A stretch of DNA of 45,938 bases, filler included, from a bacterium (GTDB lineage Bacteria > JACRDZ01 > JAQUKH01): the NCBI GenBank assembly GCA_028719205.1. It is 11 parts of 11 records of this genome, joined end to end, with 100 filler letters (N's around TTAATTAATTAA, not from the genome) between each part and the next. Parts side by side here need not be neighbours in the genome. Positions count along the whole stretch, not along the records: positions 43,387 to 45,938 come from JAQUKH010000068.1; 10 more parts are not named here. The stretch is one strand, 5' to 3'. Both the position numbers and the translations under genes were made by a program. Within the stretch, counting starts at the first letter, position 1. Each line of letters begins with the position of its first letter. The notes under the pieces are model-generated. The model saw only the letters and a program-made list of their open reading frames with translations. It searched no databases and was not told the origin of the DNA. Of this stretch, positions 1 through 45,938 are shown in pieces.

Positions 1-459
1 ATGTATCAACGTGCAGGCAAGGCCTAATTTTTGTTTCATACCGCCGGAAAGCGCGCCGGCAAGGCGTTCTTTGAATGGAGTAAGATTACTGAAACCCAGT
101 AATTTTTCGATCCGTGACGGGCGTTCTCTGGCGGAAACCTCATAGAGGTCGGCGTAAAAATTAATGTTTTCTATTACGGTCAGGTCCTCATAAAGGCCAA
201 ACCGCTGGGACATATAACCTATCTTTTCCTTGATCTTTTCATCTTCATGAATAATTGAATGTCCGGCAACCCAGGCCTCGCCCGAGGTGGGATCCATTAT
301 CGCGGTTAGAAGCCTCATCATCGTTGTTTTGCCCGCGCCGTCAGGGCCGACAAGCCCGAATAATTCACCCTTTTTTATTTCAAGATTCACATTATTAACC
401 GCGATATTTTCGCCAAAAGCTTTTGTAAGATCCTGAGTTTTTATTGCTAAATTGTCCAT
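1..459 (-). CDS. ABC transporter ATP-binding protein (YbhF/ABC-2 type), 3' end outside window
   Basis: Not in the ORF track. My translation from ATG at 459 gives MDNLAIKTQDLTKAFGE...GPDGAGKTT (Walker A)...YMSQRFGLY...LSGGMKQKL (ABC signature). Confidence 0.93.
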   Translation of the reverse strand, partial: MDNLAIKTQDLTKAFGENIAVNNVNLEIKKGELFGLVGPDGAGKTTMMRLLTAIMDPTSGEAWVAGHSIIHEDEKIKEKIGYMSQRFGLYEDLTVIENINFYADLYEVSARERPSRIEKLLGFSNLTPFKERLAGALSGGMKQKLGLACTLIH

Positions 460-462
460 ATT

Positions 463-507
463 AACCGTTCAAACGGTTTAAACGGTTCAAACTGTTTAAA
501 CTGTTTA
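463..507. repeat. Five tandem 9-nt units (AACNGTTYA)
   Basis: aaccgttca aacggttta aacggttca aactgttta aactgttta fills the gap between the HlyD stop and the ABC start. Confidence 0.9.
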
Positions 508-1899
508 TTATTTTAGTATTATTTTAACATCCGCCGGCATACCTGGCTTGATCTCATCTTTCTCATTTTTCACGCTGACCTTAACCCCGAATACGAGCTT
601 GATCCTTTCCTCTTTTGTCTGTATATTTTTCGGAGTAAATTCCGCCTCTGATGAAATATATGTAACCGTACCCTCATATTTTTTCCCCGGATATGAATCT
701 GTGGTAATTTCAGCTTTCTGCCCAAGTTTTATAAGCCCAAGCTTGGTCTCTTTAACATATATTTTTATCACCGGATTTTCAAGGTCCCCGATCGTATAGA
801 TCGGTATCCCCTGCCCTACTGTTTCACCCAGTTCGATATTTTTTTTCAAGACCACCCCCGACATAGGCGCGATTAACACGGTATCCTTTAATCTTTCTTC
901 CATAGTATTTAAGATCGCGCGCGCCTGTTCCACCCGCTGTTCGGAGATCTTTATTTCTTCTTTTCTCGCGCCTTCTTTAACAAGGCTCAATGATTCTTTC
1001 GCCTTTTCATATGACGCCCGTGCCTGTTCCAGCCTCTGTTCCGACCCTCTGAGTTCTTCTTTTGTCGCCCCTTCCCGCGCCATGCTCAATTTTTCTTTTG
1101 AATTTGATAACGCGGCTTTTGCCTGCTCCACGCGCTGTTCTGAAGCAAGTATTTGTTCTTTCCGTGAACCCTCTTTAGCAAGGCTTAATTTCTCCGAAGC
1201 ATTTTTATACTGCGCCAGGCGCGTGTCATAAGCACTTTTAACCGCGTCAAATTGCGACGCTGATACAGCTCCATTTTTAAAAAGGGTATCCGCGCGGTCA
1301 AGATCTTTTTTTGCTTTATCAAGCTCAACCTGCGCCTGCTGGAGATTCGCCTGCGCCTGCTCGATCTCCTGGGGGCGTGAACCTTTTTTCATTTCATCAA
1401 GCCTCGCTTCCGACTCTGATAAAACAGCCTCCTGGGATTTAACATTCTGCTGTAACTGCTCTATTTCCTGGGGCCTTAAACCCTTTCTCAATTCGTCAAG
1501 TTTTGCTTCGGCTTCAAACATCGAGGCTTCAGCTGACTTAACTGAAAGTTCCGCCTGTTTTATCTCCTGAGGCCTCGCGCCTGCCCTGAGTTCCTCAAGC
1601 CTTGCAACAGCCTCATTTAAAGCCGACCTGTTCTGCATAACGATACTTTTTTGTTCGGCATCGTCAATTCTTGCAAGTTTTTCCCCTTTTGTTACTTTCT
1701 GCCCCTCGTCCGCTAAAAGTTCAGCTATACGCCCGGATATTTTAAATCCTATATTTGCTTCAGTTACTTCAACATTTCCCGATGCTATTATTAAATCGCT
1801 ATTCATCCTATCCTGTATGTAATATACTAAATTATAAATAATAACAGCCGCGATAACACCAAATATAATTATTTTCTTTTTATTCATTATTTTCTCCAA
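508..1899 (-). CDS. HlyD/YbhG-family periplasmic adaptor (membrane fusion protein) with extended hairpin; likely start at 1887
   Basis: N-terminal TM, ASGNVEVTE, KISGRI..EGQ.V.KG lipoyl half-motif, long coiled coil, AEFTPKNIQT..ER motif, KPGMPAD C-terminus. Confidence 0.92.
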   Translation of the reverse strand: MEKIMNKKKIIIFGVIAAVIIYNLVYYIQDRMNSDLIIASGNVEVTEANIGFKISGRIAELLADEGQKVTKGEKLARIDDAEQKSIVMQNRSALNEAVARLEELRAGARPQEIKQAELSVKSAEASMFEAEAKLDELRKGLRPQEIEQLQQNVKSQEAVLSESEARLDEMKKGSRPQEIEQAQANLQQAQVELDKAKKDLDRADTLFKNGAVSASQFDAVKSAYDTRLAQYKNASEKLSLAKEGSRKEQILASEQRVEQAKAALSNSKEKLSMAREGATKEELRGSEQRLEQARASYEKAKESLSLVKEGARKEEIKISEQRVEQARAILNTMEERLKDTVLIAPMSGVVLKKNIELGETVGQGIPIYTIGDLENPVIKIYVKETKLGLIKLGQKAEITTDSYPGKKYEGTVTYISSEAEFTPKNIQTKEERIKLVFGVKVSVKNEKDEIKPGMPADVKIILK

Positions 1900-3205
1900 T
1901 TACTTTTTTTAACAGCGCGTCCGCGACCATTCTGTCATAGAGCGCCTGATAATAATCTGTTTCTGCTCTTAAAAGAGCTGCCTGGGCATCTAATACATCC
2001 GTACTTGTCCCTGAGCCTGTATCAAATTTCAACAGCTCAATTTTTAACGCTTCATTTGCTGATTCTATAGCCTTTTCTGTGACATCGATCCTTTCCTTCG
2101 CGGTCGAGATATCACGATAGGCATTTTTTACTTCTCTGATTATATTAAGCCTCATAGCCCTTTCATCTTCATTAATTTTTTCATTTTCAGATCTTTCTTT
2201 TTTTATTTCAGATCCTGTAATTCCCCAATCAAGGATCGGCATTGATAATGTCAGCGCGGCAATCCAATTTTCCTTAAAAACAAGATTATCTCCGGCACTC
2301 TTAATGTATTGTCCTGACAGAAAAAAATCAGGCAATCTTTTGCCTTCTGCTATCTGTATCCTGTCTTTCGCGACAATTTTGCGGTTTATCATGGACTTAT
2401 AATCCGGCCTTAGTGAAAATGCTTTATCGATACTCTCCTCTTTTGAAGAATATTTTTCATTTATTTCAGGGATCTTTTTTTCAATTAAAACAGTTTTGTT
2501 CATATCCGTGACACCCATAAAAGTTTTTAAAATTTCATACGCGCTTTCCAGATTATTTTTTACTATCAGCCTGTTCTCTTTCGCGTGTAAAAGCTCAACC
2601 TCAGTCTTTAAAAGATCGATCTTAGGCACTGTACCTGATTTCAGGTACAATTCTACATTATTTTTGTGCGCTTCAAGCTGTTTTACCGAAGTTTCAGATG
2701 CTTCAAAAAGCTTCTCCATCTGTATTATTTTATAATATATGCCGGTTAAGTTATATATCAATTCATTACGGTTGATATTAAAATTATTCTCTGAAATCAG
2801 TTTTTTTACACGCGCGGCTTCAATTCCTTTTGATAAACGGCCTCCTCTGTATAAAGGGATTTTAAGCGTAACGCCAGCGTTATAAATATCATTGTCTACC
2901 ACGGGGTTGATCGGCCCTGAAGTAAACACTATCGGTGTGACAGGTGTTTTATATTCATATTTAGTATATCCGCCTGTAAAATCAATTCTCGGCATCCTTT
3001 CAGCCTCAGCTGATCTTACGCTGTAATTTTCAATTTCAATGTCTTTTTGCCCTGATATTATCCCGGGATTATTTTTTAACGCGAAATCTATGACATCCTT
3101 CAGGCTGTAAACCTTTTCATTCATGGATGCGTCATCCGCAAGAGAAATATTTATAATGAAGAATACTGCGATAATTATTAAATTTATAAAAATCTTTTTT
3201 TTCAT
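1880..3205 (-). CDS. TolC-family outer membrane efflux protein
   Basis: Signal peptide, SLKDVIDFALKNNP, two OEP-like repeats, G.GT..DVLDAQ motif; operonic with HlyD and ABC genes. Confidence 0.92.
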   Translation of the reverse strand: MKKKIFINLIIIAVFFIINISLADDASMNEKVYSLKDVIDFALKNNPGIISGQKDIEIENYSVRSAEAERMPRIDFTGGYTKYEYKTPVTPIVFTSGPINPVVDNDIYNAGVTLKIPLYRGGRLSKGIEAARVKKLISENNFNINRNELIYNLTGIYYKIIQMEKLFEASETSVKQLEAHKNNVELYLKSGTVPKIDLLKTEVELLHAKENRLIVKNNLESAYEILKTFMGVTDMNKTVLIEKKIPEINEKYSSKEESIDKAFSLRPDYKSMINRKIVAKDRIQIAEGKRLPDFFLSGQYIKSAGDNLVFKENWIAALTLSMPILDWGITGSEIKKERSENEKINEDERAMRLNIIREVKNAYRDISTAKERIDVTEKAIESANEALKIELLKFDTGSGTSTDVLDAQAALLRAETDYYQALYDRMVADALLKKVIGENNE

Positions 3206-3243
3206 ATTTCCTTCTATTAATTAATCGTCATGAACAGCCGTAT

Positions 3244-3299
3244 AAAATGACTATGCGGTCATTTTTTAATATATTACCATTTCACTGTTTTTCCGTCAA
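3244..3299 (-). promoter_or_regulatory. Sigma70-type promoter of the efflux operon with a downstream palindromic operator
   Basis: Minus strand TTGACG (3299-3294), 17 nt, TG-G-TAATAT (-10 at 3276-3271). Inverted repeat AAAATGAC-N6-GTCATTTT at 3244-3265. Confidence 0.7.
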
Positions 3300-3348
3300 G
3301 TATTATTATTCTATCTCTATAGAATAATTTTAAAGATACTCGCCAGTT

Positions 3349-3381
3349 AAAAAGGCGGGCTAATTAAACGCCCGCCTTTTT
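3349..3381 (-). terminator. Intrinsic terminator (bidirectional geometry)
   Basis: AAAAAGGCGGGC-9 nt-GCCCGCCTTTTT just downstream of the 862-aa gene. Confidence 0.85.
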
Positions 3382-3405
3382 GTTTCCTTAAAGATCATTT
3401 TTACA

Positions 3406-5994
3406 TTACTTGTGGACTATAATCCCGCCTCCGCCGATCTCTGTTGTTGAATCATCGTCGTTGATACCCGCCCCGCGTCCATTATCATAAATTACGTTCT
3501 CACCTCCGCCATTTTCATCCCAGATCCTTATCCTGAACCTGTCAACGGTAAAACTGTCATTATCGTTAACATTCGCGTCAATTGCCGTGAGTATAAATTT
3601 ATGCTGCCCGCTGCCATTGATAGTCCCGACACCTTTATACTGGGCTTTCGCGCCTGCTACAACAAGCCATTCATAGGTATTTGAATGGAAAGCCAGATTA
3701 CCTGTTTTAAACTGGAATTGTGTCTGGCCATCCGGTACATTTGCACCCTTTCTATATTTAGAATTGAAACCAAATGTCGCTTTGCCAGTCATTGCCAAAT
3801 CAGCCATATATGCCCCTGCAGGTGAGTTGATCCATCCGCTGCCTGAAACAAAACCGCCGCTTGGATCATATACAACTATATATTCATATATTTTTGAATT
3901 ACTTCCGCAATAACTCTCAGAAACTGTCAAATTAATGATGTAAATGCCCGGTTGAGCATAAGTATGGCTATCCTGAACGATTCTTGTGCCCACAGGCAAT
4001 ACTCTGGTAGTCGTTGAGCCATCATTCCAATCCCAGATTACTGTGTGTATATCGTTAACATTTGGATCTGTAAATACGCCGGTTACTGTAATTGATGTCC
4101 CAATCTGGACGGGATCTGCCGGTGCGGCTATACTGACAATTGACGGAGTAACACTGTCCTCTCCGTTACAATCATTGTCAATCCCGTCATTACAGATTTC
4201 AGCTGCTCCCGGATGAGTAGCCGGGTTCATATCATCACAATCGCCGCCGGGGAGAACTGCAAGCGTGTATCCTGCCGGCTGGTTACACTGAATCAGTATG
4301 CCGCCGTCAGTATATCCGTCATTATCCAGATCCTTATGCCAGACTGTCGCTGGATTTATGGCTGGATTGTTATCATCGCAATCTCCAAACGGAAGAGCTT
4401 CAAATTTATATCCTAATGGCTGGGCACACTGGATCAATATTCCCCCGTCAGTATACCCGTCATTATCCAGATCCTTATGCCAAACTGTTAATGGATTCAG
4501 ATTTGGATCGGTATCATAACAATCTGTTGAGTCCAATACATAGCCTGATGGAGGTGAACATGCTTGAATACTGTTAGTAACATCGCCATAACCATCCCCA
4601 TCCAGATCCCGATAATAGGTAGTTAATACTCCTTCATCAATTAATCCGTCACAATCGTTATCCTTTCCATCGCAGAGCTCAGGTGCTCCAGGATAAATCG
4701 TGGAATCATTATCGTTGCAGTCTACCGCGGTCCCGCATCCCTCCTGGGCAAAAAAACCATCTTTATCATTATCAATACATTGACTGGCTAATTCATCAGA
4801 TCCGATATCGTAAGCAGTTCCAAATGGCCGGATATCACCATCTATATCATTATTTGGAAGATAAGGATATAAGTTTTTATCATCAGTTCCCATATTAATA
4901 CAAGGTGAAGCGGAAGTTAAATGATAATCCCCGTTGCCGGCAAATAATGGGTCATCATTTATATTATTACTGCTTGCTAACAAAGGAACTTTAACATAAT
5001 TCATATTAAAATCTGAATAGGAGAATGTTTTAATAGAGGAAGAAAATGAGCCATATTTTTCAATCTCACTGGGGCCGGCATATGTTGAATCGCCCCAGAG
5101 TATAGTGTTAACAATTTCCGTGTTGCCTGAATTAGTTAAAGAAATCCCGCCTCCGGCACCCGCTATATTATAAGTATTATTGTTCGCGATCGTACAATTC
5201 GTAATTTTTCCAGAACTTGAAAAACAATCTATAGCGCCTCCATATTTATCAGCGGTATTTTCTACAATCGTACAATTAATAATTTTAGGAAATGGTTCAA
5301 CTGAAGGGCCGGACTCCAATATAATTCCTCCGCCTCCTCCTCCGTTTGCCACCGCCTGATTTTTTGTTATAAGGCAATTAACAATTGCCGGCCTGGAATT
5401 ATAATAGACTTCTATTCCGCCGCCGCCGGCCATTGCCGTGTTATAACTGATTGTACAATTTGATATTGTAGATGTATCAGTATAGCTTGAAATACCGCCG
5501 CCATAATAACTTGTGTTACCGGTAATAATACAATTATCAATTTTGACGTTCGATCTATATAAATAAACACCGCCCCCGTCACTCATCGCAATTCCGTTTT
5601 TGATCGTAAAACCGGATACAACAGTACTGCTGTCACTTATACTGCTGCAATAAATTATTTGTTTATATGCTCCTGCCGCATCCAAAATAGTGTTACCTGA
5701 ACCGGCACCTTTTATGGAAACACTGTTTTTTATCCTTAAAGGAAATGTTTCTCCCAGGGTTATATTGTATGTTCCTGGAGCTACATTAATTGTATTTGGC
5801 GAATTTGCCGCGATCATGCTCAAGGCTTTCGTAACAGTTTTCCATGGATTAGCTTGTGAACCATTACCAATGGTATTGTCACCGTTAACCGCATCTACAT
5901 AGTAATCAGCAGCAAAGGTTTTGAATGTAGATGAAGCTAAAATTAAAAACATCACTGCCAATAATATGAATATTGTATTTTTACAAATCTTCAT
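3406..5994 (-). CDS. Secreted multidomain protein: DUF1565/right-handed beta-helix, MopE-type putative metal-binding repeats, PKD domain, C-terminal beta domain
   Basis: Signal peptide, YYVDA..G....GS...PWKT, repeated GGG.. beta-helix motifs, DYHL...SPCI..G and DIGSDE, repeated DCxDxxxxxxPGAxExCxDGxDNDCxG, WDWNDG...H.Y..PG.Y. Confidence 0.8.
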   Translation of the reverse strand: MKICKNTIFILLAVMFLILASSTFKTFAADYYVDAVNGDNTIGNGSQANPWKTVTKALSMIAANSPNTINVAPGTYNITLGETFPLRIKNSVSIKGAGSGNTILDAAGAYKQIIYCSSISDSSTVVSGFTIKNGIAMSDGGGVYLYRSNVKIDNCIITGNTSYYGGGISSYTDTSTISNCTISYNTAMAGGGGIEVYYNSRPAIVNCLITKNQAVANGGGGGGIILESGPSVEPFPKIINCTIVENTADKYGGAIDCFSSSGKITNCTIANNNTYNIAGAGGGISLTNSGNTEIVNTILWGDSTYAGPSEIEKYGSFSSSIKTFSYSDFNMNYVKVPLLASSNNINDDPLFAGNGDYHLTSASPCINMGTDDKNLYPYLPNNDIDGDIRPFGTAYDIGSDELASQCIDNDKDGFFAQEGCGTAVDCNDNDSTIYPGAPELCDGKDNDCDGLIDEGVLTTYYRDLDGDGYGDVTNSIQACSPPSGYVLDSTDCYDTDPNLNPLTVWHKDLDNDGYTDGGILIQCAQPLGYKFEALPFGDCDDNNPAINPATVWHKDLDNDGYTDGGILIQCNQPAGYTLAVLPGGDCDDMNPATHPGAAEICNDGIDNDCNGEDSVTPSIVSIAAPADPVQIGTSITVTGVFTDPNVNDIHTVIWDWNDGSTTTRVLPVGTRIVQDSHTYAQPGIYIINLTVSESYCGSNSKIYEYIVVYDPSGGFVSGSGWINSPAGAYMADLAMTGKATFGFNSKYRKGANVPDGQTQFQFKTGNLAFHSNTYEWLVVAGAKAQYKGVGTINGSGQHKFILTAIDANVNDNDSFTVDRFRIRIWDENGGGENVIYDNGRGAGINDDDSTTEIGGGGIIVHK

Positions 5995-6028
5995 AATAAT
6001 CCCCCCTATAATATTTTATAGTTTAATA

Positions 6029-6491
6029 TTAATTTGTTTGCCCATCAGGATTAATAACTTTTATTGACCAAGTGCCAAGTACTACTCCGTTAAGGTTGAA
6101 ATCACAAACTATCTTAGCAGGTGATTCAACCATAACTGATGTGGCATCTATGTCGGGTTGTCCTTCACGGATTATTTTCACAACAGGATTTTCCAGAAAA
6201 TTATTACCCGTTAATTCAATTTTAATAAGCCCCATATTATCAGCCAGATCAGGTTTAGATGTGTTCAATATCGGAGCCGGCAGCACTGTCAACGTAAATC
6301 CGGCATTCAAAGTTGTACTTTGAGCATCCGGATTTGTAACCACTACGTCATAAACCCCCGGTTGTGTTTCTACAGCATTAAACCTGCCGCTTATTTTTGT
6401 AGCTGACTCTACCACTGCTAAAACTATAATATCCGGCTGGCCTTCTTTTTTCAGGGTTACAACCGCGCCTTCCTCAAAACCCGATCCGGAC
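6029..6491 (-). CDS. IPT/TIG-like Ig-fold repeat protein, 5'-truncated at contig edge
   Basis: Frame is open back to the contig end (SGSGFEEGAVVTLKKEGQPD...). Two repeats end in YDVVVTNPD and WSIKVINPDG. Confidence 0.7.
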
Positions 6492-6591
6492 NNNNNNNNN
6501 NNNNNNNNNNNNNNNNNNNNNNNNNNNNNNNNNNNTTAATTAATTAANNNNNNNNNNNNNNNNNNNNNNNNNNNNNNNNNNNNNNNNNNNN
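6492..6591. other. Artificial contig linker
   Basis: 44 N + TTAATTAATTAA (stops in all six frames) + 44 N. Confidence 0.99.
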
Positions 6592-7678
6592 CCTCGTCAA
6601 TTTATTTGGCATAACTTCCGGATTCGGGTACAATTTGTATTTTCCGTTTTTTATCATCTTTTTATCATTTTTCGTTACTTTCAACAATAAAGACTCAATA
6701 ACCGTCAAGTTATTCAAGCTAGGGGCATTATCCATACCCGCTGTTTTTTCATTCATCTATGCAACAAAGGGGAGGATTGACTTAATTGACTTCTTCAGTA
6801 AATACAAGGCTCCCTATTTAACATATCTAAGCCAATATCTGGGATTAGGGGCTTGGGCTTGTTTATCCATGATTTTTAGCGCGGTAATAAAAGTAATTTC
6901 CTGGCAACTTTTTAATGTGAAGGATGTATTTGTAAATTCCTTATCTTTTCCGGCAGGTATTCCTTTCCTGTTCCTGACAGTTGTATTTTTGGTATATTCG
7001 GTTTATTTGATTTTTGCCTTTACAAAAGCTAACCAGAACATTGTTGAGCGAAGTATCCTGTCGGTATTTATATACTCAATCTCAGTATGTGTTATATTGT
7101 CATTAAAAGGATTGGCGCCTTTAACTCCAACTCGCCATAATCTTTTTCTCAGCCCCGCTTTATTCGCCGGATTTTTTATCTGCGCAAAACACGCATACGA
7201 TTTTTTAAAAATTAAGTATAAAAAAATAAATGAAGAGCATTTTATAATTTTCCTGTTGATTTTATCGGTTATGCCTAGCCTTGCCAGAGATTATCAGACC
7301 GCAAATTCTCCGGAGATAAGGGAGTTACTTGTAAAAATTCAAAGCACGGTTAAAAATGGCGAACGGGTTTGTGTCTCTATGAAGAAAAATGACCTCCCGG
7401 TTTTTAGATACGAGTATTATTATTCAAATATCCCATGGATAAAACATTTAAAAGAGGAAGATATCTCGGAAGATTTCTCTTTTAGGGCAGGCAACGATAA
7501 ATATGATTATCAGTGGTATATCCTTTCTCATGTAAAATTGAGCGAGAAAGAAGCGTTGAAAAAATTAAAATATACGGAATCAAATTCAAGAAATGGGTCT
7601 AATTTTATTGTTGATTTGGAGTATTCTTTGCCGCCAAAAATATCCGGTTTCAGGGCTTTAAGATCCGGTTTAAGTTAA
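6592..7678 (+). CDS. Polytopic membrane protein, possibly GT-C/ArnT-like glycosyltransferase, 5'-truncated
   Basis: Frame open from the contig edge, many TM segments, R-H-x-LF after a TM, soluble C-terminal tail; glycan-locus context. Confidence 0.5.
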
Positions 7679-7700
7679 ACAACAGGAGAAGTCGCCAGGC

Positions 7701-8648
7701 ATGTTATGTATAAATAAGTGTTTGGATATAGGAGAAAGACACGCCGCAGATATCCGGTACGTGACTATGGATATAGCCCGTTTGATATTAAAGTCCCGGG
7801 GTCTTTTATCTTGCGATCTTCATCGCAGGTGGTTTGAATATAGTTATGCCGTTATCTACAGCCAATTAAGCAAAGGCTTGGATGTTTTGGATGTGGGCAG
7901 CCAGAATTCAGCCTTGCCGTATTATATTAATGAAATATACCGGTGCAAGGTTACCTCCATAGACCTATACAGGCTTAAAGAGCGCTGCGGAATAAATGAA
8001 TTTTTAGGATTAAGCGTTTGCAATGAGATAGGAGATGTTACCGGGCTTAGATACGCCGATAATACGTTCGACCGCATTTTTTGTGTTAGCACTATAGAAC
8101 ACATTAAAGATGATACAGCGGCTATGCTGGAAATGAAGCGCGTTTTAAGGCCGGGAGGGATGCTGATATTAACAACCGATTTTGGCCCGGAGTATATTCG
8201 GTATCCTTACGGGTTAAATGGAACGGTTTACGGGGTTTACAAGGCCAGGCGCTATGATGAAAAGAGATTATTTGAGAGAATCATTTATCCTTCAGGGATG
8301 GAAATAATCGGAGAGGTTAATTATAAAAATGTAGATTTAACAAGGAAAGAGAATTTGTTTGTATTCGGTAAATACACATTTGCAACTTTATTTTTAGCAA
8401 AAAGCGAAACGGTAATTCCGGTAAATAGCTCCGGGGGTTTTGTTCCTAAGGTTCAATACGATAGGCAAAGGGACCTTGTAAGGCTGAAAGAAGAATACCC
8501 GGCATATCTGGAGCAGGCGGTAGAAAAATACGAATCCATGCTGCATAATTTTTTCCCGCCGGAAGTTTGGAAATTGTACAATATAGCAGTTATTATTTAT
8601 AAGAAAATAGCCGATTTTCTATTTAAATTTACAAAGTCGGGAAAGTAA
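7701..8648 (+). CDS. Class I SAM-dependent methyltransferase
   Basis: VLDVGS, GDVTGLRYADNTFDRIFCVSTIEHI, RVLRPGG motifs. Confidence 0.88.
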   Translation: MLCINKCLDIGERHAADIRYVTMDIARLILKSRGLLSCDLHRRWFEYSYAVIYSQLSKGLDVLDVGSQNSALPYYINEIYRCKVTSIDLYRLKERCGINEFLGLSVCNEIGDVTGLRYADNTFDRIFCVSTIEHIKDDTAAMLEMKRVLRPGGMLILTTDFGPEYIRYPYGLNGTVYGVYKARRYDEKRLFERIIYPSGMEIIGEVNYKNVDLTRKENLFVFGKYTFATLFLAKSETVIPVNSSGGFVPKVQYDRQRDLVRLKEEYPAYLEQAVEKYESMLHNFFPPEVWKLYNIAVIIYKKIADFLFKFTKSGK

Positions 8649-8668
8649 ACGGTAAAAATTACCTCGCT

Positions 8669-10396
8669 ATGGAAAGGGTGCAAAAGGAAATTAACTTATT
8701 TTCTACGGGATTAAACGCCGTATTCCCTCCTGATGTAGGCGGACGGATGAGGACGTTCCATCTGTTAAATGGCTTACCCGTAGATTACAGGATTACTTAT
8801 TTAGGCGTAGGCAAATCAAGCCTGCGCATATCAAACGGGAAAATCCAGCAAATTATCAAGCCTATTTCGCTTCCGGCCCAGTATTTGCATTATCTTCTTT
8901 GCCTGTGTATAGGCAAAGCCTGGGTTTCGATACTTACAACTCTTCCTATTTTGGCTTTTCTGTGCCCAGGGTTATTTTTTTCAATTAAGCGCGGCGTCAA
9001 AAAGTCAAAGGTGAGTTTTATCGACCTGCCATTCTATTATTCGTTTATCAATAAATTCAAAGATAAATTGTTAATATATAATTCTCATAATTTTGAATAT
9101 GAGATTATAGATCTCTGGCTGTTGAATAGAGAGAGGACTTTCATCGGTAAAATAATGGCTAAATTGATTACAAGATTGGAAGAAAAAGCTTGTAAGATAA
9201 GCGACCTAGTTTTAGTTCCGTCTCAAGCGGTAAAGGACGGTTTCATAAAACATTATAATGTTGCCCCGCAAAAGATCCATATTTTGCCAAACGGCGTAAG
9301 GACCGATTTAATAAGGCCGTGTTCCTTGGCTGAAAAGGAAAAGGCAAAGAATGAGCTGGGCGTTGGCAATAAGAGGACAGTTATTTTTATCGGCAGCGCT
9401 TTTTGGCCTCCTAATGTTGATGCGGCAAGGTTTATTATCGAAGAGTTATCCTGGAAGCTTCCGGATTACATTTTTTTAATCATGGGGGGAGTAAAGAATT
9501 CTTTTGAAACAGAAAATCCTGTAATACATGATGACGAATTGCCGGTGAACGACGGCAGGGGCTTTTTATTTACCGGTTGGGATTGCCCGGAGCTATCTGC
9601 CGGAAGGCGGGCTTGCAGGATAAAAAGAAGAGCTACGTTTTTCATCAAAGATAAGGGTATTTCAGAAATTTTTTTAGAAGCAAAGACTAATGTCCCAGCC
9701 GGGTTATTTTTTGCCTCTTCTTTATTCCGCTGGCCTAGGATAGGAAAAACCGCATTCAGGCTTAAAATAAACGGCGAAATTTGCCAGGAGTTCAATTTGA
9801 ATAATCTCGGTAGCAAAAAAATATCATCTCGTTTTGGGAAAAAATTAGATTTTATCAATGCGACCATTGAAATGGACGATTCCAACCGCGCCTGCCTTGC
9901 GAAGATAAGTTGCGATGGGATGTCGGTTTCATCTTTAGGGTATATATCAAACGGCAAAAAGAAATTATTGAGCATGAGCCCGAGGCAGGGTATCCCCCCA
10001 AGATTTTTATATGAAGCGCATGTTAAGCAAAAAAATGTTTTATTTTTTGGGGAAGTAACCGATTCTATTAAAGAACTGATGTTTAAGGCCTCCGACATAG
10101 CTCTTAACCCGGTCTTGCAAGGTTCAGGCACCAATATAAAGATGTTCGATTATATGGCCGCAGGAATACCCATAGTGACAACTCCGCTAGGGGCGCGCGG
10201 AATAGAAGGAAAAGACGGGAGCCATTATATTGTTTGCGGGATGGATCAATTCGCGGATAAGATAAAGACACTATTCGATAATCCTAACCTAAAAATTGAT
10301 ATAATCAAGAATGCCTGTAATCTCGTAGAGGATAAGTACGATTGCCAAAAGATATCCAATGAATTGGATTTGTTGATAAAAGAATATATTAATTAG
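8669..10396 (+). CDS. GT4-family glycosyltransferase with internal insertion
   Basis: PPDVGGRMR, HNFE, ILPNGV, FIGSA..PN, DIALNP...GSGTNIKMFDYMAAGIPIVTT. Confidence 0.88.
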   Translation: MERVQKEINLFSTGLNAVFPPDVGGRMRTFHLLNGLPVDYRITYLGVGKSSLRISNGKIQQIIKPISLPAQYLHYLLCLCIGKAWVSILTTLPILAFLCPGLFFSIKRGVKKSKVSFIDLPFYYSFINKFKDKLLIYNSHNFEYEIIDLWLLNRERTFIGKIMAKLITRLEEKACKISDLVLVPSQAVKDGFIKHYNVAPQKIHILPNGVRTDLIRPCSLAEKEKAKNELGVGNKRTVIFIGSAFWPPNVDAARFIIEELSWKLPDYIFLIMGGVKNSFETENPVIHDDELPVNDGRGFLFTGWDCPELSAGRRACRIKRRATFFIKDKGISEIFLEAKTNVPAGLFFASSLFRWPRIGKTAFRLKINGEICQEFNLNNLGSKKISSRFGKKLDFINATIEMDDSNRACLAKISCDGMSVSSLGYISNGKKKLLSMSPRQGIPPRFLYEAHVKQKNVLFFGEVTDSIKELMFKASDIALNPVLQGSGTNIKMFDYMAAGIPIVTTPLGARGIEGKDGSHYIVCGMDQFADKIKTLFDNPNLKIDIIKNACNLVEDKYDCQKISNELDLLIKEYIN

Positions 10397-10457
10397 CTTT
10401 AATTTTTTTTAAAAATTAGTCGCAAGACCCGGTACATGGACCTAAGATTATAATTTC

Positions 10458-11468
10458 ATGGTTATATCAGCCGAAAATAACAATAAAATATTCGTTTCAG
10501 TAGTCATCCCAGCGCATAATCAAGAAAGAGATATGCTGCGCAGTTGCTTGACGGCTTTGGGGAAATCTTCCTATCCTAACTTTGAGACTATTGTCGTAGA
10601 CGATACGGGTAAGGCGGATATATTGCGTATGCAGGAGGAATTTTGTTTTCGGTTGATTCGGCTAGAAAAGACGGTTAACAGGGCGAAGGCAAGGAATATC
10701 GCATCCCGCGAAGCAGGAGGCGGGATCCTTTTATTTATCGATGAAGATACGCTAATTAAAAAAGATACTATCGAAAAGGTTGAGCGCGCATTCTTAGAGA
10801 ATCCCCGTCTAGCTGCGGTTTTTGGCTCAAACGATAAAAGTCTATCGCAGGGAGGTTTTTTTTCCGTTTGGAAGCATCTGTTTCAGTATTATATCCATCA
10901 AACTGCCTCTGAGAAAGCGGCTACTTTTTTTACCCGGTGCGGTGCGGTTAAAAAATCGGTATTTGACAAAATAGGCGGATTTAATGAAGCTGATGCGCGC
11001 CTTGAAGATATCGAATTCGGTTATAAGCTGAATATGGAAAAATATGAAATACTGCTGTTAAAAGAGCTACAGGTTACGCATTTAAAAAAGTATAGCTTCT
11101 TTAGTTTGCTTAAATCAGATTTATTGGAGCGGGCAATACCCTGGGCTGAATTAATGCTGAAATATAAAGTTTTCAAAAATGATTTAAACCTAAAAGATCA
11201 ATATATCGCAAGCGCTTTAGTGTCATGGATGATCTTATCGAGCCTGGCATTGACTATCGCGAAGCCTTGGTTTTACTACATTTTTCTTGCGTTAGTATTT
11301 GTTTTCGCGCTTCTTAATATAAAATTCTTTATTTTTTCTCTCAAAGAAAAGGGATTCATTTTTATGCTTAAGTCAATTATTATGCTGTATATTTATTATA
11401 TCTATTCGGCTTTCGGATTTGTTTTGGGTGTGCTTAATTATACAAACAGTTTAGTCCTAAAAAGATAA
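10458..11468 (+). CDS. GT2-family glycosyltransferase with C-terminal TM helices
   Basis: VSVVIPAHN, IVVDD, ARN, LFIDED, GGFNE...EDIEFG. Confidence 0.9.
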   Translation: MVISAENNNKIFVSVVIPAHNQERDMLRSCLTALGKSSYPNFETIVVDDTGKADILRMQEEFCFRLIRLEKTVNRAKARNIASREAGGGILLFIDEDTLIKKDTIEKVERAFLENPRLAAVFGSNDKSLSQGGFFSVWKHLFQYYIHQTASEKAATFFTRCGAVKKSVFDKIGGFNEADARLEDIEFGYKLNMEKYEILLLKELQVTHLKKYSFFSLLKSDLLERAIPWAELMLKYKVFKNDLNLKDQYIASALVSWMILSSLALTIAKPWFYYIFLALVFVFALLNIKFFIFSLKEKGFIFMLKSIIMLYIYYIYSAFGFVLGVLNYTNSLVLKR

Positions 11469-11627
11469 TCTATCCGCATCGGTACTTACATCCATTATAT
11501 AAATCTTAAGTGAGCATGTATTGTTCTTGCATGCCTTGTGCAGTTCTGTGCAATGATCACATAGCGCGTCTGTAATTTTTTTAACTTAAAAATAGTTTTT
11601 ATGCAGCTATTGTAACTAAATAAGATT

Positions 11628-12527
11628 ATGAAAAATATTAAGTTAGTCTCCGCAATATTTCTCTCGTCTATTTTAGCCGTAATCCTTATTGAAGGGACAA
11701 CCAGGTTATTCTTTAAAATAACAAATAGAAATATAGATATTTATAGGAATTTTTCATTTAGCAGGGAAGCAAAAATATATATGTTGTATCCTTCCCTGGA
11801 GTACAAATTAATTCCTAATGTATCTAGAAGCGCCTTTACCTCCGAGTTTAGCGTTGTTTATACAACAAATAGCATGGGGCTACGGGAAAAGGAGATTAAA
11901 GATACGGATAAATTCAAGATACTTTTCCTCGGAGATTCCTGCACTTTTGGGGAAGGCCTGCCTATCGGTAGCAGGTTTTCCGATATTATCGAAAAAGAGA
12001 TCAGTAATGTGTATGCGATCAATGCGGGAGTTCCCGGATATGGCATTCATCAAATGTATTCTTGGTTAAAGGACTTTGGGATCAATCTAAGGCCCGACCT
12101 GGTTATTTGTTCAATCATTGGCGGCGACCTGAACAGGGCAATTTATAAAAAAATAGAAAAGTCTCCGCATTTATTGATGAATAAACAAGAAACAAGGCGC
12201 GATGAAAATAAAATTAATTATATTTTCAATTATTTTCATGATACGCTAGACCCTTTATTGAAAAAAAGTTATTTTTATTCTTTGTTTAAGGTAAGGATTG
12301 AGGCCGCGTGTATGCTGTTTTCTTTGAAGGAAAGGGATAAAAAAGTATGGGAGGAGATTGAAAAAAAAGGGGATTTTTTGCAATATAAAATAACAACAGA
12401 CGAACAGAAAAGGATGGTAAGGGATGTATCCGCCAAAATATTGCTGGATTTTAAAGACATCTGCGATCGGGAGAGGGTTAAATTCTTATTGGTGTATATT
12501 TCTCCGGGAGCGTTGCCTTGGTTAAAG
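11628..12527 (+). CDS. SGNH/GDSL hydrolase-fold protein, 3'-truncated
   Basis: N-terminal TM, TNSMGLR, LFLGDSCTFG, INAGVPGYG blocks. Confidence 0.85.
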
Positions 12528-12627
12528 NNNNNNNNNNNNNNNNNNNNNNNNNNNNNNNNNNNNNNNNNNNNTTAATTAATTAANNNNNNNNNNNNNNNNN
12601 NNNNNNNNNNNNNNNNNNNNNNNNNNN
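12528..12627. other. Artificial contig linker
   Basis: N44-TTAATTAATTAA-N44. Confidence 0.99.
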
Positions 12628-12649
12628 TATTGAGGTTTTAAAGACAATT

Positions 12650-13399
12650 CTACTCTTGAATTTTTAATGATTTGAGCTTATCGAGGTTGCGTTTGGACGT
12701 GAGATCCATCGGGTTGAGTTTTACGGCAGTAGTGAACTCCTGGATGGCGTCTTTTATCATGTTTTTGTTATAGAATGCGACTCCCAGATGATAATGCGCG
12801 GCTGCGTCTTCAGGGCTACCGTGAACAACCTTTTGAAACTCCTGGATCGCCTCTTCGTCTCTCTGCATCCTCTCATAAGTGATCCCCAATTGATAACGGG
12901 CTAAAAGATAATCAGGCGCGATCCTAATAACTTCTTTAAAGTGATAAATTGATTCTTCCAGTTTTCCCAAATGGTAAAAGACTATTCCTAATTGGTAATG
13001 CGCGGATTTGTATTGAGGGTTAATAGCCACAGATGCCTTATATTCCTGAATAGCCTCATTAATTTTTCCCTCTCGATTATAAAGCATTCCCAGTTTATAA
13101 TGAATGTCGGCATATAAAGGATTTATTTTTTTAAGTGTGATATATTGCTCAATAGCCTTATCCACCATATTGTATTGTTCATATAATTCCGCCAAACGGT
13201 TCAGGATCTTTTTATTAGAAGCGTCTGTTTTTAGTGCCGCCAGGTATTCTTCAATAGCTTTATTAAAATCACCTTTTTTTTCAAGCAAGCTGGCATTGGC
13301 GCAATGCACATATGATGTTACGTCTTTTAAAGGAGATCCGCACTCTTTGCAGAATTTGTGACTAAGGTCGTTTTCTGTATGGCAGTTTTTGCAGGTCAT
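12650..13399 (-). CDS. Zinc-ribbon + tetratricopeptide repeat protein
   Basis: CKNC...FCKECG N-terminus followed by about six 34-aa TPRs (HYKLG, HYQLG, HYHLG). Confidence 0.9.
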   Translation of the reverse strand: MTCKNCHTENDLSHKFCKECGSPLKDVTSYVHCANASLLEKKGDFNKAIEEYLAALKTDASNKKILNRLAELYEQYNMVDKAIEQYITLKKINPLYADIHYKLGMLYNREGKINEAIQEYKASVAINPQYKSAHYQLGIVFYHLGKLEESIYHFKEVIRIAPDYLLARYQLGITYERMQRDEEAIQEFQKVVHGSPEDAAAHYHLGVAFYNKNMIKDAIQEFTTAVKLNPMDLTSKRNLDKLKSLKIQE

Positions 13400-13497
13400 T
13401 TTTACACTTTACCTGCAACTTGTAATTTTGTCAATAATAATATAAAATATATTTAATTTATGATACAATTTTATTGTTTAATGAGAAAGGCGGCAGT

Positions 13498-16089
13498 ATG
13501 ATCGATTTTAATAAATTTACGATTAAAGCGCAGGAGGCGGTTCAAAAGGCACAGCAGGCCGCGATTGATCTTAATCATCAGCAGGTTGATGTTGAACATT
13601 TTCTTTTAGCGCTGCTTGAACAAAAAGAAGGTGTGATCATCCCGATTTTACAAAAGTTGGGAGTTAATCTTGAGGGTCTGATACAAAAAATAAAAAAAGA
13701 GCTGGAGGCGTTGCCAAAGGTTTACGGAACATCCGGGCAGGCATATTTTTCCAACCGCTTAAATAATATTTTTACAATTGCCCAAAAAGAAGCGGAGCAG
13801 TTTAAAGATGAATATATAAGTTCTGAACATATTTTGCTTGCTATAGTGGAAGAGAAGGGCGGAAAAGCAGGCAAAATTTTACAAGAGGCGGGGATAGATA
13901 AGAACAGCCTTTACCGGGTATTACAGGATATTCGTGGGGCGCAGAGAGTTACGGACCAGAATCCTGAAGATAAATATCAGGCTATCGATAAATATGCCCG
14001 TGACTTAACAACTTTGGCGCGAAAAGGAAAACTTGATCCGGTTATCGGCCGTGATGATGAGATCCGCCGGACGATCCAGATACTTTCCCGCCGGACTAAA
14101 AACAATCCGGTCCTTATCGGTGAACCGGGTGTGGGTAAAACAGCGGTTGTTGAAGGATTGGCCCAGCGCATTGTAAGCGGTGATGTTCCTGAGTCATTAA
14201 AGGGAAAGAGGTTAGTAGCTTTGGACCTTGGGGCATTGATCGCGGGAGCGAAATTCCGTGGTGAATTTGAAGACAGGCTTAAGGCCTTTTTAAAAGAGGT
14301 TGAAAAAGCAGAGGGTAATGTAATACTTTTTATTGATGAATTGCATACCTTAGTCGGCGCGGGTGCGGCTGAGGGCGCGATTGACGCCTCGAATATGCTT
14401 AAACCTGCTTTAGCGCGCGGAGAATTACGCTGTATAGGCGCTACGACTCTGAATGAATACCGCAAATATATTGAAAAGGACGCGGCATTGGAACGCAGGT
14501 TCCAGCCGCTTTATATCGGCCAGCCAAATGTTACCGACACGATCGCCATTTTGCGCGGGCTTAAAGAAAAATATGAAATACATCACGGCGTACGGATAAA
14601 AGATTCGGCGTTGATCGCAGCCGCAACCTTATCAAATCGTTATATAGCGGACCGGTTCCTGCCGGATAAGGCGATCGACCTGATTGATGAGGCGGCATCG
14701 AAACTGCGCATTGAAATAGACAGCCTGCCTACGGAATTAGACGAAGTGGAGCGCCGGGTGATGCAGTTAGAGATCGAACGGCAGGCTTTAAGTAAAGAGA
14801 AGGATAAAGAATCTAAGGAGCGTTTAAAAAAAATAGATAAAGAGTTAGCCGATCTTAAGGAAAAAGGCAAAGGGATGAGACTTAAATGGCAGAAGGAAAA
14901 AGAGGTCATTCAGGCTATACAAAAGACAAAAGAAGAGATCGAACAGGTAAAAATAGAGGAAAAGAATTTTGAAAGAAAAGGCGATCTGGAAAAGGTGGCG
15001 GAACTCCGCTTTGGTAAATTAGTCGAGTTAAATAAAAAACTTGATAAAGATAATAAAAAATTGCAGGAAATACAAAAAGACGGTTTAATGTTGAAAGAAG
15101 AAGTAGATGAAGAGGATATTGCCGAGGTAATTTCCAAATGGACAGGGATCCCTGTTTCTAAAATGATGCAGGGCGAGGTCGAAAAATTACTAAAGATAGA
15201 AGAAAAATTAAAAGAACGGGTGATCGGCCAGGATGAGGCGATCTTTGCTGTCGCGAATGCTGTGCGGAGGAGCCGCGCGGAATTGCAGGATCCTAACCGG
15301 CCTATGGGTTCATTTATTTTCCTCGGGCCCACTGGTGTCGGCAAGACCGAATTAGCCCGGACCCTGGCTGATTTTTTATTTGATGATGAACGTTCCATAG
15401 TGCGGATCGACATGTCAGAATACATGGAAAAACATACAGTCGCCAGGCTGTTAGGCGCGCCGCCGGGATATGTGGGTTATGAAGAGGGCGGGCAGCTGAC
15501 AGAAAAGGTAAGGCGCAGGCCCTATAGTATTATTTTGTTTGATGAGATTGAGAAAGCGCATCCTGATGTTTTTAATGTTTTATTGCAGATATTAGATGAG
15601 GGCAGGCTGACCGACGGGCAGGGACGGACAGTGGACTTCAAGAATACAGTCATTATTATGACTTCAAATCTTGGAAGCCAGCTAATTCAGGAATTAGGCG
15701 GTAAAGATGAAGATGAAATGCGCAGGCGCGTAAGTGAAATATTAAAAACCTCTTTCAGGCCGGAATTCCTGAACCGTATTGATGAAACGATCATTTTTCA
15801 TAATTTGGATCGTGACGAGATAAAAGAAATAATTAATATTCAGCTGAAAAAGTTTTCAGGGAGGCTTGCGCAAAAAAATATTAAATTATCACTTTCAGAC
15901 CAGGTTAAGAATCTTCTGGCTGACGAAGGATTTGATCCTGTTTACGGTGCAAGGCCGTTGAAGAGGGTTTTACAAAAAAGGATTGAAAATCCGCTGGCTT
16001 TAAAACTTTTAGCGGGAGAATTTAAAAGCGGAGATACCATTCAAACAAAAATAGAAAAAAATAATCAGATAGAATTTTTTATTAAATAG
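13498..16089 (+). CDS. clpB: ATP-dependent chaperone ClpB
   Basis: Two AAA+ modules ([16 protein letters not shown]), coiled-coil middle domain, [20 protein letters not shown] at 13498 follows GAAAGGCGG. Confidence 0.97.
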
Positions 16090-16119
16090 ATATAAAATTT
16101 AATTAAAGGAGAGGCATAA

Positions 16120-17313
16120 ATGAAAAAAATGGCTATTTGTTTAATTATGATATTTATTTTGTCTCCGCGTTATTACGCGAAGGAAGCTTTTGGTTCTAAA
16201 GAAGCTGAAAAGATAAAAATCGAACCGGCGCAGCCGTTAACTGTAAATATAAAACTGCCTCACAAAAAATATTTCAAGGTAAAAAGCGCTAAATTTGAGT
16301 TTGATAATATTAAACAGGATTTGTCAGGGCAATATATTTTAGTTATGGGCAACAACAAAGGAGATAGCGAGCTATCGGAAGAAGTCCAAAGTAAAACATG
16401 GGCAGTTCAGGAAATAGTAAGCGAAAGCACGTTCGAATTAAGCAAAGTGGAAATAAAAATGGGAGTTCCGCGGGAAGATAATCTGGAATTACTGGTCTGC
16501 GACAGTAATCTTTACGAAAAGGCCAGGGGTATTATTAAATATGATGAATCTAAAAAAGAATGTTATGCTATTTTGGATCCAACCTCGCAGGTCCAGAAAG
16601 ATGAACATATATTTTTAGCCGTTAAACTGGTAGAAACCCCGATAAATGTAAAAACCGGTACGGAAGATAGGTTAAGCGCGTTTTATACTAATTATCCTGA
16701 TGGTTTTCAGGCGAGGGATCCTTTTCCTGAATATTTAAAACAAGAACTTGCTAAAAGTAAAAAGTCATTAATATACAAACTTTATTCTACTGAAGCAATG
16801 GATATTCAGCCTTCCTTTCAGGTTAAGATCAGTGAAGGTTATAACGCTCTCTGGACATGGAACGGTGAAGATAAAGTTCTCCTGAAAGATAAGAATGTTT
16901 TAGAATCAATAAACATGTATTTTTCAGAGAATCGCGCGAACCTGGATGAGAGGGATGATGTAATTTTGCCTATCGTTTTTACGCCGGAGGGGTCAACTTA
17001 TCCGATTATTTTACAGTTAGCTTCATGGGAAATGGAAATTAAAATTCCAGAGGACTATTTTATGGAATTAAAATCCGCGATCAATGAAATATTTAAAAAT
17101 GATGAAAAGAAAAAGACTGATTTTTCGGAGCAGCTTCAGGCGATTTGGGATAGTTATAAAGCTGAAGCTGTGGATGATGTTAAAGAAAAAATAAAATCTT
17201 TTGTACAGGATGTTTCTTTAGAAGAAGAGCAGGCTAGAACAAAAGGAGACGCGAACGAAATCAAAGGAATGCTGGATTTAACTGATGAATTGAAAAGTAT
17301 ATTCGAAAAATAG
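16120..17313 (+). CDS. Hypothetical secreted protein
   Basis: RBS AAGGAGAGG, signal-peptide-like N-terminus, 397-aa ORF with no motif I recognise. Confidence 0.75.
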   Translation: MKKMAICLIMIFILSPRYYAKEAFGSKEAEKIKIEPAQPLTVNIKLPHKKYFKVKSAKFEFDNIKQDLSGQYILVMGNNKGDSELSEEVQSKTWAVQEIVSESTFELSKVEIKMGVPREDNLELLVCDSNLYEKARGIIKYDESKKECYAILDPTSQVQKDEHIFLAVKLVETPINVKTGTEDRLSAFYTNYPDGFQARDPFPEYLKQELAKSKKSLIYKLYSTEAMDIQPSFQVKISEGYNALWTWNGEDKVLLKDKNVLESINMYFSENRANLDERDDVILPIVFTPEGSTYPIILQLASWEMEIKIPEDYFMELKSAINEIFKNDEKKKTDFSEQLQAIWDSYKAEAVDDVKEKIKSFVQDVSLEEEQARTKGDANEIKGMLDLTDELKSIFEK

Positions 17314-17316
17314 AAT

Positions 17317-18110
17317 TTATGGATAAGGTATAAAATAGTCGTTTTTATTAAATACTTTTATATCTTTTTCCATCCATTTATAAAGTTTTGTTTTTAATTC
17401 AATAACCTTTTGCGGATTTTTAGAAGCTATATCCTCAAGCTCGTCAGGGTCTTTTTTTGTATCATACAGCTCAAAAAATATACCGTCTCTGGCCGGTATA
17501 TAAATAAGTTTATATTGTCCGTCATAAACCATCCTGTGTTTTGCTGTATTAGTTAAGCCTCTGAATTCAGGTTTAATTACAATTTCGTTATTATATTCAG
17601 TATCGATCGCTCCAAGTTCAACGATATCGGGATACATTATTCTTTGTTTTTGATAAAAATTGTTCCCTTTGTCGGTGAACCATAGTCCGGTTTCCGCGTA
17701 GGTTGTTAAATTCAGGTTTTCAGTTTCCCTTCTCATTAGCGGCAAAAGATTTATACCCTCCATTGATCGGGGGACCGGTAAAGAAAGCATGGATAGTAAA
17801 GTCGGGGAAAGGTCAATATCCCGAACCAATTCATTAATTGTACCGTGTATTAATTTATCCCGCGGGTCGTGAATAATAAAAGGGACATTTAGAACAGCTC
17901 TTCCTCTAAGATGTTCTCCGTGCCCCTGTCCCCATCCATTTTCATAAAGTTGTTCGCCATGGTCCGCTAACACGACAATTATTTTATTTTTATCAAGCCC
18001 TTCTTTTTTCAGGAATTCCAATAATCTTCCGACGGCAGCATCAATACAGGTCACGCCCTGTTTGTAAAGCGCGCGGACCTGCGTTAGGTCTTCTTCTGGC
18101 AGAGCTACAG
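17317..18110 (-). CDS. Sulfatase/alkaline-phosphatase superfamily protein, 5'-truncated
   Basis: ADHGE, GHG, VPFII, DLSPT, EGINL, ELYD...DPDE..D.A motifs; frame open to the contig edge. Confidence 0.88.
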
Positions 18111-18210
18111 NNNNNNNNNNNNNNNNNNNNNNNNNNNNNNNNNNNNNNNNNNNNTTAATTAATTAANNNNNNNNNNNNNNNNNNNNNNNNNNNNNNNNNN
18201 NNNNNNNNNN
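18111..18210. other. Artificial contig linker
   Basis: N44-TTAATTAATTAA-N44. Confidence 0.99.
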
Positions 18211-18474
18211 GGGGCTCTGTGGCCCTGCGATTTCTTAGAGGGACGTTGGAAGCCGGGTATAAATATCCGAATAAAAAATCAACTGGAAGAAAATGATTTT
18301 GTTAACTTCGATAGGGGCTATTTTAAAAAATGTGTATATGAAAACTCGTCGTTTTGGAGGCCGATTGTTTATGGTGTCTTAACGTTTACTGAAGCCTCCA
18401 TAATTGATCCACATGAACTTATGGAAGCGAATACCGCACTTGACAGAATGATAAAGGAGCAAAATAAAAAATAA
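18211..18474 (+). CDS. Tail assembly chaperone C-terminal (T-like) reading frame, partial
   Basis: Not in the ORF track. The open frame 18211-18474 ends ...FWRPIVYGVLTFTEASIIDPHELMEANTALDRMIKEQNKK*, and its TAA overlaps the tape-measure ATG. An overlapping frame (18213-18296) reads ...VALRFLRGTLEAGYKYPNKKSTGRK*. Confidence 0.65.
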   Translation, partial: GALWPCDFLEGRWKPGINIRIKNQLEENDFVNFDRGYFKKCVYENSSFWRPIVYGVLTFTEASIIDPHELMEANTALDRMIKEQNKK

Positions 18475-20000
18475 TGCCGGGTGCGCTTAGATCAATATAC
18501 GGAGAAATTAAACTTAAGGACGGTGCATCCGGCGCGCTTAAATCATTCAAGCGTTCGATGGATGAAGCAAGAAATACCGCCTTTAACCTTAACAATGTTC
18601 TGAGTCTTGTAGGCGGTGCCGCCGCTACTGCGGGAATATATAAAATAGGAAAAATGTTTTCTGATGCAGGAGCCGAAGAGGAAACTCAGGCATTACGGAT
18701 CAAACATCTTGCCGGGACGGGTTACCCAGAATTAAAAAAATCAATTGAAAGTGCTGTTGAATCGAGCAAGGGGCTATTCGGAGAAAGTGATTTCGAAAAA
18801 TCAGCCAATGAAGCGTTGAAATTCGGCGCCTCTGTTTCTCTTGTTTCAAATAATCTTGGAAACCTTCAAAAACTTTCCGCTATTACCGGCGATGATCTTA
18901 CTACAACCATGCAGGGGATCACGACTGCCGTTAATACCGGGTCAATACGATTTTTAAAAAGTAACGCAATACTTGCCCAGCACATGGAGGGATTTAAAGC
19001 CCTGGGTGGTGGATATGATGAGGCGACGAAAAAACGGCGCGAGTTATATCTTACCGAGGTTTTCAAAAAAGAAGAATTGAAACTAATGGAACAATACGGG
19101 GAAGTTCTTGAAACCATGTCGGGGGCGACCAGACGAGCGAAAACACAATGGGAAGAAATAAAAGAGGTTATGGGGGGATTTTTAAACAAGGCACTTCGTC
19201 CTATTATTTCAACCGCTGCTGATATTATGCAATGGTTCGCTGGGACAGAACGCGGTGTTGCAGTTTTAAAAACTATTACTATAGCCCTTGTCCCTGTTAT
19301 TGGAATTTTGCTGGTAGCTGCTTTATATGCAGCTGCGACTGCTGCATGGGCGTTTGTCGCGCCTTTATTACCGTTTATCGCAATTGGATTAGCAGTGGTT
19401 GCAGTTATTACGTCGATTGTTTTGATAATTGAAGATTTATATACATGGTTTACCGGCGGTGAATCTGTATTCGGACATTTTGTAAAAAAACTATTCGGAG
19501 ATATTTCATATTTAAAAAAATCTTTTATGGATTTTAAAAATTCAATAATTCAAACATTTAAAGATGTTATAAATTATATTTCCGGTATACCCGATCGAAT
19601 CGTTGATTTTTTTAAATCTCTTCCGGGAAGACTCAAAGAAACATTGATTGAAATAAAAGATAGTTTTAAAAATTTATTTTCCAGTAATGATAAAGAATCC
19701 CAAGAAGTTGCCAAACAAAATTCCAGTAATATTCCTGGGCGAGCTCGCGGGGGTCGTGTCTCAAGAGGAAGCGCGTATATTGTCGGTGAAAAAGGCCCGG
19801 AAACATTTATACCGGGAGAGTCTGGAAAAATTATACCTAACGGAGGCGGGGTAACGATTGGTAGTATTGTCGGATCAATGACGTTTAATGTATCAGGTCC
19901 GGCAGAGGCTGCACAAGAAGTTAAAAACGCTGTTATGGACGCACTTGATGAATTGTCACGAACAGTGTTTAGAACTGAACTAGGAATGAGTAACGCATAA
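18474..20000 (+). CDS. Phage tail tape measure protein
   Basis: Helical Ala/Gly-rich protein, central TM-like stretch with IEDLYTWFTGGESVFG, RARGG.V......VGEKGPE.F.P motif; position in module. Confidence 0.88.
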   Translation: MPGALRSIYGEIKLKDGASGALKSFKRSMDEARNTAFNLNNVLSLVGGAAATAGIYKIGKMFSDAGAEEETQALRIKHLAGTGYPELKKSIESAVESSKGLFGESDFEKSANEALKFGASVSLVSNNLGNLQKLSAITGDDLTTTMQGITTAVNTGSIRFLKSNAILAQHMEGFKALGGGYDEATKKRRELYLTEVFKKEELKLMEQYGEVLETMSGATRRAKTQWEEIKEVMGGFLNKALRPIISTAADIMQWFAGTERGVAVLKTITIALVPVIGILLVAALYAAATAAWAFVAPLLPFIAIGLAVVAVITSIVLIIEDLYTWFTGGESVFGHFVKKLFGDISYLKKSFMDFKNSIIQTFKDVINYISGIPDRIVDFFKSLPGRLKETLIEIKDSFKNLFSSNDKESQEVAKQNSSNIPGRARGGRVSRGSAYIVGEKGPETFIPGESGKIIPNGGGVTIGSIVGSMTFNVSGPAEAAQEVKNAVMDALDELSRTVFRTELGMSNA

Positions 20001-20581
20001 TGTATTTACCGAATTCAATTCCGACAACTATTTCAGATGCATTTATGGGAAACCATACCAGAGCATTTTTGAGCGATGGGACAAATGATTGTTTGTTTAA
20101 TGTTACCCTTGATGATTCCGAGCAGGATGCAAGTGACGTGTCTTCACATGCCATAGAGGACGGGTCTGACATTTCGGATCATGTTATCCAAAAACCGAAA
20201 GTTATAAATCTTAATATTGTTTTGTCTGACGAAAGTATAAGCAATACGACTCCAATGTCATATGCCGCTGCATTTATTGATACCATTCAAGACCGAAAGC
20301 AACTTTTGCAAAACTGGATGGATGATAAGACTATTTTAACATATCACGGGCATGATGTGGATATAGACGATGTTGTCATTGAATCTCTTTCTAGAAATCA
20401 TTCGGCAGACACAGGAAGTGGTCTTGGTCTTAGTATGACATTGGTACAAATAAATATCGCAACTTCAGAAGAAGTAATTGTAAAATTTAACACTGTTAAA
20501 AAAGCAGGGAAATCTATAACAAATAAAACAAAAAAAGACGGTGTAAAACAAAAATCTATTTTAGCGAGCATGTTTGGATGA
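20000..20581 (+). CDS. Phage baseplate / tail tube initiator (Dit-like) protein
   Basis: V.SHAIEDGSDISDHV...P motif directly after the tape measure. Confidence 0.75.
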   Translation: MYLPNSIPTTISDAFMGNHTRAFLSDGTNDCLFNVTLDDSEQDASDVSSHAIEDGSDISDHVIQKPKVINLNIVLSDESISNTTPMSYAAAFIDTIQDRKQLLQNWMDDKTILTYHGHDVDIDDVVIESLSRNHSADTGSGLGLSMTLVQINIATSEEVIVKFNTVKKAGKSITNKTKKDGVKQKSILASMFG

Positions 20582-20928
20582 AATATGAATTTGAACATCT
20601 TCCGGTAACTCCCGACGAATGCCCGATATCTAAAATTTTTACTGTTGGAGAATCGGTTTATACATATGAGTTCAGGCACAATGAAAGATTTGATTTTTAT
20701 GTATTAACAATCAAAGACGCTGAAGATAAAATATTATATATTACAAAACTTGTGTATGCCGGGTCCGTTGTACACGCTGTTGTCGAAGATCTGGAAATTG
20801 ATTATGATATTTATCCCGTTAACCTTGATGATTTATTTACGCCGTTTAAAATACAAGATCAAACAGTAAACGAGGACAATCTTGATTCTAGAGTAAGATT
20901 GTATATAGATAATGTCACAACTCTTTAA
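20578..20928 (+). CDS. Small phage baseplate protein
   Basis: 116 aa with Y.YEFRHN.R.DF motif, at the usual position between Dit-like and hub genes. Confidence 0.6.
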   Translation: MKYEFEHLPVTPDECPISKIFTVGESVYTYEFRHNERFDFYVLTIKDAEDKILYITKLVYAGSVVHAVVEDLEIDYDIYPVNLDDLFTPFKIQDQTVNEDNLDSRVRLYIDNVTTL

Positions 20929-21709
20929 GCGAACAGCAGCGGTGAACATAGGAGGACGGGAATTTAAATGCCCCCCGTTCTCGATTGAATTTGAACAGAA
21001 GGTTATAATAAACGCTCCTACGATGACGGAATGTAAATTGTATAACCCTAATAACGATACAATAAAATCAGCCGAAGGAACGAAGAAAGGGACTTACTAT
21101 GATGGGCCGCAGGTTGTAATTACTGCCGGTTATGAAGAAGAAAATGGAATATGTGTATTAGGTAAATGCTCTCATTTCGAAGTTAAACGGCATGGAGCAG
21201 ATACAATACTTGCAATGAAAATCTGGGACACTCCGACAATATGGGCAAATACAATGATTGCCACAACATATAATAATTTAAAAATATCAAGTATCATTCA
21301 GGCCATTGTCAACAAAGCAGGCTTACGATTTGATTCAATTAAAGTTGGATCTGATAAAATTTTACCAACATTTACAGCGCAATATTTTAATACTGCGTTG
21401 CAAAATTTATGCAAGGATTCCGATTCGGAATATTTTTTTAATAATGGAATTCTGACTGTTCAGAGTAAAACAAAACTGGGAACAGCAAACGCCATTTTAC
21501 TGACTCCCAAAACCGGGTTAATAGATCTACCTGAAAAAACACAAGGCGGGATAAAATTTAAAACTTTATTCTTATATAAACTCATGGGCGGGTCAATTGT
21601 GAAAATAGAATCAAATAATTACAATAGTGTTTTTAAAATTATTCACGGTAAAAAAAAGTTTTCCACATTTGGAAAAGCAGAATGTGAGTTCGAGGCGCAA
21701 GCGGTATAA
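20912..21709 (+). CDS. Phage baseplate hub protein
   Basis: F.IEF, LYNPN, ITAGY, LTPKTGLI..P motifs; position in module. Confidence 0.7.
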   Translation: MSQLFKRTAAVNIGGREFKCPPFSIEFEQKVIINAPTMTECKLYNPNNDTIKSAEGTKKGTYYDGPQVVITAGYEEENGICVLGKCSHFEVKRHGADTILAMKIWDTPTIWANTMIATTYNNLKISSIIQAIVNKAGLRFDSIKVGSDKILPTFTAQYFNTALQNLCKDSDSEYFFNNGILTVQSKTKLGTANAILLTPKTGLIDLPEKTQGGIKFKTLFLYKLMGGSIVKIESNNYNSVFKIIHGKKKFSTFGKAECEFEAQAV

Positions 21710-22329
21710 TGGATTTTTCAACATTCATAAAAGATTTTTTTGATACGTATTCAAGGCAGATACAACTTGGACTGCCGTGTAAAATAGAAAAATTCGACAA
21801 GGAAAAAATGAGAGCCGATGTTCAGCCTTTTATGAAAATAAAGAATAACATGGATGAGGAAGCCGCCTATCCAATACTTTCTAATTTGCCGGTACAGTTT
21901 ATTTATGCCGGCGGATTTTATATCCGCCCCGCATATGAACGCGGGGATAAAGTATGGGTTACGTTTTCGACTTTTGACATGTCGAACGGACTTGATGAGT
22001 ATACAAGAGCGGAAAGTAAAAAGACATTCTCGATTGAAAATGCCTGTGTATCCGGAGGGATTGCGAGTAATAAATTTTCTCCGCCTTCTGAATTCGGGAC
22101 TGAAGATGGCTTGATAATCGGAGAAGAGGGAGGAAATTCCTATCTGGTATTTTCTGATGATGGAATTACAATGAGATTTAATAAGGGCGCAACTGAGATT
22201 GCATCAGATTCAAATGGGATTAAATGCGATAGCGAGGTTACCGCAAATTATAAAATTATGCCTATTGCTTTATCGACTCATAAACATATTTTTACCGGCA
22301 TGGGCTCGGTGGGGACTCCGACATCATGA
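21709..22329 (+). CDS. Gp138-family baseplate spike (membrane-puncturing) protein
   Basis: PCKI.KFD....ADVQP, LPVQF..AGGF....GD.V.V.F, C-terminal LSTHKH (HxH apex motif). Confidence 0.82.
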   Translation: MDFSTFIKDFFDTYSRQIQLGLPCKIEKFDKEKMRADVQPFMKIKNNMDEEAAYPILSNLPVQFIYAGGFYIRPAYERGDKVWVTFSTFDMSNGLDEYTRAESKKTFSIENACVSGGIASNKFSPPSEFGTEDGLIIGEEGGNSYLVFSDDGITMRFNKGATEIASDSNGIKCDSEVTANYKIMPIALSTHKHIFTGMGSVGTPTS

Positions 22330-22679
22330 GCACCTTACAGGTAATTAAATTAGTCGGAAATGACATTTCGTTGGTTAATAACCATACGCAAACTCTAACG
22401 GATGCGGACGCGCTTGCGCAAATACTCAAAAATAAAATGTCGTTGTGGTTGGGCGAGTGGGTGCTGGACACAACGGCGGGGATCGATTGGCTGGGATTGT
22501 TCAATCAAAGAATATTTCTAGAAAAGCGCATCGTGTCTATGTTGAGAAAAGTTTTGATTGCAGATACAAGGGTTACAAAAATCAGCACTCTAGATGTTGA
22601 ATTTAAGCGAACAACGAGGGAAATAACAGTAGATTTTGAAGTGCAGACAATTTACGGCGCGGTAACGGGGAGTATATAA
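22326..22679 (+). CDS. gp25-like / DUF2634-like baseplate wedge protein
   Basis: LWLGEW.LD..AGIDW and V.TIYG motifs. Confidence 0.75.
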   Translation: MSTLQVIKLVGNDISLVNNHTQTLTDADALAQILKNKMSLWLGEWVLDTTAGIDWLGLFNQRIFLEKRIVSMLRKVLIADTRVTKISTLDVEFKRTTREITVDFEVQTIYGAVTGSI

Positions 22680-23136
22680 TGGCCTTTGGAATTACAGACG
22701 CGGGATTTATACTTAAAACACAAGATGATATATTACAAGAGCTTACTGATTTGGCGGTTCTTCCGGAATATTTCGGGCCGACTCAGGATCTGACTATATA
22801 TGACCCTGTGGGGCAGTTCTTGAATATCATGGCTAAGGCTTTATCAGATAGCTGGGAAGGATTGGAAGACGCCTATTATTCATTTTTTATTGATACGGCC
22901 GAGGGGGTTTCTCTTGACCGGGTTGTTGCTCTTGGAGGCATGACGCGTATAGGAGCACAAAAAGCAACAGTAACTATCACGGCAAGCGGAGTAAATGGAA
23001 CTACGGTTCTAGTCAGTGATGTTCTCGGCCAGACTTCCCAAGCAGTCCAATTTGAGAACATTTCAAGCGGCGTTGTCGCGTCGGGGACCGTTGATCTGAC
23101 CTTCAGAGCTGTTGTCGCAGGGGAAGCAGGGATTGT
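22679..23136 (+). CDS. Baseplate J/gp47-family protein, 3'-truncated
   Basis: MAFGITDAGF..K, P.GQ, TAEGVSLD.....G.TR..A.KA motifs. Confidence 0.85.
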
Positions 23137-23236
23137 NNNNNNNNNNNNNNNNNNNNNNNNNNNNNNNNNNNNNNNNNNNNTTAATTAATTAANNNNNNNN
23201 NNNNNNNNNNNNNNNNNNNNNNNNNNNNNNNNNNNN
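23137..23236. other. Artificial contig linker
   Basis: N44-TTAATTAATTAA-N44. Confidence 0.99.
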
Positions 23237-23733
23237 CTTTAGATCGTTTGATATACGGCCTTGGAATAAGGCATGTTGGGGAGAAAACAGCTTTAATTCT
23301 CGCGCAAAAATTTGGTGACATTGAAAAGTTGCAAGCTTCCTCTTTAGAAGAATTAACGGATGTTTATGAGATCGGCCCTGTTATCGCGGATTCGGTTTTT
23401 CAGTTTTTTCACTCAGATAAAACTAAAATTTTAATAAAGAAGCTCAGGGAGCTTGGATTAAAAATGACCGCGGAAAATATTATAAAGGCGCCGCAGATAT
23501 TAAGAGATAAGATATTTGTTTTTACAGGCGAACTTACTTCTTTTTCCAGAAAAGATGCCGAAAAAATGGTAACTGACCGGGGAGGAAAAACATCATCAAG
23601 CGTTTCAGCAAACACAAGTTTTGTTGTAACCGGTGGAAAGCCGGGCAGCAAATTTAAAAAGGCAAAAGAGCTTGGCGTGAAAATACTGGATGAAAATGAA
23701 TTTTTAAATATTATTAATACAATAGGAGAATAA
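23237..23733 (+). CDS. ligA: NAD-dependent DNA ligase, C-terminal HhH + BRCT part
   Basis: YGLGIRHVGE, EIGPVIA, FVFTGEL...R, SSVS.NT..VV.G..PGSK..KA.ELGV. Confidence 0.95.
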
Positions 23734-23735
23734 AT

Positions 23736-24557
23736 TTGAATAAAAAAATAAAATATTTCATTTGCGGCGCGCTCATTATAATATCAGCTTTTTTCTGGAT
23801 AAGATATACTGAACCAAGGTTTTTATATCACCCTGGCTGGAATATGGAATCTCTGCCGGTAAATCAGGAATTACTCGCGGAAGATATAAGTTTTAAAACT
23901 AAAGATAATGTTGTTTTAAACGGATGGTTCTTTCCCGCTCCGTTAGAGGAACCAAGTAAGTTTTCAATACTCTATTTCCACGGTGGTTCAGGAAATATCA
24001 GTAACCGGCTTCCTATTATTGAATTTCTGCATAAACTTGGCTTAAAGGTATTTATTTTTGATTACCGCGGTTACGGTAAAAGCGAGGGAATACCCTCGGA
24101 AGAAGGCCTTTATCTGGACGGGCGAGCCGCGTATGACCTTATGAAAAGCCAGAATATAAATCCTTCGAACATAATATTTTACGGAGAATCTCTTGGCGCG
24201 GCCGTAGCGATAGAACTGGCACAAAAAGAAAAATGCGCGGGTGTAATTACTCTCGGCGCGTTTACAACAGCGAAACAAATGTTAAAAGCCTCTTTCAGGC
24301 TGTTCCCTTCGATGTTTTTCAAGTCAAATTACGACAATATCAGTAAAATAAATAAGATCAAAGCACCGATCCTCATTGTTCACGGATCCAATGATAGAAT
24401 TGTTCCTTATGAGCAGTCGGGAGAATTATTTAAAAAGGCAAACGATCCGAAATATTTCTATAAGGTTGATGACGCGGGCAATAATGACATATTTGAAACA
24501 GGAAAAACACCCTTCAAAAAGACCATTCATCTTTTTATTGAGAAACTTGGGGAATAG
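23736..24557 (+). CDS. Alpha/beta hydrolase (BEM46/ABHD17-like)
   Basis: LYFHG, DYRGYGKSEG.PSEEG, GESLG nucleophile, HGSNDRIVP. Confidence 0.9.
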   Translation: MNKKIKYFICGALIIISAFFWIRYTEPRFLYHPGWNMESLPVNQELLAEDISFKTKDNVVLNGWFFPAPLEEPSKFSILYFHGGSGNISNRLPIIEFLHKLGLKVFIFDYRGYGKSEGIPSEEGLYLDGRAAYDLMKSQNINPSNIIFYGESLGAAVAIELAQKEKCAGVITLGAFTTAKQMLKASFRLFPSMFFKSNYDNISKINKIKAPILIVHGSNDRIVPYEQSGELFKKANDPKYFYKVDDAGNNDIFETGKTPFKKTIHLFIEKLGE

Positions 24558-24567
24558 AAGAAAAGAA

Positions 24568-24600
24568 AAGGCCTGACAAGAGATTGCCAGGCCTTATTTT
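24568..24600. terminator. Bidirectional terminator between convergent genes
   Basis: AAGGCCTG-ACAA-gaga-TTGC-CAGGCCTT flanked by A and T tracts. Confidence 0.75.
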
Positions 24601-24611
24601 GCGATTAGGTT

Positions 24612-24815
24612 TTATATTTTTACTATATTTGCAGCCTGAGGGCCTTTTACGCCTTCTTCGATTTCAAATTGGACTTTATCCCCTTCTTTCAAGGATTTAA
24701 ATCCTGAACCCTGGATCGCGTTATGGTGAGCAAAACAATCTTTGCTTCCATCATCCGGTGTAATAAAACCATACCCTTTTGAATCATTGAACCATTTCAC
24801 TGTACCTGTTGCCAT
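24612..24815 (-). CDS. cspA: Cold-shock protein (CspA family)
   Basis: [41 protein letters not shown]. Confidence 0.95.
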
Positions 24816-24882
24816 TTGTTTCTACTCCTTTTGACGTTAAAATGAACATTATATCACACTTTCTATTATTAAATATAATTAT

Positions 24883-25404
24883 TTATTTTTTGTTCTGATG
24901 AATTTTTGAATATTGCCAAAGAGCTTTATCTACTGTTCTGATATCCTTGGAAACACTTTCGGATATCTCTTTTATTTTATCGCAATATGTCTGCCAGAAT
25001 TCAAAATTATAGCTCCTTGGCGGGATCCAGCCGATCGCCCATAAAGCTCTAAGATCCAGGATCGGGTATTTATCAGGGAAAGCAAAATGCAGGATCGCGG
25101 ATGCCGCGGGATATAAAATACCGTTAAGGACAAACAAAGATTCAATTCGCGCTTTTTCACTTTTTGTATTAAAACTAAATTCAGTGATCTCTCTGATCGT
25201 CAGATCATCGTTACTCTCATATATTTTTTTTGGCCTTCTGGATTTCCAAAGCCCTATTTTTACGAATTGCTCCTTATCCAGATACCTGTGAGTTTCAAGC
25301 CAGGCATACATTTCTTTTTCTACCAGTTCATTTACCGTATCCCTGTTCCGCTCATCATAAATCTTAGAATATTTTATGATATTTCTTTCATTAATTTCGA
25401 TCAT
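24883..25404 (-). CDS. Hypothetical protein, possible helix-hairpin-helix / glycosylase-like fold
   Basis: WKS.R, L.G..YP.ASAILHF..P..YPILD.RA, R.VDKALW pattern. Confidence 0.5.
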   Translation of the reverse strand: MIEINERNIIKYSKIYDERNRDTVNELVEKEMYAWLETHRYLDKEQFVKIGLWKSRRPKKIYESNDDLTIREITEFSFNTKSEKARIESLFVLNGILYPAASAILHFAFPDKYPILDLRALWAIGWIPPRSYNFEFWQTYCDKIKEISESVSKDIRTVDKALWQYSKIHQNKK

Positions 25405-25984
25405 TATAAGCTTCCCCTAATGCCGCACTCAGCATATCTATCCCGATTTTATTTTCCGCTGAACAAAAAATAACTTTATGCCTGTTAAATATATCTTTTA
25501 TTTTTTTCGTTTGTTTATCATATTCTGATTTTTTTATTTTGTCTATTTTATTCGCCACGATAAGAATTTCTTTTTCCTCTTTTTCCAAAACATTGAACAT
25601 ATCCATATCGCTGTCTGTCGGGCCGATTTTCGCGTCTATGATAAGAACTACTTTTTGAAAAACATAATCCGAATTAAATAAATACCAATTTGTCATTTCC
25701 TGTATTTTATCCCGCGTTTCCTTTGGCATTTTGGCAAATCCATAACCCGGCAGATCAATTAAATAAAAAGCTTTATTTATCAAAAATATATTTATCTGCT
25801 GAGTTCGCCCGGGGAAAGAACTGGTCCTGGCCAGATCTTTCCGTTTAGTTATAGAATTGATAACACTTGATTTCCCGACATTAGAACGGCCAATAAAAAC
25901 AATTTGAGGGGTACCATCCGCAAAAACATCATCAGCACCCACCACCCCTTTAAAAAACACCGCAGATCTTATATTCATACGCAT
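25391..25984 (-). CDS. engB: Ribosome biogenesis GTPase EngB/YihA/YsxC
   Basis: GRSNVGKSS, S.FPGRTQ, DLPGYG, NKID motifs. Confidence 0.95.
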   Translation of the reverse strand: MRMNIRSAVFFKGVVGADDVFADGTPQIVFIGRSNVGKSSVINSITKRKDLARTSSFPGRTQQINIFLINKAFYLIDLPGYGFAKMPKETRDKIQEMTNWYLFNSDYVFQKVVLIIDAKIGPTDSDMDMFNVLEKEEKEILIVANKIDKIKKSEYDKQTKKIKDIFNRHKVIFCSAENKIGIDMLSAALGEAYNDRN

Positions 25985-26055
25985 TCCTTACAGTTCCTTA
26001 AAAAGAACCGTCCTTTCATTTTACACGCAATTTATATTTATTTAAATTTAAGCAC

Positions 26056-26472
26056 TTACTTCTCTATCGGAGCCCCTAAGTCTTTAAGGTTTTGTTCTAT
26101 TTCCTTAAGCTCACTTGCTAAGGCATCGTATTTATTTTGCAGATCTTTTGACTCAATTTTCGCGAAATCTAACTTCATTTTACTTTCATCGTCCTTTTCC
26201 ATAGGATCGTTGATCATTTTACTGCCATACTTTTCTTTAGTGGTAAATACATATATTTGACCTGTAACCTCATCTAATTTATCTTTGATGATTTTTAATT
26301 CAGCAGTAACTGCCTGATGCCTTTCCAAAAGCCATTTTTTATTTCCTCTACGATTTTGCAATTCATTTTTTTCAGACTTAACTAATGGCTTACCGCATCC
26401 AGATGAGAAATTAAATAATAAACATAAAATTATAAGAAAAATAATTTTACTAAGCCCCACTTGATTTTTCAT
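26056..26472 (-). CDS. Hypothetical coiled-coil lipoprotein
   Basis: Hydrophobic signal ending SSGC, heptad-rich body, RBS GGAGG. Confidence 0.65.
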   Translation of the reverse strand: MKNQVGLSKIIFLIILCLLFNFSSGCGKPLVKSEKNELQNRRGNKKWLLERHQAVTAELKIIKDKLDEVTGQIYVFTTKEKYGSKMINDPMEKDDESKMKLDFAKIESKDLQNKYDALASELKEIEQNLKDLGAPIEK

Positions 26473-26500
26473 TTTACTTCTTCCTCCTTCCTCTTTATAT

Positions 26501-26540
26501 CTTTGCCGGTGACTTTGCGACTTTGCAGCTTATGACTTTT
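26501..26540. repeat. Degenerate 8-nt tandem repeat (GACTTTGC)
   Basis: ctttgc..gactttgc gactttgc agcttat gactttt directly after the htpG stop. Confidence 0.55.
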
Positions 26541-26544
26541 TTCT

Positions 26545-28105
26545 TTACTTCGTTGCCGTTTCCATGATTTCCATCATTCGTTTCACAAAATTCGCGGATG
26601 ACGGAAGATTTCCATCCGCGAGTAACGCGCCATCATAAAGCTGTTCTATGCATTTTTTTATAAACGGGTTTTTCGCGTCAGCGAGATACATTCTTGACAA
26701 ATTGTTTATTAATGGATGTGAAGTATTAACTTCCATGATCTTTTTTGAATCTTTATAATCCTTATTCATCATCTTCATGATCTTTTCGGTATGGCTGTCC
26801 ATTGCGTTTTTTCCTGCCACAATAGTAACCGCGGACTCAACCAGCCTCTTGGAAGCCACAACGTCTTCCACCCTGTCTCCGAGTGTTTCTTTAAAGAGGG
26901 CCAGCAGCGATTTAGTGATATTAGCTTCAGGCTTCTCAATCTTGTCTTCAGGGGCAAGTTCAATATCCGCCTTTTCTATGGATTTAAGCGGATGCTTTTC
27001 GAATTCAAATATAGACGGTATAATAAAAGAATCGATAGGATCTGTTAAAAACAGCACCTCTATCCCCTTTTTTTTGAAATATTCAAGATTAGGATTTTTT
27101 TCGATACTGGAACGGTGTTCTCCGCATTGATAGTAAATTTCTTTCTGATCCGTTTTCATCCCGGCAATATAATCCTTTAAAGAAATAATTTCTCCCGGTT
27201 TTTTCAAGGATGATTCGAAACGCAGCAGCTCTGTTATTTTATCTCTGTTGCTGAAATCGCTGGTAAGCCCGATTTTAAGAAGAGGCGAAAAATTCTTGTA
27301 AAATCCTTCATATTTATCTTTTGATTTATCCGCCATATCACCAAGATACTTTAATATTTTTTTAGTTAGTACTGACCGGATCGTGTTTATTGCCGGATGA
27401 TTCTGGATAAATTCACGGGAAACATTTAACGGTAGATCCGCCGTATCAACAACTCCCTTGATGAACCGCAGATATTCAGGCAGAAGGTCTTTACAGTCAT
27501 TTTGAATAAGTATCTTATTCGAATAAAGATGCAGGGACTTTTCTTTCTGAAATTGCCCCAGGTCATAAGGCGCTTTTTTTGGAATAAAAAGAAGCGCTTT
27601 AAAATTTACCTCACCTTCGATATCCAGATGAAAATATCCTAAAGGATCGTCAAAGTCATTGGCAATATATTTATAAAATTCATTCGCCTCGTTATCCTTG
27701 ATCTCATTAGTCTTTTTACGCCATAACGCGGTTATTTTATTAACCTTTTCACCTTTAAATAATATCGGGAAATCGGCGAAATTGGAATATTTATTGATAA
27801 CCTCTTTTACTCTGTACTCCTCTGAATATTCTTTCGCGCTGTCCTTTAATTTGAAAGATATCTTTGTTCCCCTTTTTTCACGGTCAATTTCTTCGATCGT
27901 AAAGGAACTTTCCCCTTTGGACTCCCACTTAAGCCCTTTTGAATTTTTGCCTGCATGCCTTGTTTCCACAACCACGTCATCAGCCACCATGAACACAGAA
28001 TAAAATCCAACTCCGAACTGGCCTATAAGATTTTCATCTATCTTTTTTCCGTCTTTCTTGATCTTTTCAAGAAATTCAACAGTGCCGGAATGGGCGACAG
28101 TCCCG
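26545..28105 (-). CDS. htpG: Chaperone HtpG (Hsp90), 5'-truncated
   Basis: GTVAHSGT and GQFGVGFYS upstream of the track start; LLPEYLRFIKGVVD..DLPLNVSRE; E.N.SHPLI. Confidence 0.96.
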
Positions 28106-28205
28106 NNNNNNNNNNNNNNNNNNNNNNNNNNNNNNNNNNNNNNNNNNNNTTAATTAATTAANNNNNNNNNNNNNNNNNNNNNNNNNNNNNNNNNNNNNNN
28201 NNNNN
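28106..28205. other. Artificial contig linker
   Basis: N44-TTAATTAATTAA-N44. Confidence 0.99.
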
Positions 28206-28656
28206 CGGGGTTTTTAACGCTGTATACATAAATGGCGATTCTGTCGGCCCCACGATGTATTACGGGCAGGGAGCCGGGCAGCTGCCAACCGCGAGCGCTG
28301 TATGGAGCGATATTATGGAGCTTATAAATAAAAAAGTTAATGCAAACAGTTCAAGTATATATTTTGAAAAAAATCCAAAAAATATCAGCAATATAAATGA
28401 CCTGTTCACAAAATATTATCTCCGGTTCTCAACATTAGACCAGCCGGGTGTATTATCCAAAATATCAGGGATACTTGGAAGCAGGAAGATAAGTATCGCG
28501 TCTGTAATGCAGAAAGAACGTTCCGCCGGAAATAAAGTCCCGATAGTAATGCTTACGCATGAAGCATATGAAGCTGATATGCAGGATGCTTTAGCGGAGA
28601 TAAATAAACTTGATATGATCAAAGACAAAACTGTATTGATCAGAGTAGAAAGGTAA
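28206..28656 (+). CDS. hom: Homoserine dehydrogenase, C-terminal part with ACT domain
   Basis: [30 protein letters not shown]....DQPGVL..I, ISIASV.Q. Confidence 0.93.
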
Positions 28657-28663
28657 AAATACA

Positions 28664-29728
28664 ATGTCAAATAATTGGCCGGGAATAATTGAAAAATATC
28701 GTGAGTTTCTGCCGGTAACAGGGAAAACTCCGGTAGTGACGCTTCTCGAAGGAAATACTCCGTTAATTAAAGCGGAAAATCTTGTTAAATTACTTAAAGG
28801 CAGCTTCAAGCTATTCCTTAAGTATGAGGGCTTAAATCCAACCGGTTCTTTTAAGGATCGTGGTATGACTATGGCAATTTCCAAGGCTAAAGAAAAAGGA
28901 ATGAAATCAGTAATATGTGCCTCGACAGGAAACACATCGGCATCCGCGGCGGCGTATGCGAGCCGCGCCGGATTGGAAGCAGTGGTTCTAATCCCTCAAG
29001 GGGCGGTCGCTATGGGGAAACTCGCCCAGGCATTGATCCATGGCGCGAAGGTGGTTGAGGTTAAAGGTAATTTTGATGACGCTCTCAGGCTTGTAAGGGA
29101 AATGGCGGAAAATTATCCGATCGAACTTGTAAATTCGGTGAATCCTTTCAGGATAGAGGGCCAGAAATCAGGCGCTTATGAAATATGCGATGTTTTAGGA
29201 GAGGCGCCGGATTATCATTGTATCCCGGTGGGGAATGCGGGAAATATTACAGCTTATTGGAAGGGCTATAATGAATATAAGAATGCTGATAAAATAAAAA
29301 AATTACCTAAGATGTGCGGGTTTCAGGCGGAAGGTTCCGCGCCTATAGTCAATAAAAGAATAATAGAAGATCCGCAGACAATAGCCACCGCGATAAAGAT
29401 CGGGAATCCCGCGAGCTGGAAACAGGCTGAAGCGGCCAGAGATGAATCAAAGGGTTTAATTGATACGGTAACCGATGATGAAATATTAGCGGCGTATAAA
29501 TTACTGGCAAGAACGGAAGGTGTTTTTGTTGAGCCCGCGTCAGCCGCTTCAATAGCAGGAATGATAAAACTCAATAAGAAAGGTGTTTTTAAAAAAGGCG
29601 ATAAAGTTGTATGTATACTTACCGGACACGGCCTGAAAGATCCGCAGAGGGCTATATCCTCAATTGAAAAGCCTTTAGTAGCGGACGCGACAATGCTATC
29701 TTTGAAGAAAGTATTAGGATATAAATAA
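28664..29728 (+). CDS. thrC: Threonine synthase
   Basis: [16 protein letters not shown] (PLP lysine), [25 protein letters not shown]. Confidence 0.97.
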
Positions 29729-29737
29729 AGGTAAACG

Positions 29738-29780
29738 CCCCCTTTGTCCCCCTCTTTAGTTAAAGAGGGGGTTGGGGGAG
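29738..29780. repeat. GC-rich REP-like palindrome
   Basis: CCCCC-tttgt-CCCCCTCTTTA-gt-TAAAGAGGGGG-tt-GGGGG with no U-tract, inside an operon. Confidence 0.7.
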
Positions 29781-29785
29781 TTTGT

Positions 29786-31000
29786 ATGGATTTTATGAAA
29801 AATAAAAAATCTGAAATAAAATACATAATAATAGTTGGTGATGGAATGGCGGATTATCCTGTGAAGGAGTTAGGAAATAAAACGCCGTTAGAATACGCGA
29901 GAACCCCTAATATGGATTTTCTCGCGAGACAGGGTAAAGTCGGTTTAGTGAAAACAATTCCTGATGGTGTGCCTCCCGGCAGTGATGTCGCGAATTTAAA
30001 TGTTTTAGGGTATGAACCAGCGAAGTATTATTCGGGTCGCGGGCCATTAGAAGCCGCCAGCCTTGGAATTAAACTCGGGCATGATGAGACCGCGTGGAGA
30101 TGCAATCTTGTCAATATTGAGAACGGAATGATGAATGATTTTACGGCAGGCCACATAACGAGCGAAGAAGCAAAGAAGCTTATAAAGATAATTAATAATA
30201 ATCTGCAAACCGATAAATTAAAATTTTATCCAGGAGTCAGCTACCGCCATATAATGGTTAGCACGGATATTCCTGAAGGTATTAGTTGCGTGCCGCCTCA
30301 TGATATAACCGGACAGCCGATCGAAGCTTATCTTCCAAAAGGCGGGGGTTCGGATGCTATTAAAGATTTAATGTTCGCGTCAAAGGAATTTTTGTCAAAA
30401 CATAAGGTAAATGTAGAAAGAAAAGCGCAGGGGAAAAAAGAAGCGAATATGATCTGGTTGTGGGGCCAGGGGAAAAATATCGCCTTCCCGTCTTTGAAAG
30501 AAAGGTTCGGCCTGACCGGTGGAGTAATAACGGCGGTTGATCTGCTTAAAGGTATAGGAAAAGTGATCGGTTTAAAATCGGTTAATGTTCCCGGCGCGAC
30601 GGGTTTTATTGATACGGCTTATGAAGCAAAAGCTTTACACGCGATAGATGTTTTAAAGAAAGATAATTTCGTGTTTGTTCACGTGGAATCGCCTGATGAG
30701 GCGGGCCATATGGGTGATGTTAACCTTAAGGTGCGGGCAATCGAGGATTTTGACCAGAAGGTTGTCGGGACTATACTGAGTAAAATAGGCGCTTTTGAAA
30801 AAGTCAGGATACTTCTGCTTCCCGATCATTATACTCCTGTATCATTAAAAACTCATAGTTCAGAACCTGTTCCGTTCATAATTTACGGGCAGGGAATTGA
30901 ACCTGACAAATTTGAAAGTTTCAATGAAAGAAATTCAAAAGATTCAGACCTTATTGTTGAACAAGGCTGGAAATTGATAGAATTATTGGTAGGAGGATAA
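29786..31000 (+). CDS. apgM: Cofactor-independent phosphoglycerate mutase family protein (ApgM-like; proposed homoserine kinase subfamily)
   Basis: GDGMAD, TPLE.A.TPNMD, PGSDVAN, GRGPLEAAS, HVESPDEAGH, PDH.TP, TH...PVP. Start moved to ATG 29786 after GGGGAG. Confidence 0.9.
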   Translation: MDFMKNKKSEIKYIIIVGDGMADYPVKELGNKTPLEYARTPNMDFLARQGKVGLVKTIPDGVPPGSDVANLNVLGYEPAKYYSGRGPLEAASLGIKLGHDETAWRCNLVNIENGMMNDFTAGHITSEEAKKLIKIINNNLQTDKLKFYPGVSYRHIMVSTDIPEGISCVPPHDITGQPIEAYLPKGGGSDAIKDLMFASKEFLSKHKVNVERKAQGKKEANMIWLWGQGKNIAFPSLKERFGLTGGVITAVDLLKGIGKVIGLKSVNVPGATGFIDTAYEAKALHAIDVLKKDNFVFVHVESPDEAGHMGDVNLKVRAIEDFDQKVVGTILSKIGAFEKVRILLLPDHYTPVSLKTHSSEPVPFIIYGQGIEPDKFESFNERNSKDSDLIVEQGWKLIELLVGG

Positions 31001-31376
31001 ATGGCATTTATCGTTCAAAAATTTGGCGGCACATCAGTGGGTAACGCGGAGAGAATTAATATTGTGGCAAAACGCGTTATTGCTGATAAAAAGAAAAATA
31101 ATAAAATAGTGGTGGTGGTTTCAGCCATGGGCGATACTACCGATGACCTGATCGACCTGGCCCACCAGATCACTAAGAAGCCAAGCGACAGGGAAATGGA
31201 CATGCTTCTGTCAACAGGAGAACAGATCTCGATCTCGCTTTTGGCGATGGCAATTCATAACCTGGGGGAAGAAGCGATATCTTTTACAGGCCCGCAGGTA
31301 GGGATATTGACTGATAATATCCATCAGAAGGCAAAGATAATAAGCATAAACGGCGACCGGATCCGGAAGGAACTTG
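31001..31376 (+). CDS. lysC: Aspartate kinase, 3'-truncated
   Basis: VQKFGGTSV, VVVSAMGDTTD, REMDMLLSTGEQ. Confidence 0.96.
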
Positions 31377-31476
31377 NNNNNNNNNNNNNNNNNNNNNNNN
31401 NNNNNNNNNNNNNNNNNNNNTTAATTAATTAANNNNNNNNNNNNNNNNNNNNNNNNNNNNNNNNNNNNNNNNNNNN
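31377..31476. other. Artificial contig linker
   Basis: N44-TTAATTAATTAA-N44. Confidence 0.99.
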
Positions 31477-31710
31477 AATGGCGCCGGCCTGGCCGGTTAA
31501 TCCCCCGCCGCGAACTGTAATATGTATATCAAATCTATCAAGCATCTTAGCTAATTCTAATGGTTCCTTTACCGATTTCTGCAAAATTAATCTTGGAAAA
31601 TATTCGGCGGCAGGCCTCTTATTTACTGTTATTACACCTTTGCCTTCAACAAGATAAACTCTCGCTATCGCGGTTTTTCTTCTACCTGTACTCAATTTAT
31701 TAATTACCAA
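31477..31710 (-). CDS. rpsI: 30S ribosomal protein S9, 3'-truncated
   Basis: TGRRKTAIARV, V.GGGLTGQAGAI. Confidence 0.96.
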
Positions 31711-31725
31711 AATATATCTCCTCTT

Positions 31726-32154
31726 TTAAAATTCCCATACTTCCGGTTTTTGAGCCGTTTGTTTATGCTCCGCACCCTTATATACTCTAAGGTGTCTCAT
31801 CAATGTTTTTTGCAGCCTGTTATGCGTTAACATTTTCCTGACCGCGTCATAAATAACAAGTTCAGGTTTTTTTTCCATCATCTCGGTGTAAGGAATCTCT
31901 TTCAATCCTCCGGGAAAATTAGAATGATACCGGTAAATTTTAGTTTCCGTTTTTTTCCCGGTCATAACAACCTTTGAGGCGTTTATTATAACAACCTCAT
32001 CCCCGCAGTCAAGGAAAGGTGTAAATTCAGGTTTATGCTTGCCTCGAAGCAGTTTTGCCACTTCACTGGCCATTCGCCCTAATACTTTTCCATCCGCGTC
32101 AATCATGTACCATTTTTTCGTAAAATCTTTTTGTTTTGGAAATAGTGTTTTCAT
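31726..32154 (-). CDS. rplM: 50S ribosomal protein L13
   Basis: WY.IDA.GKVLGR.AS, LRGKHKP.FTP..DCGD, HS.FPGGLK, AQKP. Confidence 0.97.
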   Translation of the reverse strand: MKTLFPKQKDFTKKWYMIDADGKVLGRMASEVAKLLRGKHKPEFTPFLDCGDEVVIINASKVVMTGKKTETKIYRYHSNFPGGLKEIPYTEMMEKKPELVIYDAVRKMLTHNRLQKTLMRHLRVYKGAEHKQTAQKPEVWEF

Positions 32155-32188
32155 TTTCTCTCTTAAATAATTTTTAAATAAAGAACAA

Positions 32189-32216
32189 ATTATATATGAT
32201 TATTTTTCTTTGTCAA
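32189..32216 (-). promoter_or_regulatory. Consensus sigma70 promoter for rplM-rpsI
   Basis: Minus strand TTGACA (32216-32211), 16 nt, TATAAT (32194-32189). Confidence 0.75.
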
Positions 32217-32469
32217 GCAAAAATTTTGAAACTTTCTTAATTTTGCAACAATAGCTTATTATAATTCTTTTAGAAAAAGTATTTACCGGTTTCAGGTTGT
32301 TTACTATAGAAAGTTTCTAATTACACAGATTATAAACGATTACACAGATAATAGCTATTATTTTATATTAAAATACAAAAAATGTATTTTTTTTTATTTT
32401 GTTTACTAATTTAATAAAAATGTTATATAATCGTCATTATTTCAAATCTTAATATAAAGGAGAAAAAAA

Positions 32470-32796
32470 ATGGCAGAAGCAAAAGGACTCAGCAAACCGG
32501 TAAAACTAAAAAAAGACCTGGCGGCATTTCTGGGAGCAACATCGCTTCCAAGAACAGAGATCACAAAGAAAATCTGGGATTACATTAAAAAGAATAAGCT
32601 TCAAACAAAGGCCAAAAACGGAAAACCTGAAAACGCGGGGAAATTTATCGTAACTGACGCAAAATTACTTACAATATTCAAGAACACAAAATCAAAGAGC
32701 GCATCAGGAAAAGTTACCGACCTCACCAATATAAAAGAAGGCCAGACAATTGATATGATGCAAATAGCATCCGTCGTCGGCGCGAACATAGAATAA
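32470..32796 (+). CDS. Stand-alone SWIB/MDM2-domain protein
   Basis: KPV.L...LAAFLG...LPRTEITKKIWDYIK.N.LQ...I..DAKL; RBS AAGGAG. Confidence 0.85.
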   Translation: MAEAKGLSKPVKLKKDLAAFLGATSLPRTEITKKIWDYIKKNKLQTKAKNGKPENAGKFIVTDAKLLTIFKNTKSKSASGKVTDLTNIKEGQTIDMMQIASVVGANIE

Positions 32797-32801
32797 TAAA
32801 T

Positions 32802-32832
32802 AAGGGGCCAGCCGTTAACGGGTTGGCCCCTT
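32802..32832. terminator. Terminator hairpin between convergent SWIB and ORF6N genes
   Basis: AAGGGGCCAGCC-GTTAACG-GGTTGGCCCCTT. Confidence 0.8.
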
Positions 32833-32849
32833 GATCTTTAACTATATTT

Positions 32850-33419
32850 TTACAGATATTTTTCAATCAAGACATCAGCTATAATATCCTTATCTTTTTT
32901 GTATTTACTTCTCTTCTCTCTTATAAATCCGATTTTCTTTGCGGGTTTTTGGGGAGATTCTAACAATTTTTTTATCGCGTCAAAAACAACTTCGAATTGA
33001 TAATCATATTTCTTTTCCATTTTTTCGATCTGTTGTCTTAAATCTTTGTAGGTTAAAAGCATTTTCCTGAGTTTCGTAAATGTTCTCATAATTTGAATAT
33101 TTACCTGAATGGCCCGTTCACTATTCAAAACACTTGAAAGCATCAAAATTCCATGTTCAGTAAATACGCGCGGTAACTTACGAGTTCCGCCCCAACTTGA
33201 TATTCCATTTTGGAACATCAAGTTTTGAATCTCATTTTTAGTCAATTGGAACATAAAATCTTCAGGAAATCGAGCTAAATTTCTACTTACTGCCTTATTT
33301 AGGTTTCCTGTAGTAATTTGATAAAGTACAGCTAACTCTTTATCAAACATCACCTTTTGCCCACGGATTATAAAAATTTTTTGTTCAATTTTTTCCTGCG
33401 AAACTATTTCATTTACCAA
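32850..33419 (-). CDS. ORF6N-domain (KilA-N-like) DNA-binding protein
   Basis: I..IRGQKVM.D..LA.LY, LN.AV.RN..RFPEDFMFQLT, WGG.RK.P..FTE.G..MLSSVLNS, C-terminal KIGF; TTG start after AGGGGTG. Confidence 0.93.
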   Translation of the reverse strand: MVNEIVSQEKIEQKIFIIRGQKVMFDKELAVLYQITTGNLNKAVSRNLARFPEDFMFQLTKNEIQNLMFQNGISSWGGTRKLPRVFTEHGILMLSSVLNSERAIQVNIQIMRTFTKLRKMLLTYKDLRQQIEKMEKKYDYQFEVVFDAIKKLLESPQKPAKKIGFIREKRSKYKKDKDIIADVLIEKYL

Positions 33420-33532
33420 ATTACACCCCTATTTTTCAAAAAACTTAATTCTTTGTTCTCTTGAAATCACAATTTGTGACTTCAAGTTTATAAACTCTTA
33501 CTTTGTAAGGTGCCAAATTGGCACCTTAAAGA
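33194..33532. repeat. Family of three related ~31-nt palindromes (33194-33224 in-gene; 33458-33488; 33502-33532)
   Basis: Minus-strand consensus TTRA-NG-T-NN-CA-AWW-TG-NN-A-YN-TYA; 10-14-bp arms around a 3-nt centre. Confidence 0.88.
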
Positions 33533-33549
33533 ACCATGATATTCTTCAT

Positions 33550-34607
33550 TTATTTCCGTGCTAAATTTACTGCTATCTCAAGCAGTTCTTCCTCGGATAT
33601 GCCTAAGTTTTGATAATTTTTATAATATTCTTCAATATATTTTTTATATTCTTCCGGTTTTATCATTTCTTCTCTTAGATCTTTTATCTTTTCAAGAAGC
33701 TTTTGTATCAGTTCATCATTTATTTCAATATTTTCTTTTTTAAGCCTTTCTTTATTCTTTTCCAGAACTGACTCCACAGCGGCGGCGCCGCTGTGCTTCC
33801 CAAAAATAAATTTATGCGTTCCGCCGACGGTCTCTTCGCGGATGAACTGGTAGATCAAGGGATTGATAAGAATACCCGCGGTATGGATACCGGACTCGTG
33901 GGCGAAAACACCTTCCCCGATTATCGGTTCATGCGCCTGGATGGGAACGCCTGAATACCGCTCCACCATCTTTCTTAATTCCACAAGCTTGTCATATTTA
34001 AAACCGGGGATATCAACCCCGTAAAGTTCTTTTAAGATCATTACAGTCAAATGCAGGGAAGTATTGCCGGCCCGTTCCCCGATACCGTTCGCGGTAATAC
34101 CGGCGTAAGTGGCCCCATGGCTCATAGCCCGCACTGTATTAAACGCGCCCATCCCGAAATCGTTATGGAAATGAGCCGTCATTGGGACACCGTCAAGGGC
34201 CTTTAACATTTTTGGCACATAAAAATCCACCGCCTCCGGCGTAAAAACTCCGCAGGTGTCGGAAAAACACATTCTCGTTCCGCCTGCCTTAACACAGGCC
34301 TTAGCCCATTCAACGCCATATTTGATATTTCCCCGGGAAGAATCTTCCGACGCGAACTCGATCCTGCTTATGCCTTTTTCTTTGGCGTATTTGATCACGT
34401 CGCAAACCATATTGGTATTTGCCTGATGATAAAAATCTAACTTGGTGTCCAGCCACTTTTCAACCGACCTTCCTTCTCTTTTCAATAATGTCTTGCCTAA
34501 TTTGTATTTTATATGCAGGTCTGAAAAAGTAGACAGGACCAGAATACTTACATCATCCGGCCTAGCCCCGATCTCAGCAAGTGTGTTAATGAAGATCGGA
34601 AGAGCGT
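33550..34607 (-). CDS. DRE-TIM metallolyase of the LeuA/homocitrate synthase family, without C-terminal regulatory domain, 5'-truncated
   Basis: SDLH, EDSSR, DTCG, HFHNDFG, NGIGERAGN, FAHESGIH, GKHSG. Confidence 0.88.
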
Positions 34608-34707
34608 NNNNNNNNNNNNNNNNNNNNNNNNNNNNNNNNNNNNNNNNNNNNTTAATTAATTAANNNNNNNNNNNNNNNNNNNNNNNNNNNNNNNNNNNNN
34701 NNNNNNN
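34608..34707. other. Artificial contig linker
   Basis: N44-TTAATTAATTAA-N44. Confidence 0.99.
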
Positions 34708-34795
34708 AATCCTTATTTAAATTTAGACGTAACTATCCAAATTTAAAGGATTTACACCAATAACATGGCTCCTTCATGCTCTGTTTTCAAATCAT

Positions 34796-35761
34796 TTGTG
34801 TTTTTTTTCAAAAAAAACTTGCACACGGCGTATTCAAGATAAAAAAGTACTGTTGTCCCATTTAACTTGCCCGGCGGATGCGGTTTATTTACCCACTGAA
34901 GAATATTTATCCGCTTACAAAAACGCTGAAAATAACCTTCAGCAGATTTTCAGGGTTGATGAATGGGGCATAGGTTACGAACCTTGTTCAACTTTCCATT
35001 TCACTCACATGAAACATCCGATGGAAAATTACGGAACTGTAAATGAATTACTGAATTATCCGTTTCCGCGGGTTGAAAAAAATAACCCTGCATTAAAAAA
35101 TGAGGTTAAAAGATTAAAAGAACAAGATTATTATGTAATGGGCAATGTGGTATCATTTATCTTTGAAAAAGCCTGGCATCTGCGCGGTATTGAGTCGCTG
35201 CTGATCGATTTTTACGAAAATGAAGAGTTTGCGGCTGTTCTTCTCGACAGAATACTCGAAATAAAAACGGAAATGGCCCTGGAACTGGTGAAGGCGGGAG
35301 TCGACCAGATCAACCTGGGAGATGACATCGGAACTCAGAAAAGTATGATTATGAGACCGGAAATGTGGCGGAAGTGGATCAAACCCCGTTTGGCGGGTTT
35401 TATCAGTTCAATTAAAGCAAAAGGCAAAGTGAATATTTTTTATCACAGCGACGGCTGTATTGAACCGGTAATAAACGACCTGACAGAAATCGGAGTTGAT
35501 ATATTGAATCCGGTACAACCTGAATGCATGAATCCATTTGTCTTAAAAGAACAGTTCGGACATGTTCTCTCCTTCTGGGGGGTTATGGGATGTCAAAGTA
35601 CAATGAGGTTCGGCACCGCGGCCCAGGTTGAATCTGAAACCAAAAAATATATTGATAGGGTCGGAGAGAACGGCGGTCTGGTTTTAGGCTTGATGAGCGT
35701 TGAACCGGATATCCCCTGGGAAAATATCATTGCTTTTTTTAATACGGTTGAAAATTATTGA
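34796..35761 (+). CDS. Uroporphyrinogen decarboxylase (UroD/MtaA-CmuA) family protein, N-terminus doubtful
   Basis: DEWG, FE.AW.LRG.E..L.D, GDDIGTQ, YHSDG, GVDILNPVQPECM, PWENI. Confidence 0.85.
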   Translation: MCFFSKKTCTRRIQDKKVLLSHLTCPADAVYLPTEEYLSAYKNAENNLQQIFRVDEWGIGYEPCSTFHFTHMKHPMENYGTVNELLNYPFPRVEKNNPALKNEVKRLKEQDYYVMGNVVSFIFEKAWHLRGIESLLIDFYENEEFAAVLLDRILEIKTEMALELVKAGVDQINLGDDIGTQKSMIMRPEMWRKWIKPRLAGFISSIKAKGKVNIFYHSDGCIEPVINDLTEIGVDILNPVQPECMNPFVLKEQFGHVLSFWGVMGCQSTMRFGTAAQVESETKKYIDRVGENGGLVLGLMSVEPDIPWENIIAFFNTVENY

Positions 35762-35800
35762 GAAAACCCAAAACATAAATCCATAATAAGGAGGACAGAG

Positions 35801-37531
35801 ATGGTAAAAAAAGCAAAACTTACCTTCGCGGAGCAGATAACAATTCTGCGGTGTTTCAGAGTATTAACAGCAGCCGCTTTAAAAATTTACCTGATTCCAG
35901 GCATATTCTACTGCGGCGAGCTGGCAGGAATGGATAAAAAAATCAATTCGGACAGCAAACTTTCAATTTACATCGTAGCTGATCCCACGTCTCAACTGGT
36001 ATTACCCGATTCCATTTTGACCGAAGCCGGCAATGATTTATATATCGTCGGAGCAAAAGGGGAATACGAATCCGGCAGTTTTGTTTTGAAATCTCCAATT
36101 TCCACAGTGAATAATAAAATTAAAATAACCGATTTAAAAAGTAAGGATGCGGTCATCCCGCAAGCTAATTTAGAGGTAAAAATAGTTAAATGCTGGTATC
36201 AGGGAATATCACCACCGAAGGGAACTCTTATTTACGATGAGTGGAAATCCAGTACCCTTTTATCTTATCGAACCACACCCCCGCCGCAGGAAAGTCTTGA
36301 AAGAAAATTGAAAGGAGAAAAAGTACTGGTGCCCGAACTGCTGGTCAACGACGACAAGCTGGTCGCGGTTGACTATTCCAAAAAGATAAATAACATTAAA
36401 TTAACCGGGACTTCTCCAGGTTCTGCCGAGCGTTATGTCGCTGTCATCGATAATAAATCCCTTGCCGAATATACAGATATTTTCGGCAAATCAAGATGGA
36501 AGATGAGAATTTCCAATAAAACATTTCCGGTTCAGGATGCGCCTGAGTTATTGCCTTTCGCGCTGCGGAAAGATGAAAATAAACAATTCATAATCACTGT
36601 AAAAATCCCGGAAAACATTAATGCCGGCATTTATCATGGAAATCTTTATATCCTGAATGAGCGGAACCGGGAGTTGGCGTGTTTGACCCTGAATCTCCGC
36701 GTTCTTCCATTTAAACTTCCGGAACCTAAAACTCATTATGACCTGAATAAAGAATTTACCTGCAGCTTGTACTATATGACGGCCGTTAATCCTAAACTGA
36801 AACCGGAAAAATATGGACTTGATCCGTTGTCAAGATCCATTGATCAGGCCAGGGAAGAATATAAAGACCTGCTAAAACATGGAGTGACTAATCCGACCAA
36901 TTACCAACTTTATTATCACGATTTGGACATTTTACGAAAAACTCTGAAATTGCGGAAAGAGGCGGGACTTAAAATCTCTCCCGTTTTCTTACTGGGGGTA
37001 AGGTTACCCATTACCTCTGATACAAAAAAATTGGAAAAATTCAAGAAAAAAGTAAAGCATATTATCGATATCGTAGAACTTGAATATGGTCATCGGGAAG
37101 TATATTTTTATGGAATCTGTGAAGCCTTCGGGAAAAAATTGACGGAACAAATACCGGCGTGGAAAACGATCCATGAGGCAGGAGGTAAAATTTTCGTTGC
37201 CGGTTATATGCCTAGAGATACCCGGCATGAAGGCGAGGATAATTTTTCCAGAGTGGGCGATATTCAGGATTTATTGGTGTGCGCGTATACTCTTTCCCCA
37301 AATGAAGCCGAAAAGTGGCATTCAAAGGGACATAAAATATTTTCTTATCACAATCCGCAAAGTGCGACGGAAAACCCTCATGCATACCGGGTAAATTATG
37401 GACTTAAATTGTGGATGGCAAATTATGACGGAGCCATGACATTTGGTTATCATGAACTGTTTGGACATCCTTATAACCTGAACTTCCCGGAAAAATTGTT
37501 TTTTTTGATAACCATAGGTTTTTTCGCTTGA
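35801..37531 (+). CDS. Hypothetical protein resembling GH123/DUF4091-like carbohydrate-active proteins, possibly C-terminally truncated
   Basis: RBS AAGGAGG; A.GEYE..SFV, V.IP....AG.Y.G, L.VLPF.LP, R..YG...W...YDG; abrupt low-complexity end. Confidence 0.5.
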   Translation: MVKKAKLTFAEQITILRCFRVLTAAALKIYLIPGIFYCGELAGMDKKINSDSKLSIYIVADPTSQLVLPDSILTEAGNDLYIVGAKGEYESGSFVLKSPISTVNNKIKITDLKSKDAVIPQANLEVKIVKCWYQGISPPKGTLIYDEWKSSTLLSYRTTPPPQESLERKLKGEKVLVPELLVNDDKLVAVDYSKKINNIKLTGTSPGSAERYVAVIDNKSLAEYTDIFGKSRWKMRISNKTFPVQDAPELLPFALRKDENKQFIITVKIPENINAGIYHGNLYILNERNRELACLTLNLRVLPFKLPEPKTHYDLNKEFTCSLYYMTAVNPKLKPEKYGLDPLSRSIDQAREEYKDLLKHGVTNPTNYQLYYHDLDILRKTLKLRKEAGLKISPVFLLGVRLPITSDTKKLEKFKKKVKHIIDIVELEYGHREVYFYGICEAFGKKLTEQIPAWKTIHEAGGKIFVAGYMPRDTRHEGEDNFSRVGDIQDLLVCAYTLSPNEAEKWHSKGHKIFSYHNPQSATENPHAYRVNYGLKLWMANYDGAMTFGYHELFGHPYNLNFPEKLFFLITIGFFA

Positions 37532-37598
37532 TTTTTTTGTTTTCATGGTTATATTATTTATGTTTTAATATAACCATGTATTAAAAGGAGGCGCTCAT
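37507..37598 (+). promoter_or_regulatory. Promoter/operator region and RBS for a gene cut by the contig end
   Basis: TTGATT at 37528, 13-bp inverted repeat CATGGTTATATTA-N9-TAATATAACCATG (37544-37578), AAGGAGG then AT at the edge. Confidence 0.65.
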
Positions 37599-37698
37599 NN
37601 NNNNNNNNNNNNNNNNNNNNNNNNNNNNNNNNNNNNNNNNNNTTAATTAATTAANNNNNNNNNNNNNNNNNNNNNNNNNNNNNNNNNNNNNNNNNNNN
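37599..37698. other. Artificial contig linker
   Basis: N44-TTAATTAATTAA-N44. Confidence 0.99.
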
Positions 37699-37950
37699 CA
37701 AAGCGACACTTGGACAAATATAGGAAGGAATAATTACAGTTTTCCTGCCGGATAAACTCTTCAGGCTTTCGGAGATCAGGTATAATCCCGCGGTCCCGGA
37801 ACAAGTTACCCAGGCATAAGGGCTGTTGTGATAAGATTTAAAATCAGCTTCTAAAGTAAAAAGATAGCTGTCTCTTTTTAAAAAAGACAATAAATCTTTC
37901 ACATAAAGGGGAAACCCGGCTGTGGGAGGAATTTCTCTGAATACGCTCAT
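37699..37950 (-). CDS. DegT/DnrJ/EryC1/StrS aminotransferase-like protein, 3'-truncated
   Basis: REIPPTAG.P, TCSGTA.L, VIIPSYICP.V. Confidence 0.8.
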
Positions 37951-38049
37951 TGTTTTAATTATATCACTAAAATACGCTGTGATAATTAATTTATTGCCGC
38001 AATCCGATATTATTTTGATTAAAAAAAAGATGTGCTATAATATCACCCA

Positions 38050-39186
38050 ATGAAAAATAATTCTTCCTATAAAATTAAAGTCACGAATTCCATATTGGAA
38101 ATAGACAAAAATGAATGGGACAGCATTTTTCCGCCTATCCAGGAAAGTTACAATTTCTTCAAAACAATCGATGAAAGTTTAAGCGATCAATTCACATCAT
38201 ATTATATTTCAATATATGAAGATTCGCTGCTTTCCTGCGTTGCCCCCTGTTTTATAATGGACTATCCCCTGGAAACAACCGTAGAAGGGCCGCTGAAGAA
38301 ATTAGCGGAAAAGTTAAAATTTATCGCGCCTAAATTATTGACGATACGGGTCCTGATATGCGGCTGCCAGGCAGCCGAAGGCAGAATAGGAATAAAAAAC
38401 TTAAATAATCAAGAGATACCTAAAATACTCATGAAAGAAATGTATGCCATTGCCAAGAAAGAGAACGCGCGTTTAATCGCTTTCAAAGATTTCTCGCAAG
38501 ATTACAACACATTCTTTGCCCCTCTTTTAAAAGCCGGATTTCATAAAATGCAGAGTTATCCTACAGTCGCATTAGATTTACAACATTTCCAATCCTTTGA
38601 AGAATACCTGGATTCACTAAGCAGAGTTACCAGAAAAGGGCTTAAAAAGAACCTTAAACAGGCAGAACAGGCAAATATCGAGATGGAAGTCTCAAGCGAA
38701 CTAGGAACGCTGTTAGACCAAGCCCATAAACTCTACATAAACACCTTAAACAAAAGCGAAGTACAATTCGAAAGATTGTCTAAAGAATTCTTTAAAAATA
38801 TCTCAAAAAATATGCCTGAGGAAACAAAATATTTCCTTTGGCGCATAAACGGCAGGCTCGTCGCGTTTGATTTATGCCTCGTTTCAAACGGGGTGCTGGT
38901 TGACGAATACATCGGGCTGGATTACAGTGTCGCGTATAAATACCATCTCTATTATGTGACATTCCACGATATCGTTACCTGGTGCATCCAGCATAATATC
39001 CATACATATGAAAGCGGCGCGTTAAATTACGACCCTAAAAAACGCCTGGATTTCAAATTCATACCGGAATATATATATCTAAGGCATAGAAATTATTTTA
39101 TGAATCGCCTGTTTGGTTTACTGTGTTTGTTTCTTAAACCGGAGAATTTTGATCCCGTATTAAAATCCATGAAAGCCTCAAAATGA
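38050..39186 (+). CDS. GNAT/FemAB-like acyltransferase
   Basis: FKDF, P...L.....SFEEYL.SLSR.TRK, F.WR....LVAF, DEYIGLDY, SG...YDPK..L. Confidence 0.8.
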   Translation: MKNNSSYKIKVTNSILEIDKNEWDSIFPPIQESYNFFKTIDESLSDQFTSYYISIYEDSLLSCVAPCFIMDYPLETTVEGPLKKLAEKLKFIAPKLLTIRVLICGCQAAEGRIGIKNLNNQEIPKILMKEMYAIAKKENARLIAFKDFSQDYNTFFAPLLKAGFHKMQSYPTVALDLQHFQSFEEYLDSLSRVTRKGLKKNLKQAEQANIEMEVSSELGTLLDQAHKLYINTLNKSEVQFERLSKEFFKNISKNMPEETKYFLWRINGRLVAFDLCLVSNGVLVDEYIGLDYSVAYKYHLYYVTFHDIVTWCIQHNIHTYESGALNYDPKKRLDFKFIPEYIYLRHRNYFMNRLFGLLCLFLKPENFDPVLKSMKASK

Positions 39187-39605
39187 AAAACATAAAAAAC
39201 AGGCTCACTTTAAAAGTTTTTTTCCTCATAATCATAACCGATGTGCTTGAATCGGTAGCAGAGTTGTTTTTTAAGAACGGCGCGACCGCGACAGGCATGA
39301 ATAACATCGGCTTGCATAACTTTCTTGAATTTACTTTCAAAATACTCTCCGTGCCGAGTTTATGGATTGGCATCCTGATTTACGCCGTTAACTTTTTTGT
39401 ATGGATGATCATATTATCGCGGATTGAGCTCAGCGTCGCCTTTCCTATCGGCAGCACGACATACATAATCGTGCCTATATTATCGATAATGTTCCTGCAC
39501 GAAAAAGTATTCTTATTAAGATGGGTTGGAATTTTATTAATAATCATCGGAGTGTACTTTATCTCTAAATCAACCGAAAACGAACCCCACAAAGATGAAC
39601 CTTAA
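39183..39605 (+). CDS. EamA/SMR-like small membrane transporter (ArnE/F-like)
   Basis: Four TMs, W...LSR.ELS.AFP, FLHE....RW.G. Confidence 0.85.
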   Translation: MKNIKNRLTLKVFFLIIITDVLESVAELFFKNGATATGMNNIGLHNFLEFTFKILSVPSLWIGILIYAVNFFVWMIILSRIELSVAFPIGSTTYIIVPILSIMFLHEKVFLLRWVGILLIIIGVYFISKSTENEPHKDEP

Positions 39606-39969
39606 AATATTTTTACTCATATTATTGCATGAAGTTTGCTCGACCGCAGAGCAAATATTATTTAAAAAAGGCGCCGATAACTTCAAACAACACAGGTTCA
39701 GGCATTTTAAAGACTTCTTTTTATTCCTTAAAAAATTATTAAAAACTCCCATTATCTGGTTTGCGTTTATACTGACCGGCGCGTCATGGCTAATCTGGTT
39801 TGTAGTCCTTGCAGGCACAGACTTAAGCATCGCGATCCCCGTAGACAGCTTACAATACGTGATGATCCTTATTGCCTCATTTATATTTCTGGGGGAACGT
39901 ATGAATTGGAAGCGGGTTGTTGGAACTATATTTATACTTTTGGGGGTATTGCTTGTAGCAAAAAGTTAA
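39595..39969 (+). CDS. EamA/SMR-like small membrane transporter (ArnE/F-like)
   Basis: Four TMs, Q..FKKG, DLS.A.P, FLGE....R..G. Confidence 0.85.
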   Translation: MNLKIFLLILLHEVCSTAEQILFKKGADNFKQHRFRHFKDFFLFLKKLLKTPIIWFAFILTGASWLIWFVVLAGTDLSIAIPVDSLQYVMILIASFIFLGERMNWKRVVGTIFILLGVLLVAKS

Positions 39970-39988
39970 GTGCTTTTTAGAAAAATAA

Positions 39989-40523
39989 TTATTTTTGCAA
40001 AAACAGCTCTAAGATCTTCATATTAGTCTGCTCGTTTATTGAGGAAATCCAGGGATCGGGTTTGTTTCTTGCGCTGTAATCGCGCGGGTGGTCAAGGCGG
40101 GAAAATAAAGTTTTGATTTTTCCTTTCACTTCCGGGGGAGAGTATTCTCCGGTTATATCCATACCAATAACATCCAGATTATCTCTTATTAGCTTTAACA
40201 AAATCAAAAGTTCATTTAATTCAAAACAACCTTCCTCCCAATTTGTCACTGAATATGCTGACTTTAAACAATCTTTGTCTACACTGACATAAACCTTTTT
40301 TGTTTTCAATCTATCTAATAAAGCGTAAAAAAAAGCCGTTAAATCCTTATTCTTTAATTCCTGCCAGTGTATTTTATTCAGGCCCCATCCCCTGTCTACG
40401 CTTATAGATACATTGTCCGGAACACGTTTAAATAAAGTCAGGGTTGGTTTATGCGCGTAGGGATATATTTCCACCCGGTCAGATTCTAAAGAATTCAGGT
40501 TACCCGTCTGGACCCAGAAACTC
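39989..40523 (-). CDS. Arginase/ureohydrolase-fold protein, 5'-truncated
   Basis: VYVSVDKDCL, TNWEEG, IGMDITGE; frame open to the contig edge. Confidence 0.75.
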
Positions 40524-40623
40524 NNNNNNNNNNNNNNNNNNNNNNNNNNNNNNNNNNNNNNNNNNNNTTAATTAATTAANNNNNNNNNNNNNNNNNNNNN
40601 NNNNNNNNNNNNNNNNNNNNNNN
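40524..40623. other. Artificial contig linker
   Basis: N44-TTAATTAATTAA-N44. Confidence 0.99.
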
Positions 40624-40841
40624 TCTTGGGAGAAGACAGTGATTATGCGCAAAGAGCGGCAAAAGCCGGTAAGTTCAGGATGTTAAAAAGCATTAAAATC
40701 CAAGTATCTCCCCGCCGCTTTAAAAAAGAAGGATACTTAAAAGTGGCTTTCCAGGCTATCGGCACCGGTCTTCATTGGGCAGTTTTGGGCAAGGATCGAA
40801 AGAATCGGTTTAACTATGATTTTGATATCTATAATAAATAG
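40624..40841 (+). CDS. GT2-family glycosyltransferase, C-terminal fragment
   Basis: GED.DY..RA...GKF, V.S.RRF..EG. Confidence 0.75.
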
Positions 40842-40929
40842 CATCAAAAGTATCATTTGATTCGTTTAATTTTACAGATCAGTATAATTGTGGTATACTT
40901 AATTAAATTTACACTTTAATATATTATTT

Positions 40930-42411
40930 ATGCTCAAAAAATATTTATTGGTAATATTAGTTGCGATTGGGATAGTATCCGTTTTCAATGTCTCCCGGGC
41001 GGCGGTTCAGGCAAAAGAATCCCTTCCCGGTAAAGAACTTGCGAGTACTTCTACTCTTGCGTGGCAAAGCGGTGGAAATGGATATTTTACGTTGAAAGGC
41101 ATAAACAGCCAATATTTTACGGCGGTAAGCGGTTCAGCCAAGACAGAGTGTTTTCCTCAGGAGTACAGTTATATGAATTTGCCGTTCGCACTCAATAAAT
41201 ATAAGAAAAATAGTACCAATATTTCAAGAATGGATCTGACTTTTGATAAAAAAGTAGAGGTGGAAAATTCATTGGATCTCAAGGCAGCGGAAATTTATTT
41301 GCTTGTTAGCGGAAACATTGGCAATGTTTATCCGGAAACCGATAATTATGTTTATTCCACGGATATAAATTTAGTCTTTAAATATAGTGACGGGTCGGAA
41401 TCTAAAAACTCAGCAGAGATAGATTGGAACTGGAGCGAGGGTACGAATTTAAGGGGTATAAACTACGAAAGAACTTATATTGGGCAAAATCCTTGCTATG
41501 ACAGAGGCGCTTTGTATATGATAAAGTTCACCAATCCTCATCCGAATAAGGAGGTTAAAAGCTTTGTTGTTGATGATGGTTTCACCTCAGATTATCCTTA
41601 TACCGATATAATGGCAGTTACCTTAAGCACCAATATAAATAATGAATATGAGGAATATTTGGAAGAGTGGGATGTAGCGATAAAATTTGATAGTGCGCAC
41701 GAAGGAGCTTTTTATCCCTTTTCCGCGATGCAAGGACAAGAGGAAAAGTTTTATTTTAAAAAATTAGACGGAACGGATGATCTTTATGAAGAACATGCAG
41801 GCAGGGAGGCTTGCGGCGGAGGAAGCGGCTGGGGAGATATTTACGAAAAAGAAGGAGCTCGCAGGGCGAAAGGATGGTATGCGGAAAGAAAAAAGATCGG
41901 TGATGATGAATACAAAATATTAATTAGGGGTGTTGCCGGTGCAGATTGTAATTATGGCGGACCGGGTTACGCAAAAGGCGAATTAGATTTGAACATTGAC
42001 AATGGCTGGGTAATAGATAAGTTGTTGAAATGCGGCGTACAGGACAGCAATAAAGGCCAGAGTACATATTGTTCGGCTTGGACTAAGAAGTTGCAGTTTG
42101 CATCGGGCAGCAATTGCGGAGGGTGCTGCGCGTGCTCGGATAGCGGCAGTCTTGATATAGAAGTGCTCGTGAAAAATAAAGGAATAAAAGGCGAGTGGCC
42201 GGGCGAACCGGTAGCTCTGCAAATTTCCGGCGCTGACCCTTCTCTTTTGGAAAAACCAGCCACAGGATCAGAAGATAAAAGTGTTTTCTCTGAAGCTGAT
42301 GAATGGTTAAAGAATATTTTTACCGGTAAAAATATTATTTTTGCTTTTCTTGCAATTATTAATTTGATGATTTTAATTATTTTTATCGTAAAAATGATCG
42401 GTAGATCTTAA
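40930..42411 (+). CDS. Hypothetical Cys-rich extracellular protein with signal peptide and C-terminal TM anchor
   Basis: Hydrophobic N- and C-termini; CGGCCACSD motif. Confidence 0.75.
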   Translation: MLKKYLLVILVAIGIVSVFNVSRAAVQAKESLPGKELASTSTLAWQSGGNGYFTLKGINSQYFTAVSGSAKTECFPQEYSYMNLPFALNKYKKNSTNISRMDLTFDKKVEVENSLDLKAAEIYLLVSGNIGNVYPETDNYVYSTDINLVFKYSDGSESKNSAEIDWNWSEGTNLRGINYERTYIGQNPCYDRGALYMIKFTNPHPNKEVKSFVVDDGFTSDYPYTDIMAVTLSTNINNEYEEYLEEWDVAIKFDSAHEGAFYPFSAMQGQEEKFYFKKLDGTDDLYEEHAGREACGGGSGWGDIYEKEGARRAKGWYAERKKIGDDEYKILIRGVAGADCNYGGPGYAKGELDLNIDNGWVIDKLLKCGVQDSNKGQSTYCSAWTKKLQFASGSNCGGCCACSDSGSLDIEVLVKNKGIKGEWPGEPVALQISGADPSLLEKPATGSEDKSVFSEADEWLKNIFTGKNIIFAFLAIINLMILIIFIVKMIGRS

Positions 42412-42415
42412 AAAT

Positions 42416-43060
42416 ATGAATATCTATTTTTCTAATTTTCTGCTAATTTTATTTATTCTTTTTTCCGCTTTGGCTTATATTATCGGTCTCATAACGATAG
42501 CTAAATTTGTTTATAATTATTATAATAATACCAATAAAAATATGACTCTAGAAAAAAGACCCAACGTATCCATGTTAAGCATATTTTTTTCAGTACTGTT
42601 AACAATAATACTGCTGTATTTTTTTTCCGCTATTTGGTCGGATTTGGAGAGAGTCGTGGCGTCTTCTTATGAAGCAAAAAACAGTTCCGGCTTAATGCAA
42701 GGAAAAACTTGGATCTTGCCCGTTGGTCCTTCTTCAAGCTTGAGCGATAGGGCGGCTAACCAGTTAAATATTCTTATTTGGCATATACTTTTTGTACTGC
42801 CGCTAGTCATAGTTTCAAATTTGTTTTATTCCGAATCAAAGAAAAAAGGATCCAAATATGATAGTTTGGTCATACCTTTTTTGGCTGCCTCATTAATAAT
42901 GTTTTTGCAATTATTGATAGAAGTCGGATCTTTCGTTGCCGGTGAATATCAAAGATTTGGATTTTATTTGATCATTATGATCCTGATGATCATTGTAGGG
43001 GGATTGGCATACTGGTATCAGGCAAAAAAAGAAGAAGAAAGCGCTGTTGCAAAACAATAA
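42416..43060 (+). CDS. Hypothetical polytopic membrane protein
   Basis: About five TM segments; starts 4 nt after the previous stop. Confidence 0.75.
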   Translation: MNIYFSNFLLILFILFSALAYIIGLITIAKFVYNYYNNTNKNMTLEKRPNVSMLSIFFSVLLTIILLYFFSAIWSDLERVVASSYEAKNSSGLMQGKTWILPVGPSSSLSDRAANQLNILIWHILFVLPLVIVSNLFYSESKKKGSKYDSLVIPFLAASLIMFLQLLIEVGSFVAGEYQRFGFYLIIMILMIIVGGLAYWYQAKKEEESAVAKQ

Positions 43061-43218
43061 TTTTAGCCTTAATAACAAAAACGCGGGGATTGGATTTCGG
43101 CCCCCACTTTTTTTATTGGTAAGAAATAAAAGGTATAAGATCAGATAGGTAAATTACGACCCTTGATTTTTTTTAAAAAACGTGCTAGGGTTGTATAAAT
43201 AACAGGAGGGTGTTATTA

Positions 43219-43286
43219 ATGAAGAACATTAACAAAATAGCATGTACAGTATTGTTTGCGGTTTATTTATTGAGCGGTTCAGCTGG
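43219..43286 (+). CDS. N-terminal signal peptide of a gene cut by the contig end
   Basis: AGGAGG RBS, then MKNINKIACTVLFAVYLLSGSA. Confidence 0.55.
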
Positions 43287-43386
43287 NNNNNNNNNNNNNN
43301 NNNNNNNNNNNNNNNNNNNNNNNNNNNNNNTTAATTAATTAANNNNNNNNNNNNNNNNNNNNNNNNNNNNNNNNNNNNNNNNNNNN
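43287..43386. other. Artificial contig linker
   Basis: N44-TTAATTAATTAA-N44. Confidence 0.99.
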
Positions 43387-43604
43387 CCCAAAGATTTTTC
43401 AATTGCTTCAAAAAAACCTTCGTAAGGAGGCATTCCCACCGAACCGGAAATGTCGGTGAGCATAGGTCCCTGAATTAGATTGACGTCGACAACATAAAGA
43501 CCTGTTAAGGATGCTTCAAGCTTACGGGCAATATAAATCCCGTATTCCAGCGCTGTAAGGCTATTGGCTGAACCATCGGTAGGAATAAGAATTTTTTTTA
43601 TCAT
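43387..43604 (-). CDS. Universal stress protein, 3'-truncated
   Basis: MIKKILIPTDGS..S..AL......A....A.L.GLYVVD; RBS AAGGAG. Confidence 0.9.
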
Positions 43605-43632
43605 GACAACTCCTTTTTAAAAAAGGACATGA

Positions 43633-44304
43633 TTATTTTTGCTTTTCTTCATAATGTTTCAAATTATTAAGTAAATTAGCTATGTCTTTATCATCCCATA
43701 AATCAGCAGCATTGGCAGCATCACCATCCTTGTCCTGAACTTCCGGAACTTCCTCTTCAAAAACAAGAAACTTCCCTATATATTTCCCTCTTTTATAGGT
43801 TGCCTTTTCTTTTACCTGACCGCTTTTGAAATATGCGCAATATTCCCCTTCTCTTTTATCGTTTTTAAAATATCCCTTTTCCTTGACCTGACCGTTTTTA
43901 TAGTAACAAGTATACTCACCTTCAAATTTGCCGTGTTTGAAATTTTCTTCTTCTTTTAATTGTCCGCTTTTGTAATAAATCTGATATTTGCCGTCGAGCC
44001 GTCCACGTTTGTAATATTCCCTCTCTCTGATATTCCCGTTCTGAAAATAAGATGTATATTCTCCATCCATCCGGCCATGCACATAATTAACTTTTTCTCT
44101 CACCTGGCCGTCATTATAATAAGTTGCTGCGGGGCCATGCTTTCTGCCGTTAGCAAAATTAATCTGCGCCAGAATTTGACCGCTCTTGTAATAGGAAGTA
44201 TATTCTCCTTCCAGTTTACCATTCTTGAAGTATTTATTTTCTCTAATAGAGCCATCGGAGAAAAACAATTTTTCTTCTTTTAAATCATTATTTGCTTTGG
44301 TCAT
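43633..44304 (-). CDS. MORN-variant repeat protein (YwqK-like)
   Basis: Six to seven 24-aa repeats of G.Y..YY.SGQ.K....Y..G; acidic C-terminal tail. Confidence 0.88.
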   Translation of the reverse strand: MTKANNDLKEEKLFFSDGSIRENKYFKNGKLEGEYTSYYKSGQILAQINFANGRKHGPAATYYNDGQVREKVNYVHGRMDGEYTSYFQNGNIREREYYKRGRLDGKYQIYYKSGQLKEEENFKHGKFEGEYTCYYKNGQVKEKGYFKNDKREGEYCAYFKSGQVKEKATYKRGKYIGKFLVFEEEVPEVQDKDGDAANAADLWDDKDIANLLNNLKHYEEKQK

Positions 44305-44427
44305 AAAAATAAATTTCTTTTAAAAAGGTTAGAATAATCCCCGGCTGAAAACTTTACTGTTAAAAAAGATATACTATTTTAAAATATTAAGACATTGCTT
44401 TTTTTAAACAATCATTTATGATAATGC

Positions 44428-44706
44428 AACTAAAATTAATGAGCCAAGCTGAACTCAGTGAAGCGTAAGGCGAACTATCCCAGGGGCGAAGCGACGTGGG
44501 GAATGAGACTCGACGAAAACGAATCCCGACAGATCGGGATGAAGTTCGAGTCGTTAGTCGAATTAATGAAACTCGTCGAAATCGAGCGAAACGAAGATTG
44601 AGAAGTAAGTTGAATTATCCCGCGTTAGCGGAGGATATCGAAAATATCCGTGGTATCCCCGAAGCATAGCGGAGGGGGATAATTTAACAGTTAAACAAAT
44701 TTAGTT
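44428..44706 (+). ncRNA. Candidate multi-branched structured RNA of unknown family
   Basis: GC/purine-rich island in AT-rich intergenic DNA with several nested stems, repeated tandem-GA internal loops and a promoter-like TTGCTT-N16-TATGAT just upstream. Confidence 0.55.
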
Positions 44707-44791
44707 TAATTTTTTTTAAAAAAAAGATATTAGAATTCTCTAATAGAGTATTTTATTAAATAGCTGTAAGTATACATAAAGAGCATAATTA

Positions 44792-45938
44792 ATGTTTAAT
44801 CCCAATTTAGATACGACAAGATTAGCTATCATCGGGCCGGGCCGGTTAGGTACATCTTTTGCGTACAAATTCGGCCGGGACAATAAACGCGTAGCCATCT
44901 ATTATCACGACGCGGAAGTCTGTAAAGCAATAAACAGAGATCACCTGAATCCTTTGCACCTGACCGAAGACCTGGCTAATCGTCTGGGCGGAATGGATAA
45001 TGTTCCCCGTCTTTCCAACAAAGTTTATGCCACAAACGATCTGGAACACATCGTTGAAAACAACGATTTTATCGTTCTGGCCATAACCATGAACAGGCTG
45101 CCGGAATTTCTCAATTACCTTAAGCCGATGATTGACAAGAAAGCCGGCGACACATGCCTTGTCTCACCAATCAAAGGTTTGATTTCCGACGAAATATCCA
45201 AAAAGCTTATAACTCCTTCGCAGTTGATTAACAATAATTTATACAACTTAAAACACAAATATCAGTTAGCCTGTATCGGAGGACCGTTTTTTGACATTGA
45301 TATAGCATTGGGTAATCCGGTTTGTTTAACCGTCGCCGGCAAGAAATATATCGCTAATGTCATTAGAGAAAACTTGCTTAAATTCAACCGCAACGAAATG
45401 AATTCATATTACAACTTTGACATTGTCGGTGTCGAAGCCTGTGGCGCTTTAAAAAATATTGTTGCCAATATAAAGGGGCTGGCCGATTCGCTTAAGCTGG
45501 GAGATTCGATTCCCGGAACCATTTTTGCCCGTTCCGGTGTGGAAATCCGTTCATTATCACGTCTTTTAGGCGGAGGATTTCAGGCTTTCCACAGCCAGGC
45601 CGGCGTCGGCGATCTGTATGTGACAGTTTCATCTCTGGCCAGTAAAAATTACCGCTACGGGAAATATTTCTATGAGCTCTATACCGGCAATCCCATCGAA
45701 ACCAATTTGCAGGTTCTGGAAAAAATTGATGGAACTCCTGAAGGCCCCAATACAGTCAGAAACGTTTATAAATATCTGGAAAAGAAAAACATGTACAGTC
45801 CTCTTTTCTCCTGCGCCTACCGCATATTTAACGAGCCCGGCAATAAAGACACCATTAAAGACATGATTATTCAAGCCTGCCAGAATGATAAACGAACAAA
45901 AGAGTATATCAGCCAGGCATCCAGAATTATGTACCGTA
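44792..45938 (+). CDS. gpsA: NAD(P)H-dependent glycerol-3-phosphate dehydrogenase family protein, runs off the window
   Basis: Not in the ORF track. My translation gives AIIGPGRLGT, IKGL, GGPFF, DIVGVEACGALKNIVA, AGVGDLYVT..S..SKNYRYG, PEGPNT. Confidence 0.88.
   Translation, partial: MFNPNLDTTRLAIIGPGRLGTSFAYKFGRDNKRVAIYYHDAEVCKAINRDHLNPLHLTEDLANRLGGMDNVPRLSNKVYATNDLEHIVENNDFIVLAITMNRLPEFLNYLKPMIDKKAGDTCLVSPIKGLISDEISKKLITPSQLINNNLYNLKHKYQLACIGGPFFDIDIALGNPVCLTVAGKKYIANVIRENLLKFNRNEMNSYYNFDIVGVEACGALKNIVANIKGLADSLKLGDSIPGTIFARSGVEIRSLSRLLGGGFQAFHSQAGVGDLYVTVSSLASKNYRYGKYFYELYTGNPIETNLQVLEKIDGTPEGPNTVRNVYKYLEKKNMYSPLFSCAYRIFNEPGNKDTIKDMIIQACQNDKRTKEYISQASRIMYR

Follow-up and report, generated by a model that had tools for sequence, protein, structure and literature searches.

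The window, that is, the whole 45,938-nt stretch of bacterial DNA that was analysed, contains a gene of the ORF6N family situated between an HMGL-like/HCS_D2 gene and a convergent SWIB gene. The intergenic stretch preceding the ORF6N start holds two palindromes, designated A and B, which are related to a third palindrome within the ORF6N coding sequence (Table 1).

Table 1. Coordinates of the features discussed, counted along the whole window.
Feature	Position	Strand	Remarks
HMGL-like/HCS_D2 gene	33550-34485	-	adjoins the intergenic stretch via its stop
Intergenic stretch	33420-33549		between the HMGL-like/HCS_D2 stop and the ORF6N TTG start
Palindrome A	33506-33529	-	arms 33506-33516 and 33518-33528, 100% complementary
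Palindrome B	33460-33486	-	arms 33460-33472 and 33474-33486, 92% complementary
Remnant of older ORF6N copy	33444-33533	-	in-frame TAA; the frame of B aligns to profile positions 47-76
ORF6N gene	32850-33419	-	TTG start, 189 aa; PF10543 108.4 bits, E 2.2e-31
In-gene palindromic module	33194-33224	-	arms 33194-33207 and 33211-33224, 93% complementary
G+C-rich inverted repeat	32802-32832	.	between the convergent ORF6N and SWIB genes; 12-nt arms, 92% complementary

The ORF6N locus and its palindromes

The neighbours of the ORF6N gene in the window are housekeeping genes, including those for the HMGL-like protein, SWIB, ribosomal protein L13, phosphoglycerate mutase and others. Family searches of 42 window ORFs (39 of at least 100 aa and three around the palindromes) yielded neither a recombinase or reverse transcriptase, in agreement with the initial annotation of this DNA, nor an integrase or Y1_Tnp. 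The G+C-rich repeat downstream of the gene resembles an ordinary two-way terminator and does not belong to the ORF6N module type; it has no match to the ORF6N covariance model described below and was not called by a simple terminator scan. In metagenome contigs, the best 22 of 55 HMGL-like relatives, of which the closest are 70–73% identical, have no ORF6N, SWIB or L13 within 2.5 kb; hence, insertion boundaries cannot be drawn from them. A groundwater contig that is about 90% alike spans 33508-34181 and a second one comprises SWIB and the 3′ part of ORF6N, neither of them crossing the whole intergenic stretch. Placing contigs of four sequencing runs on the window gives maxima of depth at the ORF6N domain and at A and B, which are due to ORF6N genes of other organisms; the contig joints in these runs have sides of fewer than 30 letters or low likeness. 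Contigs of the source run stop and resume within 33195-33223, the ORF6N module breaking short-read contigs at a predictable place.

The ORF6N protein matches PF10543 with residues 13–97 over the entire profile (1–86 of 86; cut-off 27.8 bits). It further matches the PADLOC PDC-S05 profiles PDLC04856 (E 9.7e-58, positions 3–175 of 177) and PDLC04869 (E 2.3e-53, positions 10–184 of 306), the longer C-terminal part of the latter being absent here, while NCBIfam returned no family. On the basis of these profile matches, the gene is a candidate defence gene. The interest of the family lies in this match to a candidate anti-phage system, for which the accessible text of a preprint reports that one PDC-S05 representative—a protein with a Virulence_RhuM domain, different from the ORF6N of the window—is protective in E. 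coli B, cutting the plating of T7 and T5 about 1000-fold (bioRxiv 10.1101/2024.09.26.614923). A location in a defence island is seen neither in the window nor generally in 80 further ORF6N loci, where the genes stand singly among unrelated housekeeping genes in many phyla and most neighbours are of this kind. Adjoining defence genes in the 80 loci amount to HsdM (one), DNA methylase (two) and AbiEii (one), and adjoining mobile-element genes to Phage_integrase (five) and Y1_Tnp (two, in L023 and L072). Relatives occur in only 5 of 50,697 records of a phage collection, and E. coli genomes gave no DNA match.

In an AlphaFold2 model (mean pLDDT 77.5), the protein is predicted to consist of a winged-helix-like N-terminal domain, with a helix-turn-helix (HTH) at residues 26–46, and a long C-terminal helix (101–137). 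The codons of the palindromic module would correspond to the end of helix 61–71 and the following surface loop, and expansions of the module would fall into loop 72–83. The best fold match is the Ski/Dachshund DHD (probability 0.99, E 0.018), with no Foldseek match at E ≤ 0.001. No solved structure was found by sequence, an HTH match to ParB (4umk, E 0.23) being non-significant, and neither family searches nor fold comparison detected a nuclease or HUH domain.

Palindromes A and B lie where the initial annotation had placed them and have the sequences it gave, with centres 44 nt apart. Palindrome A begins 20 nt past the HMGL-like stop and is a perfect 11+11 inverted repeat around one base, which as a hairpin has a 10-bp stem and a 3-nt loop; its coding-strand RNA fold is at −15.3 kcal/mol (z −3.65, 1 of 200 shuffles as good). 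Palindrome B, centred 54 nt upstream of the ORF6N TTG start, has a 12-bp stem with one G·T pair on the coding strand and a 3-nt loop (−14.4 kcal/mol, z −4.26, 1 of 200 shuffles). The in-gene module comprises codons 66–75 (NLMFQNGISS) and has a 13–14-bp stem with one G·T pair and, again, a 3-nt loop (−18.4 kcal/mol, z −5.41, none of 200 shuffles). In the register of the gene, B reads NLKSQIVISR (module subtype ‘NLKSQIVIS’), and A reads SLRCQFGTLQ (subtype ‘SLR.QFGTL’) preceded by NEEYHG, in line with the translations given earlier.

The initial annotation had held that these three copies share one scaffold, and both the pattern and a covariance model bear out their relatedness. The scaffold pattern matches just these three places in the window; with up to two mismatches, there are six matches—the three sites on both strands—where 0.16 are expected, and a stricter pattern matches B and the in-gene copy with 0.00 expected. 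The covariance model was trained on in-gene palindromes of ORF6N genes, with A and B left out. With filters off, its three best sites in the window are the in-gene copy (50.2 bits), B (36.2 bits, E 1.8e-6) and A (23.6 bits, E 0.002), ahead of a next-best match at 14.7 bits. A repeat search of the window reported no tandem repeat family. A module near-identical to A lies 41 nt upstream of the ORF6N start in locus L008.

A nucleotide-level module within ORF6N genes

The in-gene palindrome is found at equivalent codons in 88 of 93 gene copies from the 80 loci and the window, at an offset of 12–18 nt from the reference codon (15 nt in 82 copies). An independent set of viral-contig loci contains it in 79 of 80 cases at E ≤ 0.1 and, with filters off, in the 80th as well, and it accompanies all 28 PF10543 matches in five genomes. 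Nearly all ORF6N genes examined possess the module, in Planctomycetota, Omnitrophota, Nitrospirota, Bacteroidota and candidate-phyla bacteria as well as in Legionella and Sulfuricurvum.

Conservation concerns pairing. In the family alignment, 89.2% of the cells in the arms are paired versus 72.6% in shuffles, none of 500 of which reaches the real value, and versus 24–44% when the partners are slid. The compensating pair changes first noticed among the three copies of the window are real and recur on the scale of the family, where 12 of 14 pairs show double changes (215 cells). Such changes, by which the palindrome is kept, are often non-synonymous, and the inner stem varies freely so long as the arms stay complementary. 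No meaning attaches, however, to the wobble on one strand from which recognition of a single-stranded hairpin had been argued: an A·C pair is a G·U pair on the opposite strand, and across the family the coding strand has fewer G·U (27) than A·C pairs (50).

Codon choice points in the same direction. Within the palindromes of 82 genes, leucine is encoded by TTG in 64 of 70 cases, as compared with 224 of 1305 elsewhere in the same genes; the corresponding values for serine are 63 of 74 versus 84 of 489 (TCA) and 44 of 48 versus 111 of 489 (AGT), and for asparagine 44 of 51 versus 175 of 480 (AAC). Furthermore, the same core is read in two frames, giving ..SQIVT.. in most genes and ..VTNCD.. in L029, L039, L077 and the second copy of L033; this core sequence is also present in the palindromes of L188 and L231.

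Among related alleles, 1 of 31 palindrome columns varies in one group versus 215 of 480 columns elsewhere (Fisher p 6.6e-7), and in a second group none of the eight variable columns falls within the palindrome. In a sliding window, variability has its unique minimum at the palindrome, even when the remainder of the conserved domain is taken as the comparison. Thus, the ORF6N module is conserved at the nucleotide level, with synonymous codons fixed to the pairing ones, while the conservation of the arms is partly forced by the conserved residues N, L, Q, S and S, both arms encoding conserved residues (N-L and S-S). No published description of such a module was found in the accessible parts of the ORF6N, PDC-S05 and RhuM/KilA-N literature. 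A role of the hairpin as stimulator of programmed frameshifting was rejected from the alignment, in which the preceding codon is not a conserved slippery site and the spacer is absent.

Extragenic copies and the nature of A and B

An enrichment of such palindromes near ORF6N genes, which the initial annotation had suggested looking for, is evident in the five genomes (12.8 Mb), chosen as carriers of related loci. Out of 29 module sites, 28 are no more than about 110 nt away from a PF10543 match and the remaining one falls in a relic, with 2–9 sites per genome, all of them ORF6N-linked; 246.6 kb of unrelated control loci contain no match. The 80 loci together have 107 sites, of which 87 are canonical, eight are further in-gene copies, eight lie upstream and four downstream. 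Six upstream copies are within 100 nt of the start (at −23, −23, −26, −50, −76 and −93) and three of the four downstream ones are near the stop (at +17, +18 and +25). All near-gene copies are on the strand of the gene, within the likely transcript, and extra copies are confined to ORF6N genes, where they are in frame, or to their borders. In-frame multiplication reaches four modules in L150 and is found in a genome of 1.1 Mb. Arrangements as in the window recur: in L026 and L074, two modules occupy the space from the preceding stop to the ribosome-binding site of ORF6N, and L046 and L062 likewise have two modules ahead of the gene. The 150 nt preceding the start contain generic hairpins only about twice as often (12 of 72) as control windows do (6–7 of 72). 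Roughly seven in eight ORF6N loci have no extragenic copy; hence, these satellites are dispensable. Satellite copying of the module would account for the recurring hairpin mini-arrays beside these genes.

It had been considered from the outset that the flanks of the intergenic copies might align with ORF6N, which would make them decayed gene duplicates. This applies to the 5′ flank of B and does not apply to its 3′ flank. The B-containing frame scores 9.3 bits against a home-made ORF6N profile; shuffles of the 5′ flank reach the real score in 1 of 1000 cases and those of the 3′ flank in 378 of 1000, and a second shuffle test gave 0 of 200 and 99 of 200, respectively. ORF6N homology is, therefore, present 5′ of B, with none seen 3′ of it. 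Because its 5′ flank aligns with ORF6N, B is a piece of a decayed gene, consisting of about 12 ORF6N-like codons and the palindrome. Palindrome A, which shares sequence with the 5′ end of the B remnant, is read as a remnant in its own right, of a different module subtype; its own flanks reveal no ORF6N homology, 21 of 200 shuffles of the 5′ flank reaching the real score. Of 19 extragenic copies, 12 have a 5′ flank and five a 3′ flank that resembles ORF6N at p ≤ 0.15, two of the latter being explained by a following module. In one ortholog pair, the upstream module is 97% identical, as against 47–73% in neighbouring intergenic windows. A Pfam search of the translated intergenic stretch of the window returned no family, and its plain DNA alignment with the gene has a marginal score of 27, equalled by 15 of 500 shuffles.

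The intergenic copies are not particularly close to the gene beside which they lie. The resident palindrome is equalled or surpassed in similarity to A by 75%, and in similarity to B by 45%, of the non-cognate ORF6N palindromes. Extragenic copies in general place their cognate in the top quartile in 6 of 17 cases (p 0.23), L070, L035 and L008 being exceptions; in this comparison, the rows for L052 and L026 used a poor centre or the wrong neighbouring gene, and three sites lacking a cognate (one in L067, two in L076) were dropped. A and B thus show no special match to the resident gene. A donor role in programmed diversification is not supported for them.

Interpretation and comparison with known systems

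The reading we prefer, at a probability of about 0.45 for the whole, regards A and B as satellites, extragenic copies of a palindromic module of ~31 nt that is native to the ORF6N (PDC-S05-type) family and that each gene of this clade carries in its coding sequence. The module multiplies locally, to 2–4 in-frame copies in some genes, and is left at gene borders when ORF6N copies decay or rearrange, A and B being such leftovers. The selected feature would be intrastrand pairing, in the form of a fold-back hairpin or a cruciform, rather than a fixed duplex sequence, and the element would be cis-acting, with the gene that contains it as its target. The role we favour, tentatively and at less than even odds, is that of a putative structure-specific site at which the winged-helix/coiled-coil protein of the family would bind, either to regulate its own expression or to mark its own locus. 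Copies at gene borders, A and B among them, would then be retained in the untranslated ends of the transcript or in the promoter region as extra sites, terminators or stabilisers. A sequence-specific operator for the resident protein is unlikely, since neither the loops of A and B nor their variable stem positions agree with those of the resident palindrome. More speculative, and on balance doubtful, is the wider notion that ORF6N/PDC-S05 genes are ‘self-marked’ by an obligatory fold-back element in the coding sequence, maintained even through a change of reading frame. By the shape of this element rather than its sequence, the product or a host factor would recognise its own gene or transcript, and satellites including A and B would bud from it in frame and at gene borders.

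The module may alternatively be a putative RNA hairpin on the ORF6N transcript, involved in mRNA stability, processing or translation or bound as RNA by the ORF6N protein, with copies within the reading frame, shortly ahead of the ribosome-binding site and shortly behind the stop codon. The common strand and transcript position of the near-gene copies would suit this option, as would the conservation of pairing rather than sequence and the stability of the stems as RNA; a promoter-like site would set the transcript start at about the 5′ edge of A, although its match to the consensus is weak and shuffles contain such sites at least as often. We nevertheless consider an RNA element improbable, as G·U pairs on the coding strand are not favoured (16 versus 32 A·C in the 12 core pairs, for which codon constraints may be partly responsible), the only Rfam matches are two sRNAs, below threshold and both near 32762-32952, with nothing at the palindromes, and no U-tract follows the stems, with zero sites in the terminator scan.

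Quasi-palindromes are subject to template switching, which could keep arms complementary without any function. On this view, the module would be a self-perpetuating structure in which protein selection fixes one arm and template-switch repair copies it to the other, and A and B would be neutral leftovers of dead gene copies with arms still being homogenised. Each arm could indeed anchor the other through the conserved residues it encodes, mismatch classes are without strand preference, satellites are missing from most loci, and A is perfect despite flanks in which ORF6N homology is not shown. This is hard to reconcile, however, with the persistence of the module across many phyla and two reading frames, its being the variability minimum even within the conserved domain, its in-frame multiplication in a 1.1-Mb genome, the conservation of an upstream copy between orthologous loci, and the clustering of satellites at gene borders instead of at random distances. 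To our knowledge, no other gene family has such a quasi-palindrome trap, and we rate a functionless origin as decidedly improbable.

A similarly low likelihood is assigned to the palindrome being a recombination or rearrangement site of a small selfish or fast-turnover gene, at which replication stalls or the DNA is cut. This would cause module duplication, chimeric genes, tandem arrays and truncated remnants, and could also permit the exchange of gene halves and occasional copying between a flanking module and the gene. In-frame chimeras with 2–4 modules of different subtypes do exist (L020, L060, L067, L076 and L150), tandem arrays and many pseudogene pieces were seen, remnants tend to retain the 5′ flank and the palindrome while losing the sequence beyond, and the genes have a solitary position among unrelated housekeeping genes of many phyla. 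In the orthologous loci L189 and L158, a block replacement begins at the palindrome (block 57% identical, flanks 79–92%), and the in-gene module of L189, which differs from that of L158, matches its own upstream copy at 35 of 45 positions. Yet, this is the only mosaic pair found, and the ends of high-scoring segment pairs of at least 88% identity cluster near the gene start and at +125 to +150, where the domain borders on the coiled coil, not at the palindrome. Pairwise MaxChi likewise gave no cluster at the palindrome and a peak at that same border, which reflects rate heterogeneity. Recombinases adjoin a minority of the 80 loci and were not found in the window; moreover, a recombination site would not in itself account for the palindrome being conserved more strongly than any other part of the gene.

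The system originally proposed, diversification of a DNA-binding protein by swapping A and B as silent donor cassettes into its gene, is largely refuted and very improbable: a shared scaffold, variable paired positions that change residues, and the L189 module resembling its own upstream copy and not its ortholog are outweighed by an in-gene module that is invariant or nearly so among related alleles instead of hypervariable, by A and B being no closer to the resident module than random family members, by B being a decayed gene piece with a stop codon, by the lack of flanking copies in about seven in eight loci, by the absence of a recombinase or reverse transcriptase among the window ORFs scanned, and by the L158/L189 block extending about 165 nt past the palindrome, where the upstream copy has no homology.

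Returning to the module as a cis-acting family element, a 31-nt palindrome more conserved than the protein it encodes points to a second layer of information in the ORF6N family. Were the palindrome to contribute to regulation or activity, synthetic genes with altered codons would lack it; should self-marking be true, a widespread single-gene anti-phage candidate would have a cis-acting nucleic-acid component that is lost on codon optimisation. In any case, nature provides in this module a clean test case for distinguishing selection on the structure of DNA or RNA from mutational maintenance of quasi-palindromes.

Several known systems share individual traits with the module. REP elements occur in tens to hundreds of copies per genome, beside a Y1 transposase. 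As in REP/BIME elements with RAYT, short imperfect palindromes are located at gene ends, possibly as transcript stabilisers or terminators; many dispersed copies were not encountered, however, the 29 sites in 12.8 Mb all being ORF6N-linked, and Y1_Tnp adjoins ORF6N in merely 2 of 80 loci. Rickettsia palindromic elements, of about 100–150 bp, are present in many unrelated genes and intergenic sites. They resemble the ORF6N module as hairpin DNA that is tolerated in frame, forms part of the protein surface and exists in several copies, but the latter has ~31 nt, a fixed codon position and a distribution limited to one gene family and its borders. Integron attC cassettes differ in that the window has no integrase, the constant copy is mid-gene and a copy after the stop is found in only 3 of 80 loci.

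In type III toxin-antitoxin systems, toxI consists of near-identical direct repeats processed by an endoribonuclease toxin. The array of short structured repeats directly upstream of a small defence-associated gene is reminiscent of this; in contrast, A and B share a scaffold only, no tandem repeats are reported and the key copy is inside the gene. Unlike the endoribonuclease toxins ToxN and AbiQ, only ORF6N is detected in the protein here, with a predicted winged-helix-like fold and a long helix. Origins of the pT181 and phiX174 type place a hairpin or cruciform site inside the gene of a cis-acting initiator; these initiators are nicking enzymes, and the hairpin loops are longer and hold the nick site. 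The ORF6N module equally is a hairpin- or cruciform-forming site within a coding sequence, cis action being putative for ORF6N, while its loop has 3 nt and the protein has no detected nuclease or HUH domain.

Finally, parS inside parB/spo0J, lac O2 and gal OI are palindromic sites within coding sequences that are read as duplex DNA, their sequence being kept. parS lies in the gene of the protein that binds it, with more copies nearby and with codons and site sharing bases. The sole sequence link of ORF6N to ParB is the non-significant HTH match mentioned above. In the ORF6N palindrome, the inner stem varies while the arms stay complementary, and binding by ORF6N is putative; like these sites, it nonetheless sits in coding sequence with extra copies nearby.

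The ORF6N locus and its three palindromes

The three palindromes that the initial annotation placed around one ORF6N gene (PF10543) are all recovered as inverted repeats: A and B in the intergenic stretch before the gene and a third one within it. Between the upstream stop and palindrome A there are 20 nt, and B precedes the ORF6N start by 54 nt; on both strands, all three palindromes fold far more stably than shuffled sequence. Their common scaffold is likewise borne out, as its pattern matches these three places alone in 45.9 kb, versus 0.16 matches expected. R1, a covariance model trained on 93 in-gene ORF6N palindromes (the window's in-gene copy included, A and B left out), scores the in-gene copy at 50.2 bits, B at 36.2 bits (E 1.8e-6) and A at 23.6 bits (E 0.002), while the next best match reaches 14.7 bits. 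As had been stated, recombinase and reverse transcriptase families are missing from the 42 window ORFs scanned, 39 of them with 100 aa or more and three others around the site.

Features of the ORF6N locus in the window
Feature	Position	Strand	Remarks
HMGL-like/HCS_D2 gene	33550-34485	-	stop borders the intergenic stretch
Palindrome A	arms 33506-33516 / 33518-33528	-	100% complementary
Palindrome B	arms 33460-33472 / 33474-33486	-	92% complementary
Intergenic stretch with A and B	33420-33549	-	from HMGL-like/HCS_D2 stop to ORF6N TTG start
In-gene palindrome	arms 33194-33207 / 33211-33224	-	93% complementary
ORF6N gene	32850-33419	-	189 aa, TTG start
SWIB/MDM2-domain gene	32470-32796	+	108 aa, convergent with ORF6N; bacterial contig

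Several further features of the window were observed. The 5' arm of the in-gene palindrome (33210-33226) recurs 36 nt upstream within the gene (33246-33262; 82% over 17 nt), with both copies encoding MFQ, which provides a second possible partner for the 3' arm. The SWIB-ORF6N arrangement is kept on a groundwater contig that is about 90% alike, with 71 other letters at the ORF6N stop. In a candidate source run, contigs stop and resume inside the in-gene palindrome (33195-33223), records 2 and 5 overlapping by 29 nt; the palindrome appears to break de Bruijn assemblies. N-masked runs at about 31386-31475 and 34607-34651 fall into an aspartokinase-like gene, the gene for ribosomal S9 and the stretch upstream of the HMGL-like gene, whose ORF is, hence, visible only from Pfam profile residue 103 on. 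About 10 kb from the ORF6N gene, a gene run with phage-tail baseplate families (18474-23188, +; Dit-like, Pam3 gp18 plug, baseplate hub gp41 and a phage-protein N-terminal domain) is a cluster for tail-like particles or else a prophage remnant, with no integrase among the window ORFs scanned.

A hairpin-forming module within ORF6N genes

The in-gene palindrome, a module of about 31 nt, is a property of the whole ORF6N gene family. Searching one genome per species yielded at least 593 relatives, of which the best 80 loci (47-70% protein identity) were used; these derive from Planctomycetota, Omnitrophota, Nitrospirota/Thermodesulfovibrionia, Bacteroidota, Desulfobacterota, candidate-phyla bacteria and others. 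Mapping of query residue 66 onto each tblastn match gave 93 gene copies, including that of the window, and in 88 of these a stem of 10-16 bp with a 3-nt loop occupies the equivalent codons, at offsets of 12-18 nt (82 copies at 15). In three further copies (the second ones of L026 and L061, and L076) the best stem is shifted by extra modules; of the remaining two rows, L039 matches only in part, and L067 has a degenerate first module with an intact one behind it. In an independent sample of 80 IMG/VR loci outside R1, many of them near-identical, the module was detected in 79 at E≤0.1 and in the 80th with filters off. It is also present in more distant, plasmid-borne family members from Bacteroides ovatus, Sulfuricurvum kujiense and Legionella oakridgensis.

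In an alignment whose register follows the protein instead of the hairpin, a 14-pair stem has 89.2% of its cells paired, versus 72.6% in shuffles (0/500 reaching the observed value) and 24-44% with slid partners. Double changes occur in 12 of the 14 pairs (215 cells), so the compensating pair changes first noticed in the three window copies are true on the family scale. Many of them are non-silent, such as Ser(TCA) with Val(GTG), Cys or Phe with Gly, and Ser(TCG) with Ala; Leu(TTG)→Trp(TGG) was found ten times, mirrored by TCA→TCC in Ser ten times. The proposed strand-biased wobble, however, is no family feature, the coding strand holding 27 G.U versus 50 A.C pairs. The mismatches of the 12 core pairs comprise 16 G.U, 32 A.C and 56 of other kinds. 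The A.C excess arises mostly from a single pair, in which the third position of a Lys/Arg/Met/Ile codon faces the second position of a Thr/Ile codon, and is, thus, a codon effect.

The constraint acts on nucleotides, not on residues alone. Codon choice in the palindrome, compared with the remainder of the same 82 genes, is strongly skewed for Leu TTG (64/70 versus 224/1305), Ser TCA (63/74 versus 84/489), Ser AGT (44/48 versus 111/489) and Asn AAC (44/51 versus 175/480). The same core is even read in another frame, as ..VTNCD.. instead of ..SQIVT.., in L029, L039, L077 and the second copy of L033, and it is also contained in the L188 and L231 palindromes. A group of 14 related IMG/VR loci with 8 distinct sequences (66-99.8% identity) varies in 216 of 511 columns, one of them among the 31 of the palindrome (Fisher p 6.6e-7), which is the unique sliding-window minimum of variability; in a second allele group (37 loci, 5 distinct sequences), none of the 8 variable columns falls into it.

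Extra copies and the nature of A and B

Enrichment near ORF6N genes, a check proposed in the initial annotation, is evident. Applied to the 80 loci (262 kb), R1 gave 200 two-strand matches which collapse into 107 sites (87 canonical, 8 further in-gene, 8 upstream and 4 downstream), compared to none at E≤1 in 55 unrelated loci (246.6 kb); as R1 rewards pairing, decayed extragenic copies (satellites) are missed. Upstream sites are located at -23, -23, -26, -50, -76, -93, -156 and -543 relative to the expected start, downstream sites at +17, +18, +25 and +962 relative to the stop. Five whole genomes (12.8 Mb) contain 29 sites, 28 of which lie inside or at most about 110 nt from a PF10543 match, and the 29th in a piece whose translation corresponds to an ORF6N gene with an internal deletion; in turn, none of the 28 PF10543 matches lacks a module.

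Some intact genes carry two to four in-frame modules: in L020 and L067 these are 45 nt apart, L060 and L076 each have several, and L150 has four. The L150 gene (G004:C11:12400-14000, about 744-907), apparently intact in a 1.1-Mb genome, has modules with a common loop and inner core and differing outer stems. Two modules between the upstream gene's stop and the ORF6N ribosome-binding site, as in the window, are present in L026 and L074; L046 and L062 also have two upstream, L187 has one within an upstream ORF6N relic and another directly before the ribosome-binding site, and L008 has an A-like module 41 nt before the start. ORF6N remnants in L147 (G003:C53) and L061 (1402-1623) are internal-deletion derivatives fusing the palindrome region, or an AMLS motif, to the C-terminal ..PPEK..IGF end.

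Alignment of the flanks with ORF6N had been named as a sign of decayed gene duplicates, and for B this is found on one side. Read in the frame of B, the stretch 33444-33533, with an in-frame TAA, scores 9.3 bits against an ORF6N profile from which the window was left out, matching its positions 47-76. This score is reached by 1/1000 and 0/200 shuffles of the 5' flank (45-48 nt), but by 378/1000 and 99/200 shuffles of the 3' flank; hence, B is a decayed ORF6N piece that ends just past the palindrome. Palindrome A is perfect and belongs to the subtype of genes reading SLR.QFG.LK (L038, L061, L147), with weak ORF6N homology in its 5' flank (21/200 shuffles). Of 19 extragenic modules, 12 have an ORF6N-like 5' flank (p≤0.15) and 5 such a 3' flank, two of the latter being explained by a following module; the typical satellite, therefore, consists of a 5' flank plus palindrome.

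Two findings contradict the initially suggested cassette swapping into the gene: the module stays invariant among related alleles, and cognate similarity is lacking. Of the palindromes of other genes, 75% resemble A, and 45% resemble B, no less than the resident one does. Of 17 testable satellites—three sites without cognate were dropped, and the L052 and L026 rows are unreliable—6 rank their own gene in the top quartile (p 0.23), with L070, L035 and L008 as clear exceptions; judged by similarity, satellites do not generally match the resident gene. A single pair of orthologous loci, L189 and L158, may reflect cassette copying: a 166-column block from the palindrome onward is 57.2% identical, versus 84.6% in the upstream region, 97% in the upstream module window, 79.3% in the N-terminal coding part and 91.7% in the C-terminal part. 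At 35 of 45 positions, the in-gene module of L189 agrees with the upstream module of the same locus; the replaced block extends well past the part for which this upstream copy could serve as donor. In two breakpoint tests of broader scope, the palindrome did not stand out. In viral contigs L163-L185, related ORF6N alleles are alike in the N-terminal domain and strongly different beyond about +145 nt after the palindrome, which suggests an exchange of the coiled-coil half at the domain border. On any of the readings considered below, A and B are by-products of ORF6N turnover at the locus, and their position could have kept them useful.

Proposed recognition of the module and comparison with known systems

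Arm complementarity is kept while the inner stem sequence changes; therefore, it is intrastrand pairing or exact dyad symmetry that is preserved, and not a fixed duplex word. A dimeric duplex reader would not need symmetry at unread positions and would require a new specificity for each variant, so that a fold-back hairpin or cruciform would be the simpler target. Outside the gene the module is dispensable, and within it obligatory, so that it would have to act in cis on its own gene. The favoured reading, held tentatively at a probability of roughly 0.35, is recognition of the module by the family's own predicted DNA-binding product. An RNA-level role ranks second and is rather unlikely; mismatches without strand preference fit DNA, or both strands, slightly better than sense RNA, although codon effects blur this comparison. 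A recombination or rearrangement site, or a functionless, self-maintaining quasi-palindrome, is less probable still, the two being rated alike.

Regarding the putative reader, an AlphaFold2 model (mean pLDDT 77.5) comprises a helix-turn-helix (26-46), strands, a helix (61-71), a loop of lower confidence (72-83) and a long helix (101-137). In this model, the palindrome encodes the end of helix 61-71 and the loop, and it is here that extra modules are tolerated. Best fold matches are a Ski/Dachshund winged-helix-like domain (probability 0.99, E 0.018) and, weaker, MarR-type regulators, none at E≤0.001. The protein matches the PADLOC candidate defence system PDC-S05 (E 9.7e-58), whose longer profile is covered only over the first 184 of 306 positions. 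For one PDC-S05 representative, described with a RhuM domain, a preprint reports a roughly 1000-fold reduction of T7 and T5 plating (bioRxiv 10.1101/2024.09.26.614923).

Neighbours of the 80 loci are mostly housekeeping genes, with few Phage_integrase (5), Y1_Tnp (2), ChlI/ComM-like (5), HsdM (1) and DNA methylase (2) genes, and a tyrosine integrase precedes the ORF6N gene on two of four plasmid regions inspected. The ChlI/Mg-chelatase-like (ComM/YifB-type) gene, a known target of island insertion, adjoins ORF6N in L008, L011, L018, L020 and L077 (5/80). Among phages the family is rare (5 of 50,697 records; 152 relatives in 2.9 million viral contigs).

Rfam holds no family matching the module, and the accessible parts of the literature found on ORF6N, PDC-S05, RhuM, KilA-N or palindromic hairpin binding sites do not describe it. 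Near precedents are palindromic protein-binding sites within coding sequences (parS in parB/spo0J, lac O2, gal OI), the in-frame palindromic elements of Rickettsia, REP elements, toxI-type repeat arrays and origins embedded in initiator genes. Each of these has one trait in common with the ORF6N module and differs from it in others.

Follow-up and report, generated by a model that had tools for sequence, protein, structure and literature searches.

The insert at ~44436-44693 of the window (the whole stretch of DNA that was analysed, 45,938 nt) is very probably not a dedicated RNA gene or leader but a place where modules of a modular, interspersed and probably selfish hairpin-repeat family, which extends across the Smithellaceae, have clustered. 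A 58-nt rod is present three times, together with a small GA-flanked hairpin and a block of three hairpins. These modules were found in tens to hundreds of dispersed copies, combined in varying order, and at the corresponding site beside a gpsA-like gene the insert was present, absent or different among related species. The rod unit consists of stacked 3-4-bp helices with near-invariant tandem G·A pairs, a structure that has been kept by compensatory changes.

A preliminary description of this DNA had presented the region as a candidate novel structured RNA of ~280 nt, such as an sRNA or a gpsA leader. It had named many dispersed copies as one of the results that would speak against this reading, and had listed last, as an alternative, a composite non-autonomous palindromic element. 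The genomic copy count revealed many dispersed copies on both strands, and therefore the structured-RNA reading is unsupported; the insert was, moreover, missing from its site in most relatives. It was the last-listed alternative that was backed, both by the dispersed copies and by the polymorphism of the site.

Source contig and its genes

The insert is located on a 2552-nt contig, JAQUKH010000068.1 (C68), which corresponds to window positions 43387-45938 and carries three genes. These are the start of a universal-stress-protein gene, a MORN-repeat protein gene (43633-44304, minus strand, 223 aa), identified as an open reading frame with a match to Pfam MORN_2 (E = 6.4e-30), and a gpsA-like gene (44792-45937, plus strand). 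The last of these encodes a NAD-dependent glycerol-3-phosphate dehydrogenase with matches to Pfam NAD_Gly3P_dh_N and _C, and its 3' end is cut by the end of the contig. The spacer between the MORN-repeat and gpsA-like genes is 487 nt long.

The gpsA-like protein shared 85-98% identity with proteins from Smithella and Smithellaceae bins, and the gene was 97-98% identical to Smithella genes. Identity to the gpsA products of the five nearest genomes (two from the same genus and three from the same phylum) was 25-28%, and the window's assembly has an ordinary-type gpsA of its own, 26% identical to the gpsA-like protein of C68. When the assembly was searched with R1, a covariance model of the rod unit, the only matches were the three units on C68. 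On the basis of these identities and of the restriction of the repeats to this contig, C68 is a Smithella fragment, and it was most likely mis-binned into a genome to which it is unrelated. A BLAST search of the element against relatives of the assembly returned AT-rich chance matches only and was uninformative, the contig being foreign to this bin. Smithella are syntrophic degraders of alkanes and fatty acids and are known almost only through metagenome bins. A 2516-nt contig filed in a Desulfuromonas bin (L038) has nearly the sequence of a Smithella locus (L037), which suggests a second case of the same kind of mis-binning.

Structure of the insert

The insert forms a purine-rich island of 45-54% G+C within a spacer of ~20% G+C. 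The plus strand of a 296-nt stretch was predicted to fold with a free energy of -81.8 kcal/mol (z = -2.74), and 2 of 200 shuffled sequences folded as well; the minus strand of the same stretch folded almost equally well (z = -2.38).

All of the pairings named in the preliminary description were found in the sequence. They included the hairpin at 44523-44540 and a 12-13-bp stem, 44609-44621/44676-44688, which was recovered with 92% complementarity in an inverted-repeat search. The opposed GA/GA loops are real and constitute a hallmark of the family (outer tandem: G 97 and A 101, then G 99 and A 101, of 103 distinct units). Two of the proposed stems have to be read differently. AACTAAA (44428-44434) does pair with TTTAGTT (44700-44706), but this closing stem is not part of the element, as it also occurs in sites that lack an insert. 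Similarly, GACTCGA (44507-44513) is complementary to TCGAGTC (44546-44552), but the 7-bp stem is not the register backed by family covariation, which in the unit at 44501-44565 pairs 44507-44510 with 44556-44559 and 44511-44514 with 44550-44553, with a 2-nt bulge. Minimum free energy (MFE) folds of this unit also selected the family register.

The view that the insert belongs to no known RNA family was upheld: Rfam 15 gave no matches at the gathering score and otherwise only E values above 4, the best sub-threshold match in the window reaching 16.4 bits where 66 were needed, and no tRNA or tmRNA was detected in the region by ARAGORN. The hexamer pair said to precede the element, TTGCTT-N-TATGAT, was absent from the plus-strand list of the promoter scan. 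On the minus strand, the scan reported a -35/-10 consensus match at 44418-44447 that faces the MORN-repeat gene, with the -35 hexamer within the inserted repeat and the -10 hexamer in the conserved upstream box.

Open reading frames at 44496-44669 (57 aa) and 44458-44601 (47 aa) would allow the purine richness to be explained by a small basic protein. The probability of this explanation is practically nil; it was ruled out because there was no Pfam match above the cut-off (best E = 0.0083, 16.7 bits compared to 23.1) and because the frames cross from one module into the next at borders that in relatives are shuffled or missing.

Module composition of the insert

The insert was resolved into a mosaic of at least four repeat modules, all on the plus strand. 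The matches of a BLAST pile-up in 110 loci broke off sharply at 44459/60, 44501/02, 44565 and 44621, and from these borders Modules A and D and units U2 and U3 were defined; an additional start was seen at 44654. Unit U1 (44437-44481) is a short tandem-GA rod hairpin that matched R1 with 43.2 bits (E = 1.7e-7). It overlaps the most repeated block, Module A (44459-44501; pile-up borders 44459/60 and 44501), which is made up of the 3' half of U1 and a hairpin in which GA/GA flanks a GCGAAGC-type core. The core lies at 44487-44493 in the window, and many copies have kept both it and the flanking GA/GA. Unit U2 (44501-44565) carries the extra apical hairpin at 44523-44540; it scored 50.4 bits with R1 and contributed a row to the alignment of the rod unit (A1, below), and its MFE fold was that of the family model (-22.7 kcal/mol, z = -2.93). 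Unit U3 (44564-44621) matched R1 with 76.9 bits (E = 3.3e-16) and is full length in sequence, with a degraded stem; its fold was weak (-5.9 kcal/mol, z = +0.48), part of the pairing having been lost. Module D (44605-44684) is a block of three hairpins closed by the stem 44609-44621/44676-44688, the one recovered in the inverted-repeat search. There were 13 copies of it in 400 kb of genome G063, and its copies showed some compensatory changes.

Iterated nhmmer searches in 118 loci found 63 copies of Module A, 53 of U2-type units, 72 of U3-type units and 21 of Module D. Elsewhere the modules occur alone, reordered or tandemly amplified, and in L127 a second copy within one genome had the order A-U-U-D. 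In L145 (1194-1700), a two-unit composite was repeated in tandem three times or more and was interrupted by an assembly gap (N's); it lies just downstream of the likely end of a tRNA gene.

The summed contig depth over 44440-44513 was 167 and 100 in two public DNA runs, compared to ~7 on the flanks. Many contigs in these runs end at module borders, continuing into unrelated sequence, and one contig joins 44435 to 44784. Since contigs break at module borders, the repeats are a likely cause of short orphan contigs such as the 2.5-kb C68, which are then mis-binned. Two runs that were labelled as RNA-Seq, but are probably DNA, covered parts of the gpsA-like gene only.

The same site in related genomes

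Eighty loci around the orthologous gpsA-like gene, taken from genomes of Smithellaceae species, were used for comparison. Both flanks of the insert were located in 31 of them, one of which was spurious, leaving 30 usable loci. The spacing between the flanks was 11-16 nt in 19 loci (empty sites), -29 nt in two, where a deletion had taken one flank edge, and 60-322 nt in the nine that contain an insert; in the window it is 258 nt. Altogether, 21 of the 30 loci had no insert ahead of the gpsA-like gene. The inserts that were present differed in length and content, and some were of quite other repeat types (L043-L047, L049 and L055).

The site is framed by an AT-rich host hairpin. Its 5' arm (44428-44434, plus strand) was kept in loci with 11-16 nt between the flanks, and its 3' arm and T-run (44700-44717, plus strand), which lie in the right host flank segment (44694-44730), were conserved in related loci with and without inserts. 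In empty sites, the stem 44428-44434/44700-44706 encloses no more than a small AT-rich loop, and the same T-run comes after it. The closing stem is therefore host sequence, and its loop is an insertion hot spot.

A different insert of ~60 nt, with a GC-rich hairpin (CCGGCTCC..GCCGG), occupies the same hot spot in L043, L045-L047 and L055 (~2340-2420), from which it follows that several repeat families use this loop. A second, different dispersed repeat, which contains CACGGGTATGAA and its complement, was seen in L049 (~2250-2340), L058, L128, L136 and L150, and in L049 it likewise fills the hot spot upstream of the gpsA-like gene.

Outside the repeat, a 36-nt upstream box belonging to the host (44400-44435) was 100% identical in at least 12 related loci, representing at least 12 species, although the surrounding spacer had diverged. 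The box includes a 12-nt palindrome (44413-44424), both arms of which change together in distant loci (L110-L116), and it may serve the MORN-repeat gene, the gpsA-like gene or both as an operator or a promoter element.

These comparisons bear on the proposal that the insert is a single-copy sRNA of ~280 nt, a protein scaffold or a cis-regulatory leader of the gpsA-like gene. It is a G+C island in an AT-rich spacer, the z score of its plus strand is low, and, placed behind a conserved box, it precedes the gpsA-like gene in the same orientation. Such a role is nevertheless extremely unlikely. It is already contradicted by the absence of the insert from most of the usable loci and by the dispersal of every module in many copies; furthermore, the other inserts vary in length and content, the closing stem belongs to the host, the minus strand folds almost as well and there is no Rfam match.

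Covariation in the rod unit

The core unit of the family is a 58-nt rod of 3-4-bp helices separated by tandem G·A pairs. Of the 35 distinct units in alignment A1, the window supplied 2 and other loci the remaining 33. The aligned hairpin starts from a foot of 4 bp, above which a tandem G·A leads to two 4-bp helices, the second accompanied by a 3'-side bulge of 2 nt; these are followed by another tandem G·A, 4 bp, a G·A with one additional A, and then the apex. At the apex, a covarying pair closes a 5-nt loop, or its place is taken by an additional hairpin of 6 bp, as at 44523-44540 in the window.

Standard pairs occupied 93.5% of the 649 cells in A1, compared to 81.0 ± 0.7% in shuffled alignments, none of which (0/500) reached as high a value. 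Twelve of the 23 pairs change on both sides, and there were 85 such cells as against 18.7 in shuffles. When the partners were slid by 1-3 columns as a control, the paired fraction was 26-37%. Covariation across related units, a check that the preliminary description had proposed, is thus strong. Because the copies are paralogues, these counts show that the hairpin has been kept, and not in which molecule. MFE folds of single units reproduced the hairpin model without the alignment, and R1 recognised three units in the window. Some units retain the outer "adapter" stem and swap the inner stems.

The departures in 103 units comprised 25 of the G·U type and 27 of the A·C type. As the two types were equally represented, there was no sign of RNA-specific tolerance. 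When folded as RNA, the purine strand was 2.5-5 kcal/mol more stable than its complement (L143, L106 and U2 of the window), and folds with DNA parameters showed little difference between the strands.

Copy number and genomic placement

A BLAST search with 44436-44693 against five Smithella genomes (E≤0.01) gave at least 50, at least 21, at least 57, at least 39 and 2 matches, respectively; for the first four genomes scoring was limited to 40 candidates each, and their counts are therefore lower bounds. The matches were on both strands and on many contigs. R1 matched 48 of the 61 genomes of the family (E≤1e-3), with counts from 1 to at least 90 (91 candidates scored), and 13 genomes were without a match. 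In a class-wide sample, R1 matched 22 of 121 genomes at E≤1e-12, and 20 of these 22 were also in the family sample. All of these copy numbers come from draft genomes and are lower bounds.

An unselected 400 kb of G063 contained 37 arrays, an average of about one every 11 kb, and their neighbours were ordinary genes of metabolism and housekeeping; five of the 37 overlapped a called open reading frame by more than half. A short hairpin unit with many dispersed, mostly extragenic copies is what is generally understood by an interspersed palindromic repeat. Also in G063 (C7, ~31260, 35370 and 311570; L156 and L170), a third small repeat was noted, a C-rich/G-rich hairpin (CCCCTCTTT..AAAGAGGGG) that often adjoins arrays.

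When the neighbouring genes of the 37 arrays were oriented with respect to the purine strand, 15 arrays were ++, 11 -+, 6 +- and 5 --, against a background in which 266 of 341 adjacent gene pairs were co-directional. In other loci, which were picked by their similarity to the window and for which the open reading frame calls are crude, 17 arrays were ++ and 5 --. The preference of the arrays for the sense strand is thus roughly 3:1. Eight of the 37 arrays start between -2 and +4 nt from the stop codon of the upstream open reading frame and so lie ahead of any terminator. Many others are placed directly behind terminator-like hairpins with T-runs (L124, L137, L138, L142, L144 and L146), and 11 of the 37 lie between divergent genes, as does the cluster in the window. 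The left ends of arrays abut A/T-rich sequence.

These data have to be weighed with regard to the possibility that the repeats are functional RNA modules, the GA-studded rods in 3' UTRs and operon spacers serving to block 3' exonucleases or to bind protein. The cluster would then modulate the gpsA-like transcript, and such a function would be compatible with mobility. Exonuclease blocking or protein binding has been reported for REP/BIME and BOX elements. The excess of arrays in the sense orientation, in G063 as well as in the similarity-picked loci, agrees with this reading, as do the arrays that begin at an upstream stop codon, the strong covariation, the near-invariance of the tandem GA and the greater stability of the purine strand as RNA. 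It is doubtful all the same. G·U-type departures were no more numerous than A·C-type departures, unlike in typical RNA families; many arrays are situated behind terminator-like hairpins or, as in the window, between divergent genes; copy number ranges from 0 to at least 90 within one family, the site being empty in most relatives; U3 of the window has decayed; and the replication strand is another possible source of the orientation bias.

Ends, targets and partner enzymes

No mobilising enzyme linked to the repeats was found when Y1 and DDE_3 transposases were looked for in five genomes. The units within arrays lie on one strand, mostly head-to-tail, and the only adjacent inverted pair in the 400 kb of G063 was 31293(+) and 31353(-).

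A TAATGAG or TAGTGAG start, together with an inverted end motif followed by TA, was found in L044, L105, L057, L124, L137 and one array of G063. Ends of this kind, and left ends that abut A/T-rich sequence, would be expected if the arrays were cut-and-paste MITEs with TAATGAG terminal inverted repeats, mobilised by a DDE transposase encoded elsewhere and duplicating a TA target. This is unlikely for several reasons. The inverted right-end motif (L044, L105 and L059) is missing from the window copy and from most arrays, the TA is indistinguishable from the inverted repeat itself, and the content of the arrays is highly variable. The DDE_3 loci, which were present in four of the five genomes, contained neither the end motif nor an R1 unit, and there was no DDE_3 match in G053 despite at least 90 units. 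No target-site duplication was resolved, as filled and empty versions of the gpsA-like site are not separated by a clean insertion; at a second site (L066, L093 and L069), the filled/empty comparison also gave no clean insertion, and the inserts were nested in further unrelated palindromes.

Y1 transposase genes were present in three of the five genomes, at 8 loci, and two of the 8 had a module within 1.5 kb. If the repeats were a REP/REPIN family moved by a RAYT, one would expect short imperfect palindromes of high copy number that are mostly extragenic and strand-asymmetric, as for single-strand recognition, and these properties were observed. It is highly improbable, however, that they are such a family, given that two of 8 is, by estimate, about what chance would give at this repeat density, that both of the module-adjacent Y1 genes are bracketed by other, unrelated palindromes, that G041 has no Y1 match despite at least 85 units and that the units run head-to-tail and not in inverted pairs. 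In L153 (1300-2100) and L150 (1150-2300), Y1 (RAYT-like) genes are bracketed by REP-like palindromes of their own; with such genes, Smithella seems to hold classical REP/RAYT systems as well.

Proposed origin and role of the repeats

We propose that the repeats spread as non-autonomous selfish DNA, by way of a single-stranded intermediate in which the purine-rich strand is folded. They would land at A/T-rich gene ends, that is, at stop codons, in T-runs behind terminators and in AT-rich loops, and the arrays would then grow and shuffle through tandem duplication and recombination. Folding as single-stranded DNA is plausible as well, since the GCGAAGC core is a known DNA mini-hairpin of unusual stability (PMC13037366). 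The cluster at the gpsA-like locus would most likely be a passenger that at most alters how far the conserved upstream box stands from the gpsA-like promoter region; if transcribed, it would add stable hairpins to that transcript. The passenger interpretation is weakened by the covariation, the sense bias of ~3:1 and the placement behind stop codons, which could equally fit selection at the RNA level.

Tandem G·A pairs at regular intervals, an outer stem that stays constant and inner parts that can be exchanged give the unit an unusual architecture, and there is a small chance that a dedicated recognition system is involved. More specifically, the 58-nt rod may, at a low probability, be a dedicated RNA or single-stranded DNA recognition platform for a putative Smithellaceae protein, the outer stem acting as an adapter and the inner stems as exchangeable cassettes. 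If this were true, the rod would represent a new mobile or regulatory system, for example a non-autonomous element copied via a single-stranded DNA or RNA intermediate, and such an element would target stop codons and terminators, which would go beyond another REP-like repeat.

With the insert read as a cluster of probably selfish repeats, the region drops out as a candidate for a new large structured RNA, and a repeat family that is abundant in Smithella and appears to be undescribed is documented. Its covariation and periodic tandem G·A make it a test case for whether repeats are kept for DNA mobility or for RNA function.

Comparison with known systems

Full-text searches of the openly available literature found no description of these repeats, and term searches in the main text of two Smithella genome papers (PMC5606693 and PMC13685792) found none either. 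The insert resembles the large non-coding RNAs and riboswitches of Rfam 15 in being a G+C-rich, hairpin-rich intergenic island; it differs from them in having no family match, in being multi-copy and in the polymorphism of its site. The core of Module A is shared with the GCGAAGC mini-hairpin, which is a structural curiosity of 7-8 nt and not a repeat family. In the K-turn, a tandem G·A is found beside a 3-nt bulge on one strand. The rod differs from this box C/D-like motif, as its tandem G·A pairs lie symmetrically between helices and its only bulge is of 2 nt and is 4 bp away from the nearest of these pairs.

The BOX elements of Streptococcus pneumoniae have the form boxA-boxB(n)-boxC. As in the present family, there are start, middle and end modules, the middle ones in variable number; intergenic copies number ~100 or more, the predicted hairpins are stable and a transposase is not known. 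BOX elements belong to another phylum, and to our knowledge a tandem-GA periodicity is not a feature of BOX.

REPs carry a GTAG foot, which is absent from the foot of the Smithellaceae unit; the latter is also longer (58 nt), and its 4-bp helices are parted by tandem G·A. The units described here are arranged mostly head-to-tail, whereas BIME units regularly alternate in orientation, and in contrast to REPIN/RAYT systems no RAYT flanked by Smithellaceae units was found among the 8 Y1 loci in three of five genomes. The family nonetheless resembles the REP sequences and BIMEs of enterobacteria and pseudomonads and the REPINs (PMC2817692 and PMC3116915) in several features, namely short imperfect palindromes with more than 100 copies per genome that are mostly extragenic and often at gene 3' ends, their occurrence in mosaic clusters of several module types and a copy number that varies among relatives.

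The likeness to MITEs of the Correia/NEMIS kind (reviewed in PMC3184786 and PMC2229807) lies in small size, non-autonomy, TA-bounded short inverted ends, location near genes and possible co-transcription. The difference is that the content here varies by module, with no one fixed element, and that neither a partner insertion sequence, looked for at DDE_3 loci, nor a proven target duplication was found. The family is best read as a new, lineage-restricted set of interspersed mosaic palindromic repeats akin to BIME, REP, BOX and MITE elements, apparently undescribed but an ordinary kind of repetitive DNA.
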